Counted from the first letter of the stretch, positions 1-52,144 are shown. The stretch is DNA of 52,144 nucleotides from a virus (IMGVR_UViG_3300033146_001792:1-52144); one strand, 5' to 3'. Translations and numbers: made by a program. The notes: a model not told the origin generated them from the sequence alone.

Positions 1-210
1 ATTCATACACCACATTTCAATAAGAACGTATTCACCAAAAGTATTTTCCGGGTCTTCTCCAAAAAGATAATCAAAATCATAATCACTTTCTAAACGAGGC
101 ATATAATACATGTCAATGCCTCTTTGAAAAATAGTTTCACGAGTTAAATCATCAACAAGATTTTGTTCATTAGGTGCTGAAATATGTCTAAAATATGGTG
201 AAGTAGCCAT
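1..210 (-). CDS. gp14: Neck protein gp14-like (5' part; runs off the window start)
   Basis: Own translation from ATG at 210: MATSPYFRHISAPNEQNLVDDLTRETIFQRGIDMYYMPR...LFGED, the typical gp14 N-terminus; directly follows gp13. Confidence 0.85.
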   Translation of the reverse strand, partial: MATSPYFRHISAPNEQNLVDDLTRETIFQRGIDMYYMPRLESDYDFDYLFGEDPENTFGEYVLIEMWCMN

Positions 211-211
211 T

Positions 212-976
212 TTATCCTACAAAAAAGTCAACTGGAAGTTCATGAGCAACTGAAAAATCTTCTTCAATTCTCGTTTTTATTTCGTTATATCTATCATAAA
301 TTTTATCACCATCAAGAGTAATTCCGCCCGGTAACATTACTCCGTCAAATTTACTCATATTGATACCCCACTGAAGGCCGATAAGAGCTGTTGTATATTC
401 GATTAAAACAGGAGTTGTCCATACAGATTGGTGTGAATCTGGATCAATTAAACGATATGCTTCAAAAGCAATAATAGAATCAACAGCTACGTCAATATCA
501 TTTGTTTTACCCGGAATAATTAATCTATGAGTTCGGTAATTAAATTGTAATTCATTTTTTACGCTAAATATAAATTCAAGATTAGCTAAATATTGCATTG
601 CCATTGCGTAATTTGTCATTCCAGAAGAACAACCCATCATTCCAAAACCAATATCATAAGCAATTTTATACATACCTTGCCATATATTATTCATGAAGTT
701 TGTACTAAATAATTTAGCATTTTGCATTGCCATTTTTGTAATAGAAAAAATAGCAGGATCAACTATTAAATATCCATTATCAATATCTTTTTGCGTTACT
801 TTATGAAAATAGACAACTCGTTCAACAGCTTCATTATGATATAATTGATAAAAAGCAAGAGCTTGTTCAATACGGTCTTCAACCTGTTCATCTGCTACAT
901 TTATGTCGATTACAGGTGCTCCTAATTGTCGGAGGCAATAATCCTTAAATTCATCTCTATCTTGTGCCAGTGCCAT
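212..976 (-). CDS. gp13: Neck protein gp13
   Basis: YCLRQLGAPVIDINV N-terminus and QWGxNxSKFxGVxLPGGITLDG...ELPVDFFVG C-terminus characteristic of T4-like gp13. Confidence 0.92.
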   Translation of the reverse strand: MALAQDRDEFKDYCLRQLGAPVIDINVADEQVEDRIEQALAFYQLYHNEAVERVVYFHKVTQKDIDNGYLIVDPAIFSITKMAMQNAKLFSTNFMNNIWQGMYKIAYDIGFGMMGCSSGMTNYAMAMQYLANLEFIFSVKNELQFNYRTHRLIIPGKTNDIDVAVDSIIAFEAYRLIDPDSHQSVWTTPVLIEYTTALIGLQWGINMSKFDGVMLPGGITLDGDKIYDRYNEIKTRIEEDFSVAHELPVDFFVG

Positions 977-1004
977 TAAAAATCTCCTAATAAACTATTA
1001 CTAA

Positions 1005-1012
1005 TATTTATA
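1005..1012 (-). promoter_or_regulatory. T4-type late promoter TATAAATA for gp13/gp14
   Basis: Exact TATAAATA on the minus strand ~30 nt upstream of the gp13 start, with GGAG RBS between. Confidence 0.8.
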
Positions 1013-1023
1013 CATAAAAAACC

Positions 1024-1058
1024 TTGACATTCTATAACAAATGATTACATTATATAAT
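1024..1058 (+). promoter_or_regulatory. Sigma70-like early promoter
   Basis: TTGACA (1024-1029), 16 nt, TACATT, then TATAAT at 1053-1058; upstream of the + strand ORF at 1094. Confidence 0.55.
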
Positions 1059-1093
1059 GTAAGGGGGGGATTCTCCCAAAAGATAAATATATC

Positions 1094-1348
1094 ATGGAGT
1101 TCAAAATGAAATTTGATAAATGGTTTGATACATTTCTTGAAGAAAAAAACCTTCCATTTGAAACATGGGAACTTGTTGATAATAATGGTGATACCCATTT
1201 TATTGATACCGATGTTGTTATTGAAACTATCAAAAATTGTGGAAGTGCTGAAAAAGCTGGCATTAAGAATATGCTGGTAAAAATCGACTTCGTAAACGGC
1301 AATGTGAATGATTATTTCAAACACCTTGCTCATGCTCTTATTAACTAA
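1094..1348 (+). CDS. Hypothetical protein (84-85 aa), probably early-expressed
   Basis: Clean ORF after a sigma70-like promoter; the true start may be the second Met (GGAG just upstream of it). Confidence 0.75.
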   Translation: MEFKMKFDKWFDTFLEEKNLPFETWELVDNNGDTHFIDTDVVIETIKNCGSAEKAGIKNMLVKIDFVNGNVNDYFKHLAHALIN

Positions 1349-1357
1349 GGATATGAT

Positions 1358-1585
1358 ATGAAACCACTCACAATTGAAAATTTAAAAACTTTCAAAGAAA
1401 AATGTGAAAATACTGATAAAATTCTTCGTTTCACTGATTGCTATCTTGATCCAGAAACAATCAAGGAAGGATTAGAAAGTCTTATCGCAAAAATCAATTT
1501 TACATCAATGGGAATTGAAGAATTAACACCATCTGACCGTCTTCTTTTGATGTTGATAAATGCTCAAAGAGGTTTTCACTTCTAA
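1358..1585 (+). CDS. Hypothetical protein (75 aa)
   Basis: AAGGA RBS, same operon as 1094-1348, followed by a terminator. Confidence 0.7.
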   Translation: MKPLTIENLKTFKEKCENTDKILRFTDCYLDPETIKEGLESLIAKINFTSMGIEELTPSDRLLLMLINAQRGFHF

Positions 1586-1587
1586 TT

Positions 1588-1615
1588 AAAAAGCACCCTT
1601 CGGGGTGCTTTTTTT
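1588..1615. terminator. Bidirectional intrinsic terminator with UUCG tetraloop
   Basis: AAAAAGCACCC-TTCG-GGGTGCTTTTTTT between convergent genes. Confidence 0.9.
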
Positions 1616-1748
1616 ATACTCCAAAAATAGTAGGAAGATATTGATAATAATTTGACCATTGATAAAACCATTGAACAACATTATCTTCTTCAACAAATGT
1701 AAGAAGAGTAAAACCTAATACAAAAAACATAAAGTTAATTACCCACAT
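1614..1748 (-). CDS. Small membrane protein (44 aa; not in ORF track)
   Basis: Own translation MWVINFMFFVLGFTLLTFVEEDNVVQWFYQWSNYYQYLPTIFGV; fills the gap before the terminator and overlaps the upstream gene end. Confidence 0.45.
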   Translation of the reverse strand: MWVINFMFFVLGFTLLTFVEEDNVVQWFYQWSNYYQYLPTIFGV

Positions 1749-2032
1749 AATAATTTTTCCTCGTCTAATTTATGATCTCCGCACCAATCATGAGGAAAAA
1801 CTGCCGGATACCCTTTCATAGTAGGTGCGCTTCTTCTACAACGTCCAATTTCAACTGAACCAGAAACTTCCATAGGTGTTTTCTTTCTTACATAATACAT
1901 GCACGTTCTACATTTCATTTCAGCAGAACGATGTTTCCATGGATCATTATTTTCATTATCACGATAACCCCGCATAGCATTTCTTGCTCCGGGGTTAATT
2001 TGATTTTGATCATACCAATTTTTTGATTCCAT
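1739..2032 (-). CDS. Small Cys-rich hypothetical protein (CxxC...C...WC)
   Basis: AGGAG RBS; CRTC...GRCRRxxP...DWCG motif. Confidence 0.75.
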   Translation of the reverse strand: MESKNWYDQNQINPGARNAMRGYRDNENNDPWKHRSAEMKCRTCMYYVRKKTPMEVSGSVEIGRCRRSAPTMKGYPAVFPHDWCGDHKLDEEKLLCG

Positions 2033-2054
2033 TTTTTTCTCCTTTTATTTTAAA

Positions 2055-2552
2055 TTATGAACTAGTTGCACTAAAATCGTATTGAACTTCTACAGTATCA
2101 CCAGAAGTAACAGGTTTATCACCATTAGAAAAAGCACTTGCCGCTAATAGAAGACCTGTTGTACCAGTGTCAGCAGACGTAATAAACGCCCCTCCTACGG
2201 TTGCTGTTGCATTTATAGAGTAAACAGCCTTTGAAACTGAATTGTCCACTGTAAGGCCAGTACGGGCCGCTGTGAAGGCTTGTCGTGTCGTTTCATCATA
2301 ATCAGCAACTTCTGCCCATCCAGCATGAGAACCAAGAGTATCACCTGCTACAATTGTTGGTGTTCCGTCAGTCAATCCAAGATAATAATTAGGATTAGCT
2401 ATTACTCCACCAAGAGAAAATAAACCATCAAGAATATGTTCTAATCCAACTGTTACTACAAGATTCTTTGAACGTTCTTGCCATTTCATTTTACCATATT
2501 TATCGTAACATGTCACTAAAAACACGCCACCTAATTTAAATTTATCTTTCAT
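2055..2552 (-). CDS. Putative virion structural protein
   Basis: AGGAG RBS, late promoter upstream; NLVVTVG.../GAFITS...GLLLAASAF pattern seen in phage tail-associated proteins. Confidence 0.7.
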   Translation of the reverse strand: MKDKFKLGGVFLVTCYDKYGKMKWQERSKNLVVTVGLEHILDGLFSLGGVIANPNYYLGLTDGTPTIVAGDTLGSHAGWAEVADYDETTRQAFTAARTGLTVDNSVSKAVYSINATATVGGAFITSADTGTTGLLLAASAFSNGDKPVTSGDTVEVQYDFSATSS

Positions 2553-2578
2553 TTTTTTCTCCTTAAAGATTATATTAA

Positions 2579-2586
2579 TATTTATA
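2579..2586 (-). promoter_or_regulatory. T4-type late promoter TATAAATA
   Basis: Exact motif 27 nt upstream of the 2552 start. Confidence 0.75.
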
Positions 2587-2590
2587 CCTT

Positions 2591-4642
2591 TTATTTTTTC
2601 TCAATTATTTTTGAATTTGTAAGTCTAATAACATCTGTTCCTGAATATAAATCTGGATTATCAGTTATTAACGTACATTTATTTTTAAGGGATAAATATT
2701 TTGTAGTATCATATTCGTTATCATTTTTAATTTCTATTGATGAATTATTTTTCAATAAAATACTATATGATTTTTCATTATAATTTTCTATATCAAATAA
2801 AACATGTGAATTATTTGATATTTCTAAAGAATTACTATTCCAATGGTTATATGTAATATCCTCATTAAATGATGGTTCTAATTCACAGTCAGTAAATTTT
2901 ATATTTGAATTGTTTTTTATTTCAAAACATTTTATTGGATGGTCTTTTGGAATATCTGTTAATGATGAATCTTGATTTTTTTTATAAACATGAGATATAA
3001 TTCTCATTTTTTTTATATCTTTAATACTATTACCATCCGTTAAACTCAATACTTCTTTAGACAATTTATCAACTTCACTACCATCTATATAATATTGATA
3101 ATAATCGTTATTTGATTGATTAAAAATATTTACATCTGTATTGTTACCTAAACTTAACTGTCCACGACCATTAGAACCAGTACCCCAAAGTGATTTATTA
3201 GTTTTATTAACCATAGAATGATTCCCATTACAATCAATACTAATCCAATCATTATCAGTTCCAGATTTAACAAAAATAATACGTTCTACATTATCACCTA
3301 AACCTAATTGGCCTGAATGATTATTACCAGTACCCCAAAGAGTTCCATCTTGCTTGATTGATATTGAATGTTCAAATCCACATGCAACTTGTTTCCAATC
3401 ATTATCAAGACTTATTTCTTGAGTAAAAATAAATTTATTAATTCTATCATTCGTTCCTAATTGACCAAATCTGTTACTACCAGTTCCCCAAAGAGTGCCG
3501 TCAGATTTTATTGCCATTGAATAATAATCACCACAAGCAACTTGAACCCAATTAGTATCAAGTCCTATTTCTTGAGTAAAAATAGTTTTAGATACATATA
3601 AATTCAATCCTAACTGTCCATAACCACCATGTCCGGTGCTCCAAATAGTCCCATTTGTTTTTAATGCTATTGAATGCCAATCACCACAAGATATACTATC
3701 CCAATCATTATCAGTTCCTACTTGAGTAAAAATATTCCGATCTGTATTATCACCTAAACCTAATTGTCCATAATAATTATATCCAGTAGCCCAAAGAGTA
3801 CCATCTTGTTTAATTGCTATTGTAAAATCACTACCACCATCAACTTGTTTCCAATCATTATCAGTTCCTACTTGAGTAAAAACATTTCGATTTACATTAT
3901 CACCTAAACCTAATTGTCCATAATAATTATATCCAGTAGTCCAAAGAGTACCATCTTGTTTAATTGCTATTGAATGATTACCACCACCAGTCACACTGAC
4001 CCAATCATTATCAGTTCCAGATTGAATAAAATTATTAACAGATTCAGAATCTACTCCTAATTGACCGAGACCATTAACACCAGTTCCCCATAAAGTACCA
4101 TCCTGTTTGATTGCCATGGTATGATAATATCCACAACTTACATAAACACTATAAAATTTATCATATATTAATTGTTTATAATAATCTAAATAATATTTTT
4201 TAGAAATATAATATCCTTGCCCATCAATCATAATTCTATGTCCATATGGATGATTTAAAGATACTGGATCATGCAAAATAATTTCATTGTTATGCATGAT
4301 AATAGTCACAATAGCATCTTCAGAAATTACTTTACAATTTTCTCGTAACCATTCAAAACATTTGTTTAAATTCTCAAATTCTCTACCAAAACCAACATCA
4401 AAAGTAGTATCAACTGTAATAATATCACACTGACCACCAGCTTCCCCATTAACCCATTTTTGCTTAGATTCATCATAAACCAAAATCTCTCCATCTTGAA
4501 CATTATTTATTTCTACATCATATAAATCCGTAAGATCAGTAGCGACAATTTTATCATTTTTTCGTATCTCAGTATCCATGAAGTCAAAAGATGTACTATG
4601 ATGCCCTTCTGTGTTGTTAGGGTTGTACTCCATTTTTGTCAT
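2591..4642 (-). CDS. Fibre/receptor-binding-like protein with one RCC1/BLIP-II 7-bladed propeller
   Basis: 7 repeats of CGxxHSxAIKxDGTLWxTGxNxxGQLGLG; N-terminal motif shared with the two upstream paralogues. Confidence 0.85.
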   Translation of the reverse strand: MTKMEYNPNNTEGHHSTSFDFMDTEIRKNDKIVATDLTDLYDVEINNVQDGEILVYDESKQKWVNGEAGGQCDIITVDTTFDVGFGREFENLNKCFEWLRENCKVISEDAIVTIIMHNNEIILHDPVSLNHPYGHRIMIDGQGYYISKKYYLDYYKQLIYDKFYSVYVSCGYYHTMAIKQDGTLWGTGVNGLGQLGVDSESVNNFIQSGTDNDWVSVTGGGNHSIAIKQDGTLWTTGYNYYGQLGLGDNVNRNVFTQVGTDNDWKQVDGGSDFTIAIKQDGTLWATGYNYYGQLGLGDNTDRNIFTQVGTDNDWDSISCGDWHSIALKTNGTIWSTGHGGYGQLGLNLYVSKTIFTQEIGLDTNWVQVACGDYYSMAIKSDGTLWGTGSNRFGQLGTNDRINKFIFTQEISLDNDWKQVACGFEHSISIKQDGTLWGTGNNHSGQLGLGDNVERIIFVKSGTDNDWISIDCNGNHSMVNKTNKSLWGTGSNGRGQLSLGNNTDVNIFNQSNNDYYQYYIDGSEVDKLSKEVLSLTDGNSIKDIKKMRIISHVYKKNQDSSLTDIPKDHPIKCFEIKNNSNIKFTDCELEPSFNEDITYNHWNSNSLEISNNSHVLFDIENYNEKSYSILLKNNSSIEIKNDNEYDTTKYLSLKNKCTLITDNPDLYSGTDVIRLTNSKIIEKK

Positions 4643-7600
4643 GGTTGTAATACTCCATTTATGATATATGTTGATTCATAATTATTAACTGTTGGATATA
4701 CTGACGGTTCTTGCGAAATAATTAAAGTAGAATTGTTTTTTATTTGCCATTCCATTTGTTCTGTAATAGATAAATCAACATTCATAAAAGAATTGTCTAT
4801 TGATACTTGATTCAATTCATTGCATTTAGAATTTATTATTGATTTATTTTCACAATTTATTGAATAATTATTCAGATATGTTATTGAGTATAGTTTTCCT
4901 TCAACGAGTTCTTTAGTCATAATTTTTGTATCTTGATCAAAAAATACATTTGACATTGACAAAGATGAATTGTTTTTTATATCTGTATGTTTAATATCAA
5001 CTGAATAATAAAATACATTAAAATTGTTAGAAGAAATACCATTAATAGTAATACCACCATCAGAATATGTAGTGTCATATATAAAATCTAATTCATACTC
5101 TCCTAATCCCAATGCTCCATATTTATTATTACCAAATACCCATAAAGTTCCTTTTGAACCATATGATTTTATCACATAAGAAACCCAATATCCACAAATA
5201 AATATATCAAAATCGTATGAAATGTTATGATTAGTGTATATATTTACCTTAGTTGGTAATTGCCCCCATCCCATTTCTCCTTGATCATTACTTCCAGTAC
5301 CCCAAACAGTACCATCTGTTTTTATTGCTATTGTATGAATTGCTCCACAAGAAATTTCTTTCCAATCATTATCAAGACCTATTTCTTGAGTAAAAATATT
5401 CCTATATGTAGTAGGCCCCTCATCACCCAATCCTAATTGTCCCCAATAATTATTGCCAGTACTCCAAAGAGTTCCATTTGATTTTATTGCAACTGAAGTT
5501 TGACTTTTACAATCGAACTGAACCCAATCAGTATCTATTCCTATTTTAGTAAAAATATTTCTATCAGTATTATCACCTAATCCTAACTGCCCTTGATCAT
5601 TATTACCAGTACCCCAAAGAGTGCCGTCAGATTTTATTGCCATTGAATAATAATCACCACAAGCAACTTGAACCCAATCAGTATCAGTTCCTATTTGTAT
5701 AAATGTATTATAATAATTATCAGTTTGACCTAAACCTAATTGACCCTCATAATTACGACCAGCACCCCAAAGAGTGCCGTCAGATTTTATTGCCATTGAA
5801 TGACTTTCACCACAAATAATATATTTCCAATCATTATCATTTCCTACTTTAGTAAAAATATTTCGATCATTATAATCACCCAATCCTAACTGACCAGATA
5901 TATTTCTACCAGTAGCCCAAAGAGTTCCATCTAATTTGATTGTCATTGTATGACCCGCTCCACAGCCAATCACTTTCCAATCGTTATCGGTTCCTATTTC
6001 TTGAGTAAATACATATCGTCTTGTTTCATCACCCAATCCTAAACATCCATAATAATTATTACCAGTCCCCCAAAGAGTACCGTCTGATTTTAATATCATA
6101 GAGAATGATTGGTGTCCAGTTACATGAACAATATTTCCTTTATCTTCGATAATAACAAAAGAATCATTTTGGTATATTAAATAATTATCAAAAATAACAT
6201 TTTTTATTTCTTTTAAAGAATGATTATCAGTTAATAATAATTTTGAATAATATGTTGATTTGACGGATACAATAAAAATATTTCGATCTGTATTATCACC
6301 CAATCCTAATTGACCATAATAATTATAACCAGTACTTAAAATTGTTCCATCTGATTTAATTGTCATTGAATGATTTTTTCCACTAACAATCAAAATATAA
6401 TCAGTATTAATTCCAACTTGTGTAAAAAAATTTCGATTTGTATTATCACCTAAACCTAATTGCCCACCTTGATTGTCACCTACAACCCAAAGAGTTCCAT
6501 CTGATTTAATTGTCATTGAGTTATCGCCACCACAAATAACATGAATCCAATCATAATCAGTTCCAACTTGAGTAAATGTATTTCTATTAGTATTATTACC
6601 TAAACCTAATTGACCATAATAATTATAACCAGTAGCCCAAAGAGTTCCATTTGATTTTATCGCTAATGTATGTCTTGTACCACAAAAAACTTTATTCCAA
6701 TTAATATCAATTCCAACTTGAGTAAATACAGTTCGATCTGTTTCATCACCCAAACCTAATTGACCTCTAAGGTTTCGACCAGTACCCCAAAGAGTTCCAT
6801 TTGATTTTATTGCCATCGAAAAAAACTCACCACTACAATTAACATAAGCCCAATCAGTTTCAAGTCCTATTTCTTGTGTAAAAAAATTTCGATTCGTGGT
6901 ATCACCTAAACTTAAACTACCCGAACGATTATCACCCGTACCCCAAAGAGTTCCATTTGATTTTATTGCCATCGAATGGTTACTACCACAATCAACTTGA
7001 ATCCAATCACCATCAGTACCAACTTGAGTAAATATAGTTCGATCTGTATTATCACTTAATCCCAATTGACCTCTAAGGTTACTACCAGTTCCCCAAAGAG
7101 TTCCGTTAGATTTTATTGCCATTGAATAATAATCACCACAAGAAACATAAGTCCAATTATTATCAGTTCCAATTTTAGTAAATGTGTTTATATCTGTAAT
7201 ATCATCTAAACCTATTTGACCAACACTATTATCACCTACACCCCAAATGGTGCCATCTGATTTTAATGCTATTGAATGATTACCACCACAAGAAATATAA
7301 ATAAAATCAGACATATATGACTTGTTTATTATTCTATTACCGTTACCATTAATAGAAATATTATGTCCCTGAAGATGATTTAAACTTATATAATCAGTTA
7401 AAGTAACATCTGATAATAATTCAATAGTAAGTGTAATTTCATCTGGTATTACCTTACAATTATTTAAAAATTCAAGACAATCTTCCAAATATAAAAAAGG
7501 ATCTCTATATGTTCCATCACCATTTGATGTATCGTTTTGTTTTACAAATACAGAGTGTTCAGTATAACCACGATTTCTTTCATCATATCCTATAAAAATA

Positions 7601-7827
7601 TTACAAGATGAACCAGCCCCCTCTCCGGGCTTCCAAATACCATCAACATCGTCATATACAAGAGCATCCCCTTGATTTGGAGTTTCATTTTCTGGATATG
7701 TATCGTACAAATCAACTAAATCAGTGGCAACAATTTTATCACCTTTTTTAATCTCAGTATCAATAAAATCTATAGACGTTGGATATGCCCCTTCTGTATT
7801 ATTTGCGTTATATTTAAATGATGGCAT
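4639..7827 (-). CDS. Fibre/receptor-binding-like protein with two RCC1/BLIP-II propellers
   Basis: 14 RCC1 repeats in two blocks of 7; shared N-terminal YNxNNTEG...KIVATDLVDLYD. Confidence 0.85.
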   Translation of the reverse strand: MPSFKYNANNTEGAYPTSIDFIDTEIKKGDKIVATDLVDLYDTYPENETPNQGDALVYDDVDGIWKPGEGAGSSCNIFIGYDERNRGYTEHSVFVKQNDTSNGDGTYRDPFLYLEDCLEFLNNCKVIPDEITLTIELLSDVTLTDYISLNHLQGHNISINGNGNRIINKSYMSDFIYISCGGNHSIALKSDGTIWGVGDNSVGQIGLDDITDINTFTKIGTDNNWTYVSCGDYYSMAIKSNGTLWGTGSNLRGQLGLSDNTDRTIFTQVGTDGDWIQVDCGSNHSMAIKSNGTLWGTGDNRSGSLSLGDTTNRNFFTQEIGLETDWAYVNCSGEFFSMAIKSNGTLWGTGRNLRGQLGLGDETDRTVFTQVGIDINWNKVFCGTRHTLAIKSNGTLWATGYNYYGQLGLGNNTNRNTFTQVGTDYDWIHVICGGDNSMTIKSDGTLWVVGDNQGGQLGLGDNTNRNFFTQVGINTDYILIVSGKNHSMTIKSDGTILSTGYNYYGQLGLGDNTDRNIFIVSVKSTYYSKLLLTDNHSLKEIKNVIFDNYLIYQNDSFVIIEDKGNIVHVTGHQSFSMILKSDGTLWGTGNNYYGCLGLGDETRRYVFTQEIGTDNDWKVIGCGAGHTMTIKLDGTLWATGRNISGQLGLGDYNDRNIFTKVGNDNDWKYIICGESHSMAIKSDGTLWGAGRNYEGQLGLGQTDNYYNTFIQIGTDTDWVQVACGDYYSMAIKSDGTLWGTGNNDQGQLGLGDNTDRNIFTKIGIDTDWVQFDCKSQTSVAIKSNGTLWSTGNNYWGQLGLGDEGPTTYRNIFTQEIGLDNDWKEISCGAIHTIAIKTDGTVWGTGSNDQGEMGWGQLPTKVNIYTNHNISYDFDIFICGYWVSYVIKSYGSKGTLWVFGNNKYGALGLGEYELDFIYDTTYSDGGITINGISSNNFNVFYYSVDIKHTDIKNNSSLSMSNVFFDQDTKIMTKELVEGKLYSITYLNNYSINCENKSIINSKCNELNQVSIDNSFMNVDLSITEQMEWQIKNNSTLIISQEPSVYPTVNNYESTYIINGVLQP

Positions 7828-10800
7828 CGTTCACAATTATTGTTGAATTTTCATTTTCAATATCGATTATATGATTTGATTTTGTATCGATAATTACATT
7901 TGAATTGTTTTTAGCTGACCATTTTTCTATATCGTACTCTAAATTTGGTATTTCAACTGTACTATTCATATCAATTTTTACATTATTTGGAATTAAATTT
8001 TCAAATATTCCTACAGCAGAATATAATTTAATTGATTTATTATTCAAATATATTACTGAATATAATTGTTTTTTAATATTTCTTTTAATCATTTTTTCTT
8101 GAGAATGATCGAATTGATTATTTAATAGTAACATAGTTGAATTATTTTTAATTTCTAAATTAAAAATATCAATTAAATAATAAGATGTATTATTTTCGTC
8201 TAATATTACTCCATCAATATATATTGCTTCATAATATTTATCAATATAAGGATTAGGAAAAACAGTATCTTGATATCTTTTTCCTCCATGAATATACATT
8301 TTTCCTTTATAAACAGACATGACATGTTTTTTTCTTACTGCTTGCGTCCAGCTACTAACATTTTTTGGCCCTGCATATTTCCATTCGTCTTCATCATCTA
8401 AATTATAATAAGAACCAGAATATACCCAAAATTCTCCACTTGCTCCACCAAAAACATGTAATTTATTACCAATAACACATGATGTATGCTGAGTTAGATT
8501 GCCAGAACGATAATTTTGTAATTTTGTCCATTCTCTAGTTTTTATATTAAATTTATGAAAATCACTTTTTGCACCCATTTCGTCTACACCGTAATTACCT
8601 CCAAGAATATATAAATTATTATTGTACATTCCTGATGAAGCTCCTTTTCTGCCTTGATAATTTTCTGGTGGGCCATATATCGTTTCATTAGTATTTGTTG
8701 ATAATTTATAAATACTTAAACTATTGATTGCTACATTTTCATAACCACCATAAATATATAATTTTCCATCATTATATTCCATAGTAGCATCTCGTCTAAA
8801 TGTTGTATTTCCAATACGACTTAATGTGTCTGTATCTATATTATACACGTATATATTATTAGTTCCTTGTATGTATATTTTATTTCCATTTATACACGAA
8901 GATGGTTTAATTGTATCATGAGAACTGTGTGTATATTCATCCCATGTTTTTGTTATAAAATCAAAAGAATAAAAACGTATATAAGTAGAATATCCTTTCA
9001 TAATATACATTTTATCACCATATACTTGAGAAGTACAATATTCTAATGGATCAGGTGATGGCGTATTTAGAAAATCTAAATAAAAATTCATTCTATACGT
9101 CAAACTGTCATATCGAAGATCATTTTTCAATTTGCAATTAGTTATTCCTTTTAAAGAATGATTATCAAAAAGTTTTAAATTTGAATAATCTGTTGATTGA
9201 GTAGCTTTATTAAAAATATTTCGGTTTGTTTTATCACCTAAACCTAATTGTCCTGAATTATTATTACCTGTATCCCAAATATTACAATTTAATTTTAATG
9301 CTAATGAAAAACTAACACCACAAGCAACTTGAATCCAATCATTATCAACTCCAACTTGAGTAAAAACATTTCGATGTGTATTATCTCCTAAACCAAGTTG
9401 ACCAAGATTATTATAACCAGTACACCAAAGATTACCATCTGATTTTATTGCCATTGTATGCATATAACCACCAGCAACTTGTTTCCAATCAGTGTCAAGT
9501 CCTATTTCTTGAGTAAAAACATTTCGATCTACATTATCACCTAAACCAAGTTGACCATAATGATTTTGACCTGTACTCCAAAGTGTTCCATCTGATTTTA
9601 ATGATATTGAATGGTTTCCACCACAATCAACTTGATCCCATTTATCACTTATACTTTCTTCTTGAGTAAATATAATTTTATAAAAATAACCACCACCTAT
9701 ACCTAATTCACCATAATGATTAGTACCAGTGCCCCAAAGAGTTCCGTTAGATTTGATTGCTAATGTATGATAATCACCACAAGCAACTTGAACCCAATTA
9801 GTATCAAGTCCTATTTCTTGAGTAAAAACATTTCGATCTGAATCCTGTCCATAATCATCTAAACCTAATTGACCCCAATGATTATCGCCAGTACCCCATA
9901 GAGTTCCATTTTCTTTTATTGATATTGTATAATATTCACCACAAGCAACTTGAATCCAATCATTATTAGTTCCAACTTTATTAAAAATATTTCGATTTAC
10001 ATTATCACCTAAACCTAATTGTCCTTGAAGATTACGTCCAGTACCCCAAAGAGTTCCGTCTGATTTAATTGCCATTGTATGATGAAGACCACAAGCAACT
10101 TGATCCCAATCAGTATCATTTCCAACTTGAGTAAAAATAACTACATTATCAATATTACCTAAACCAAGTTGACCAAAATTATTATTACCAGTAGCCCAAA
10201 GAGTTCCGTCTGATTTAATTGCCATTGAATGTTCGTTACCACATGAAAAATGAATAAATTCAGAAATATCGGCTTCATTTATCAAAGAATAACCATTACC
10301 AATAATCTCGATATTATTTCCATAAGGATGATTTAATGAAACCGGAGTATCAATATTTTGATCTGATAATAAATAAACTGAAAGTGTTATATCTTCTGGA
10401 ATGACGACGCATGTGTTTCTTAGCCATTGGAACGCATCTTGAATTGATTGAAATGGTGTTTCATATTGTCCTTCTCCGGGTGTTGTTGTATTTTGATCTA
10501 TAAAAATTGAATTATAAAGATTTATAAAAGGTTGTGTAAACAAAGTCACATTCGGATATACATCACCCAAACCTAATTTACCATCAACATTACTTCCAGT
10601 ACCCCATAAAGTTTTGTCTGTTTTAATCGCAATAGTATGATAATATTGACCCGAAACTTGAACCCAATCAGTATCAGTTCCAACTTTAGTAAAAACTATT
10701 CGATCTGTATTATACCCATCATCACCTAATCCTAATTGTCCATTATAATTATTACCAGTACCCCAAAGAGTTCCATTTGATTTTATTGCCATTGAATGTT

Positions 10801-11854
10801 GAACACTACAAAAAATATAAACCCAATCAGTATCAGTTCCTATTTGAGTAAAAATGTTTCGTTTCATTTCATCACCCAAACCTAACTGACCATCCCTATT
10901 CCGACCAGTACCCCAAAGAGTACCGTCTGATTTTATTACTATTGAAAAATGAGCACCACAAGCAATTTGTTTCCAATTATTAAATCCTATTTCTTGCGTA
11001 AAATTATATTTATTTGTCCAATTTCCATCAGTACCCAATCCCAATTGACCATAATAATTACCACCAGTACTCCAAATAGTACCGTCTGATTTTAATGCTA
11101 TTGTATGATTACTACCACCATCAACCATAATCCAATCAGTACTAAGGCTTGATTCTTGAGTAAAAATATTTCGATCTGTACCTATTCCACCATCACCCAA
11201 TCCTAATTGACCATCATAATTTTTACCTGTACTCCAGATAGTACCATCCGATTTCAATATTAATGTAAAATGACCTCCACAAGTAACTTGAATACAATCA
11301 TTATTAGTCCCTACTTGAGTAAAAACATTTTGGTGTGTAATATTACCTAAACCCAATTGACCTTCATGATTATAACCAGTACTCCAAATAGTACCATCAG
11401 ATTTAATTGCTACTGAATGAAAACGTCCACAAGTAACTTGAATCCAATCGTTATCAGTTCCTACTTGAGTAAAAACATGACATTCTCCTATATCATCACC
11501 CAATCCCAATTGACCCCAATAATTATTACCAGCAGCCCAAAGAGTACCGTCTGATTTTATTGCCATTGAATGATCTTCACCACAATCAACTTGAACACTT
11601 TTAAAACACATATAACTTTCATACCCCTCAAAAACATTACACTCTCCACCACCAGTAACTTCACCATTGATCCATTTATCTCCAACATATGTTAAAGCCT
11701 GTTTGTCTTGAGGATTGTTTATATCAGTATCATAAAGGTCAACAATATCAGTAGCAACAATTTTGTTACCTTTTTTAAGTTCAGCATCTTCAACTACCAT
11801 TGCGGTAGGATATGCGCCTTCTGTATTATTTGAATCATATTTGAATGTAGTCAT
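7814..11854 (-). CDS. Fibre/receptor-binding-like protein with two RCC1 propellers and a Kelch propeller
   Basis: 14 RCC1 repeats plus Kelch-like repeats (LYIYGG, LYILGG, LHVFGG, MYIHGG). Start moved to 11854 (MTTFKY) by paralogue alignment and because 11899 lies in a terminator. Confidence 0.85.
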   Translation of the reverse strand: MTTFKYDSNNTEGAYPTAMVVEDAELKKGNKIVATDIVDLYDTDINNPQDKQALTYVGDKWINGEVTGGGECNVFEGYESYMCFKSVQVDCGEDHSMAIKSDGTLWAAGNNYWGQLGLGDDIGECHVFTQVGTDNDWIQVTCGRFHSVAIKSDGTIWSTGYNHEGQLGLGNITHQNVFTQVGTNNDCIQVTCGGHFTLILKSDGTIWSTGKNYDGQLGLGDGGIGTDRNIFTQESSLSTDWIMVDGGSNHTIALKSDGTIWSTGGNYYGQLGLGTDGNWTNKYNFTQEIGFNNWKQIACGAHFSIVIKSDGTLWGTGRNRDGQLGLGDEMKRNIFTQIGTDTDWVYIFCSVQHSMAIKSNGTLWGTGNNYNGQLGLGDDGYNTDRIVFTKVGTDTDWVQVSGQYYHTIAIKTDKTLWGTGSNVDGKLGLGDVYPNVTLFTQPFINLYNSIFIDQNTTTPGEGQYETPFQSIQDAFQWLRNTCVVIPEDITLSVYLLSDQNIDTPVSLNHPYGNNIEIIGNGYSLINEADISEFIHFSCGNEHSMAIKSDGTLWATGNNNFGQLGLGNIDNVVIFTQVGNDTDWDQVACGLHHTMAIKSDGTLWGTGRNLQGQLGLGDNVNRNIFNKVGTNNDWIQVACGEYYTISIKENGTLWGTGDNHWGQLGLDDYGQDSDRNVFTQEIGLDTNWVQVACGDYHTLAIKSNGTLWGTGTNHYGELGIGGGYFYKIIFTQEESISDKWDQVDCGGNHSISLKSDGTLWSTGQNHYGQLGLGDNVDRNVFTQEIGLDTDWKQVAGGYMHTMAIKSDGNLWCTGYNNLGQLGLGDNTHRNVFTQVGVDNDWIQVACGVSFSLALKLNCNIWDTGNNNSGQLGLGDKTNRNIFNKATQSTDYSNLKLFDNHSLKGITNCKLKNDLRYDSLTYRMNFYLDFLNTPSPDPLEYCTSQVYGDKMYIMKGYSTYIRFYSFDFITKTWDEYTHSSHDTIKPSSCINGNKIYIQGTNNIYVYNIDTDTLSRIGNTTFRRDATMEYNDGKLYIYGGYENVAINSLSIYKLSTNTNETIYGPPENYQGRKGASSGMYNNNLYILGGNYGVDEMGAKSDFHKFNIKTREWTKLQNYRSGNLTQHTSCVIGNKLHVFGGASGEFWVYSGSYYNLDDEDEWKYAGPKNVSSWTQAVRKKHVMSVYKGKMYIHGGKRYQDTVFPNPYIDKYYEAIYIDGVILDENNTSYYLIDIFNLEIKNNSTMLLLNNQFDHSQEKMIKRNIKKQLYSVIYLNNKSIKLYSAVGIFENLIPNNVKIDMNSTVEIPNLEYDIEKWSAKNNSNVIIDTKSNHIIDIENENSTIIVNDAII

Positions 11855-11862
11855 AGTAATAA

Positions 11863-11870
11863 TATTTATA
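11863..11870 (-). promoter_or_regulatory. T4-type late promoter for the RCC1 gene triplet
   Basis: Exact TATAAATA 8 nt upstream of ATG 11854, directly after a terminator. Confidence 0.75.
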
Positions 11871-11884
11871 CGAATTTTAGGCAT

Positions 11885-11911
11885 AAAAAAACACCCCAAA
11901 GGAGTGTTTTT
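11885..11911 (-). terminator. Intrinsic terminator
   Basis: Minus strand AAAAACACTCC-TTT-GGGGTGTTTTTTT. Confidence 0.8.
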
Positions 11912-11938
11912 AATTATTTATTTTTATAATAATATTTT

Positions 11939-12160
11939 TTAAGAACCACCTTCACCAGAAGAACCTTCACCAGAAGAACCTTCACCAGAAGAACCTTCAC
12001 CAGAAGAACCTCCACCAGAAGAACCTTCACTAGAAGAACCTTCTGGTGAACTTGATTCTGGAATACCACCATCACTGGTTCTTATAAATATATATGAACC
12101 GAATGTACTAAATACTACATTTTGATTTACTGTTATTGCTGTTGGATTTGTTTTTATCAT
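11939..12160 (-). CDS. Small protein with GEGSS repeat tail
   Basis: AGGA RBS; 73 aa with low-complexity C-terminus. Confidence 0.55.
   Translation of the reverse strand: MIKTNPTAITVNQNVVFSTFGSYIFIRTSDGGIPESSSPEGSSSEGSSGGGSSGEGSSGEGSSGEGSSGEGGS
11948..12043. repeat. 15-bp tandem repeat (ACCTTCACCAGAAGA) x ~6.4
   Basis: Four perfect and two single-mismatch copies plus a partial; in frame in the 73-aa ORF. Confidence 0.9.
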
Positions 12161-12177
12161 TTTATTTTCCTATTAAA

Positions 12178-14274
12178 TTAATTTCCACCTTCAAAATTAT
12201 TTACTCTATCAATTAATACTACAGAATTACCCTGTGCTGTAATCATATCTATATTAGTTGGAAATACATTATTAGATGAATTTCGTTGCATCTCTTCAAT
12301 ATTTATATGAGAATATGAACAATCAATTAAAGGAATTGTATCATTTGCAACAAAATTAGTATTATTTTTATAAATCATATTATTTACCTGTGTACCATCA
12401 AAATATATTGCTCTTTGTGTAAATGTTCCTAAATCGGCAAATAACCAATTAATACTACAATGATCGAAATACATTAATTTATATTCATTAGAATAATTTG
12501 ATTGTAATTTAAATTCTAATTCAATAATATTACATGATTTAAAAGATAATAAATCATTTATAGAAGAATTTAAATTAATAATAGTAATATCAAATTGCAA
12601 CAATGTACAATCAATAATTGTTAATAAATTTTCATCATTAATATGTGTTCCATCCAATGTAACATCAAAAATATCCAAATCTATAAAATTAGATAACACA
12701 GTATGCTCGTATGTTTTAAACGTACTATATCTAATAGATAATTTAGATGATCTTTGACTTGTATTTCCTAATGTAAGAACATCACCAGTACAATATGAAA
12801 TTATAATTTCACTATATCCATCTGTACTATCAAAAAATATGTGTTGATTTGGTGAATAAAAATCACAATCAATAATATACAATTTATTAATTACTTTAAA
12901 AAGACTATCACCAGAAGTCATACCACTTGCAGTTATAGTATATTTTCCTTTTCCATTAGCCATAATAACAATATTGTTAGGATGATTTATTGTTAATTTT
13001 TGTGTAACAGTAAAATTAGAATTTACTTCAAGTCTAATATTAATATTTCCTGAACAAACTAATTGATTTGCTCGTTCAATACATTTAGCTAAAGTAGCAT
13101 ATGGATAACTTGTTGTTCCGTCACCAGTTGTATCATTTCCTGTAGATGTTGCGTATATATCAATATCACCTGTAACCATACCACTTCCACCACCAGAAAT
13201 ATCATCTTGTGGTTTCCATAATGAATCAACAGAATTCCATTTAAGAACTTGACCATTATTAGGAGGAATTGTGGTTGTATCAACATCAACAAGTGAATCA
13301 ATACTTCCACCACCACCAGAAACAGTTCCGGGAATCCATGTAGCATTTACACCATCCCATATAAGAGCTTGACCAGCATTAGGAGAATTTGTAGTAGTAT
13401 CAACATCACTTAAATCATCAATTTTAGATGCTCCGCCACCACCACCAGAAACAGTTCCCGGAGTCCATTTAGATGTAGATGAATTCCAAACAAGAGCTTG
13501 ACCGTCTATAGGTGGAACTGTAGATGTATCAGCATCACTCAAATCATTCATAGAGTCAACTGTTGATTGTGTATCAGCAGGAACCCAACTTGTACCATTC
13601 CATGTAAGAATTTGATTTAAAGTAGGTGATGTTGTTGTAGTATCAACATCTGTAAGATCACTTATAACTGAAACTGTTGATTGAGCATCCATAGCTTGCC
13701 ATTCACCAGCAGTATCATTCCATGTAAGAATTTGATTATCTGTTGGAGAAGAAATATTTACATCATTAATATTATTTAATGTATCAGCTTCTCCTTTCCA
13801 TTCTGTACCATCAAATACAAGTTTATCTCCATTCACAGCCGCAGAAGTATCAACGTCTGTATTTCCACTAATATGCGTTGTTCCTTGTGGTAAATTAACC
13901 CAAGACCCTCCACTATATGTAAGAACCTCATTGTCACTAACAGAACCAACTACAACGTCTGTAAGGCTATTTAAATCTGTATTACCAGTTGTAGGTGCTT
14001 TAAATACATCACCAAGAATTGTAATACCACATTTTTGTCCTGCTGTTGGTGCTACAGCAAATGTAATTTGATAATTTGAAATTGAATAATCAACATCAGG
14101 TTCTTGAAGAGCACCATCAATACCAACAACCAAATTGGTAGCCTTTCCAATCATTCGATTTACTGTATTTACTTTGATATCAAATGTTACTAAAGTGCCA
14201 TTAAATAATCCTGAGATATCATCAACTTTATCATAAGCACCTTGTAATTGTGCTTCTCTTCCTATATAAGACAT
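12178..14274 (-). CDS. Tail fibre-like protein
   Basis: MSYIG...DDISGLFNG N-terminus, repeated LxDLxDVDT...GQxLxWN...W segments, C-terminal GNDxTGDGT...PYATL beta-helix-like domain. Confidence 0.8.
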   Translation of the reverse strand: MSYIGREAQLQGAYDKVDDISGLFNGTLVTFDIKVNTVNRMIGKATNLVVGIDGALQEPDVDYSISNYQITFAVAPTAGQKCGITILGDVFKAPTTGNTDLNSLTDVVVGSVSDNEVLTYSGGSWVNLPQGTTHISGNTDVDTSAAVNGDKLVFDGTEWKGEADTLNNINDVNISSPTDNQILTWNDTAGEWQAMDAQSTVSVISDLTDVDTTTTSPTLNQILTWNGTSWVPADTQSTVDSMNDLSDADTSTVPPIDGQALVWNSSTSKWTPGTVSGGGGGASKIDDLSDVDTTTNSPNAGQALIWDGVNATWIPGTVSGGGGSIDSLVDVDTTTIPPNNGQVLKWNSVDSLWKPQDDISGGGSGMVTGDIDIYATSTGNDTTGDGTTSYPYATLAKCIERANQLVCSGNINIRLEVNSNFTVTQKLTINHPNNIVIMANGKGKYTITASGMTSGDSLFKVINKLYIIDCDFYSPNQHIFFDSTDGYSEIIISYCTGDVLTLGNTSQRSSKLSIRYSTFKTYEHTVLSNFIDLDIFDVTLDGTHINDENLLTIIDCTLLQFDITIINLNSSINDLLSFKSCNIIELEFKLQSNYSNEYKLMYFDHCSINWLFADLGTFTQRAIYFDGTQVNNMIYKNNTNFVANDTIPLIDCSYSHINIEEMQRNSSNNVFPTNIDMITAQGNSVVLIDRVNNFEGGN

Positions 14275-14287
14275 ATTTTCCTCTTTA

Positions 14288-14632
14288 TTATGAAAGTTCC
14301 AGTGCTGAAACTACTACATCAGCTCCGCTTGCATCCGAACAAGCAACTTGAATTTTATCACCCGGTTCCAGAACTATTTTTTGAACTCCACCAGCCGGAA
14401 CAAGTGAAGCCCCAACTTCAATAGGAGTATCAGGTGCTACTACATGCGTATAAGTAGTAGCTGATAAATCTTCTATTCTTGCTTCTACTGTAATTGGAAT
14501 AGCACTTGATTCAACATTAGCGATAGTCATACCAAAAACTACAGCAGATTTAATAGCACCCGGACAAGCATAAACTTCCGTAAATCCTGTTCCTATACCT
14601 TGTGTTGTTTTATTTTTAAAATCTATTGACAT
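14288..14632 (-). CDS. Putative virion structural protein (114 aa)
   Basis: FKN...VY...VxGxxIANV...KIVLExGD pattern typical of small fibre-associated proteins; tight operon spacing. Confidence 0.7.
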   Translation of the reverse strand: MSIDFKNKTTQGIGTGFTEVYACPGAIKSAVVFGMTIANVESSAIPITVEARIEDLSATTYTHVVAPDTPIEVGASLVPAGGVQKIVLEPGDKIQVACSDASGADVVVSALELS

Positions 14633-14641
14633 TTTATTTTC

Positions 14642-15412
14642 CTATATTTGTTCCATTAAAGCTATGTAAATATCAGAAGAATTGTCAGTATCAGTAATTA
14701 TTCGTATTTCATCATTTTCTTCTAATTGAACATTAGTTTCGTCATTATTATTTATGACATATGCTTGATGCGGTTTTACTAAAATTCCTTTCATTATATA
14801 AGTAGGAGTTCCTGATTTATACAATAAAACATCAACATTTACATTATTTAATGTTCGATTACACATTGAAATATTCATAATTGTAGTATTTTTACTTGTA
14901 CAAATATAAATCGTTTCCTCTGTTGTTCCAAGAAGATTAAACATAGCATTTTTAAATCTTCTTGATGAATGTTTAGAAATAATAGCAAAAACTGAATCAG
15001 AAAAATTAGCTTCATCATTAGTATTATCAGGCCCATATATTACATTACCATATGCTTTTGTTCTAATTATAGTTTGATCAAAAACATCTTTATGTGTTGT
15101 CGTATAAGATAAAGAACTGTCTAATAATTTTACATTATCACCAGTTTTATCTTTAAAAAATACTAATGCTTTTGAATTATTTCCAAATTTTATATAATCA
15201 TTAGAAATACGTTTAATATAATCTGAAATTATACCAATTGAATGAATTTTAAATCGAATTTCATCAGTATTATTTACTTTAAATATATCAAATATCCGAG
15301 CATTATCGGAAAAAGACATATTATCAGAAATATTATTTCTATATGTTATATTTACATTAGCATCATCAAATAATGTAATGTAATCAAAAACTCTTTTGTT
15401 AAAATCGGCCAT
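14642..15412 (-). CDS. Putative virion structural protein
   Basis: C-terminal ~100 aa (RFKNA...IY...QLEENDEI) resembles 14288-14632. Confidence 0.65.
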   Translation of the reverse strand: MADFNKRVFDYITLFDDANVNITYRNNISDNMSFSDNARIFDIFKVNNTDEIRFKIHSIGIISDYIKRISNDYIKFGNNSKALVFFKDKTGDNVKLLDSSLSYTTTHKDVFDQTIIRTKAYGNVIYGPDNTNDEANFSDSVFAIISKHSSRRFKNAMFNLLGTTEETIYICTSKNTTIMNISMCNRTLNNVNVDVLLYKSGTPTYIMKGILVKPHQAYVINNNDETNVQLEENDEIRIITDTDNSSDIYIALMEQI

Positions 15413-15415
15413 TTA

Positions 15416-16312
15416 TTATCCAAGAGCTATTGCAAATGCTACTGACATTTCCATTGATTCATTAATAGCATTAACAAGAGAAGTTTTATCATCAGTTTCA
15501 AGAGTTGATATGTCACCAATAGCAGATGTATTTATATCAGTATGAGCATCAACTTCATTAACAGCAGATACTAATGATGATTTTGAATCAGTTGTTAAAT
15601 TACTTGTATCACCAATAGCAGATGTATTTGTATCAGTATGAGCATCAACTTCATTAATCGCACCTGTCAAAACAGAAGCATTAGTATTGAGACTCATATT
15701 ACCAATATTAAATGTATTGATATTTGCTTGTGTTTTTACTTCATTAGTAGCAAGAACAAGACTTACTTTTGTTGTTGTAATAAGATCAGGTAAATTACCA
15801 ATATTTGTTTTATTTTGATCAGTATGAAGATCAATTTCATTAACCGCCCCAACAATAGTTCCTTTTTCTGTTGTAGTAAGTGTTGTTAAATCACCAACTT
15901 TAGATGATAAATAATCTATATTTCCATCAACTTCATTAATCGCACTAACTATATTTGTTTTATCATTTGTTGTAAGATCAGGTAAATTGCCAATATCACT
16001 ATCTAATTCATTAATGGCATTTACTATAGACGATTTATCAATTGTAGTCAATGTTGTAAGATCACCAATATTGATAGTATTTACGTCTGTATGAAGATCA
16101 ACTTCATTAACAGCATCAACTAAATTATCTTTTAAATTAGTTCTCAATCCTTCAAGATCACCAATATGAATAAAATTTTCATTAACAGCACGAATTACGG
16201 TAGATTCGTCAGACATCATGTAATCAATATCACCAACTATAAGAGAAACGTCATTAGTCTTTTTTCTCCATTGATCAAAAGTATCTTCTAAAGAAACTAA
16301 AATTACTGACAT
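15416..16312 (-). CDS. Fibre/fibritin-like repeat protein
   Basis: DTFDQWRKKTN N-terminus; repeats IGDLxxLTTxDKxxxVxAxNE; C-terminal AFAIALG. Confidence 0.75.
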   Translation of the reverse strand: MSVILVSLEDTFDQWRKKTNDVSLIVGDIDYMMSDESTVIRAVNENFIHIGDLEGLRTNLKDNLVDAVNEVDLHTDVNTINIGDLTTLTTIDKSSIVNAINELDSDIGNLPDLTTNDKTNIVSAINEVDGNIDYLSSKVGDLTTLTTTEKGTIVGAVNEIDLHTDQNKTNIGNLPDLITTTKVSLVLATNEVKTQANINTFNIGNMSLNTNASVLTGAINEVDAHTDTNTSAIGDTSNLTTDSKSSLVSAVNEVDAHTDINTSAIGDISTLETDDKTSLVNAINESMEMSVAFAIALG

Positions 16313-16566
16313 TATTTTTCTCCTACTATATGTTCTAACAAGCGTTTTATAGACTTGATATCTTTTTCAATATCTTTGATAACTTTATGATCATGATTTT
16401 GATAACGAACCACTTTAGCTATATCCCCTTCATGTTCAGCATCACCAAACATTTGTTGCTGAACTCTTCTTATATAATTACGATTTCTCGCTCTCATATA
16501 GTCTTTTGAGTTTGTATTTACAACAGCCCCGCTTGACTTTTTTTGAAAATCTTTTATACTATTCAT
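16312..16566 (-). CDS. Hypothetical protein (coiled-coil C-terminus)
   Basis: SGAVVNTN motif; sits where T4-like phages typically have a small gene after the VrlC-like gene. Confidence 0.7.
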   Translation of the reverse strand: MNSIKDFQKKSSGAVVNTNSKDYMRARNRNYIRRVQQQMFGDAEHEGDIAKVVRYQNHDHKVIKDIEKDIKSIKRLLEHIVGEK

Positions 16567-16574
16567 ATCTTTAT

Positions 16575-19500
16575 TTATGTTGTACAGATCAATCTAAAAT
16601 CTTGAAAAATCGGCACTTGAGTTGAGTTTGTACTTTTCATAACCAATTTTACCGCAATTGCGTTAAACGGAACTGGCGGATTCAATTTTGTATATGGTTT
16701 ATTTGGATCATTACTATCAATTTCAACAGTAAATGAATAATCTTTAAAATCATCATTTGATTCAGAAATAGCAACATCTTCATCAGGAGAATCCAATCGA
16801 ACCCAATCAATTTCATTCCATTCTGTTACTTCATAAGGATTTCTAACTTTATAATATACATCAATATCAGCTTCTTGTTGTCTTACAGCACCAAAGAAAA
16901 TTTTAAAATTTTCAGCAGGTTCAGCAAGCGTTACCTGTTTTGTCATATAACGAGATGATGTTGAACAATTAAATGAACGATTCTCTGGTACATATACAAA
17001 ATGTGATTCAGAAAATGCTATTTTTGTTTCATTATTTCCACTTGTATCATCACCTGAACCAGAATAACCAGTAGTAACAGTTTCACCCATATCAATAAGA
17101 TAATGATCTTTATCAACAACACGAATTTCATGAAGACCGTTTGGATCAAAATCAACTAACCCGGCAATTGTATCATTAAAATCTGAAATATAAACAAATG
17201 ATCCTGTACCCATTTCATGATCAGGATGAGCTATATTTAATTCATCTTCACCATTTCCTATAGAGAAAACAACATCAGTACCAATATTCCATGTTCCAAT
17301 TGAAGGAAAATCAATTCTATTAGATATCGCAATAAATGTAGAAGAACTTTGATTAAAGTAAATATCTTCACCATTTTCAGTATCAACGTCATATTGTTGA
17401 GCATCAACTACAGGTGAAACATTTTCATTATCAGAATGCATTGTACCCATAAGTTTAAGAGATTTTTCACCTCTCAAATATTGATCTTCATTATATTTTG
17501 AAGCAATTAACATAGGTTTAGACATATCAATATCTTCATTATTAATAACATCAATATACGGTTCAGTTAAATAATGTGTTTGATTTCCATCAATAGATTG
17601 TCCTGTAGTTGTTTGTAATTGCCAATCAACACTTGTCTCATCTAAAATCAATTCATTAACAAGAGGATGCGCTACATCAAGTTGATAATTTTTTGTACCC
17701 ATAATTGTTGTTCCACCAGTAAGACCTGTATCTGTAGCTTGTGTTCCAGTAATTACTATTACAAAAGAATCAATTTCATTATCAGTAATCATATGAGTAC
17801 CATTTAATTGTGAACCTAAAAATCCATTATAATCAGTACCATCATCAAGTCCTGAAATATTATACATTGAACCATCAGTTAAACCATGATCTTTTTGATA
17901 AATACGAACTTTTTCGGAACCCTGTTGTGTTTCAATAGAATTATCATCCAAAAGTTCAGGTCGAATAACATCATTTACCAATTGGCATGAACCATCAGAA
18001 TTAATATCAAAAACAGCTTTTGAAAGTTCAAACATAATATCTTCATCTTGATTTGGTGTCCATGTTGAAGCATTTTGTGATTTAAACAATGAACCAAGAG
18101 ACTGTTTTCCTGTGATAATTTCACCTGTTCCTAAGTCAATTTTTCCACTTTCAGCAACCCATACATTATAAGAAGAAGATTCCACAGTAGGTTTAATTAC
18201 AAAACAATAACTTTCACCTTCTTTTAAATAAATTGGTTCTGGAAAATAAAAATCTGTAGGATCACCCGGTGCTCTCTCAGAAACAGGAACATTTTTAGGT
18301 TGAACTGTAGTTTCAGTAAGAGCAATTTGATCAGGATATCCATTAACCATATTACGAATTTCACAAATAACTGCTTCTTTCGTATCTTTATTTTGAAACC
18401 AAACTCGAACTTTTGTAAGAAAACATCCACCAGCTTCATTAATTAAAAAAGATTGAGCAATAGGATCAAACCATGGAGATATACGTACATTAGTTCCACT
18501 TTTTGATGAACGTCTATTTACAGTACGGTTTTGTCTTGTAGATGTTTTTGTAAACTTAATAGTTTTTGTTGAAAGAACTGTATTTTCTTGTTTAGATGAC
18601 ATACCATGTGATTTAAACATACCTTTAGCTTTTGTATGAACAGGATCAGCATTAGTAATTTGATCATTAAGAACAAATTCACGTTCTCCGGTCATAAATT
18701 TTAAATCAACATCATTAGGAATATTCCAAACAAGAACTACTTCTCCCATTTCACCTGTTATAATAGCATCTCCACGATTCTTATGTTCAAAAGAACTCAT
18801 AACACAAGAAGCACCAGATTTAATTCCTCTTATTGTTTCACCAACTTGAAAATTACCTTTTCTATTAAGAATAAGTAAATATCCATCAGTTTGATACATA
18901 ACAATAGCAGTAGCACCGGAAACATTACCTCTTATTTGTTCTTCATTATAATTTTCTGTTTTAAATGTTCCAGAAATAGAAGAACAATTAATTTTAGAAG
19001 CAGGAGTACAATACTCACGTTTAGAAGGTGGATCGCAATGTTTACTCATTGAAATTTCATCAAAGAAAGGATACACTTTTGTGTTCTTTTTCATTTGATC
19101 AGTTTTAATAACAACTGGAATACTTCTCATATAAGGAATATAATTAACTTCCGTAATACGATCACCAAGACTTTTTGACATTACATTTGAATCTCTATGA
19201 GTAGTTCTTGCTCCACTTTTTGATTGATTCTGTCGCCATGTTGTTGTAGAATTCCAAGATGTAGTAGTTCTATCTTGTAACCAACCCTCATCATGAGAAA
19301 TACCAGTGCTTCTACGAGAAACCCTAACAGTAGAAGATAAACTTGTAGCTTTTCTTCTTACATTCTTTCGACCACCAACATCATTCCATCTACCCCATTC
19401 AATACCATTTAAATCTTTAGTATTATCAGCAATAAATTTAAGAGCTTCATAATTTGGCGAATGATTTACAACTAAAGTAGGAAGTTTTTTCTTATCATGC

Positions 19501-22463
19501 CATACGTCAGAATCCGGGTTAAAAGACAATTTACCAAAAATATTACGAAAAGCATATGGATTAATATTTTCATATTTAGATGCTTGTGTTTGTCTATTAA
19601 TTGAAGTTTCAATATATGGAAGGGTTACAATTCCACCAGTACGTTGAACATGAGATGAATTAGGTTCATCAAAAAGTAAACCAATATTTTCATCATTAAA
19701 TTTAGGACGCATGATTTTATTTTCAGGATCAATAGAACAATTATAATCTGAATGAGTTGCATCACCGACTTTATGAGAATCAAAAGGATCAACAACAAAA
19801 CCATTTTTAAAACGATTCAATCCATTCTCATCAAGAATTTCCATAGAGGCTGTTTCACGTTCCAAAAGACTCAAAGCAGTATAATATTCAAGATTACCGA
19901 TACGTTTATCAAGATCACCTATATCACGCATTGTATAACGTTTATTGTCTTTATAAGCAGGATCAGCATCAGAAGGCGCAAAAGTGTACGCAGGAATGTA
20001 TATTTCATAAAGAACCATTCCCATTTCTGGTTTTTCAGGAGGTTTAGGATTAACAGCAGAAATCCCTTTCGCAACCATAAATTCACCAGTATAATCAAGA
20101 TACAAATAATCAATTCTGTTTAAGTAATATTCATAATCAGAACGAACATCAGTCAATACTTGAGGAAGTTCCCCTATTGATCCACCAGAACCAGTAAATG
20201 AATTACCATCATCTGCTTTTCGTGGTCTAAAATCAAAACAATCTGCAAGAGCATATGTTTCGCCTGTTTCACTTGAATCATAAACTGGAATTTCCTCATA
20301 TGTTAAATCAACATATGAATCAACAGAAAAATAATCACCTTCTGTATGTGTAAAATAATCAAAAGTCACTAAAATTTGACCAGTAGGAGCATTTTCTCCA
20401 CCTTTAAGAATAATTGATCCTACATCATAATAATTATCTCTACATCCAGTATCCATTTGATATCTTTCTCTGATATCTTGATCATTTGTTGTTGGAACTG
20501 TATTAAAATCGTGAGACATATACACATTTTTTACATTTACTACATCAGCTTTTCTCAAATAATCTCTACTATTTTGAATTTTATTTGGTGCCGCAATAAC
20601 AACAGAACCATCAGTTTGAAGATATTTTGTTTTTTGTGTACTGATTGTTTTTGTTACAGGCGCAACAATATTAACAGGTTCAGAAAGATTACCAATTTCA
20701 AGAACTTTTCCAGTAGGAGCACCTGTAAAATTAAATGTAGGATTTGTTACAGTTACACCAGTAGATGAATATGCTATATAATAAGCCTCTGTATTTTGTT
20801 GAAAAACTTCATTATCTTTCGCAACAAGAGTAACAGTATTACTTACAATACCATTATTGAAATATGCTCTTGATGAAGCATAATTTGTATCAATTCCGGC
20901 TCCCCCAACAGAAAGTGTTTTTATCGTATCATTTGGAAGAGGAAACAATAAAACATTACTATCAGATTTATACAAATAAATTTTATTTCCAGTTTCAACA
21001 ATTGGAGCGCAAGTAAAATTGTTTGTTCCATTTCCATTTGTATCATATATCCATTTAACATCATCTTCAAAATTAAATCCATCCAACATATTAATGTCAA
21101 AAATATATAAATAAGAAATATTACCAAAACGTTTGATTGCTCTTACTTTAGCTGTTCCTGATTGATCAGAATTATGATTTCCATTTGTTGATACTGTTTG
21201 ATAAAGACGAATCTCACCAAATTCATCAATTCGAGGAATATTATGAACACTTTCAACTTTAACATAATTTCCAAGAGAAAAATTAGTAACTGAATTATTT
21301 GATGTCTCAAAATCACGACCTTTATCAATTTCTACATTTGATTTAGAAATTTTACTTATTTCATGACCTTGAACATATGCTTTTCCTTCACCTAATTCAG
21401 CAACAAGTTTTGATTCATCACCGTAAGGTGGAGCATATACCCCATCTTCTTCAGTAGGTTTTCCGAGTTTCCAAAAAGTTCCTTCTTTATATTTTTCATC
21501 ATCTTCTTCTCGAAGATGTTCTTTCATAATAATAGCAAACGGATTTACAGTATAATCACCTGATTCATCAAAAGTTCTACGAGCAAATGTTTTTTCCAAT
21601 TCGTTATATTCTGAAACACGAATTTCTTTTGTAACAAGACCTTTATCAAGAATTTGAAGAACAATAAAATCATCAGAAATATCATCATTTTCTTCTACAT
21701 ATTCAAGTTTTAAATCAATTTTATAACGATGTGCACCGGGTGCCGCATAATTTGGAGAACCTTGAGCATTATCAGTTAATGATAAATCTTCTTCCGGTGT
21801 AATTACAGATTCATAAATTCGTAACCCTATTTTACATGAAGGAACTTGATCATATTTACTTACAATTATTGATTGAGAGTCATTATCAATAAAAAGACCA
21901 TTAACATAATAAACACCAGCATCAATCGAAGTCATTGTAGCTTTACCAGTTGAATCGTATGTTGGTTCTGATTCATTAAGAGTCCCTTCAACAATAGCAC
22001 GAATTTGTGGATCATCTTTACGATACACAGTTTCTCCGTCCCAAAATCCGATTGATTCTTTATTTTCACCAGAATCTTTAAATTTTAAGAAAAATGTTAA
22101 AGGATCATTTTCATTTTTAGCGGCAACATTTATTACATCACCTTCCACACCAGAAGATTCTCCAATAACAGTATATCCAAGAAAATTATTAGGATCAACA
22201 TCAATTTGATCTGGTGGATTTCCATAAGTAGGAACCATCTTTTGATATGATATTTGTTGATCAAGAGTAATTTGACCGGGAATAACCATAGCCCCTTCTT
22301 TAAAAATATGATCGCCAAATTTTTTAATTTGTTCTTGAATAATAGATTGAGATTGTGTTAATTCTCTTCCTTGAACAGCATATGAAGGACGATAGAGAAT
22401 ACGGTAAAATTTATTATTTTTATCAAAATCATCAAAATATGGTGCTGTATTAAAATTTAACAT
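16575..22463 (-). CDS. Large structural protein, VrlC/DUF4815-like
   Basis: NFNTAPYFDDFD...LYRPSYAVQGRELTQ, APGAHR, ARRTFDESGDY, RYTMRDIG...RFKNGFVVD, DPIAQSF motifs. Confidence 0.88.
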   Translation of the reverse strand: MLNFNTAPYFDDFDKNNKFYRILYRPSYAVQGRELTQSQSIIQEQIKKFGDHIFKEGAMVIPGQITLDQQISYQKMVPTYGNPPDQIDVDPNNFLGYTVIGESSGVEGDVINVAAKNENDPLTFFLKFKDSGENKESIGFWDGETVYRKDDPQIRAIVEGTLNESEPTYDSTGKATMTSIDAGVYYVNGLFIDNDSQSIIVSKYDQVPSCKIGLRIYESVITPEEDLSLTDNAQGSPNYAAPGAHRYKIDLKLEYVEENDDISDDFIVLQILDKGLVTKEIRVSEYNELEKTFARRTFDESGDYTVNPFAIIMKEHLREEDDEKYKEGTFWKLGKPTEEDGVYAPPYGDESKLVAELGEGKAYVQGHEISKISKSNVEIDKGRDFETSNNSVTNFSLGNYVKVESVHNIPRIDEFGEIRLYQTVSTNGNHNSDQSGTAKVRAIKRFGNISYLYIFDINMLDGFNFEDDVKWIYDTNGNGTNNFTCAPIVETGNKIYLYKSDSNVLLFPLPNDTIKTLSVGGAGIDTNYASSRAYFNNGIVSNTVTLVAKDNEVFQQNTEAYYIAYSSTGVTVTNPTFNFTGAPTGKVLEIGNLSEPVNIVAPVTKTISTQKTKYLQTDGSVVIAAPNKIQNSRDYLRKADVVNVKNVYMSHDFNTVPTTNDQDIRERYQMDTGCRDNYYDVGSIILKGGENAPTGQILVTFDYFTHTEGDYFSVDSYVDLTYEEIPVYDSSETGETYALADCFDFRPRKADDGNSFTGSGGSIGELPQVLTDVRSDYEYYLNRIDYLYLDYTGEFMVAKGISAVNPKPPEKPEMGMVLYEIYIPAYTFAPSDADPAYKDNKRYTMRDIGDLDKRIGNLEYYTALSLLERETASMEILDENGLNRFKNGFVVDPFDSHKVGDATHSDYNCSIDPENKIMRPKFNDENIGLLFDEPNSSHVQRTGGIVTLPYIETSINRQTQASKYENINPYAFRNIFGKLSFNPDSDVWHDKKKLPTLVVNHSPNYEALKFIADNTKDLNGIEWGRWNDVGGRKNVRRKATSLSSTVRVSRRSTGISHDEGWLQDRTTTSWNSTTTWRQNQSKSGARTTHRDSNVMSKSLGDRITEVNYIPYMRSIPVVIKTDQMKKNTKVYPFFDEISMSKHCDPPSKREYCTPASKINCSSISGTFKTENYNEEQIRGNVSGATAIVMYQTDGYLLILNRKGNFQVGETIRGIKSGASCVMSSFEHKNRGDAIITGEMGEVVLVWNIPNDVDLKFMTGEREFVLNDQITNADPVHTKAKGMFKSHGMSSKQENTVLSTKTIKFTKTSTRQNRTVNRRSSKSGTNVRISPWFDPIAQSFLINEAGGCFLTKVRVWFQNKDTKEAVICEIRNMVNGYPDQIALTETTVQPKNVPVSERAPGDPTDFYFPEPIYLKEGESYCFVIKPTVESSSYNVWVAESGKIDLGTGEIITGKQSLGSLFKSQNASTWTPNQDEDIMFELSKAVFDINSDGSCQLVNDVIRPELLDDNSIETQQGSEKVRIYQKDHGLTDGSMYNISGLDDGTDYNGFLGSQLNGTHMITDNEIDSFVIVITGTQATDTGLTGGTTIMGTKNYQLDVAHPLVNELILDETSVDWQLQTTTGQSIDGNQTHYLTEPYIDVINNEDIDMSKPMLIASKYNEDQYLRGEKSLKLMGTMHSDNENVSPVVDAQQYDVDTENGEDIYFNQSSSTFIAISNRIDFPSIGTWNIGTDVVFSIGNGEDELNIAHPDHEMGTGSFVYISDFNDTIAGLVDFDPNGLHEIRVVDKDHYLIDMGETVTTGYSGSGDDTSGNNETKIAFSESHFVYVPENRSFNCSTSSRYMTKQVTLAEPAENFKIFFGAVRQQEADIDVYYKVRNPYEVTEWNEIDWVRLDSPDEDVAISESNDDFKDYSFTVEIDSNDPNKPYTKLNPPVPFNAIAVKLVMKSTNSTQVPIFQDFRLICTT

Positions 22464-22472
22464 TTGTTTTCC

Positions 22473-23795
22473 TTAAAATTCTATTGTGAATACAAATTTT
22501 TCTATTTGTATTTCTCTTCTTGATATAAAAATGATATTTTCTTTATAAAGTAATTCACCACTCCATATATCAACATTTGTAATTGTACTGGCAGATTCAT
22601 TAAATTCACCAACTTCACCTGATTCTTGCCCATGTATGCGTTCGCCATTAATAAAATCGCCTTCAATCATATACATTTGAACATCTTTATCTGTTCCAGA
22701 AGGATCAAAATAAATAATTCCTTGAGCATATGATTGTTCCCCTATAACTAATTCACTTGTTAAATATGTACCAGAGGAATTAATAATATTTATAATGGAT
22801 AAAGTATTATATTTTTCGTCAGTAATAACAGAACCAGATTTGTCTAAAGTATTACGAACCACTCCTACATTTCTATATGTTCCAGTAATAGGAGCAATAC
22901 CACCTTCATTTCCTATAATTTCAGACATAATTTCAACATAAAATGATCCAAGTTCATAAGAAGCATTTGAACCATGACCGCCCGGTGGAGCTATCATAGC
23001 TGTTAATTTAGCATCATTGCCATTACCAAAAATATGTACTTCAGCATGAGTATATCCTGAACCAGCATTTGATACTTGTATAAAATCAATTGATTCACCA
23101 ATCATAATAGGAACGGCTGTTGCTCCTGTTCCATCTCCCCTAATTTCAAGTATAGGTGCTGAAGTATATCCATCACCACCATTATCAACACGAATAAAAG
23201 CAATATCTCCATCAACTGCATTACTTTCAACATCTAACTGAGAATTAGATTTATTATTATCATCATATGCGACAGGCAACCACGTATCAGTCAAAAATTT
23301 ATTACTTATTTCTAATTTAAGATCAAACATAAATTTCCACATATATCCATCACCAAGAAATATATATGCCATTGATTGACCAGTAGGTTCAACAGTAGAA
23401 TCCGCACCATATCCATTTTCAATACATTTATAAACATTTCCTTCTGAATTTATAACATAAAATGGACTTTCTGGATGAATCCAATTACGATAATCAGTAT
23501 AATTTATATCATAATCCACACGAGTATAAATCGTATTTGGTTTCCATATAAATTTTTTTATTGCAAGAGAAGTATCTTCTTTTTTTATTTGTTTTAAAAA
23601 TATACGTTGAAATAAATTTAAATATACTTCTTTTTCAGCAGAAGTAGATACATCAGGTGAATATTCATTATCCCATGGTAAAGTTCGACCTGTATAAAAA
23701 TGAGAATAAATCCCATTTAATGATGAATTGAAATTATCTTCTATATATTTTTTGGCATTACCTAAACGTGAATTTAGTGTTATTATAGCACTCAT
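22473..23795 (-). CDS. gp8: Baseplate wedge subunit gp8-like
   Basis: FYVINSEGNVYKCIxNG...STVEPTG...DGYMWKFM, PPGGHG; start at 23795 (MSAII) gives an ATGA overlap with the upstream gene. Confidence 0.85.
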   Translation of the reverse strand: MSAIITLNSRLGNAKKYIEDNFNSSLNGIYSHFYTGRTLPWDNEYSPDVSTSAEKEVYLNLFQRIFLKQIKKEDTSLAIKKFIWKPNTIYTRVDYDINYTDYRNWIHPESPFYVINSEGNVYKCIENGYGADSTVEPTGQSMAYIFLGDGYMWKFMFDLKLEISNKFLTDTWLPVAYDDNNKSNSQLDVESNAVDGDIAFIRVDNGGDGYTSAPILEIRGDGTGATAVPIMIGESIDFIQVSNAGSGYTHAEVHIFGNGNDAKLTAMIAPPGGHGSNASYELGSFYVEIMSEIIGNEGGIAPITGTYRNVGVVRNTLDKSGSVITDEKYNTLSIINIINSSGTYLTSELVIGEQSYAQGIIYFDPSGTDKDVQMYMIEGDFINGERIHGQESGEVGEFNESASTITNVDIWSGELLYKENIIFISRREIQIEKFVFTIEF

Positions 23796-25600
23796 GAAAT
23801 TGTAATCTCCGATCCAAAACAAAATTCTGTTTTGTTTAATATGTTAATATTTATGTTGATAATATCATCAATTACTACATCTTTATATTGTTTTATTTGT
23901 GTATTACCTTCATAACGTATATGACCACCGTGATAATTGTCTGGTTGCCATCTAAATTTATAAAATTCTGTAGTATCAAGTTGAGGACTTATAAATCCAC
24001 CATAAGACTCTTTAAAATATTGTGAAATGACATCTCTATAAGAAAATCCAATTGTTCCTGCTGGATGTACATTTTTTACCATATCTTTCCATTCTTCTTT
24101 ATCTCTTGATGTTCGTAACATATAAGAAAACATTTGATAAAAATAAGAATCTTGAATATATTTTAATGATGAAATATGACCATCCATATTGATATATCTA
24201 CCTTTATAATTACATAAACATCCTTCAACAAGTTTACCTTTAGCAATTGATATATCATAAATTTCAGCAGAACCTCCATATCTTTGACCAGTAAATCTTT
24301 CACCAGCAATAAAAATTCCAGAAGTAACATGAACAGAAATTACACCAGTTTCAGGACTCCAATATTCGACTATACCAATTGCTCCTGAAGTATCTCCCAC
24401 AACAGTTTCACCAACAAATCCATCTTTTATTAGACTATGAATTCTCATAGATGTATTGAATTCAACTATAGTTTCACCTGAAAAATAATTTATACCAAAA
24501 TCACGAATTTCAATATCAATAATTTTTCCAATATCATCAGTTTCAATCATTAGAATAGCTCTTTTACCATTTAAACTATCAATTTTTACTGATTGACAGT
24601 ATTGATAATCATGACCACCAAATAACAATTTAGTTTTTGTTATAGTTCCTGTTCCATCAACTTCAGTAACTTTTCCATAAGCACCTGAACCAAATTTATC
24701 ATCATTTGTATAAACTTTATCTCCAACTTGATAATTAGTACCACCATCTATAATAGAAAATTTTGTTACTGTTCCTTTTCCTACATTATCAATTACAACA
24801 CGAGCATTCTCACCTATTCCATTATTAATTATTTTTACTCTTTGATCTGGAACATAATATTTACCTCGCATTTCTTCACCAGTAATCGGATCAATATCAA
24901 ATTTAATTTTATAAAATACATTTTCTGTTATAGCAGTATAAATTTTTAATTCTTTTGTTAAAATCTCTATTTCTTCACCACAAATAAATTTTTCAGGAGT
25001 ATGCATTATATCAAATTCCATAAGAAAAATTTCAGCTATTTTTACACCAGAAGTAGATTCATACAATTTAACTTCATCAATTACAGCAATTGCGCCTGAA
25101 GTTTTTCCTGTAACTTGACCAGATTCCCATTCCATAACATCTTCATGAGGATCAATTATTTTAAGACTTTTTTCTTTTACCCATTTACCATCAGATACTC
25201 GAAGCATGTCATAAGAAGGATAATAAAATTCAAGTTCATTCTTATTATCGTCTTTATATTCAAATAATCTAAATAAAAATTTAAATGCTTTTTCAGAACC
25301 TCTTGCTGAATAATATTGTTCAATATTTTTAACTAATGTAGCAATATTATTTTGTTCATAAATTATATCCGGCAATGGTTGTAAAAAGTTTTTTCCAAAT
25401 ACCTCAAGAAATTCAAGAGATGTTCTATCAACATCAGAAAAATCTAATACATTTGATATAAAATGATAAGGAGCACCTTGTTTTTCCATCCATTCATAAT
25501 AATATTGAACAAACGCAACAAAATTCGGATATTCCATCCGAATATACTGCGGAATTATATTATTTATCTGAGTGCTTATTAATTTAGTTGAATCTTTCAT
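23792..25600 (-). CDS. gp7: Baseplate wedge initiator gp7-like
   Basis: YxARGSEKAFKFLFR, SDGKW, IQDSYFYQxFSY, VHPAG motifs; lies between gp6 and gp8. Confidence 0.8.
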   Translation of the reverse strand: MKDSTKLISTQINNIIPQYIRMEYPNFVAFVQYYYEWMEKQGAPYHFISNVLDFSDVDRTSLEFLEVFGKNFLQPLPDIIYEQNNIATLVKNIEQYYSARGSEKAFKFLFRLFEYKDDNKNELEFYYPSYDMLRVSDGKWVKEKSLKIIDPHEDVMEWESGQVTGKTSGAIAVIDEVKLYESTSGVKIAEIFLMEFDIMHTPEKFICGEEIEILTKELKIYTAITENVFYKIKFDIDPITGEEMRGKYYVPDQRVKIINNGIGENARVVIDNVGKGTVTKFSIIDGGTNYQVGDKVYTNDDKFGSGAYGKVTEVDGTGTITKTKLLFGGHDYQYCQSVKIDSLNGKRAILMIETDDIGKIIDIEIRDFGINYFSGETIVEFNTSMRIHSLIKDGFVGETVVGDTSGAIGIVEYWSPETGVISVHVTSGIFIAGERFTGQRYGGSAEIYDISIAKGKLVEGCLCNYKGRYINMDGHISSLKYIQDSYFYQMFSYMLRTSRDKEEWKDMVKNVHPAGTIGFSYRDVISQYFKESYGGFISPQLDTTEFYKFRWQPDNYHGGHIRYEGNTQIKQYKDVVIDDIINININILNKTEFCFGSEITIS

Positions 25601-25603
25601 AAA

Positions 25604-27427
25604 TTAACCTTTTTCGATTTCAACATCATTCATTCGTACAACAACACCCTGTTTTCTATTTACATCATGATTGATTGCTGATTCATCAGGAATTATTATT
25701 TGATTATATCCAGATTGAATATTTTTTGAATTAGGTGTCGCATATATGCGAATATCTAACGTATCAACTGGAAGATTATATGGAAAAATAGTAAAAGTCA
25801 TTTCACCAGTTTCATAATTAACATTTCCAATATCATTATTAATAATCACACCAGTATTTACATATATCAATTTCAATTTTCCATTTCCATCATCTTTTAT
25901 AACTGATTCAAGAGTAATTCCTTTAAATACTTCATCTTCAATATTGAAATATGTAGATTCAATTGTATTTGGTTCAATAGCATTATTAAACTTTAAATTA
26001 AAGGTTTGAGATAGATCAATAATAGGATATATTCTTTTATGAATCATGATACTACTTAATGAACTATCAAATGCTTGATCAGTATCATCAATTTTTGTAG
26101 TCATGGGAGAAAATCTAAAATCCATCTTAAATTTGCCAGTTGTATCATCAAAATATTTGTAAATTGTTTCAGTAGCCATTTCTACCATTCTACTTTCACT
26201 TAAAGTAGTACGAGAATTTACATAAAAAATATCAGTATCCGTATTTACATAAATGTAATCTGGATCAATAATTTCTGGAACAATTGTTACAACATTGTAT
26301 TCTTTTATAAGAGTTTCTTTGATCTCTTCTTTCAATTTATTTGAAACAAATTCAGTATGTTTTGGTTTTATAGCAAAAAATACTTTTCCATATATAGGCG
26401 GATCATTATATTCACCGCCCCATGAATTTATTGTATCAATCCATGGATAATCAGCAAGCAAAAATGCTTCATAATCTTGTGTCGTAACAGCTCTTCTTTG
26501 AGATTGATACATTTTTGGAGCAAGGAATTTAATACTTTCTATACTTTCTTTTTCAGCCGCTCCATAAGCAGGTTCAATTACATCAATAACAATATCACTA
26601 TAACCATCAATTCGTTGATATGGTAAAAATCTATCAATGTTATTAGCTATTTCTTTTTCAATTGAAATAATATAATGAAGTGTTACATAATTTCCATTTA
26701 TAAGTTTTTTACCTAAAACACCATCACCAAAAGTAATTTCATAATATCCTTCAGGTATTTCGCTGGTAAAAAAAACAAGACTATCAGGTTTTAATCTATT
26801 CAAATCATCATTAAGAAAATATTCAACAATTTCTGTAGAATTTTTATCAGGTTTAACTGTAATTCTTAATGTACTCATATCAACATCAACTGAAGGAATT
26901 ATTATTCTTTGATCAACATTAGATGTATCTATTTCATAACTAAATGTAGCATATCTACCTTCATAAATCTCTATATTTTTAATAGAATATCGTCCAACAA
27001 TATTTCCATTTGGATATAATAACATATCTTCTTTTGTTGAAAAAATAATATCATGAGAAGTATTAAATTGAGTTCCAGCATTCATCGTAATATATAAAGG
27101 ACTACCAGTAACATTATCAACATGTATATCAACAACTGATTTAGCAGTTCTTATTGATCTTGCTGTATATCCTATTTCTTTTGATTTTGAAATTACTGAT
27201 TGTCGAATAGATGAAGAATCTAAAAACATTTCATTACCCATCATATTTGCCATAAACGCATTCATATGAGTATTATATGAAAGAACGTCCATCAATACAT
27301 TAAGAGCAGAACCTTCAAAATTATATTCACTAAATTCATCTTGTGAACTTAAATAATTTTTTAATTCAGCTTTAATTAAATCAAAATCTAATTCTGTTGG
27401 TGATAATTTACTTGTATTTGTTGCCAT
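25604..27427 (-). CDS. gp6: Baseplate wedge subunit gp6
   Basis: LDFDxIKxxLK...YNFEGS...LSYNTH, FGDGVLG, QRRAVTxxDY, WGGExNDPPxYGKVF. Confidence 0.93.
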   Translation of the reverse strand: MATNTSKLSPTELDFDLIKAELKNYLSSQDEFSEYNFEGSALNVLMDVLSYNTHMNAFMANMMGNEMFLDSSSIRQSVISKSKEIGYTARSIRTAKSVVDIHVDNVTGSPLYITMNAGTQFNTSHDIIFSTKEDMLLYPNGNIVGRYSIKNIEIYEGRYATFSYEIDTSNVDQRIIIPSVDVDMSTLRITVKPDKNSTEIVEYFLNDDLNRLKPDSLVFFTSEIPEGYYEITFGDGVLGKKLINGNYVTLHYIISIEKEIANNIDRFLPYQRIDGYSDIVIDVIEPAYGAAEKESIESIKFLAPKMYQSQRRAVTTQDYEAFLLADYPWIDTINSWGGEYNDPPIYGKVFFAIKPKHTEFVSNKLKEEIKETLIKEYNVVTIVPEIIDPDYIYVNTDTDIFYVNSRTTLSESRMVEMATETIYKYFDDTTGKFKMDFRFSPMTTKIDDTDQAFDSSLSSIMIHKRIYPIIDLSQTFNLKFNNAIEPNTIESTYFNIEDEVFKGITLESVIKDDGNGKLKLIYVNTGVIINNDIGNVNYETGEMTFTIFPYNLPVDTLDIRIYATPNSKNIQSGYNQIIIPDESAINHDVNRKQGVVVRMNDVEIEKG

Positions 27428-27448
27428 TTTTAGTTACCTTTATATTAT

Positions 27449-27874
27449 TTATCTCAATATTTTTAAGTACATTGTCATAGTTACAGTATCAACAGCATTT
27501 ATCGGAACAAAATATATTGTTATTTCTACATTATTTTTATCCTCTTGAAATACCACCTTTACTTTTTTTAATTTTACCCTTGGTTCATATCGTTCTACAA
27601 CTTTTGTTATATAATCCTCCATAGTAAAATGGAGTCCCGGTTCATCCATTGGTTCAAAAAGTGATTTATAAATATCACAACCAATATCAGGATGAAAAGG
27701 TTTTTCATAGTGATTTAACAAAACGAGCGTTCTTAATGCTGATTTTATAGCTTCAATATCTTTCAATTTTGTAATATCATTAGAAATAGGATGTGTTCTA
27801 AAATTAAAATCCATATCCAATTTCGTTTTTGAAACGTGTTCTCCTTTATAATCATTTCGTTTATAATTGTACAT
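27449..27874 (-). CDS. gp25: Baseplate wedge subunit gp25
   Basis: AIKxALxxLV...EKPFHPDIG...YEPRV motif; start at 27874 gives a TAATG overlap with gp5. Confidence 0.88.
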   Translation of the reverse strand: MYNYKRNDYKGEHVSKTKLDMDFNFRTHPISNDITKLKDIEAIKSALRTLVLLNHYEKPFHPDIGCDIYKSLFEPMDEPGLHFTMEDYITKVVERYEPRVKLKKVKVVFQEDKNNVEITIYFVPINAVDTVTMTMYLKILR

Positions 27875-30060
27875 TATGGTTTCTCCTGTTCGCAATCTTT
27901 CCATGGATCAATTACTATTACATCTGGTGGCCCCTCTGTTTGATCACATAAAACAGTAAGACAATCAATTTTTTCTACTTTTTTATCATCAACTGGACAA
28001 TCTGAACTATGACATCCCATACATTCCCATTCAAGAATTCCAAGTGAAGGAGCACATACACCACACTCAAGACCTTTATTTGCATCTATACACATTTCAA
28101 ATGCCAATTTACATGATTCTATAGAAGCATGATATTTTTCCCAATCAACACGAGTTTCTGTTTTTGGATTTCCATTTTCATCAACTACTCTTGGATCAAT
28201 AATTGTTGTTGTACAACTTGATTTTGCGGCTTCGATACATTCATTATAACGTTTTAAACATTGCTGAATACCATCAGTTTCAGGATATGTTGTTTGTCCT
28301 ACATCAACAATATCAGGAAATTGTGGAGTACCACTTCCACCACCTTGAGCAGAACAACCACCACCATTACCACCTTTTTCAAAAAGAAGAACATCTTTAT
28401 AAAATACTTCAAAATTTACAGTATGAACTTGCCAAAAATCAACACATCCATTATAATTTGTTAAATATTCATTATGAGTTATTTTTGTTTCGTTATGAAT
28501 ACCTGTAACTTCATTCAATGTCGTAACATCTACTGTATGATTGTTAATTTTTTCAGTAAGATTCATAATATCGTCAGTTTTTATTTCTGTAACATTATTC
28601 CATGTTTTTATCTCACTTTCTAAATTACAAACACTCATTTCCATATCATAAACTTTCAATTCATAGAGCTTAAATGCTTCATCAATCATAGATTCAGCAC
28701 CTTTGCGAACAATCGTATTTGCACGTCTTTCAGCATCAACAGATTCTACATAATCACGTTTTAAAATACTGGTATTTCTATCACCAGATACTCTTCGTTT
28801 TTCATCACCATCAACACGAACTCGTAAATTTTCTTTATAGTGATATTCTGCTTCCTCATCAGTATGAGTTTTTATAGCACCTCTTACATCAGTATTGAAA
28901 TCTTTCATTACTTGTAGATTATAATCACCTTCTATCAATTCATTTTTATCTCCGGTAACTGTAATATTCCAATCACCATCAATATAAATTGATTTATTGT
29001 CAAGATCAATTTCAAAATTCTTTCCATAAATCTTTCGGACTTCATTACCATCTTTATCAATTTCAAGATAATTTCCTTTTTTATGAACTCTATGATAACG
29101 TTCTTGACCCGGTGTGCTATCCCATTCTTCAATATGCCCCCATGATCCTTCACCACATTTTTGTTTTCTATGAACACCTTCAATCATAGAACCATCATAA
29201 TCAGTTATAGTTTGATCATAAGCATATTCTTTTTCTCCACCTTCTTCATGATACCCTTCCCATACTTTATTGTAAGGATATTTAGCATTATATGGTGAAA
29301 TATTTTCATGCCAAAATTCTCTATGAATCGGATCAAAAAATGGTTTAGCTATTGGAACAAATCTTTGTCTATTTACAAATTTATAAACAAGATTTGGATG
29401 ATTATTATTTAAAACATACTGACATTGATCATCTTTTTTATCTTTAGGTTTTTCAGGGTCTTCAGTGGAATCATCATCATAATGTTTTCTATCAAACCAT
29501 TTTACATATTTTTCATCAAATTCATCATAATATTTCTTAGCATAAACAGCATCTAAATGACATATAGTATCGTCACAAAATCTTTCTCGTTTATCTACTA
29601 TAGATTCTGGAATTTCAATCCCACGTTCAACCGCACCACGGGCAAGTCTATTTGTATCTTGTTCAAATATCATATGCCCCATAGGAAATTTTCCATCAGG
29701 ATCATTAAAACCTATCTCTTTTTTAGGTAATCCTCTTGGAACGCCACCAAATGATCCAAAAATAAGAGGCATTTGTTTATTCGGCCCATCAATATAAAAT
29801 CCAACAACCCATGTTCCTTTATATAAAGTAGTAGGAGATGATCCTATACCATTCATTTGATTATTAGGTGCAGTAACAATATGAATAGCCCATGGCAAAC
29901 CTTCTGTGGGAATTCTACCTTCTTTTTTCTGTGTATGATCACCAATAACACGCACACGCACACGTCCCAATTTTAAGGGATCATCATTATCTTCAACTAC
30001 CCCAAAAAACCAATGAAAATCATCATCACCAAATTTTACTATTTTGTTTTCAGTAAACAT
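27874..30060 (-). CDS. gp5: Baseplate hub/spike gp5-like, no lysozyme domain
   Basis: N-terminal OB-fold (FFGVVED..DPLKLGRVRVR..LPWA), YPYN, GHIEEWDSTPGxER, beta-helix repeats (IDGDWNITVTGD). Confidence 0.88.
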   Translation of the reverse strand: MFTENKIVKFGDDDFHWFFGVVEDNDDPLKLGRVRVRVIGDHTQKKEGRIPTEGLPWAIHIVTAPNNQMNGIGSSPTTLYKGTWVVGFYIDGPNKQMPLIFGSFGGVPRGLPKKEIGFNDPDGKFPMGHMIFEQDTNRLARGAVERGIEIPESIVDKRERFCDDTICHLDAVYAKKYYDEFDEKYVKWFDRKHYDDDSTEDPEKPKDKKDDQCQYVLNNNHPNLVYKFVNRQRFVPIAKPFFDPIHREFWHENISPYNAKYPYNKVWEGYHEEGGEKEYAYDQTITDYDGSMIEGVHRKQKCGEGSWGHIEEWDSTPGQERYHRVHKKGNYLEIDKDGNEVRKIYGKNFEIDLDNKSIYIDGDWNITVTGDKNELIEGDYNLQVMKDFNTDVRGAIKTHTDEEAEYHYKENLRVRVDGDEKRRVSGDRNTSILKRDYVESVDAERRANTIVRKGAESMIDEAFKLYELKVYDMEMSVCNLESEIKTWNNVTEIKTDDIMNLTEKINNHTVDVTTLNEVTGIHNETKITHNEYLTNYNGCVDFWQVHTVNFEVFYKDVLLFEKGGNGGGCSAQGGGSGTPQFPDIVDVGQTTYPETDGIQQCLKRYNECIEAAKSSCTTTIIDPRVVDENGNPKTETRVDWEKYHASIESCKLAFEMCIDANKGLECGVCAPSLGILEWECMGCHSSDCPVDDKKVEKIDCLTVLCDQTEGPPDVIVIDPWKDCEQEKP

Positions 30061-30061
30061 C

Positions 30062-31384
30062 TTATCCCTCTGCTATACAGTCTTTAATCAATTCCATCAC
30101 TATAACGTGCTTATCAGTGTCAAATTTGTGTCTTAATGCTGTTACGAGGTATTCCCCCTTTAATCTTGGATCGTCCTTTTCAGACGTATTTTCGGCCTCT
30201 GGTGAAGGTATATTAAATGTGATTATATCACCAACCTTTCTTGTAAAATTTCCTATAGCCCATACTCTAATTTTTAAATACTTAATAATTTGCTTTTGGG
30301 CAATTCTTTGACGAAGCCATTTATCATATTCAAAATCTGTTGTTTCATCCCATTGTTTAAAATGTTTATTAATTACTGTTAAACGAGCATTACCCGGATC
30401 ACTGGCAAATGAATCGGTTATATCAGATTCTACCAATGGCCCACCATCACCTGTATGTGATAATTCTTCAAACATTTCCTGATAATCATATTCATCTTTG
30501 AGAATAAAATTATCAGCTTCCTGACCTGTGGGAAAATAATCAAATTGTTTTTTATTCAAAATATCATGAATCAGTAGTCTATTTCCAAACATACCATTTA
30601 AACCATAATAAAGAATTTCTCCTGTATCCATATATTCATAATTTGATACCGCAAAATAATCTTGTTCAGAAACTTTTTCTCTATTTTTTACGGCTACTGT
30701 ATATGTTGCGACTGAATCTTTACTCATGAGAGATTCAACAGATTCATAATGAAATTCATCTTTATCTTCCCAAAATAACCAATTACAAGCAGATTGACTT
30801 CTACTTCTACCAGCAAGCCAACTAAAACATGTAAGTGGTTTCCATCTTGGAATTATAACATTAAATGATCCTTCGGTATCTTCTACTTTTAGACTTTTTG
30901 CTTTAAGACCGCCACGTAAACCAGCAGGAGACATAAATTTTGAATCAAAAATATCTTGAACAATTTGAGAATATGGTTGTTGAGTATATGATCTTGATAT
31001 TCTGGTACGAACATTTGTTGACCAACCAGCAGAAGCAAATTTAAGAGTGTACATTTGTTGGTTATCTTTCGTTTTAACACGATTCATTATTTTAATAATT
31101 TCAAACATACCATCAATACTTCCACCATCAACACTTGATTGCATTTTATCATCATTATTACATTTAAGACTTATATTGATTTGATCACCTTCGAGAAAAG
31201 GTGTATTTGCTAATAAGTTATGAGTATCAATAATAGATACGTCACCTGTAATACATGGTGATAATAAATCTTCATAAAGATTTAATTCAATCAGCATCCA
31301 TTTAACATCATCACCATTGATTTCAATTTTATCAATATTATATGTACCCGGTGAATATTCTGAACCACCTATAACACCTGCCAT
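30062..31384 (-). CDS. Baseplate hub protein (gp27-like)
   Basis: LYEDLLSPxITG..., LxGxYLVTALRHxF C-terminus; lies between gp53 and gp5. Confidence 0.7.
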   Translation of the reverse strand: MAGVIGGSEYSPGTYNIDKIEINGDDVKWMLIELNLYEDLLSPCITGDVSIIDTHNLLANTPFLEGDQINISLKCNNDDKMQSSVDGGSIDGMFEIIKIMNRVKTKDNQQMYTLKFASAGWSTNVRTRISRSYTQQPYSQIVQDIFDSKFMSPAGLRGGLKAKSLKVEDTEGSFNVIIPRWKPLTCFSWLAGRSRSQSACNWLFWEDKDEFHYESVESLMSKDSVATYTVAVKNREKVSEQDYFAVSNYEYMDTGEILYYGLNGMFGNRLLIHDILNKKQFDYFPTGQEADNFILKDEYDYQEMFEELSHTGDGGPLVESDITDSFASDPGNARLTVINKHFKQWDETTDFEYDKWLRQRIAQKQIIKYLKIRVWAIGNFTRKVGDIITFNIPSPEAENTSEKDDPRLKGEYLVTALRHKFDTDKHVIVMELIKDCIAEG

Positions 31385-31981
31385 TTATTGTCTCACTTTT
31401 GTAAAATTAGTTTGTCCCAATACTTTCCATTCTTCTTTAACTAAATGAATATATTCTTTTTTAAGAATTAAAATTTCACGTTTTTCATCATTTTTTATTA
31501 ATTCATAATCATTATTAGAAATTGATATTTTATGAGGATATGTTTCGTCAACAATAATTCCATTTGGAAGATCATATTCGTCACCAGTATCTACAGATTC
31601 CCAATGATGATGGTTATAAATATTTTCTTCTCCATATTTTTTCATTACATAATCATGTAAATCGTCACTTGTCATAGGCCATGAAAAAGTAGGATCAACC
31701 ATCCGATTCAACATCAATATAACCCAATAAAAATGACTCGAACCATACATTTTATGTGCTATAATTTCAGAAGTATCTTCGTCACGAACAACCCATTTAA
31801 TATAAATAGAACCATTTTCACGAACCAATTTAAGAAAATCAAATCTTTTCAAAAAATTCTTAATTTTCATTGTATTTCCATTACCATTTATATCATAATT
31901 AACATAAGGAAATGGTTTAAAATAATAATTCTCTTTATCATAAAATAACTCATATTGAGCATAATTATCTGGTACAGGCAT
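31385..31981 (-). CDS. gp53: Baseplate wedge subunit gp53
   Basis: YFxxFPxxxY, IAHKMYGS..YWVILMxN..WP, HHWE, NDEKRxIxIL motifs. Confidence 0.9.
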   Translation of the reverse strand: MPVPDNYAQYELFYDKENYYFKPFPYVNYDINGNGNTMKIKNFLKRFDFLKLVRENGSIYIKWVVRDEDTSEIIAHKMYGSSHFYWVILMLNRMVDPTFSWPMTSDDLHDYVMKKYGEENIYNHHHWESVDTGDEYDLPNGIIVDETYPHKISISNNDYELIKNDEKREILILKKEYIHLVKEEWKVLGQTNFTKVRQ

Positions 31982-32640
31982 TAGAAATCCTCTTTTGTTC
32001 TAATTGTAACTTCGACAAAATTCACAGTTAAAGTAGTTGTAATTGGAAAACCGTCTGTATGAACACGAACATTACCACCTGTAGAAAAATTGGCACTTAC
32101 TCCAACAACAAAACAATCTTTAATATTATCAACTAACGTTGCTCCGTCAAAACGAATTTTCCATGAATCAGGATATTTTATTCGTCTTCCATTATTTGAT
32201 AATTCACCAACAGAATGTTTTTGAAATGCGGTTACAACTTCATTAATTCCTTTTGCGTCTTTGGCATTTAACGGTAAAACAGTCCATGTAAAATTAAATC
32301 GTCTGAAATCAGTACCATTAAAAAGCATTTCTTTATTCGCATTCAGAATACCACCAGCTCTTTTTTTACCAACATCACTTCCCATGGTAGCCGCTTTCCA
32401 TGCCGCTTGTCTTGACATAAAAATTGCGTTTTCAATAGCATGATCGAATGTTTCTTTATGAGAGGCGGTATCTGTTAATGAAGCTCCATCACCAAAAGCC
32501 TTAAAAGCTCCCATTTCACCTTGATCATATTGCATAGCAACACTGGTTGCCATATCATCAGGTAACGGTAAAATTATAGTTTCCGGGCCTGATATATGAG
32601 TAAACGGCATATTCCCCTCTACGCCTACTGTAATTGACAT
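31981..32640 (-). CDS. gp48: Baseplate tail-tube cap gp48
   Basis: ILPLP, NxxxEMLFxGxDFRRFNFxWxxxP, FVEV motifs. Confidence 0.82.
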   Translation of the reverse strand: MSITVGVEGNMPFTHISGPETIILPLPDDMATSVAMQYDQGEMGAFKAFGDGASLTDTASHKETFDHAIENAIFMSRQAAWKAATMGSDVGKKRAGGILNANKEMLFNGTDFRRFNFTWTVLPLNAKDAKGINEVVTAFQKHSVGELSNNGRRIKYPDSWKIRFDGATLVDNIKDCFVVGVSANFSTGGNVRVHTDGFPITTTLTVNFVEVTIRTKEDF

Positions 32641-32661
32641 TTATGGTTCTCCTACAATTGT

Positions 32662-32686
32662 TATAAATATTCATATAATATTTATG
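32662..32686. promoter_or_regulatory. Divergent late promoters (TATAAATA on +, CATAAATA on -)
   Basis: TATAAATA at 32662-32669 faces gp4; a one-mismatch copy at 32679-32686 on the minus strand faces gp48. Confidence 0.7.
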
Positions 32687-32696
32687 AAAAAAATAT

Positions 32697-33227
32697 ATGG
32701 CATACAAAACTAAATATCAACCAAAGAATAAAGAAAAATATATAGGGGACGTAACAAAAATAGTATGTAGATCACTATGGGAAAGATCATTTGCTAAATG
32801 GTGCGACAAAAATAATCAAGTTGTACAGTGGTCAAGTGAACCATTTGGAATTCCATATTATGATAAATCCAAAGGAAAAATGCGAAAGTATTATCCTGAT
32901 TTTATTATAGAATTTGATAATGGTAAACAATATCTCATAGAAATAAAACCAAAAGATCAAACTGTTCCTCCAAAAAAACGAAAGACTAAACGATATTTAG
33001 TAGAAAAGGCAACATATACAACAAATATATGTAAATGGAAATCAGCAAAAAAATTTTGTGACGAACAAGGTTTAATATTTAGTTTATTTACAGAAGATGA
33101 TTTCAAACGAATTGGAATAAAACTTTTAAAGAAATTACCAAAAAAATATAATGGCAAAAAAAGAAAAAAGCGAGTTAATAAACAGCGTTTTCACAACCAA
33201 CAAACGTTACAAGCAAGAAGACATTAG
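32697..33227 (+). CDS. gp4: Head completion nuclease gp4 (TnsA-like)
   Basis: PKNxEKYxGD..RSLWE..WSSE..IPY..YYPDF..EIKP..QT.PP. Confidence 0.92.
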   Translation: MAYKTKYQPKNKEKYIGDVTKIVCRSLWERSFAKWCDKNNQVVQWSSEPFGIPYYDKSKGKMRKYYPDFIIEFDNGKQYLIEIKPKDQTVPPKKRKTKRYLVEKATYTTNICKWKSAKKFCDEQGLIFSLFTEDDFKRIGIKLLKKLPKKYNGKKRKKRVNKQRFHNQQTLQARRH

Positions 33228-33762
33228 AGATGCCCGAAAATGGTTTCGTGATAATGTAAAAGCTCTTCTTGCAGGTGAAGATAAATTAAAAGGAAATATG
33301 TCCGATCTTCGTTTTCGTGCCAAAACAGATGGACAAATGATTGGTAAAATGTTTTTTTACAAATACGATCCAAAATGGAAAGAAACGCTTCCATATTATG
33401 ATATGTTTCCTTTAATAATCTGTATTGATATGTATAAAGATGGCTGGTTAGGATTAAATTTGCATTATATCCCACCAGAACAAAGACGAATATTGCTGGA
33501 AAGACTTTTTGTAACACTTAATAACACAAAATTTGATAGAACAACCAGATTAAGAGTTACTTACGATATTCTTAGACAAGCATCAAAATATAGATATTTT
33601 AGACCATGTGTAAAAAGATATTTAACAGGACATATTAGATCAAAATTAAATATGATTAGACCTCAACAATGGCATAAGGCTATTTTATTACCAGTTGCCA
33701 GATTTAAGAAAGCCCCACAAAGTAAAGTATGGGCAGATTCAAAACGAATATGGAGTAGTTAA
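33151..33762 (+). CDS. gp2: DNA end protector gp2
   Basis: YDPKxKxxLPYYDxFPL, GLNLHYIPP, CVKRYL motifs. Confidence 0.93.
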   Translation: MAKKEKSELINSVFTTNKRYKQEDIRDARKWFRDNVKALLAGEDKLKGNMSDLRFRAKTDGQMIGKMFFYKYDPKWKETLPYYDMFPLIICIDMYKDGWLGLNLHYIPPEQRRILLERLFVTLNNTKFDRTTRLRVTYDILRQASKYRYFRPCVKRYLTGHIRSKLNMIRPQQWHKAILLPVARFKKAPQSKVWADSKRIWSS

Positions 33763-33763
33763 A

Positions 33764-34240
33764 ATGGGAATAGGAATAGATGATATAGTAGGTGAAATTG
33801 GTGGATATAATCTACTATTACCTAATAAATATAAAATAACATTACCTTATGCTAGTGGTGTTTCTTTTCACTGTCATACTGTAACTATACCCGGCAAATC
33901 TCTTGCTACAGAAGAATGGTTTAGATATGGCCCAATAAAAAATGTACCATATCAATTATTAGCTGAAGATTTATCTACAACATTTTATGTAGATGATACA
34001 TTACAAGGTAATAAAGAATTGTATGAATACTTCGATAAAGCCGGAAAAGAAGGCATGCAATATTATGATGAACTGATACAACAACTTGATATTGAAATTT
34101 ACGATAGAAATGGAAATATTACTTCAAAAATAAAAATTGAAGAATGTTATCCTACAGCAATTTCAACGGTTGAATTATCATATGGTGCTGAATCAATTTC
34201 AGAAACAACAATAACATGGTTTGTACACAATTTTAGTTAA
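33764..34240 (+). CDS. gp54: Tail tube initiator gp54/gp19-like
   Basis: CHTVTIPG, PY, YPTAISxVELSY; start moved to 33764, just after the gp2 stop. Confidence 0.72.
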   Translation: MGIGIDDIVGEIGGYNLLLPNKYKITLPYASGVSFHCHTVTIPGKSLATEEWFRYGPIKNVPYQLLAEDLSTTFYVDDTLQGNKELYEYFDKAGKEGMQYYDELIQQLDIEIYDRNGNITSKIKIEECYPTAISTVELSYGAESISETTITWFVHNFS

Positions 34241-34263
34241 AATATTTAAAAGGAGATAATATA

Positions 34264-34998
34264 ATGAGTAATTTACCAAAACTAAAAACACCAACACATT
34301 TTTTAACAATTCCTTCAAAGAAAAAGAAAGTAAAATATAGACCTTTCTTAGTTCAAGAAGAAAAAATATTACTTTTAATAAAAGAAAGTAATGATGAAAA
34401 AGAAATGGTAAACTGTATGAAAGAAGTAATTTCAGCATGTACATTTAATAAAGTTGATATTTCAACTTTAGCATTATTTGATATTGAGTATATGTTTCTT
34501 CAACTTCGTGCTAAATCTGTAGGTGAAGAAATTGAAATACCAATGAAATGTAAAAACATGATTCCATGTGAAGATAAAGAAGGTGAATGTGAATGTGGAA
34601 ATGTTATGAAATTTGTAATTGATTTTACAAAAGTTCGAGTAAAATTTCCAAAAAATCACACTAATAATGTGATTATTGAAGATGATATTGGTGTTACATT
34701 TCGATATCCAGACATAGATGATACAATTAATGCTAAAAAAATTGAAGAAGACCCAATTGGATATATCGCTTCATTAATTGTTTCTATTTTTGATAAAGAT
34801 AGTGTTCATGATGCCTCTATGATTAAAAAAGAAGATATGATTGAATGGTTAAATCAACTCACAAGACAGCAGTTCCAAAAAATACAGGAACAATTTTTTG
34901 ATAGTATGCCTTCTTTAGAACATACAATTAAATATACCTGTAGTAAATGTAAAAAGAAAGGGGAATATACTTTTAGAGGTATTTCTGATTTTTTTTAA
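34264..34998 (+). CDS. gp26: Baseplate hub assembly protein gp26-like
   Basis: LPKL..P..YRPFLVxEEKILL, FDIEYxFLQLRAKSVGE, CxxC..G..DFF. Confidence 0.9.
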   Translation: MSNLPKLKTPTHFLTIPSKKKKVKYRPFLVQEEKILLLIKESNDEKEMVNCMKEVISACTFNKVDISTLALFDIEYMFLQLRAKSVGEEIEIPMKCKNMIPCEDKEGECECGNVMKFVIDFTKVRVKFPKNHTNNVIIEDDIGVTFRYPDIDDTINAKKIEEDPIGYIASLIVSIFDKDSVHDASMIKKEDMIEWLNQLTRQQFQKIQEQFFDSMPSLEHTIKYTCSKCKKKGEYTFRGISDFF

Positions 34999-35171
34999 TG
35001 GCCCTTTCTCATGACAGCGTATTCAATATGTATAGAATGAATTTTGTTTTAATGACAGATTTTAAATATTCTTTGAATGAAATAGAGAACATGATGCCAT
35101 TTGAAAGGGAAATATATGTTGCCATACTACAGGATAAACTTCAAAAAGAACAGGCCCAAAGAAATAGGTAA
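34998..35171 (+). CDS. gp51: Baseplate hub assembly catalyst gp51-like (57 aa; not in ORF track)
   Basis: Own translation MALSHDSVFNMYRMNFVLMTDFKYSLNEIENMMPFEREIYVAILQDKLQKEQAQRNR; typical YSLxEIENMMPxERxIY motif. Confidence 0.85.
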   Translation: MALSHDSVFNMYRMNFVLMTDFKYSLNEIENMMPFEREIYVAILQDKLQKEQAQRNR

Positions 35172-35176
35172 TAAAA

Positions 35177-37903
35177 ATGAGTGAAAGTAAGAGACAATAT
35201 CAGCGAACTACTCAAGAAAGAGCCAATAAAAAGAAAAATGTGAACCAAGATGGTATTGGTGAAGTGCCACAAATTTCTAAAGAAAGTGAACAGGCTATTG
35301 TAAAATCCGCAAAAAATATTAATAAACTTGCGGATATACAGGAAAAGAGTGCCGATGATTTGAAAGATGTCCAAAAAATTATGAAAAAAGTTGTTGATAA
35401 AAATCAACAACTTCAACATACCGTCTCTGAACAAATAAGTAAGATTACGCACAATTTTGAATTAGCCCTTCATGAAAAAGGAAAATCAGCAAATGAAATT
35501 TCTGAAGTAGGTAACTATATTGCTAAAGAGTTGCGTACTGATATTGAAAAAGTAATCAATTCTGAACAAAAATTATCAAGAGAAGAAATTGTCGCTATTG
35601 AAAAACAAATGCCTCATTTTGATGATGTGATAAAATCTATTGATAGCGCAAACGATGGAGAAATAAAACAAGCAAAAGAATTAAGAAAATTATTACAAGA
35701 TAGTATCAATCAAAGAAAACAAATTGATCTGAATCTTCCAAAACTTATTGGTAAAGAAATAGGAAAACAATCATTAAACGGCATAGAAAATGGTTTCAGT
35801 AATATTGAAAGTAGTTTTATTAGTGCGGTAAGTGAAGACCCATTAACCGCAAAAATGGCAAGTGGTATTTTTTGGCTTATTCGTCAAGGAACATCTTCTG
35901 TATGGAATGTATGGGAAAAACAGAAAAAACATAAAGAAGAAATTGCCGAACGCCTTAGAGGTACACAAGAAGCTCTTGTAGAAACACAATTACAAGTTGC
36001 TAAAGATTTACATGATGCTGAAACAGAACATTTAAAAAATATTGAAAAAGCTGTTAAAGAGAGTTCTAAAAAACCATTTTCAGTTCATGAAGATGAAGAA
36101 TCTCCAATTGAACGATTTGAACCAGCAGAAATGCCCGGTTCGGATATTGAAATTGATCCTGATTATATTAAAAGTATAGCTTTTGATGTTTCTGCTATAA
36201 ATAGAAGAGCTGAACTTGCCGCTCAAAATGATGCTGAAGAAGCACTCGAAAGAGCTGAAAGAAACGATAAACTTCTTGATGCTATTCATGATTTAACAGA
36301 TGCTACTAAATCTCAAAAAGATAAAAAGAAAAAAGGTCTTTTAAAAGGTATTTGGGATTTTATTGCTGGAATTCCAGCTCGTTTATCTGTTGGTATTGGT
36401 AGTGCGATTACTGCTATGGTAGCAAAAATTAAAGGCAGTAAATTATTTACAATGTTTTCCGGCATAGGAAAATGGGTAAAAGGATTAAAATTTGGTGAAA
36501 AATTAGCATCAATCAAAACTATGATTCTTAAACCTGTTAAAATGTTTTCCGGCATAGGAAAATGGGTAAAAGGATTAAAATTTGGTGAAAAATTAGCATC
36601 AATTGGAAAATTAATTCTTAAACCATTTCAAATGATTGGAAAATTTGCTAAAATGATTTTCCCTATAGGAAAACTTGTCAGTAAATTTGGAAAAATGATT
36701 CCATTTGTAGGTCAAATTATCACCGCAATAGAAGGTATTTTTGGTTTCTTTAATGCTAAAGAAATATTAGGAAAAGATACTGTTACTATTATGGATAGAT
36801 TTGCTTCAGCAATTGGTGGTATTTTTGAAGGATTTGGTGAAGTTGCTGATATGCTTCTTGGATGGTTTGGATTTGAAACTGACATTAAAACATGGTTAAA
36901 TGAAAATTTCACAAAACCATTAGCCGCATTATTCAATATGGATTTATCTGAAATTTGGGATAATATGGTAGAATTTTATAGTGGTCTTTGGTCTGATTTG
37001 ACATCTGGATTAAAAGATTTCTTTTCTGGAATTTTCAATTGGGAAAATCTTAAAGAAACATTAACTACAATATGGGATTGGACACCTTTTGGAATTATTT
37101 CTAATTTAGCTGGCAACATTTATGATTTCTTTACTGAAAAATTTAGTTGGGAAAATACACTTGCTGGTATTGAAGAATTTGCTAAATGGAGTCCTATGCA
37201 TATTTTAGCAGATTTTGGTAAGAAAGCAAGAAATTGGTTAAAAAATAAATTCTCATTCTTTGGTAAAAAAGATAAAGAACCAGAAATAGTATCTAAACCA
37301 GTTGTAAAAGAAATTTCTAAACCAAAACCAAAACCAGTACCAAAAAAAGTTCCTAAATTGGAACCAATAACGCAACCTATTGAACGTGATTTTAAATTTG
37401 ATAAATTAGATTTAAATGATTATAAAAAAGCAAAACCAGTACCAAAAAAAGTTCCTAAATTGGAACCAATAACGCAACCTATTGAACGTGATTTTAAATT
37501 TGATAAATTAGATTTAAATGATTATAAAAAAGCAAAACTTGCTAATAAAATTGAACCAAATTTTTGGGAAGGTAAAAAACCAGAATTTTTACCAAAACCT
37601 AAAAAAACTTCAGAATTCATATTTGATATTAATAAAAAACCTGAAGAAACTAATTCAAAACCTGAATTACTTCCTACAGAAAAATTTAATATTAATTCAG
37701 ATCGTCCTATCGAACTTGATGCTTTAAAAATGCGTAAAGAAATTGAAAAAATAGGTGATATTGGTAAAAATATTAATATACCATCCATGCCAAAAATAGA
37801 TGCCTCAGCACCTACCACACCAATGGTATTAACAACATCACAAGCGGCACCAAGAGATAATGATCCTCATATTCAATATATGAATCAAGTTTTTGCGCCA
37901 TAA
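35177..37903 (+). CDS. Tape-measure / gp29-like protein
   Basis: 908 aa, helical N-terminus, K.IPFVGQII motif, Trp-periodic amphipathic repeats; follows gp26-gp51. Confidence 0.7.
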   Translation: MSESKRQYQRTTQERANKKKNVNQDGIGEVPQISKESEQAIVKSAKNINKLADIQEKSADDLKDVQKIMKKVVDKNQQLQHTVSEQISKITHNFELALHEKGKSANEISEVGNYIAKELRTDIEKVINSEQKLSREEIVAIEKQMPHFDDVIKSIDSANDGEIKQAKELRKLLQDSINQRKQIDLNLPKLIGKEIGKQSLNGIENGFSNIESSFISAVSEDPLTAKMASGIFWLIRQGTSSVWNVWEKQKKHKEEIAERLRGTQEALVETQLQVAKDLHDAETEHLKNIEKAVKESSKKPFSVHEDEESPIERFEPAEMPGSDIEIDPDYIKSIAFDVSAINRRAELAAQNDAEEALERAERNDKLLDAIHDLTDATKSQKDKKKKGLLKGIWDFIAGIPARLSVGIGSAITAMVAKIKGSKLFTMFSGIGKWVKGLKFGEKLASIKTMILKPVKMFSGIGKWVKGLKFGEKLASIGKLILKPFQMIGKFAKMIFPIGKLVSKFGKMIPFVGQIITAIEGIFGFFNAKEILGKDTVTIMDRFASAIGGIFEGFGEVADMLLGWFGFETDIKTWLNENFTKPLAALFNMDLSEIWDNMVEFYSGLWSDLTSGLKDFFSGIFNWENLKETLTTIWDWTPFGIISNLAGNIYDFFTEKFSWENTLAGIEEFAKWSPMHILADFGKKARNWLKNKFSFFGKKDKEPEIVSKPVVKEISKPKPKPVPKKVPKLEPITQPIERDFKFDKLDLNDYKKAKPVPKKVPKLEPITQPIERDFKFDKLDLNDYKKAKLANKIEPNFWEGKKPEFLPKPKKTSEFIFDINKKPEETNSKPELLPTEKFNINSDRPIELDALKMRKEIEKIGDIGKNINIPSMPKIDASAPTTPMVLTTSQAAPRDNDPHIQYMNQVFAP
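36451..36603. repeat. 63-bp perfect direct repeat with 90-bp period in the tape-measure gene
   Basis: AATGTTTTCCGGCATAGG...AATTAGCATCAAT at 36451-36513 and 36541-36603. Confidence 0.9.
37329..37538. repeat. 102-bp perfect tandem duplication in the tape-measure gene
   Basis: KPVPKKVPKLEPITQPIERDFKFDKLDLNDYKKA encoded twice by identical DNA (copies start 37329 and 37431). Confidence 0.92.
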
Positions 37904-37904
37904 T

Positions 37905-37938
37905 AAAAAAAGGGAGAATGCTTGACACTCTCCCTTTT
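37905..37938. terminator. Bidirectional terminator between the tape-measure gene and gp32
   Basis: AAAAGGGAGA...TCTCCCTTTT inverted repeat between convergent genes. Confidence 0.8.
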
Positions 37939-37962
37939 CACTACATTATAATACGTTTTTAA

Positions 37963-38889
37963 TTATTCAACATTTACATCATCAGCAAGATTTTGAAAAT
38001 ATTCCATATTATCTTCAGAACCATCACCTGAATCGGTACTATCAGGAATTTTAGCTTCTTCTTTTGATTTCTCTTTGCCCGGTGATTTAATAAAATCTTC
38101 AGCAGATTTACTTAAAGAAGATGCCCCCTTACGTCCCATAACCATATTAAAACGTTTTGTAAGGTCTTCAATTGACTTGAATTGATCTTCAGCAATTTTT
38201 GGAAGCAATGGAACTTGATCTTCATCATTAAAATCAGGACATACAGATACGCCTTCAAATTCACTTGTTTCGTAATTAGTACGTCCTTTTTTCTTACGAA
38301 TTACGAATTTGAAATTAGCTCCCTCTTCCAAATCAAAAACATCAACTGGTTCTTTTGGATCACTCAAACCATCATCAATAGGCTGTGCCATTTCCATAAT
38401 CATATCAAGAATTGACTTTCCAAATTTAAATGGAAAAACTTTTCCTTCATTATCTGGATTAGCAGGGTCTTTGATAACCAATACATTTGTGTAATACTGT
38501 TTATTTGAAAAAAATGGACGAATTTTATTTTGTAATTCTTTAGGAATTGATTTCCATTCCTGTCCACCTTTCATATCATTACCCTGTTCACACGCAGGAC
38601 ATTCTTCATCCCATCCAAGAGTACGAGGACAATTTTCAATATACCACTGTCCGGTATCACTTTTAAATCCATGTTCAAGACGTTCAACGTAATATGGGAA
38701 ATCCTCAGTTTCGAGGCCGGGAAGGAAACGAATAATAGCAGAACCATTTCCTGCTTTATCACGTTCGGGATAATAATACTCATCGTTGGAATAACTGTTA
38801 CTTCTTCCAGCAGTGGTTTTTAATACAGCTTTCAATAATTTGTCCAACTTTCCACCACTATTTCTACTTCTTAACTCTTCTAAGCTCAT
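37963..38889 (-). CDS. gp32: Single-stranded DNA-binding protein gp32
   Basis: DKAGNGSAIIRFLP, HGF..WYIENC..T...CPAC zinc ligands, DPANPDNEGKVF, acidic C-terminus. Confidence 0.95.
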   Translation of the reverse strand: MSLEELRSRNSGGKLDKLLKAVLKTTAGRSNSYSNDEYYYPERDKAGNGSAIIRFLPGLETEDFPYYVERLEHGFKSDTGQWYIENCPRTLGWDEECPACEQGNDMKGGQEWKSIPKELQNKIRPFFSNKQYYTNVLVIKDPANPDNEGKVFPFKFGKSILDMIMEMAQPIDDGLSDPKEPVDVFDLEEGANFKFVIRKKKGRTNYETSEFEGVSVCPDFNDEDQVPLLPKIAEDQFKSIEDLTKRFNMVMGRKGASSLSKSAEDFIKSPGKEKSKEEAKIPDSTDSGDGSEDNMEYFQNLADDVNVE

Positions 38890-38953
38890 AAATTTTTCTC
38901 CTAATTTTTCTCTTTTTTGACTTTTTCTGTTCTATTTCTGTTCTATTTTTTAG

Positions 38954-39559
38954 TCAGACACTTTTAGCTGACTCCATCCGATTACATCTTACTACCCCCT
39001 CAAGAATCTCTTTATACTTGGTTAAATCAAATTTTAAAAGTAATTCATATTTAGAATATTTATGCTTGTAAATATACTCAAAATTTAGGCTTTTGTCAAG
39101 AGAAAAAACAAATATTTTTTTAAAAATAATAAAAGTTTCTACATTAATATTTCCATTACAGAATTCATCAAGAACAAATTCACCTAATGAAGAATCAAAT
39201 TTGAGTCCCCGTTCCATAAGTTTATAACAATCTTGTTCAAATAAATAAGGAAAATTATTCATTTTCCCTTCCCATTTATCAGATCGTTTCTTATAATCAG
39301 AATAATTTTCTACAATATCCTTAATCCACGTAGTCGGATCACGAATAAATGCACATATAAGAATATTGACAAGTTGTTTTTCACTTTTAACTTTTTTAGC
39401 TAAAATATCATATAAACCAATTCCTTTAGTTTTCAAGAATGTTTCATATGGAGGCTTTAAAAAATGAAAATCATATTTATTTATGTCAAAATTTTCTTGA
39501 TTAAAATGTGCTTTCATCGTAAGAAATATACGATACGCATAATAACCAGTAATTCGCAT
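38954..39559 (-). CDS. gp59: Helicase loader gp59-like
   Basis: AYRxFLxMKAHF...FD..KY, IxxETF motifs; lies between gp33 and gp32. Confidence 0.82.
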   Translation of the reverse strand: MRITGYYAYRIFLTMKAHFNQENFDINKYDFHFLKPPYETFLKTKGIGLYDILAKKVKSEKQLVNILICAFIRDPTTWIKDIVENYSDYKKRSDKWEGKMNNFPYLFEQDCYKLMERGLKFDSSLGEFVLDEFCNGNINVETFIIFKKIFVFSLDKSLNFEYIYKHKYSKYELLLKFDLTKYKEILEGVVRCNRMESAKSV

Positions 39560-39774
39560 TATATAACAAAATTTTGTTCAAGTTTTAATAAATTAATATC
39601 AGCAAATTCAAGACTTAATTTTTCTCTCAATGATCTATTTACTAACGGCCCAACATATAACGGATCAATATTATGATCATCACATGCTTGTAAAACATTA
39701 TCGATAATTGACATTTCATTTTCTGAATTTAATTCTTCAACATAAATGCAAAAATCTTTTTTAGATATGATCAT
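39559..39774 (-). CDS. gp33: Late-transcription coactivator gp33-like
   Basis: F...VE...IID.VL..C...NID......L....L.EKL..E....NLL pattern; 33-59-32 synteny. Confidence 0.8.
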   Translation of the reverse strand: MIISKKDFCIYVEELNSENEMSIIDNVLQACDDHNIDPLYVGPLVNRSLREKLSLEFADINLLKLEQNFVI

Positions 39775-40024
39775 GATTTAATACGTCCTTTTCAGTAATA
39801 TTTGGAGGCAAATCTTCCCATCCCATTCTTAATTCTCCATATTTACTGTAAAATTTATATTGATGTTTCCAACATTTAGTACATTTTCTTCGGAACCCAC
39901 CTTTATAAGTGTACCAATGATGTTTACATGGACGTATTGATTGATAAAATTCACGAATATGAACACCAAACCAATCATCAGGATCAGGGTAAGAATATAA
40001 CCATTTTTTTAATTTTCTTAACAT
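39761..40024 (-). CDS. Hypothetical protein (CxH/CxxC)
   Basis: Overlaps both neighbours operon-style. Confidence 0.6.
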   Translation of the reverse strand: MLRKLKKWLYSYPDPDDWFGVHIREFYQSIRPCKHHWYTYKGGFRRKCTKCWKHQYKFYSKYGELRMGWEDLPPNITEKDVLNHDHI

Positions 40025-40470
40025 TTTTTATCCTCTTTGTAAAATGTATGATTTCCAATTACAGCAACTTTAATCATTTTTTTAGTCCATACAGGATGTA
40101 CTTTATCATTATGATAATACATTACTCCATGATCTCTTATTTTACTATACAACATCAATGAAAATAAAGCAATAGTTTTAGAACTTGACCACGATTCTTT
40201 ATTAGTAACCTTATCTGATTTTCCATCAGAATACCATGAAAATTGTGAAGGAGAAGTAACGACATCTTTTATTGTTTTGCCCCATTTACCAGAATGAAGA
40301 CGTTCTAATGTAACCATACCAACCATCATTTGCCCAAATAAATCTTCCCCTCGTGCTTCATGATAAATATTTTGAGTAAGCCAATAAATATCAGCTTTAG
40401 ACGGAAAATCCCCTGCAATAGAATTACAAGGGATCATAATCATCAATATGAGTAGTATAATTTTTTTCAT
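40018..40470 (-). CDS. Cell-wall hydrolase, SleB/Hydrolase_2 family
   Basis: NIYHEARGE, VV..PSQFSW, YYH...V.P.W, IGNHxFY; N-terminal signal/anchor. Start at 40470 or 40476. Confidence 0.9.
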   Translation of the reverse strand: MKKIILLILMIMIPCNSIAGDFPSKADIYWLTQNIYHEARGEDLFGQMMVGMVTLERLHSGKWGKTIKDVVTSPSQFSWYSDGKSDKVTNKESWSSSKTIALFSLMLYSKIRDHGVMYYHNDKVHPVWTKKMIKVAVIGNHTFYKEDKKC

Positions 40471-40476
40471 ACTCAT

Positions 40477-40505
40477 ATAATAATCTATTTACATAAAAAT
40501 GTCAA
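40477..40505 (-). promoter_or_regulatory. Sigma70-like promoter for the SleB-gp33-gp59-gp32 unit
   Basis: TTGACA-17 nt-TATTAT on the minus strand. Confidence 0.65.
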
Positions 40506-40511
40506 GAAAAA

Positions 40512-40844
40512 TTAAAGTTTTTTTCTTACTTTACGTCGAACTTTTTTTGCGACATCAACAGGAGGCACAAATTCAAATTCAGTCGTGCCATACAAACTAC
40601 TGTCAGTTCCAGTAAGAGTAATATTAACCTCTGCCCATCCAGCATTTTCGTATATACTTATAATTTGATCTATAAAATGAGAATCAATATTATATTTTAT
40701 TCTTACTCTAATTAATCCAGTAGGTTCTACTTGATTAACTTGTAGTCCATGATTTAAAATTTCGATATAATACCATATTGATTTTGTACTCATATAATCA
40801 ACACGTTTTTCAAGAATATCAGGACTTATTACTTTTTTACTCAT
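40512..40844 (-). CDS. Hypothetical protein
   Basis: 110-aa ORF abutting the upstream stop. Confidence 0.65.
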   Translation of the reverse strand: MSKKVISPDILEKRVDYMSTKSIWYYIEILNHGLQVNQVEPTGLIRVRIKYNIDSHFIDQIISIYENAGWAEVNITLTGTDSSLYGTTEFEFVPPVDVAKKVRRKVRKKL

Positions 40845-43313
40845 TTATATCACCGCACTTTGCATTGTTGTTGCTTCGATTATTATTACAGCTTGATTAT
40901 GTGTTATTACTTGATATTTATATGGCCCATATGAATAAAATGTTCCCGGTGGATATTCTCTTGGTAATGTAATCATAGGAAGAGCAATATCTACATCAAA
41001 TTTTTGTCCTTGAATTATATTTGAAGGAGAAACACCTATAAAATGATCAGTACGTGTAGCTGTAGAATCAATAAGATATACTTTATTTGCGTCACTTACT
41101 CCATATCCAATACCAAAAGCAAAAACAGAACCAAACATTAATGATTGTATTTCAGTATTTGAAGAACCTACTGTAACAATTGATGTATAAGTCAAATCAT
41201 AAGAACCAGTTATTATGCCCTCATATATTTCGATTTTATTATCTGTTGTTAAAATAGTTGAATATCCTATTCCAGAACCAGTTTTAATCAAATCTCCCCA
41301 TTTTCCTGACATAGAACTTCCATATACAACAGGAGTCCCCATAGATGATCCTGAAGAATATGACGCTTTATATGTCTGAATATTTCCATTATGTTCAAAT
41401 TGAGACATAATGTTACCAGCTTGAACTTGTAATCCACAATGATTTGAACAATTAGATACTGTTTTAGTTCCTGTTTGATCATCATATCGACCAGTACCCC
41501 AAAATGGTTTATTCCATGCCGCCTCTTCCCATACAGAACTTGTTCCATTTATACCAGTAACAATAACATTTCCACCTTCACCAACACAACGTACCTGTGT
41601 TCCTGAAAACATAGAGATTGCCCCATACGCAGGACTATCAAGATTATTTCCTGATACTTCACAATATCTATTATAAACTGTTCCACTTTGACTATATACA
41701 CCTATGAGATTTCCTTCATCAGAATCATATGTACAATCTACTCCAAGAGTTACTGAAGCATTACCAATAGTTCTTGTTGTTCCTACAGATGGAGTTGAAC
41801 TAATTCCATTATTCTGAACAACTCCCATATTAGTTCCACCAGTATCCGACCATATAAATCCAGCTCTTCCACTATCAACCTGACATAATCTCATAGCATT
41901 GATAGCAGACCCCGCAGTAAATGTATATTTAGGTGAATATGAAACAGACCCATCAGAATTACCTTGTGCTGTAATAAAATTGATAATATTTGTAGATGTA
42001 CTATTTACCCATGCAATTATACCTTGATTATTAGAAGAATTTAAAAATATAGCACTATGAAGAATTACGGTATCTGTTGTATATTGAGAATTACCTTCTC
42101 CACCAGTAGCAGGATATTTTTGCATATTACCATTTACATCCATTGATAACTCATCACCCATCGTTAAATCTTCTGCTGCCATTGTATGAAGTAAATATTG
42201 AGGAACCAAAGTAAGATCAATAGGAGAAACTGTATTTCCAGAGTCACTATTTATAGTAGAAATAATATCAGCAAGAGCTTTATTTTTAAAATCTTCTGCC
42301 AATTTACTAATAATAACTTGACCTAATAATATACTTCTACCAGCAACATTTGACCCCGGAGCAAATGAAAAATTATCTTTATCTTTATCTAAATTTCTAA
42401 AAGCATTAGCAAAATCAATATATGCTGTTTGCCCCATTTGAATACTATAACCACTCGCAGAATAAAACACATAATGAATAACAGCTTCACCACCAGTTAA
42501 AGGAGTATGACTTCCAGCATTATCATAATATTTTGGAATATTAATTTGAGGACTCATTACTGGTTTAGCATTCATATTAAATATTTGAAATGTAATTGGA
42601 TTACTACTTCCACCAGATTGAGGTATATTTAAAATATTTTGATTTTTTGGATCATTATACCAATTAATACCCGGAATAAATATTTTTCCTTTTTCACAAT
42701 ACAATCGCAAACCACTACTACAAGATTGTAATCTCATTCCTTCTGTTTTTGAACTATCATTTATAGCATAAAATAAATCACCAAGATCACTTGAAGATTG
42801 TCCTATAATATGTGGTGCCATAATTACACTAACTATAGAATTCAAACTTATTTCTGCCCAACCAAGACGAATATAATCATAAATCAACTTATATTGAATA
42901 TTTTGAACTGGTTCTGATAATACAACACCATTAGAATCAACAAAAATCATATGTAATTCTTGTGTATCAATATGTTCAGGACTAATTACTATTGTTTGAT
43001 TATTCCAAGATACATCAGTTCGCTGAATATTAAAAGGATCGGTTATAGAATTTATAATTATTCCCGTACCACTAATTACATCAACATCAAGATTTCCAGT
43101 TCCTTTAGATATTTGACCACCATTATATAATCCAGACCCCATAGGTTCACGATAATTATCATTATTACCTAATTCATTCGGATTTCCACTAGAATCACCT
43201 ATCCATAACAATTTATCAGGAATATTTACCGCAAGTTCTCCTTCACTCAATGAAGCAGAAGCAGGAATAGTACCAGCAGTAATACTTCTTCTTATCTTTA
43301 AAATATCAGCCAT
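40845..43313 (-). CDS. Fibre-like structural protein with Mtd_N-like N-terminus
   Basis: IxIRRS....P..L.EGELAVN..D..LWIGD N-terminus; beta-rich C-terminal half. Confidence 0.7.
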   Translation of the reverse strand: MADILKIRRSITAGTIPASASLSEGELAVNIPDKLLWIGDSSGNPNELGNNDNYREPMGSGLYNGGQISKGTGNLDVDVISGTGIIINSITDPFNIQRTDVSWNNQTIVISPEHIDTQELHMIFVDSNGVVLSEPVQNIQYKLIYDYIRLGWAEISLNSIVSVIMAPHIIGQSSSDLGDLFYAINDSSKTEGMRLQSCSSGLRLYCEKGKIFIPGINWYNDPKNQNILNIPQSGGSSNPITFQIFNMNAKPVMSPQINIPKYYDNAGSHTPLTGGEAVIHYVFYSASGYSIQMGQTAYIDFANAFRNLDKDKDNFSFAPGSNVAGRSILLGQVIISKLAEDFKNKALADIISTINSDSGNTVSPIDLTLVPQYLLHTMAAEDLTMGDELSMDVNGNMQKYPATGGEGNSQYTTDTVILHSAIFLNSSNNQGIIAWVNSTSTNIINFITAQGNSDGSVSYSPKYTFTAGSAINAMRLCQVDSGRAGFIWSDTGGTNMGVVQNNGISSTPSVGTTRTIGNASVTLGVDCTYDSDEGNLIGVYSQSGTVYNRYCEVSGNNLDSPAYGAISMFSGTQVRCVGEGGNVIVTGINGTSSVWEEAAWNKPFWGTGRYDDQTGTKTVSNCSNHCGLQVQAGNIMSQFEHNGNIQTYKASYSSGSSMGTPVVYGSSMSGKWGDLIKTGSGIGYSTILTTDNKIEIYEGIITGSYDLTYTSIVTVGSSNTEIQSLMFGSVFAFGIGYGVSDANKVYLIDSTATRTDHFIGVSPSNIIQGQKFDVDIALPMITLPREYPPGTFYSYGPYKYQVITHNQAVIIIEATTMQSAVI

Positions 43314-43325
43314 TATATACCCTTA

Positions 43326-43697
43326 TTAGAATATACCGCCATCATGACCATGTTGATCAGGTGGAAAAGTTGAAGGAATATTACCAAGATTTCCCCAATT
43401 AGTATTATGAGGATTATTTGTATCAGAAGTATGAGCACTTAAATCAGTAACAACTTCATCAATAGCCGCCTGAACGTCTGTTGCTGTTAAACCAGAAGAT
43501 GTATTATCATATACAACATCATCCGCATTTATTATTTGAGTACCATTATCAATAATTAAAATTGGATTACCAGTTGCATCACCAATCCATCCTTTTTTAT
43601 CAGGAATATTTACTGCCATCTCACCTTCTGATAAACTTCCCGCACCCGGAACAGTACCAGTTGTTAAACTTCTTTTTATTTGAATTATGTCAGCCAT
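43326..43697 (-). CDS. Short fibre-like protein with Mtd_N-like N-terminus
   Basis: N-terminus paralogous to 40845-43313; SGLTATDVQAAIDE and H..DTNNPH fibre motifs. Confidence 0.72.
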   Translation of the reverse strand: MADIIQIKRSLTTGTVPGAGSLSEGEMAVNIPDKKGWIGDATGNPILIIDNGTQIINADDVVYDNTSSGLTATDVQAAIDEVVTDLSAHTSDTNNPHNTNWGNLGNIPSTFPPDQHGHDGGIF

Positions 43698-44075
43698 TTA
43701 AAATAAGCCTCCGTCTATATTATTATTTTCGTCTTGCCAATCAGCATCACCATTAGCATTTGACATTTTCATCAATACCTGACCAGTTAATCCGCCCGGA
43801 GGTAAAGACCCACCAGAACCAGAAAAAATAGTCCAATCTGTATCATTTGATCCTGTTTTTTTATAAAGATTACCATTACTGGAAAAATAAGCAGAACCTT
43901 CATTAGCTTCAAATCCAGAAACGGAAGGATCAAGCGTACCACCTGTTATGGTAGTTTCGTCAGCACAAATTATACCAAGACATTGAAGAATATCATTAAA
44001 AGGATTTGCCTCTTCACGATATTCAAGATCAATACCATTTCTTTCTGAAACTGTAGGTTTTGCTACTGAAGCCAT
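43698..44075 (-). CDS. Fibre-like structural protein
   Basis: LPPGGxTGQVLxK.S...D..W motif; ends IDGGLF. Confidence 0.68.
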   Translation of the reverse strand: MASVAKPTVSERNGIDLEYREEANPFNDILQCLGIICADETTITGGTLDPSVSGFEANEGSAYFSSNGNLYKKTGSNDTDWTIFSGSGGSLPPGGLTGQVLMKMSNANGDADWQDENNNIDGGLF

Positions 44076-44077
44076 TA

Positions 44078-44668
44078 TTATGCTCTTTGTATTTGTGTTG
44101 TTGCTGGTTTAAAGTCAATATGAGTTCCATCAGAACTATTTCCAAGAACTTGTACCAATCCAGTAGAAGGTAATGAGTCAGATAATTCTCCTAACGTTCC
44201 TCTATATATTTTTGAACCTGTAGAATATCCAGAAAGACCTGTTAATGGCCCTAAAAACATTATTTCCGCTGTAGTTGAAGAAGGTTTTGACAATACAATC
44301 CCAACTACAAGTCTCTTATCAGTATTATTTATGACCTCATCTACACCTTGTGCTACAGTTTTTGATTCATGAACTAAATCTCCAACAGCAAGAGAAGAAT
44401 CACATGGTCGAATATCAATTACACTATTCGCATCACCACCAGAACCACCAGAAGTAAATAATTGCCAATTATAACCATTCGCATTAGGATTGACTTCTAA
44501 TTGTTCGTATCTGTCTCCATTGTTATTATCTTTGTAAAAAGAACCAAAAGGAGCAGGAGTACCAGTATTTGAAGGAGGCCCGTTACCTTTTAAGAGAATT
44601 TGACGGTTTGAAAATTCCGCATTATTCTGATTAGTATGATCTAACCATTGTTGATCTGTTACAGCCAT
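44078..44668 (-). CDS. Structural protein with capsid-cement (DUF2190-like) C-terminus
   Basis: LAVGDLV..VVGIV..G...GL...G..IY...G.L; start moved to 44668 (MAVTD) to remove the overlap. Confidence 0.6.
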   Translation of the reverse strand: MAVTDQQWLDHTNQNNAEFSNRQILLKGNGPPSNTGTPAPFGSFYKDNNNGDRYEQLEVNPNANGYNWQLFTSGGSGGDANSVIDIRPCDSSLAVGDLVHESKTVAQGVDEVINNTDKRLVVGIVLSKPSSTTAEIMFLGPLTGLSGYSTGSKIYRGTLGELSDSLPSTGLVQVLGNSSDGTHIDFKPATTQIQRA

Positions 44669-44669
44669 C

Positions 44670-46289
44670 TTACACATCCTCCCTGATTCTGATAAAAGAT
44701 AGTCCAGTTGTATTATTCTGAACCTCACTTACATCATTCCAATAAAGGATATTTCCGGTATTGTTTATTACGCCCGAAGGACTTGTAAATGAATAACCCC
44801 TCACATGATCATTAAGATCACCAAAAAATGTCATAGCAATTAAATCTTTATCAACAGCTACCACTTTAGCAGAATCACTAACATTAACACCCATAGATTT
44901 TTCATTTGCTTGAGGATCAAAGTACATATCACGTTCAACAAATCCACCAAGAGTATAATTATCATCTCCGGTAATAATATTAGTTGTTTTACCTGCCATA
45001 TTTACCGCTGATAATGATTGCCATTGATAAGTTCCTTTGGTATCATTATCATGAACTCCAAGAGAAGCTGTAAATGTTGATCCGGGGGTAGCTCCGTTAA
45101 AACTACTTAAAGTTCCCATAGGAGCACTTAAAGTAGGATTTGCTCTCAATAATTGATCAGAAACCATAGTAATTGTATGATTTTGTATTTGAGTGCTATC
45201 ATTTCCGCCCGATCTTAACCTTGTAGCTGGTTCACTTATATGTATTACAGCATCTACATGAGCAATATATACTACAGTTGAAGCATTTGTCACTGAACCG
45301 TTAGCGTTTCTTACTGCTATTGCTGATAAATTATCAGTGCTCACATTATAATCACCAGCAATTCGTGTAACTGTTTTTGGTGTTTCATCTACAGTAGCAT
45401 TTGTAATAGACAATTGAGCATTAGGTGAAGTATATGTAATCGTATCTAAATCTGAAGTTGTAACAGAAACATTTGCTGTTTCACTATCTTTTAGAGCATT
45501 ATATCCAGAAGAATAACTAATTGAACCAAAAGTTACTGTAGGATGTAAATCATTACAAACAATTGTATTTACACCATCTGTACTTCCAGCCACATTAGTA
45601 TCAACATAATCACCAAATGTTCCAAATGCGTTTTTTGCTCTTACTCTTGCGGGAAATGATTGAGGGGAAGTTCCTGTTGAATCTACTGTTCCTGTAACTG
45701 TAACTTGATACGATCCATCCCATGTTACAGATTCAGTTTTATATTTCATTGCTCCATAATTTGCTATTTCAACATCAGAAGGTTCAGAACCAGTTCCATC
45801 AAAAGTAATTTTTATTTGAAAGGTATCATTCTCTTTTACTTCTGTTTGAGAACCCGGATAACCACCAGTGAATTCGGCAGTAAGAATTTTTGGCCCTACT
45901 CCTTGCATGGTAACAGGAACCGCAACTCCTGTACCTTCATTATGAAGAGCAATCAAGTATAACATTCCATTTAGGTCAACATTAGCAGACCCGGTAAAAC
46001 GTCTTGTATCACCTATTCTTGTTCCATTTGTAACAGGAACAATATCAACTTCTACACTACCATTCCAATCATAAGCAACACCATCCCATTCTACAGTAAC
46101 AGTAAGTAATTCTGTATCTGTTTCAATGGATTCAACTATTTGTTTTCCTATTGTATTTGATTTCCATGTGATATTAACGACATTAGCACTATCTTGAGGA
46201 ACAACATTAGTGATAAATACACCACCATCCATTCCTTCAGAATAATCACCATTATCATCTACATAGAGAAATCTTGCTTTATATGCCAT
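44670..46289 (-). CDS. Beta-rich (Ig-like) structural protein
   Basis: 539 aa, Thr/Ser/Val-rich; AGGA RBS; within the late fibre cluster. Confidence 0.68.
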   Translation of the reverse strand: MAYKARFLYVDDNGDYSEGMDGGVFITNVVPQDSANVVNITWKSNTIGKQIVESIETDTELLTVTVEWDGVAYDWNGSVEVDIVPVTNGTRIGDTRRFTGSANVDLNGMLYLIALHNEGTGVAVPVTMQGVGPKILTAEFTGGYPGSQTEVKENDTFQIKITFDGTGSEPSDVEIANYGAMKYKTESVTWDGSYQVTVTGTVDSTGTSPQSFPARVRAKNAFGTFGDYVDTNVAGSTDGVNTIVCNDLHPTVTFGSISYSSGYNALKDSETANVSVTTSDLDTITYTSPNAQLSITNATVDETPKTVTRIAGDYNVSTDNLSAIAVRNANGSVTNASTVVYIAHVDAVIHISEPATRLRSGGNDSTQIQNHTITMVSDQLLRANPTLSAPMGTLSSFNGATPGSTFTASLGVHDNDTKGTYQWQSLSAVNMAGKTTNIITGDDNYTLGGFVERDMYFDPQANEKSMGVNVSDSAKVVAVDKDLIAMTFFGDLNDHVRGYSFTSPSGVINNTGNILYWNDVSEVQNNTTGLSFIRIREDV

Positions 46290-46309
46290 ATATTTATCCT
46301 GTAGGTATT

Positions 46310-46344
46310 AAAAAAGGGAGAGAGAATCTAATCCTCTCTCCCTT
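46310..46344 (-). terminator. Intrinsic terminator
   Basis: AAGGGAGAGAG/CTCTCTCCCTT 11-bp stem followed by a U-tract on the minus strand. Confidence 0.85.
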
Positions 46345-46376
46345 ATATTTATCATCAATATAAAAGTTATGTATGA

Positions 46377-47741
46377 TTAAGCACTGTTACGTTTAATAAA
46401 TTCAACTTCTACATAAGCATCAGTTGCATTTTTAGCCGCACCAAGTCTCCATACATAAGAACCACCACCTGAAGGAATACTTGTTGTCCAAGCACTACCA
46501 CTCCAATACTGTTTCTGACCAGCAGTTCCACCAGTAATTATACCAGTAAGAACAGTGTTATCTTTCAAAACATCAACAGAAGTACCAGAAAGAGCGTCAT
46601 CTTTAGCAACACCGATAGCATAATTACTCATACCAACGCCAAGAATTGAAACTGTATTTGCCGCTGAAATATAAACAAGATCACCCTTTGTAATAGCTTC
46701 ACCAGCAGTAAATGCCAATGAATCAGCAGGAGGCGCAGAAGCAAGTTCCGCAAGAGCACCTTCAACATCATCAGCAGTAAAATATCCACCAGTATCTTCA
46801 ATACCTACAATAGCCGCACCCGCTCCATTTGCTGTAGAAGCCAAAGTAGAAGCCTTAAAAGCAAGGGAATCAGCACTGTCAATAGTAAATGTAGAAGCCC
46901 ATTGGATAGCTAATTCATCACTGGATGTTCCAAGAAACGCAAGACCGGAATCTGTATCAAGAATATCAACAGAAATTGTTTTATTACCATGATCAAGTAC
47001 AATACCGACATCACCGGAATATTGAGCAGGACTATTAAGAACATCAAAAATAATCGCATCAGTTCCAATAATATGCTCTCCGTTTGTATCAGTACCGTTA
47101 GATACGATTACAAAAGAAAAACCAGCATATGTTGTACCTTCCTGATTTTCAGGAACATAATCACCATTATAAATTTCACCACTTGCTGTACCATCAAAAT
47201 CAGCAGAACGTGTCATTGCTGAACCAGCACCATTCCAATCATAAATACCATTTTCTTTATTATCAGTCTGCATCCAAACCATTACACGATCACCATTTGC
47301 CATTGCTACACCGTCAATATTGGCAGGAGCAGAAGCAAGATCAATGTTACCTGAAGTTGCTACACGAGTATTAGCATGTGGTTTAAGACCTTGAGCAATC
47401 AGATCAACATACGCCTTTGTAGCCGCATCTTGAGCATTAACAGGATCAAGAACACCTGTAATAAGGTTTCCACCCATTGCCTGATTACCCGTAAACGCAC
47501 GAGTACCATCCACAAGAATATATTGTGTATGGTCATCGTCACCAAGACCACCTAAACTACCATGATCTAAACCGGATTCGTCAATCATAGACGCATCAAT
47601 TACACCAGCCGCATCAAGAACAATAGGTTTTCCCGCATCAGCCGCACCAGCAGATGAATTAATAAAATCTGTTTGTTCGTAAGCACCCGGAGTTTCTTGA
47701 TAGTCACCATCTGAGTTGACAAAAATAAATTTTTGTGACAT
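46377..47741 (-). CDS. Head/tail fibre protein with DUF2190-like C-terminus
   Basis: DDHTQY, DPVNAQDAATKAYVD, IDGV....GDRV....QT..ENGIY, AGEAITKGDLVY..AIGVA motifs. Confidence 0.75.
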   Translation of the reverse strand: MSQKFIFVNSDGDYQETPGAYEQTDFINSSAGAADAGKPIVLDAAGVIDASMIDESGLDHGSLGGLGDDDHTQYILVDGTRAFTGNQAMGGNLITGVLDPVNAQDAATKAYVDLIAQGLKPHANTRVATSGNIDLASAPANIDGVAMANGDRVMVWMQTDNKENGIYDWNGAGSAMTRSADFDGTASGEIYNGDYVPENQEGTTYAGFSFVIVSNGTDTNGEHIIGTDAIIFDVLNSPAQYSGDVGIVLDHGNKTISVDILDTDSGLAFLGTSSDELAIQWASTFTIDSADSLAFKASTLASTANGAGAAIVGIEDTGGYFTADDVEGALAELASAPPADSLAFTAGEAITKGDLVYISAANTVSILGVGMSNYAIGVAKDDALSGTSVDVLKDNTVLTGIITGGTAGQKQYWSGSAWTTSIPSGGGSYVWRLGAAKNATDAYVEVEFIKRNSA

Positions 47742-47785
47742 ATTTTTTCTCCTATGTTAAATTTAACAGTAAAATTACTTACTAT

Positions 47786-47793
47786 TATTTATA
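47786..47793 (-). promoter_or_regulatory. T4-type late promoter TATAAATA
   Basis: Exact motif upstream of 47741 (AGGAG RBS). Confidence 0.75.
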
Positions 47794-47799
47794 ACATCA

Positions 47800-48318
47800 C
47801 TACTTATCATCGACTACAATTTCTCCTGATTCTGGATTGTAGCCCCATTGTTTTCCTTTTAGGGATGTATGTTGTTTTGAAATGTCAAGTAAGAACTGTT
47901 TACTTTCATCTTTAAACTCTTCAGATGCTTTTGTATTCTGAATAGCATGGTATTCAACAATCATCATATCACGTTCAAGAGTTTCTTTTTTAGCATCCAA
48001 AAGAGCCTGTTGAGTTTTGATCAATTGAACCTTCATATCAATCATTTTTTTTTCTTTTTCAAACGCTTTATGCTTTTCAGCATTTAGATTGATACGAGCT
48101 AATTCATATTCAGTAAGAAAAATTCTACCTTCATCGGCTGGATCAGGTACAAATTCTTGTTGAAAAACATTTTCTTTTTCTACCCATCCATCTTTTGAAT
48201 CATCATACTCTATTTCTTTTTCTTTCATAGCTTCATCATATTCAGTTTCTTCAAGCATATAATCTTTATTTGTTATTTCATTTTCAGCCATGTGTTCTTC
48301 TCTACTTCCAGCAATCAT
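47800..48318 (-). CDS. Hypothetical acidic/coiled-coil protein (possible fibre chaperone)
   Basis: AGGAG RBS; heptad-rich centre. Confidence 0.65.
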   Translation of the reverse strand: MIAGSREEHMAENEITNKDYMLEETEYDEAMKEKEIEYDDSKDGWVEKENVFQQEFVPDPADEGRIFLTEYELARINLNAEKHKAFEKEKKMIDMKVQLIKTQQALLDAKKETLERDMMIVEYHAIQNTKASEEFKDESKQFLLDISKQHTSLKGKQWGYNPESGEIVVDDK

Positions 48319-48329
48319 AATTTCTCCTT

Positions 48330-48935
48330 TTAAATTAATGATAATCGTTTACATCTTCTTAATTCTGGATTGAAATATACCCGATTTTCGGATATAGCGA
48401 TCCCTAAAACCTGAAGATAATTTTCCATCATAACACTACTTGTAAATGAACCATTTTCACTTACAAAAATCTTTTTACCCCTTTCTAAAATTTCTGATAC
48501 ATTAAAAAAACCAGCATGAGAAACTTCAACTGTAGTAGCACTCAATACTTTAGTAACAATTCCTATTACTGGACTTTCTGTATCATTACTCGTTGCCTTG
48601 AAAACATATCTATTAATAGCAAGAGAAGGATATACCAAATCATCTACAACAAGTGTTCCATCACAATTATATATTTCTGTAAGCGAAGTATCACCACCAC
48701 CTGAAGGTGGACATATACATCCATCATCCAGTGTTACATCAATATGATCTTCAACAAGATCAATAGAAAATATATCCTCAACTAAATTGACATTGAGATT
48801 TTCTTCTACAATATCAACATCAATATGATCCTCTACTAATTTAGCATCAATATGATCCTCTACAATATCAAAAGATAGATCATCTTCAACTATATTGATC
48901 TGGATAATTATGTCTCCGATTGTCGTATAAGACAT
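48330..48935 (-). CDS. Structural protein with 9-residue VEDxID repeats and DUF2190-like C-terminus
   Basis: Six (I/L)VExxxxxx repeats; C-terminus resembles 44078-44668. Confidence 0.65.
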   Translation of the reverse strand: MSYTTIGDIIIQINIVEDDLSFDIVEDHIDAKLVEDHIDVDIVEENLNVNLVEDIFSIDLVEDHIDVTLDDGCICPPSGGGDTSLTEIYNCDGTLVVDDLVYPSLAINRYVFKATSNDTESPVIGIVTKVLSATTVEVSHAGFFNVSEILERGKKIFVSENGSFTSSVMMENYLQVLGIAISENRVYFNPELRRCKRLSLI

Positions 48936-48944
48936 TTTTTACCC

Positions 48945-49346
48945 TTATGATGTTTTAATTGTTACATCTTCAAGAACTTTGAATTTTCCTTCTACAAGTG
49001 TTTTAACAAGAGCAGGATTACCCGGATTTTGTGGATCATCTTGATCACCGACTACCTGTATATCATATACATATGATTTAATATTAAATAGCTCTGTATC
49101 AGTAGGAGGCATATAAATTTCAGCCTTATATCCTATTACTTCAGTACCATCAAGAACTTCTTCCACTAAATCAGAAGTCTGAAAAACGCACTGATTTTCT
49201 GGATCACCACATTCAATATCATCTTTAGCATTTTTCATGGTAAACCAAACCATTCCGTTATTTACCATAGACGCATTAGCGGAAAAGTTGACTGTAATTG
49301 TCTTACTATCCCCTCTATAAATCTCTAAATTTTTTTTATCTGCCAC
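48945..49346 (-). CDS. BppU-like Ig-fold structural protein
   Basis: GTG start with AGGAG RBS; IYRGDS...WFTMK...DT...YVYDIQ...TLVEGKF. Confidence 0.7.
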   Translation of the reverse strand: MADKKNLEIYRGDSKTITVNFSANASMVNNGMVWFTMKNAKDDIECGDPENQCVFQTSDLVEEVLDGTEVIGYKAEIYMPPTDTELFNIKSYVYDIQVVGDQDDPQNPGNPALVKTLVEGKFKVLEDVTIKTS

Positions 49347-49382
49347 AATAGTATCTCCTTATTATCAAGCGAATTATACTAT

Positions 49383-49390
49383 TATTTATA
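49383..49390 (-). promoter_or_regulatory. T4-type late promoter TATAAATA
   Basis: Exact motif upstream of 49346; overlaps the TAA of the ArfA-like ORF. Confidence 0.75.
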
Positions 49391-49556
49391 TGGCACAAAA
49401 AAAGGGCCGATCAAATGACCGCCCCTTGTGTTTATCTTTTCTTGTATAAGACCCTCGCCCTTTTTTTGGCTTCATGGCCCCGCCTTTTTTGGGAGTCGGT
49501 ATTCTCCCATACAATTGAGCAAAAGTCATTTTGCTCGTAATTTTTTTTATTTTCAT
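49386..49556 (-). CDS. ArfA-like alternative ribosome-rescue factor (56 aa; not in ORF track)
   Basis: GAGGTG RBS; own translation MKIKKITSKMTFAQLYGRIPTPKKGGAMKPKKGRGSYTRKDKHKGRSFDRPFFCAI contains KKGxGSYxRKxKH; terminator inside the ORF. Confidence 0.72.
   Translation of the reverse strand: MKIKKITSKMTFAQLYGRIPTPKKGGAMKPKKGRGSYTRKDKHKGRSFDRPFFCAI
49397..49427 (-). terminator. Intrinsic terminator inside the ArfA-like ORF
   Basis: AAGGGGCGGTCA-TT-TGATCGGCCC-TTTTTTT; U-tract ends 8 nt before the stop codon. Confidence 0.78.
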
Positions 49557-49571
49557 AAACACCTCTTAATT

Positions 49572-49645
49572 TGGCAGAGACGGCAGGAATCGAACCCGCA
49601 TCAAGAGGGTTGGAATCTCCTATGCTACCATTACACCACGCCCCT
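49572..49645 (-). tRNA. tRNA-Trp (CCA)
   Basis: AGGGGCG acceptor, TGGTGTAATGGTAGCA D-arm, anticodon loop TTCCAAC, GGTTCGATTCC T-arm, G73 and encoded CCA. Confidence 0.92.
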
Positions 49646-49649
49646 GTAT

Positions 49650-50270
49650 TTATTGAGTACAAACATCAAGTAATAATTCTATATTTGATCCAATCAAATT
49701 ATGTAAATACGCATCACTAACATTTGAAGAATAATCATTATAATCATCTATAAGAGCATGTGACAATTGTTTTGTAACACAATTAATAACGTTATTCATA
49801 TCAGATTCTATACTCATTTTCCACATATAATCATCATAATTATCTAATGAAATACTTGATAAATATTGTATAGCAAAATTATAAGACCAATCTCTTGATC
49901 TTACTTCAATTTTATATCTTTCATTTTCTAATTTTCTATCAAGATTTTGTTGTGTTGTTCTATTTATAGGTAAGGCAGGTGCATAACCACTAGAACTATT
50001 ACCAGATGGATTACCTTGATTTTTATTAGTCCATGCCCATAAAGGATATTTATGAGTAGTTTTAAATGTTGCGTATTCTTTACAAGTCATTGTTCTATAT
50101 TCACCTGTAACAGCTCTTAAACGCATTCCACCTTGACCACTATTACACTTATTATAATATCCTTGATAATTATAATTATTATCAGCAAAAGAATTATTTG
50201 GAATACTTATAATTACAAAAGAAAATATTAAAATTCCTATCAATATCAATATTTTATTCATAATTAACAA
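49650..50270 (-). CDS. Hypothetical secreted/membrane-anchored protein
   Basis: Hydrophobic N-terminal signal (NKILILIGILIFSFVII...SFA). Confidence 0.65.
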   Translation of the reverse strand: MLIMNKILILIGILIFSFVIISIPNNSFADNNYNYQGYYNKCNSGQGGMRLRAVTGEYRTMTCKEYATFKTTHKYPLWAWTNKNQGNPSGNSSSGYAPALPINRTTQQNLDRKLENERYKIEVRSRDWSYNFAIQYLSSISLDNYDDYMWKMSIESDMNNVINCVTKQLSHALIDDYNDYSSNVSDAYLHNLIGSNIELLLDVCTQ

Positions 50271-50485
50271 CCTTCAATTGTTGCTTTAACTTTTTTAGGA
50301 AGTTTAACCTTCACTTTTTGCCCAATTTCTATACCATCAATAACATCACATTCAAGAATAACCTGATTATGTGTCCCATCAGGTAAAATAGCACCATCAA
50401 CTCCAACCACTGTACATTTTAATGTAGAACCTGACGCTACAGAACCGATCAATAAAGCCATACAAACAACTATTGTTTTAAACAT
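50264..50485 (-). CDS. Small secreted protein
   Basis: AGGAG RBS; signal peptide; ends IEGC. Confidence 0.68.
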   Translation of the reverse strand: MFKTIVVCMALLIGSVASGSTLKCTVVGVDGAILPDGTHNQVILECDVIDGIEIGQKVKVKLPKKVKATIEGC

Positions 50486-50506
50486 AATTTCTCCTTTGTT
50501 AAATTG

Positions 50507-50578
50507 CAGAGGTGGTAGGAATCGAACCTACTCGTGCATGGGTCAAAGCCATGTGCTCTCCCACTGAGCTACACCCCT
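50507..50578 (-). tRNA. tRNA-Gln (TTG), CCA not encoded
   Basis: AGGGGTG/CACCTCT acceptor, TAGCTCAGTGGGAGAGC D-arm, CATGG-CTTTGAC-CCATG anticodon arm, GGTTCGATTCC; followed by G-CAA. Confidence 0.9.
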
Positions 50579-50747
50579 ATTTATTCCATTTACGGGCATT
50601 GCCAGCAAATGTAGCTTTTTTTACAATCTTTTTATCTTTTGACTTCTTACCTTTTTCAATACAATCAGTAGTAACAGAATCAAATCCTTGTTTCTTACAC
50701 CAATTTGTAAAAGTATTTATCTTTGATTTCTTTATTTCAATAGCCAT
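50577..50747 (-). CDS. Small basic hypothetical protein
   Basis: FTxWCK...KKAxFAxNARKW; likely start MAIEIK at 50747. Confidence 0.55.
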   Translation of the reverse strand: MAIEIKKSKINTFTNWCKKQGFDSVTTDCIEKGKKSKDKKIVKKATFAGNARKWNK

Positions 50748-50774
50748 TCTACTACTATATAATGCTTTTGTCAA
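50746..50774 (-). promoter_or_regulatory. Sigma70-like promoter upstream of the tRNA/ArfA-like unit
   Basis: TTGACA-17 nt-TAGAAT on the minus strand. Confidence 0.55.
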
Positions 50775-50781
50775 GCACTTT

Positions 50782-50952
50782 TTATCCTTTTAAAGATTTT
50801 TTTAATGCTGAAACAACTACAGCATAAAATTTTGGATCAGATTCAGGAATTGACTTTGATACACCCGCCTTTATCTTTTTCCATTTTGATTCAACTTCTC
50901 CAACACTTTTACCTGAACTCTTTGCTAATGATTTTACTAAACCTGCTGGCAT
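50782..50952 (-). CDS. Small basic hypothetical protein (56 aa; not in ORF track)
   Basis: Own translation MPAGLVKSLAKSSGKSVGEVESKWKKIKAGVSKSIPESDPKFYAVVVSALKKSLKG; AAGGA RBS; fills the operon gap. Confidence 0.7.
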   Translation of the reverse strand: MPAGLVKSLAKSSGKSVGEVESKWKKIKAGVSKSIPESDPKFYAVVVSALKKSLKG

Positions 50953-50956
50953 ATTA

Positions 50957-51181
50957 TTATCCTTCTAAAGCAGTTTTATTTATTTCACCAAAACCACCAC
51001 CCTTAGTTCTATCTGTTCTTCGACAAAACACATAAATTTCTGTTCCATTTTTGGTACTTGTTCTAATACCATTACTCAATCCATTCATTTTTAAATAATT
51101 ATGAGCATTATCTGGATCATCTGTTACAGGAGTATCTGAATACTCCCAATTACTTGTTTGTGGAATTAACATCCATGCCAT
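50957..51181 (-). CDS. Hypothetical protein
   Basis: GAGG RBS; 74 aa. Confidence 0.62.
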   Translation of the reverse strand: MAWMLIPQTSNWEYSDTPVTDDPDNAHNYLKMNGLSNGIRTSTKNGTEIYVFCRRTDRTKGGGFGEINKTALEG

Positions 51182-51416
51182 GTATTTTTTCCTCTATATA
51201 AATTTTAAATCCTGTTACTTCACCACAACAAAATTCTTCAAGCCTTTTAACTCGACTATCAACTTCTTGTAATTGTTCAATAGCTCTTACTCCTGTAGTT
51301 CTACTATTTTCTTCAAGAACAACTACTCTATCAACAACAGAATATAATTGATATCCCCCTACTAACATTGATAATAAAAGAGGGACTAACCAAGGAAGAG
51401 CATCTTTTATATGCAT
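51150..51416 (-). CDS. Single-TM membrane protein with coiled-coil tail
   Basis: GAGG RBS; LPWLVPLLLSMLVGGY hydrophobic segment. Confidence 0.65.
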   Translation of the reverse strand: MHIKDALPWLVPLLLSMLVGGYQLYSVVDRVVVLEENSRTTGVRAIEQLQEVDSRVKRLEEFCCGEVTGFKIYIEEKIHGMDVNSTNK

Positions 51417-51440
51417 CTTTTACCTCATTTATGAAATATA

Positions 51441-52079
51441 TTATGGCTGTGTCGTTGAAGTATGATTATCTGTAACACTATAGTTATCTATAGCACTATG
51501 ATCATCAGACGCAGAAGGAACTGAACTTACGCTTGATGCTTCACCTAATGTATTATTAGATGTAAGTGTTCCGCCTGAACTTGCGTTATTAGAACCAATA
51601 GCATTATCATTACCACTAACATTTGTGGTACTTGTTGATCCACCAGCATTTGCTAAATCACTAGAAACTTCTGTCATACCCCAAACACCCAATCCAAACT
51701 TACCAAGATCAATCACATTACCTGATACTGCTTCAACAGCATGGTTCTTGTATTTAACTTCAGCAATTTGAACATCAAAAGCATTTGTACCTGTAGAACA
51801 TGGATCAGCACTGTTACCCGTAGCAATTGCCATCAATTGCTTATTATTTTCTTGCATTTGTGTCAAAACAAATACTAAAGCAATTTGATCTTTCGGTACA
51901 GCAGAAAGCATAGTAGTCAATCTTTGATCACGAGATTCAAGTCTTTGATAACAAGATGATTTCGCATTTTCCTGTCTTACTTGTAAGTCATATTGAGCCT
52001 GTGTTAATGGAGTAGCTGAACAACCAACCATAACCAAACCAACTACACCCGCCACAATAGCTAATAAAATTTTCTTCAT
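51441..52079 (-). CDS. Putative lipoprotein
   Basis: MKK + hydrophobic core + MVGC lipobox; GAGG RBS; Ser/Thr/Asn-rich tail. Confidence 0.78.
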   Translation of the reverse strand: MKKILLAIVAGVVGLVMVGCSATPLTQAQYDLQVRQENAKSSCYQRLESRDQRLTTMLSAVPKDQIALVFVLTQMQENNKQLMAIATGNSADPCSTGTNAFDVQIAEVKYKNHAVEAVSGNVIDLGKFGLGVWGMTEVSSDLANAGGSTSTTNVSGNDNAIGSNNASSGGTLTSNNTLGEASSVSSVPSASDDHSAIDNYSVTDNHTSTTQP

Positions 52080-52114
52080 TTTTAACCTCTTCGTTAAAGT
52101 TATACCTCTATGAT

Positions 52115-52122
52115 TATTTATA
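52115..52122 (-). promoter_or_regulatory. T4-type late promoter TATAAATA
   Basis: Exact motif upstream of the lipoprotein gene. Confidence 0.7.
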
Positions 52123-52144
52123 CATTCATTTTTTCCTTGACAAA

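Follow-up and report, generated by a model that had tools for sequence, protein, structure and literature searches.

Does a T4-like phage carry a ribosome rescue factor of its own, and is the message for that factor cut short of its stop codon? The question is raised by a small ORF next to a tRNA gene in the window, by which the whole stretch of DNA analyzed is meant (IMGVR_UViG_3300033146_001792:1-52144, 52,144 nucleotides). An earlier note, called the sequence-only reading here, had taken this ORF for a hidden ArfA-like gene with a built-in non-stop mRNA switch. The answer favored here has, as a whole chain, a probability of about 60%: a phage-borne factor of the ArfA family would be made from a stop-less mRNA, would be gated by tmRNA, and would rescue ribosomes in a release-factor-dependent manner.

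The window comprises an entire IMG/VR virus record, which is rated 30% complete and has a GC content of about 30%. The phage is T4-like; its T4-type genes include those for the baseplate wedge and hub, for the tail sheath, and for a single-strand-binding protein that resembles gp32. Its best matches among isolated phages, which include the baseplate wedge protein, show 31-37% identity and come from phages with unrelated hosts (Pelagibacter, cyanobacteria, Pseudomonas, and Desulfovibrio). The gene in question and the sequence directly ahead of it comprise the following features.

49572..49645, minus strand: tRNA-Trp (anticodon CCA), the CCA end of which is encoded, directly ahead of the ORF (ARAGORN; Rfam tRNA, 51.9 bits, E 3e-10).
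49560..49565, minus strand: Shine-Dalgarno-like GAGGTG, 3 nt before the ATG (sequence reading).
49386..49556, minus strand: ArfA-like ORF (product P0001), 56 codons plus TAA (homologues, Pfam ArfA, PHROG 37108 and 2701, synonymous codon differences).
49425..49475, minus strand: ArfA-like basic motif with KH, codons 28-44, MKPKKGRGSYTRKDKHK (Pfam PF03889, PDB ArfA chains, hhalign).

The 56-codon ORF lies on the minus strand as had been described, from the ATG at 49556 to the TAA at 49388-49386, and its 56-aa product reads MKIKK...KPKKGRGSYTRKDKHKGRSFDRPFFCAI with the C-terminal end ...MKPKKGRGSYTRKDKHKGRSFDRPFFCAI. The ATG follows the tRNA-Trp CCA after 15 nt. It is this distance that the sequence-only reading had assigned to the ribosome-binding site; the GAGGTG itself is present, and it begins 6 nt past the CCA (49565-49560). 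A GTG two codons upstream (49562) was considered as the start and rejected: it sits within the Shine-Dalgarno sequence and the homologues begin with MK, which makes the ATG at 49556 the better start. Also rejected was an alternative frame of 76 codons (49662..49432), which runs through the tRNA gene itself and ends 4 nt before the hairpin described below. When clade members are compared pairwise up to the KH, they share 23-30 identical residues, of which 11-17 are encoded by different codons. About half of the identical residues thus differ in their codons in pairwise comparisons of P0001 homologues, and the P0001 frame is therefore under protein-level constraint. The ORF is very likely a real gene that is related to ArfA.

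What kind of protein does the gene encode? An HMM search of the 56-aa product names ArfA and nothing else. ArfA (PF03889) is the sole Pfam family for P0001 at E <= 10 (E 8e-4), with a score of 19.2 bits that does not reach the curated Pfam cut-off for this family of 25.5 bits, and residues 28-44 are aligned in register with positions 28-44 of the 44-position profile. The NCBIfam scan of P0001 gave no family; in PHROGs, it matches phrog_37108 (4.8e-5) and phrog_2701, both of which are listed with function unknown. The proposed likeness to Escherichia coli ArfA is borne out by phmmer against all PDB chains, which returns six matches, all of them ArfA (E 0.13-1.2), and aligns MKPKKGRGSYTRKDKHKGR of P0001 with EKNKKGKGSYMRKGKHGNR of the ArfA chains. 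The exhaustive search of 1.84 billion representatives yielded 13 proteins at E <= 1e-3, of which 11 are small (45-113 aa), and the remaining two are long Listeria-Bacteroides-repeat proteins that match P0001 residues 3-26 only.

Three alignments were used to place P0001: A1 (P0001 and relatives, 14 sequences), A2 (the close clade), and A4 (18 gammaproteobacterial ArfA). In A1, Y37, R39, and K42 are invariant and G33, G35, and H43 are nearly so, 13 of the 14 relatives match PF03889 at E <= 0.1 (best 6.7e-12), and the A1 profile finds ArfA chains only in the PDB (E 8e-4 to 2e-3). The KKGKGSYxRKxKH module with its KH is present in the C-terminal half of P0001 as KKG(K/R)GSYxRKxKH; in ArfA, it is threaded into the empty mRNA channel of ribosomes that have stalled at an mRNA 3' end. 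The similarity of P0001 to ArfA, as measured by these searches, exceeds chance.

The other half of the protein is different. The N-terminus had been noted as unlike that of ArfA, and the hhalign comparison of A2 with A4 (96.2% probability, E 2e-9) indeed spans the C-terminal 25 columns only. In this comparison, the N-terminal 24 residues of the P0001 clade have no alignment with the RF2-binding and -activating part of ArfA, and the bacterial N-terminal consensus of A4 (GRGxIxDN...ALVTSxxF) has no counterpart in A2. The N-terminal half of P0001 (KMTFAQLYGRIPTPKKGG) is similar to the opening part of the Listeria-Bacteroides repeat, and an apparent second copy of PKKG can be read in the sequence as TPKKGGAM beside KPKKGRGS. 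Both groups are bridged by P0015, which joins a canonical PLFRQ-type ArfA N-terminus to the FDRPFFC tail of the window. By profile alignment, the C-terminal half of P0001 is a homologue of the ArfA module that binds the ribosome and the N-terminal half is not recognizably ArfA, which places P0001 in a divergent phage ArfA lineage. A low-confidence AlphaFold2 monomer prediction on A1 (mean pLDDT 67.5, pTM 0.22, a single short helix at residues 12-15) does no more than suggest a disordered peptide. The complex prediction of the clade alignment with Swiss-Prot RF2_ECOLI scored 0.00 in a run without controls in which E. coli RF2 was a mere stand-in, and it is evidence neither way.

The second part of the question concerns the end of the message, where two further features lie inside the ORF.

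49402..49427, minus strand: stem-loop within the reading frame, which covers codons K44-F52 and begins where the KH codons end (folding, terminator scan; same place, with other sequence, in L002, L020, L021, and L023).
49397..49403, minus strand: seven consecutive T, which extend from codon F52 through F53 to the first base of C54 and in which transcript release would be expected (sequence, terminator scan).

The arrangement is exactly the one that had been claimed, with a GC hairpin and seven U (49427-49397) inside the ORF after the KH and 8 nt between the end of the T-run (49397) and the TAA. The hairpin at 49427-49402 is composed of 10 pairs, one G.G mismatch, and a 4-nt loop. Its fold has an energy of -18.6 kcal/mol (z -3.5, or -3.3 when folded alongside the relatives) and is equalled by one of 200 shuffles. 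It is also recovered by the terminator scan, which reports two sites in 48800-50700 against 0.6 expected. A GC-rich stem, a short loop, and a following T-run are the features of an intrinsic terminator, and all of them can be read at 49427-49397; a rho-independent terminator-like site is thus present within the ORF and upstream of its stop, which is the arrangement of BrfA type. In the scan of the entire window, the other three placeable terminator-like sites of the minus strand lie 5-33 nt after stop codons, and 49427-49397 is the only one that falls within an ORF. It is likely that the pre-stop terminator is functional and gives rise to a non-stop mRNA.

An unlikely alternative leaves P0001 a true ArfA-like factor and takes the hairpin as the ordinary terminator of the tRNA-Trp or early unit, which in a compact genome happens to overlap the 3' end of the ORF; read-through or late transcripts would include the TAA, and there would be no gating by tmRNA. 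The stop codon is indeed only 8 nt past the T-run and the stem of the window is only moderately strong. Against this, an ordinary terminator could as easily lie 10 nt further downstream, and the other terminator-like sites of this strand do lie after stops. The relatives of the gene bear on both sides of the matter.

For this comparison, 83 sources were scanned with one script: the window, 18 viral loci (including L002), and 64 metagenome loci. After 19 duplicates with identical DNA and three loci with the motif in 1076-residue frames (L012, L069, and L076) had been set aside, 61 distinct small ArfA-like ORFs were examined. Hairpins were scored only when followed by a T-rich tail, and on this basis the ORFs fall into three groups. 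The terminator-like hairpin and its T-rich tail lie wholly before the stop in 5/61 (the window, L002, L020, L021, and L023), a hairpin overlaps the stop in another 5/61 (L026, L052, L063, L065, and L072), and a terminator-like hairpin is absent from 51/61. The plain stops of this last group, which make up most of the phage ArfA-like genes, agree with an ordinary terminator in the window. The five carriers of a pre-stop terminator are, however, exactly the members of the window's clade for which DNA is available (...GR[IL]P..K.G...K.KKG.GSY..., 5/5). In these five, the stem has 11-14 bp, begins 0-3 nt past the KH motif, and is followed by the T-rich tail. The stop codon follows the motif at 39 nt in the window and L002, 87 nt in L020, 57 nt in L021, and 45 nt in L023, and in all five the T-run ends before it, which speaks against an accidental overlap. 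In the remaining 56 distinct ORFs, the stop lies 3-33 nt past the motif (median 15), and none of them (0/56) has a pre-stop terminator.

The stems themselves provide a further argument against an ordinary terminator. Their fold z-scores are -3.3 in the window, -6.5 in L002, -5.8 in L020, -6.6 in L021, and -5.4 in L023, with the window's stem, which contains the G.G mismatch, as the weakest of the five. Four of the five clade hairpins share basal AAGGG/CCCTT pairs, and the upper stems vary with their pairing retained. Translated, the stem arms read G-R-S...D-R-P in the window, P0003, and P0004, G-Q-S...D-C-P in L002 and P0006, and G-W-S...D-H-P in L020 and L023. The residue pairs R/R, Q/C, and W/H between G-x-S and D-x-P thus obey Watson-Crick logic, as would be predicted for selection that acts on the RNA stem instead of the peptide. 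This covariation is described from the individual folds because MAFFT misaligned the five hairpins (alignment A3). The PFF of the clade tail is likewise a read-out of the stem end and the T-run. Past the T-run, the peptide is conserved neither in sequence nor in length (CAI, I, YAI, NSINNSI, 20 residues in L020, about 60 in P0004), and in L020 and L021 the frame simply continues until a chance stop. An unconserved tail behind a stem that is kept by compensating changes is difficult to reconcile with an ordinary terminator.

Two relatives that are available as proteins only argue in the other direction. P0002, whose source is a 569-bp contig, and P0008 have the N-terminus of the clade and yet end four residues after the KH; the switch is for this reason dispensable in the ArfA-like family. 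The expectation that homologues keep both the motif and the pre-stop terminator consequently holds in the five of five close homologues with DNA, although their stems have changed, and fails beyond the clade, where 51/61 have no such hairpin and in 5/61 it overlaps the stop. As far as the compared loci tell, the pre-stop switch is a feature of the clade and not of the family. The A2 pattern found no relative of the window's clade in 185,579 species genomes, and a second viral scan with A2 gave no additional clade member; its hits were L123, with the motif in a 307-residue frame, and L124, a plain-stop ORF. Against the phage collection, megablast of 48300-50600 returned nothing, and neither did tblastn of P0001 and the L019 and L038 ORFs; these short lysine-rich queries were probably masked, and the tblastn result therefore does not show absence.

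The setting of the gene is described by three more features.

49737..49766, minus strand: sigma-70-like promoter match with TTGTCA and TATAAT separated by 18 nt, located 92 nt ahead of the tRNA-Trp (11 of 12 consensus positions).
49383..49390, minus strand: TATAAATA, which contains the TAA of the ORF, 37-44 nt upstream of the next gene (sequence match).
48945..49346, minus strand: downstream gene of 133 aa, phrog_1084 (function unknown), first of the virion gene block (PHROGs; structural genes follow).

The promoter-like site is treated as a consensus match only, because such sites are no more common in the region than in shuffled sequence (10 against an expectation of 10.7). Rfam reports nothing besides the tRNA in 49200-49900. 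The octamer TATAAATA (49390-49383) corresponds to the T4 late-promoter consensus. A ATAAATAATAG[TC]ATA stretch also follows the terminator in L020, L021, and L023, and the loci differ in where the stop falls with respect to this motif. The 17-mer after the terminator was considered as a repeated element and rejected (four matches in the window with <=3 mismatches against 2.85 expected). The picture is that of a putative short early-type unit, in which a candidate promoter, the tRNA-Trp, the small ORF, and the terminator abut a candidate late promoter. tRNA genes are found next to or around 15 of 47 other scanned ArfA-like loci, several of which lie within arrays of 9-18. A canonical ArfA-like ORF is also found, unannotated, in Pseudomonas phage pf16.

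In the favored mechanism, the host RNA polymerase would transcribe a short unit of promoter, tRNA-Trp, and ORF and would terminate in the T-run, which would place the RNA end near 49397 +/- 3. Most messages would then lack the stop codon and encode about 52-54 residues. P0001 is probably made from such a non-stop mRNA, to judge from the position of the terminator-like site, and would therefore be gated by host tmRNA. Ribosomes that reach the end of the message would normally be resolved by host tmRNA-SmpB, and the peptide would be tagged for degradation; the factor would therefore accumulate only in cells with saturated or missing trans-translation, as has been described for arfA and brfA. Freed peptide could then bind to other non-stop ribosomes through its basic tail and bring in a class-I release factor, which would hydrolyze the peptidyl-tRNA and thereby make the ribosomes available again for phage protein synthesis. 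This chain is weakest at the release-factor partner because the N-terminal half is not ArfA-like. As the first 24 residues cannot be aligned with the stretch of ArfA that activates RF2, the recruitment of a release factor is without sequence support, and release-factor-dependent rescue by P0001 is judged to be only slightly better than an even bet.

It is at this step that a second reading, which is also given a low probability, departs from the favored mechanism. The peptide would enter the empty mRNA channel without recruiting host RF2 and would either block the access of tmRNA-SmpB or work together with a phage GGQ hydrolase. Such a role would suit an N-terminal half that has no relation to the part of ArfA by which RF2 is activated and resembles the start of the Listeria-Bacteroides repeat instead, and a possible hydrolase is encoded in the closest phage record (G001, 87% complete), which has a 120-aa RF-1-domain protein with a GGQ motif and without a basic tail. 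However, a short GGQ protein is found in none of ten further phage records with ArfA-like genes (0/10); one of them (1/10) has a full-length release factor and nine (9/10) have neither, including four that are rated 100% complete. The window, which represents 30% of the genome, contains no GGQ protein either. The co-occurrence of the ArfA-like gene with a phage GGQ protein is thus weak (a short GGQ protein in 1/11 records, a full-length release factor in 1/11). A pure inhibitor, moreover, would have no obvious need for a non-stop switch.

A more far-reaching version, which taken with all of its parts is held to be very unlikely, regards the clade as a phage-made rescue module and not as a borrowed arfA. 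Its new N-terminal half, built from a Listeria-Bacteroides-repeat-like hairpin and the duplicated PKKG motif, would recruit a partner other than RF2, for example the 120-aa tail-less GGQ hydrolase of the phage, and the two would form a split, ArfB-like, tmRNA-gated system in hosts that have no ArfA. More broadly, small ArfA-like ORFs would in this version be common and mostly unannotated in the tRNA and translation modules of phages. Finally, that the ORF is an untranslated tRNA trailer and terminator with a chance lysine-rich match to ArfA is scarcely credible: it is favored by the shortness of the ORF, a low-complexity motif, a Pfam score under the cut-off, and a competing 76-codon frame that stops 4 nt ahead of the hairpin, but frame and motif are kept in 11 small homologues with many synonymous differences, the Shine-Dalgarno sequence and ATG are well placed, and the competitor traverses the tRNA gene.

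ArfA-type rescue has been described as a narrow back-up system of Gammaproteobacteria and some Betaproteobacteria; in the available text of PMC11633108, bacterial ArfA is reported only from these two groups and the Bacillus subtilis group. The ribosome-binding module of ArfA is now seen in many phage and metagenome contigs, with 61 distinct small ORFs, some of which lie inside tRNA arrays, and one T4-like clade appears to retain a stop-less-mRNA switch that would tie expression to the state of host trans-translation. If the favored reading is true, the phage measures the stalling of host ribosomes and responds with a rescue factor of its own. This would bear on how phage translation persists while host and phage RNases shred mRNA, on how phages cope with RNA-targeting defense systems, and on small-ORF genes that are overlooked in phage annotation, such as the one in phage pf16. 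The switched and plain-stop phage copies together constitute a natural experiment on why the switch exists.

Phage-encoded ArfA-domain proteins like P0001 have been annotated before. Citromicrobium phage RXM gp10 carries an ArfA-domain annotation, given in a single line in the accessible text of PMC8953757, and pelagiphage HTVC027P gp30 has an ArfA domain and is reported in the accessible text of PMC12753301 to be highly expressed both early and late in infection. The annotation takes up a single line in each of the two papers, which in the same portions contain neither an analysis of a non-stop switch nor a functional test, and both proteins are compared with P0001 by annotation only. A full-text literature search that covered papers outside subscription journals, supplements excepted, retrieved no study of phage ArfA function or of a phage non-stop switch, and the word "phage" is absent from the available part of Burroughs and Aravind 2019 (PMC6514570). 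Because two published phages carry earlier ArfA-domain annotations, the find is less unprecedented than it was first rated. What is new is the phage-only clade with a replaced N-terminal half (none in the 185,579 species genomes with the pattern used), the apparent conservation of a terminator-type switch within the window's clade, and the wide occurrence in phage contigs of small ArfA-like ORFs that had escaped annotation.

Among the known rescue systems, ArfB, SmpB, and ArfT are the most distant from P0001. The C-terminal tails of ArfB and SmpB as well as ArfT are likened to it by the use of basic tails to test whether the mRNA channel of a non-stop ribosome is empty, as set out in the available text of PMC8012679 and PMC6514570. 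They differ in that ArfB has its own GGQ domain, SmpB acts with tmRNA, and ArfT is an unrelated helix family, and none of the three is matched by P0001 in the Pfam, NCBIfam, and PDB searches.

B. subtilis BrfA (YqkK) resembles P0001 in its switch. According to the accessible text of PMC8012679, brfA has a rho-independent terminator before its stop, and BrfA is made from truncated mRNA and repressed by trans-translation, which places it under tmRNA control. The same text describes a KH motif in the basic C-terminal tail, as in P0001, and the recruitment of RF2 by β-strand addition. BrfA is considered there to have evolved independently of ArfA, whereas homology to ArfA can be detected in the C-terminal half of P0001. 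Among the models of Pfam (E <= 10) and NCBIfam, which may not include one for BrfA, none of BrfA type matches P0001.

The closest relative is proteobacterial ArfA (PF03889; E. coli ArfA/YhdL; PDB 5MDV, 5H5U, 5U4I, and 5MGP). In the portions available of PMC8012679, its basic C-terminus with the KH is described as filling the mRNA entry channel of a 30S subunit from which mRNA is missing, Q27-E30 as adding a β-strand to RF2, and the N-terminus (helix 15-24, A18) as activating RF2. The stem-loop of arfA is said in these portions to lead to premature termination or RNase III cleavage, so that ArfA is made mostly from truncated mRNA and is repressed by trans-translation. P0001 differs from ArfA in several respects: the RF2-activating N-terminal part is undetectable, an extra PKKGG copy stands ahead of the PKKGRG motif, the Pfam cut-off is not reached, and the gene is phage-borne. 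A difference is also found in the switch of most bacterial genes. The comparison set consisted of 30 gammaproteobacterial loci that were retrieved with P0015. With the strict motif, which was unmatched in seven loci, 20 distinct bacterial sequences have a terminator before or over the stop in no case, after the stop in six, and none in 14. With a looser motif and folding, 22 of 25 distinct bacterial genes have a long hairpin (-15.8 to -38 kcal/mol) in place of a terminator, which by our reading of the folds holds the stop codon in its apical part; this position of the stop accounts for the conserved ...ESYLIAA tails of bacterial ArfA. One of the 25 (L112) lacks a strong hairpin. The likenesses between ArfA and P0001 are nevertheless extensive. 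Both are small peptides of 50-75 residues, the KKGKGSYxRKxKH module is equally far from the N-terminus (residues 28-44 in P0001, positions 28-44 in the profile), and an mRNA hairpin removes, or in the phage would remove, the stop codon from the message. In the last two of the 25 bacterial loci (L105 and L109), a hairpin and T-run lie well before the stop, and these bacterial genes thus use an in-ORF terminator of the same design as the phage clade.

In the N-terminal half of the 56-aa ArfA-like peptide P0001, residues 3-24 (window 49484-49550) resemble the opening strands of the Listeria-Bacteroides repeat (Flg_new, PF09479), and two long repeat proteins match this half in nine and six stretches, respectively. 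The likeness could be due to chance, or it could mark the origin of a replaced N-terminus. A canonical ArfA-type N-terminus together with the KKGKGSY motif is found in an ORF of Pseudomonas phage pf16 that lies between annotated hypothetical genes:

L084 1453-1596 (on the record's minus strand, NC_041881.1, about 131,775-131,918): unannotated 47-codon ArfA-like ORF of pf16

A 9-bp hairpin at this ORF holds the TGA stop in its 5′ arm. The KKGKGSYxR motif is also embedded in large phage proteins, namely in 1076-residue frames (L012, L069, and L076) and in a 307-residue frame (L123).

Among the viral and metagenome loci, arrays of 9-18 tRNA genes enclose ArfA-like small ORFs at L006, L007, L015, L019, L060, and L066. 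Some of the arrays holding such ORFs contain tRNAs of suppressor type (predicted as Pyl(cta) or SeC(tca)), a hint that stop codons are recoded in these phages; if so, some of the stop positions assigned to ArfA-like ORFs there may be wrong. Release-factor-like proteins are encoded by two phages that carry ArfA-like genes:

L115 1480-1842 (G001): GGQ-motif protein of 120 aa (RF-1 domain, 36.4 bits in Pfam; phrog_3122) that lacks a basic tail at its C-terminus
L121 (G003): full-length class-I release-factor homolog whose RF-1 domain scores 146 bits, in a frame of 379 residues

The 120-aa GGQ protein amounts to a peptidyl-tRNA-hydrolase-like domain standing alone; its phage, G001, is the window phage's closest relative and also has an ArfA-like gene. 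In G003, to which L006 belongs, the class-I release-factor homolog occurs together with the ArfA-like ORF and 18 nearby tRNA genes.

Candidate expression signals were located in the window and in L002, a locus of a related phage. Several ORF starts of the T4-like window phage are preceded by TATAAATA, which matches the T4 late-promoter consensus, at a distance of 27-52 nt. The overall number of sites is not above chance, with 21 occurrences versus 15.3 expected and at least 21 in 7 of 100 shuffles.

Window 49383-49390, 47786-47793, 2579-2586, 1005-1012, and 52115-52122, minus strand: TATAAATA sites
Window 32662-32669, plus strand: TATAAATA site
Window 46315-46343: perfect 13-bp stem separating the 454-aa and 539-aa genes, with T-runs on either strand
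L002 2063-2107: perfect 17-bp inverted repeat, immediately before the related phage's ArfA-like gene, that overlaps a promoter match (TTGACA-17-TATCAT)

The 13-bp stem looks like a bidirectional terminator, and the L002 inverted repeat may serve as an operator.

In the gammaproteobacterial arfA loci (L085-L114), the conserved C-terminal tail of Alteromonadales ArfA, ...ESYLIAA, is what the 5′ arm of a long hairpin encodes in frame. The stop codon sits in the apical part of that hairpin, and the tail end, ...IAA, is hydrophobic and resembles a tmRNA tag.
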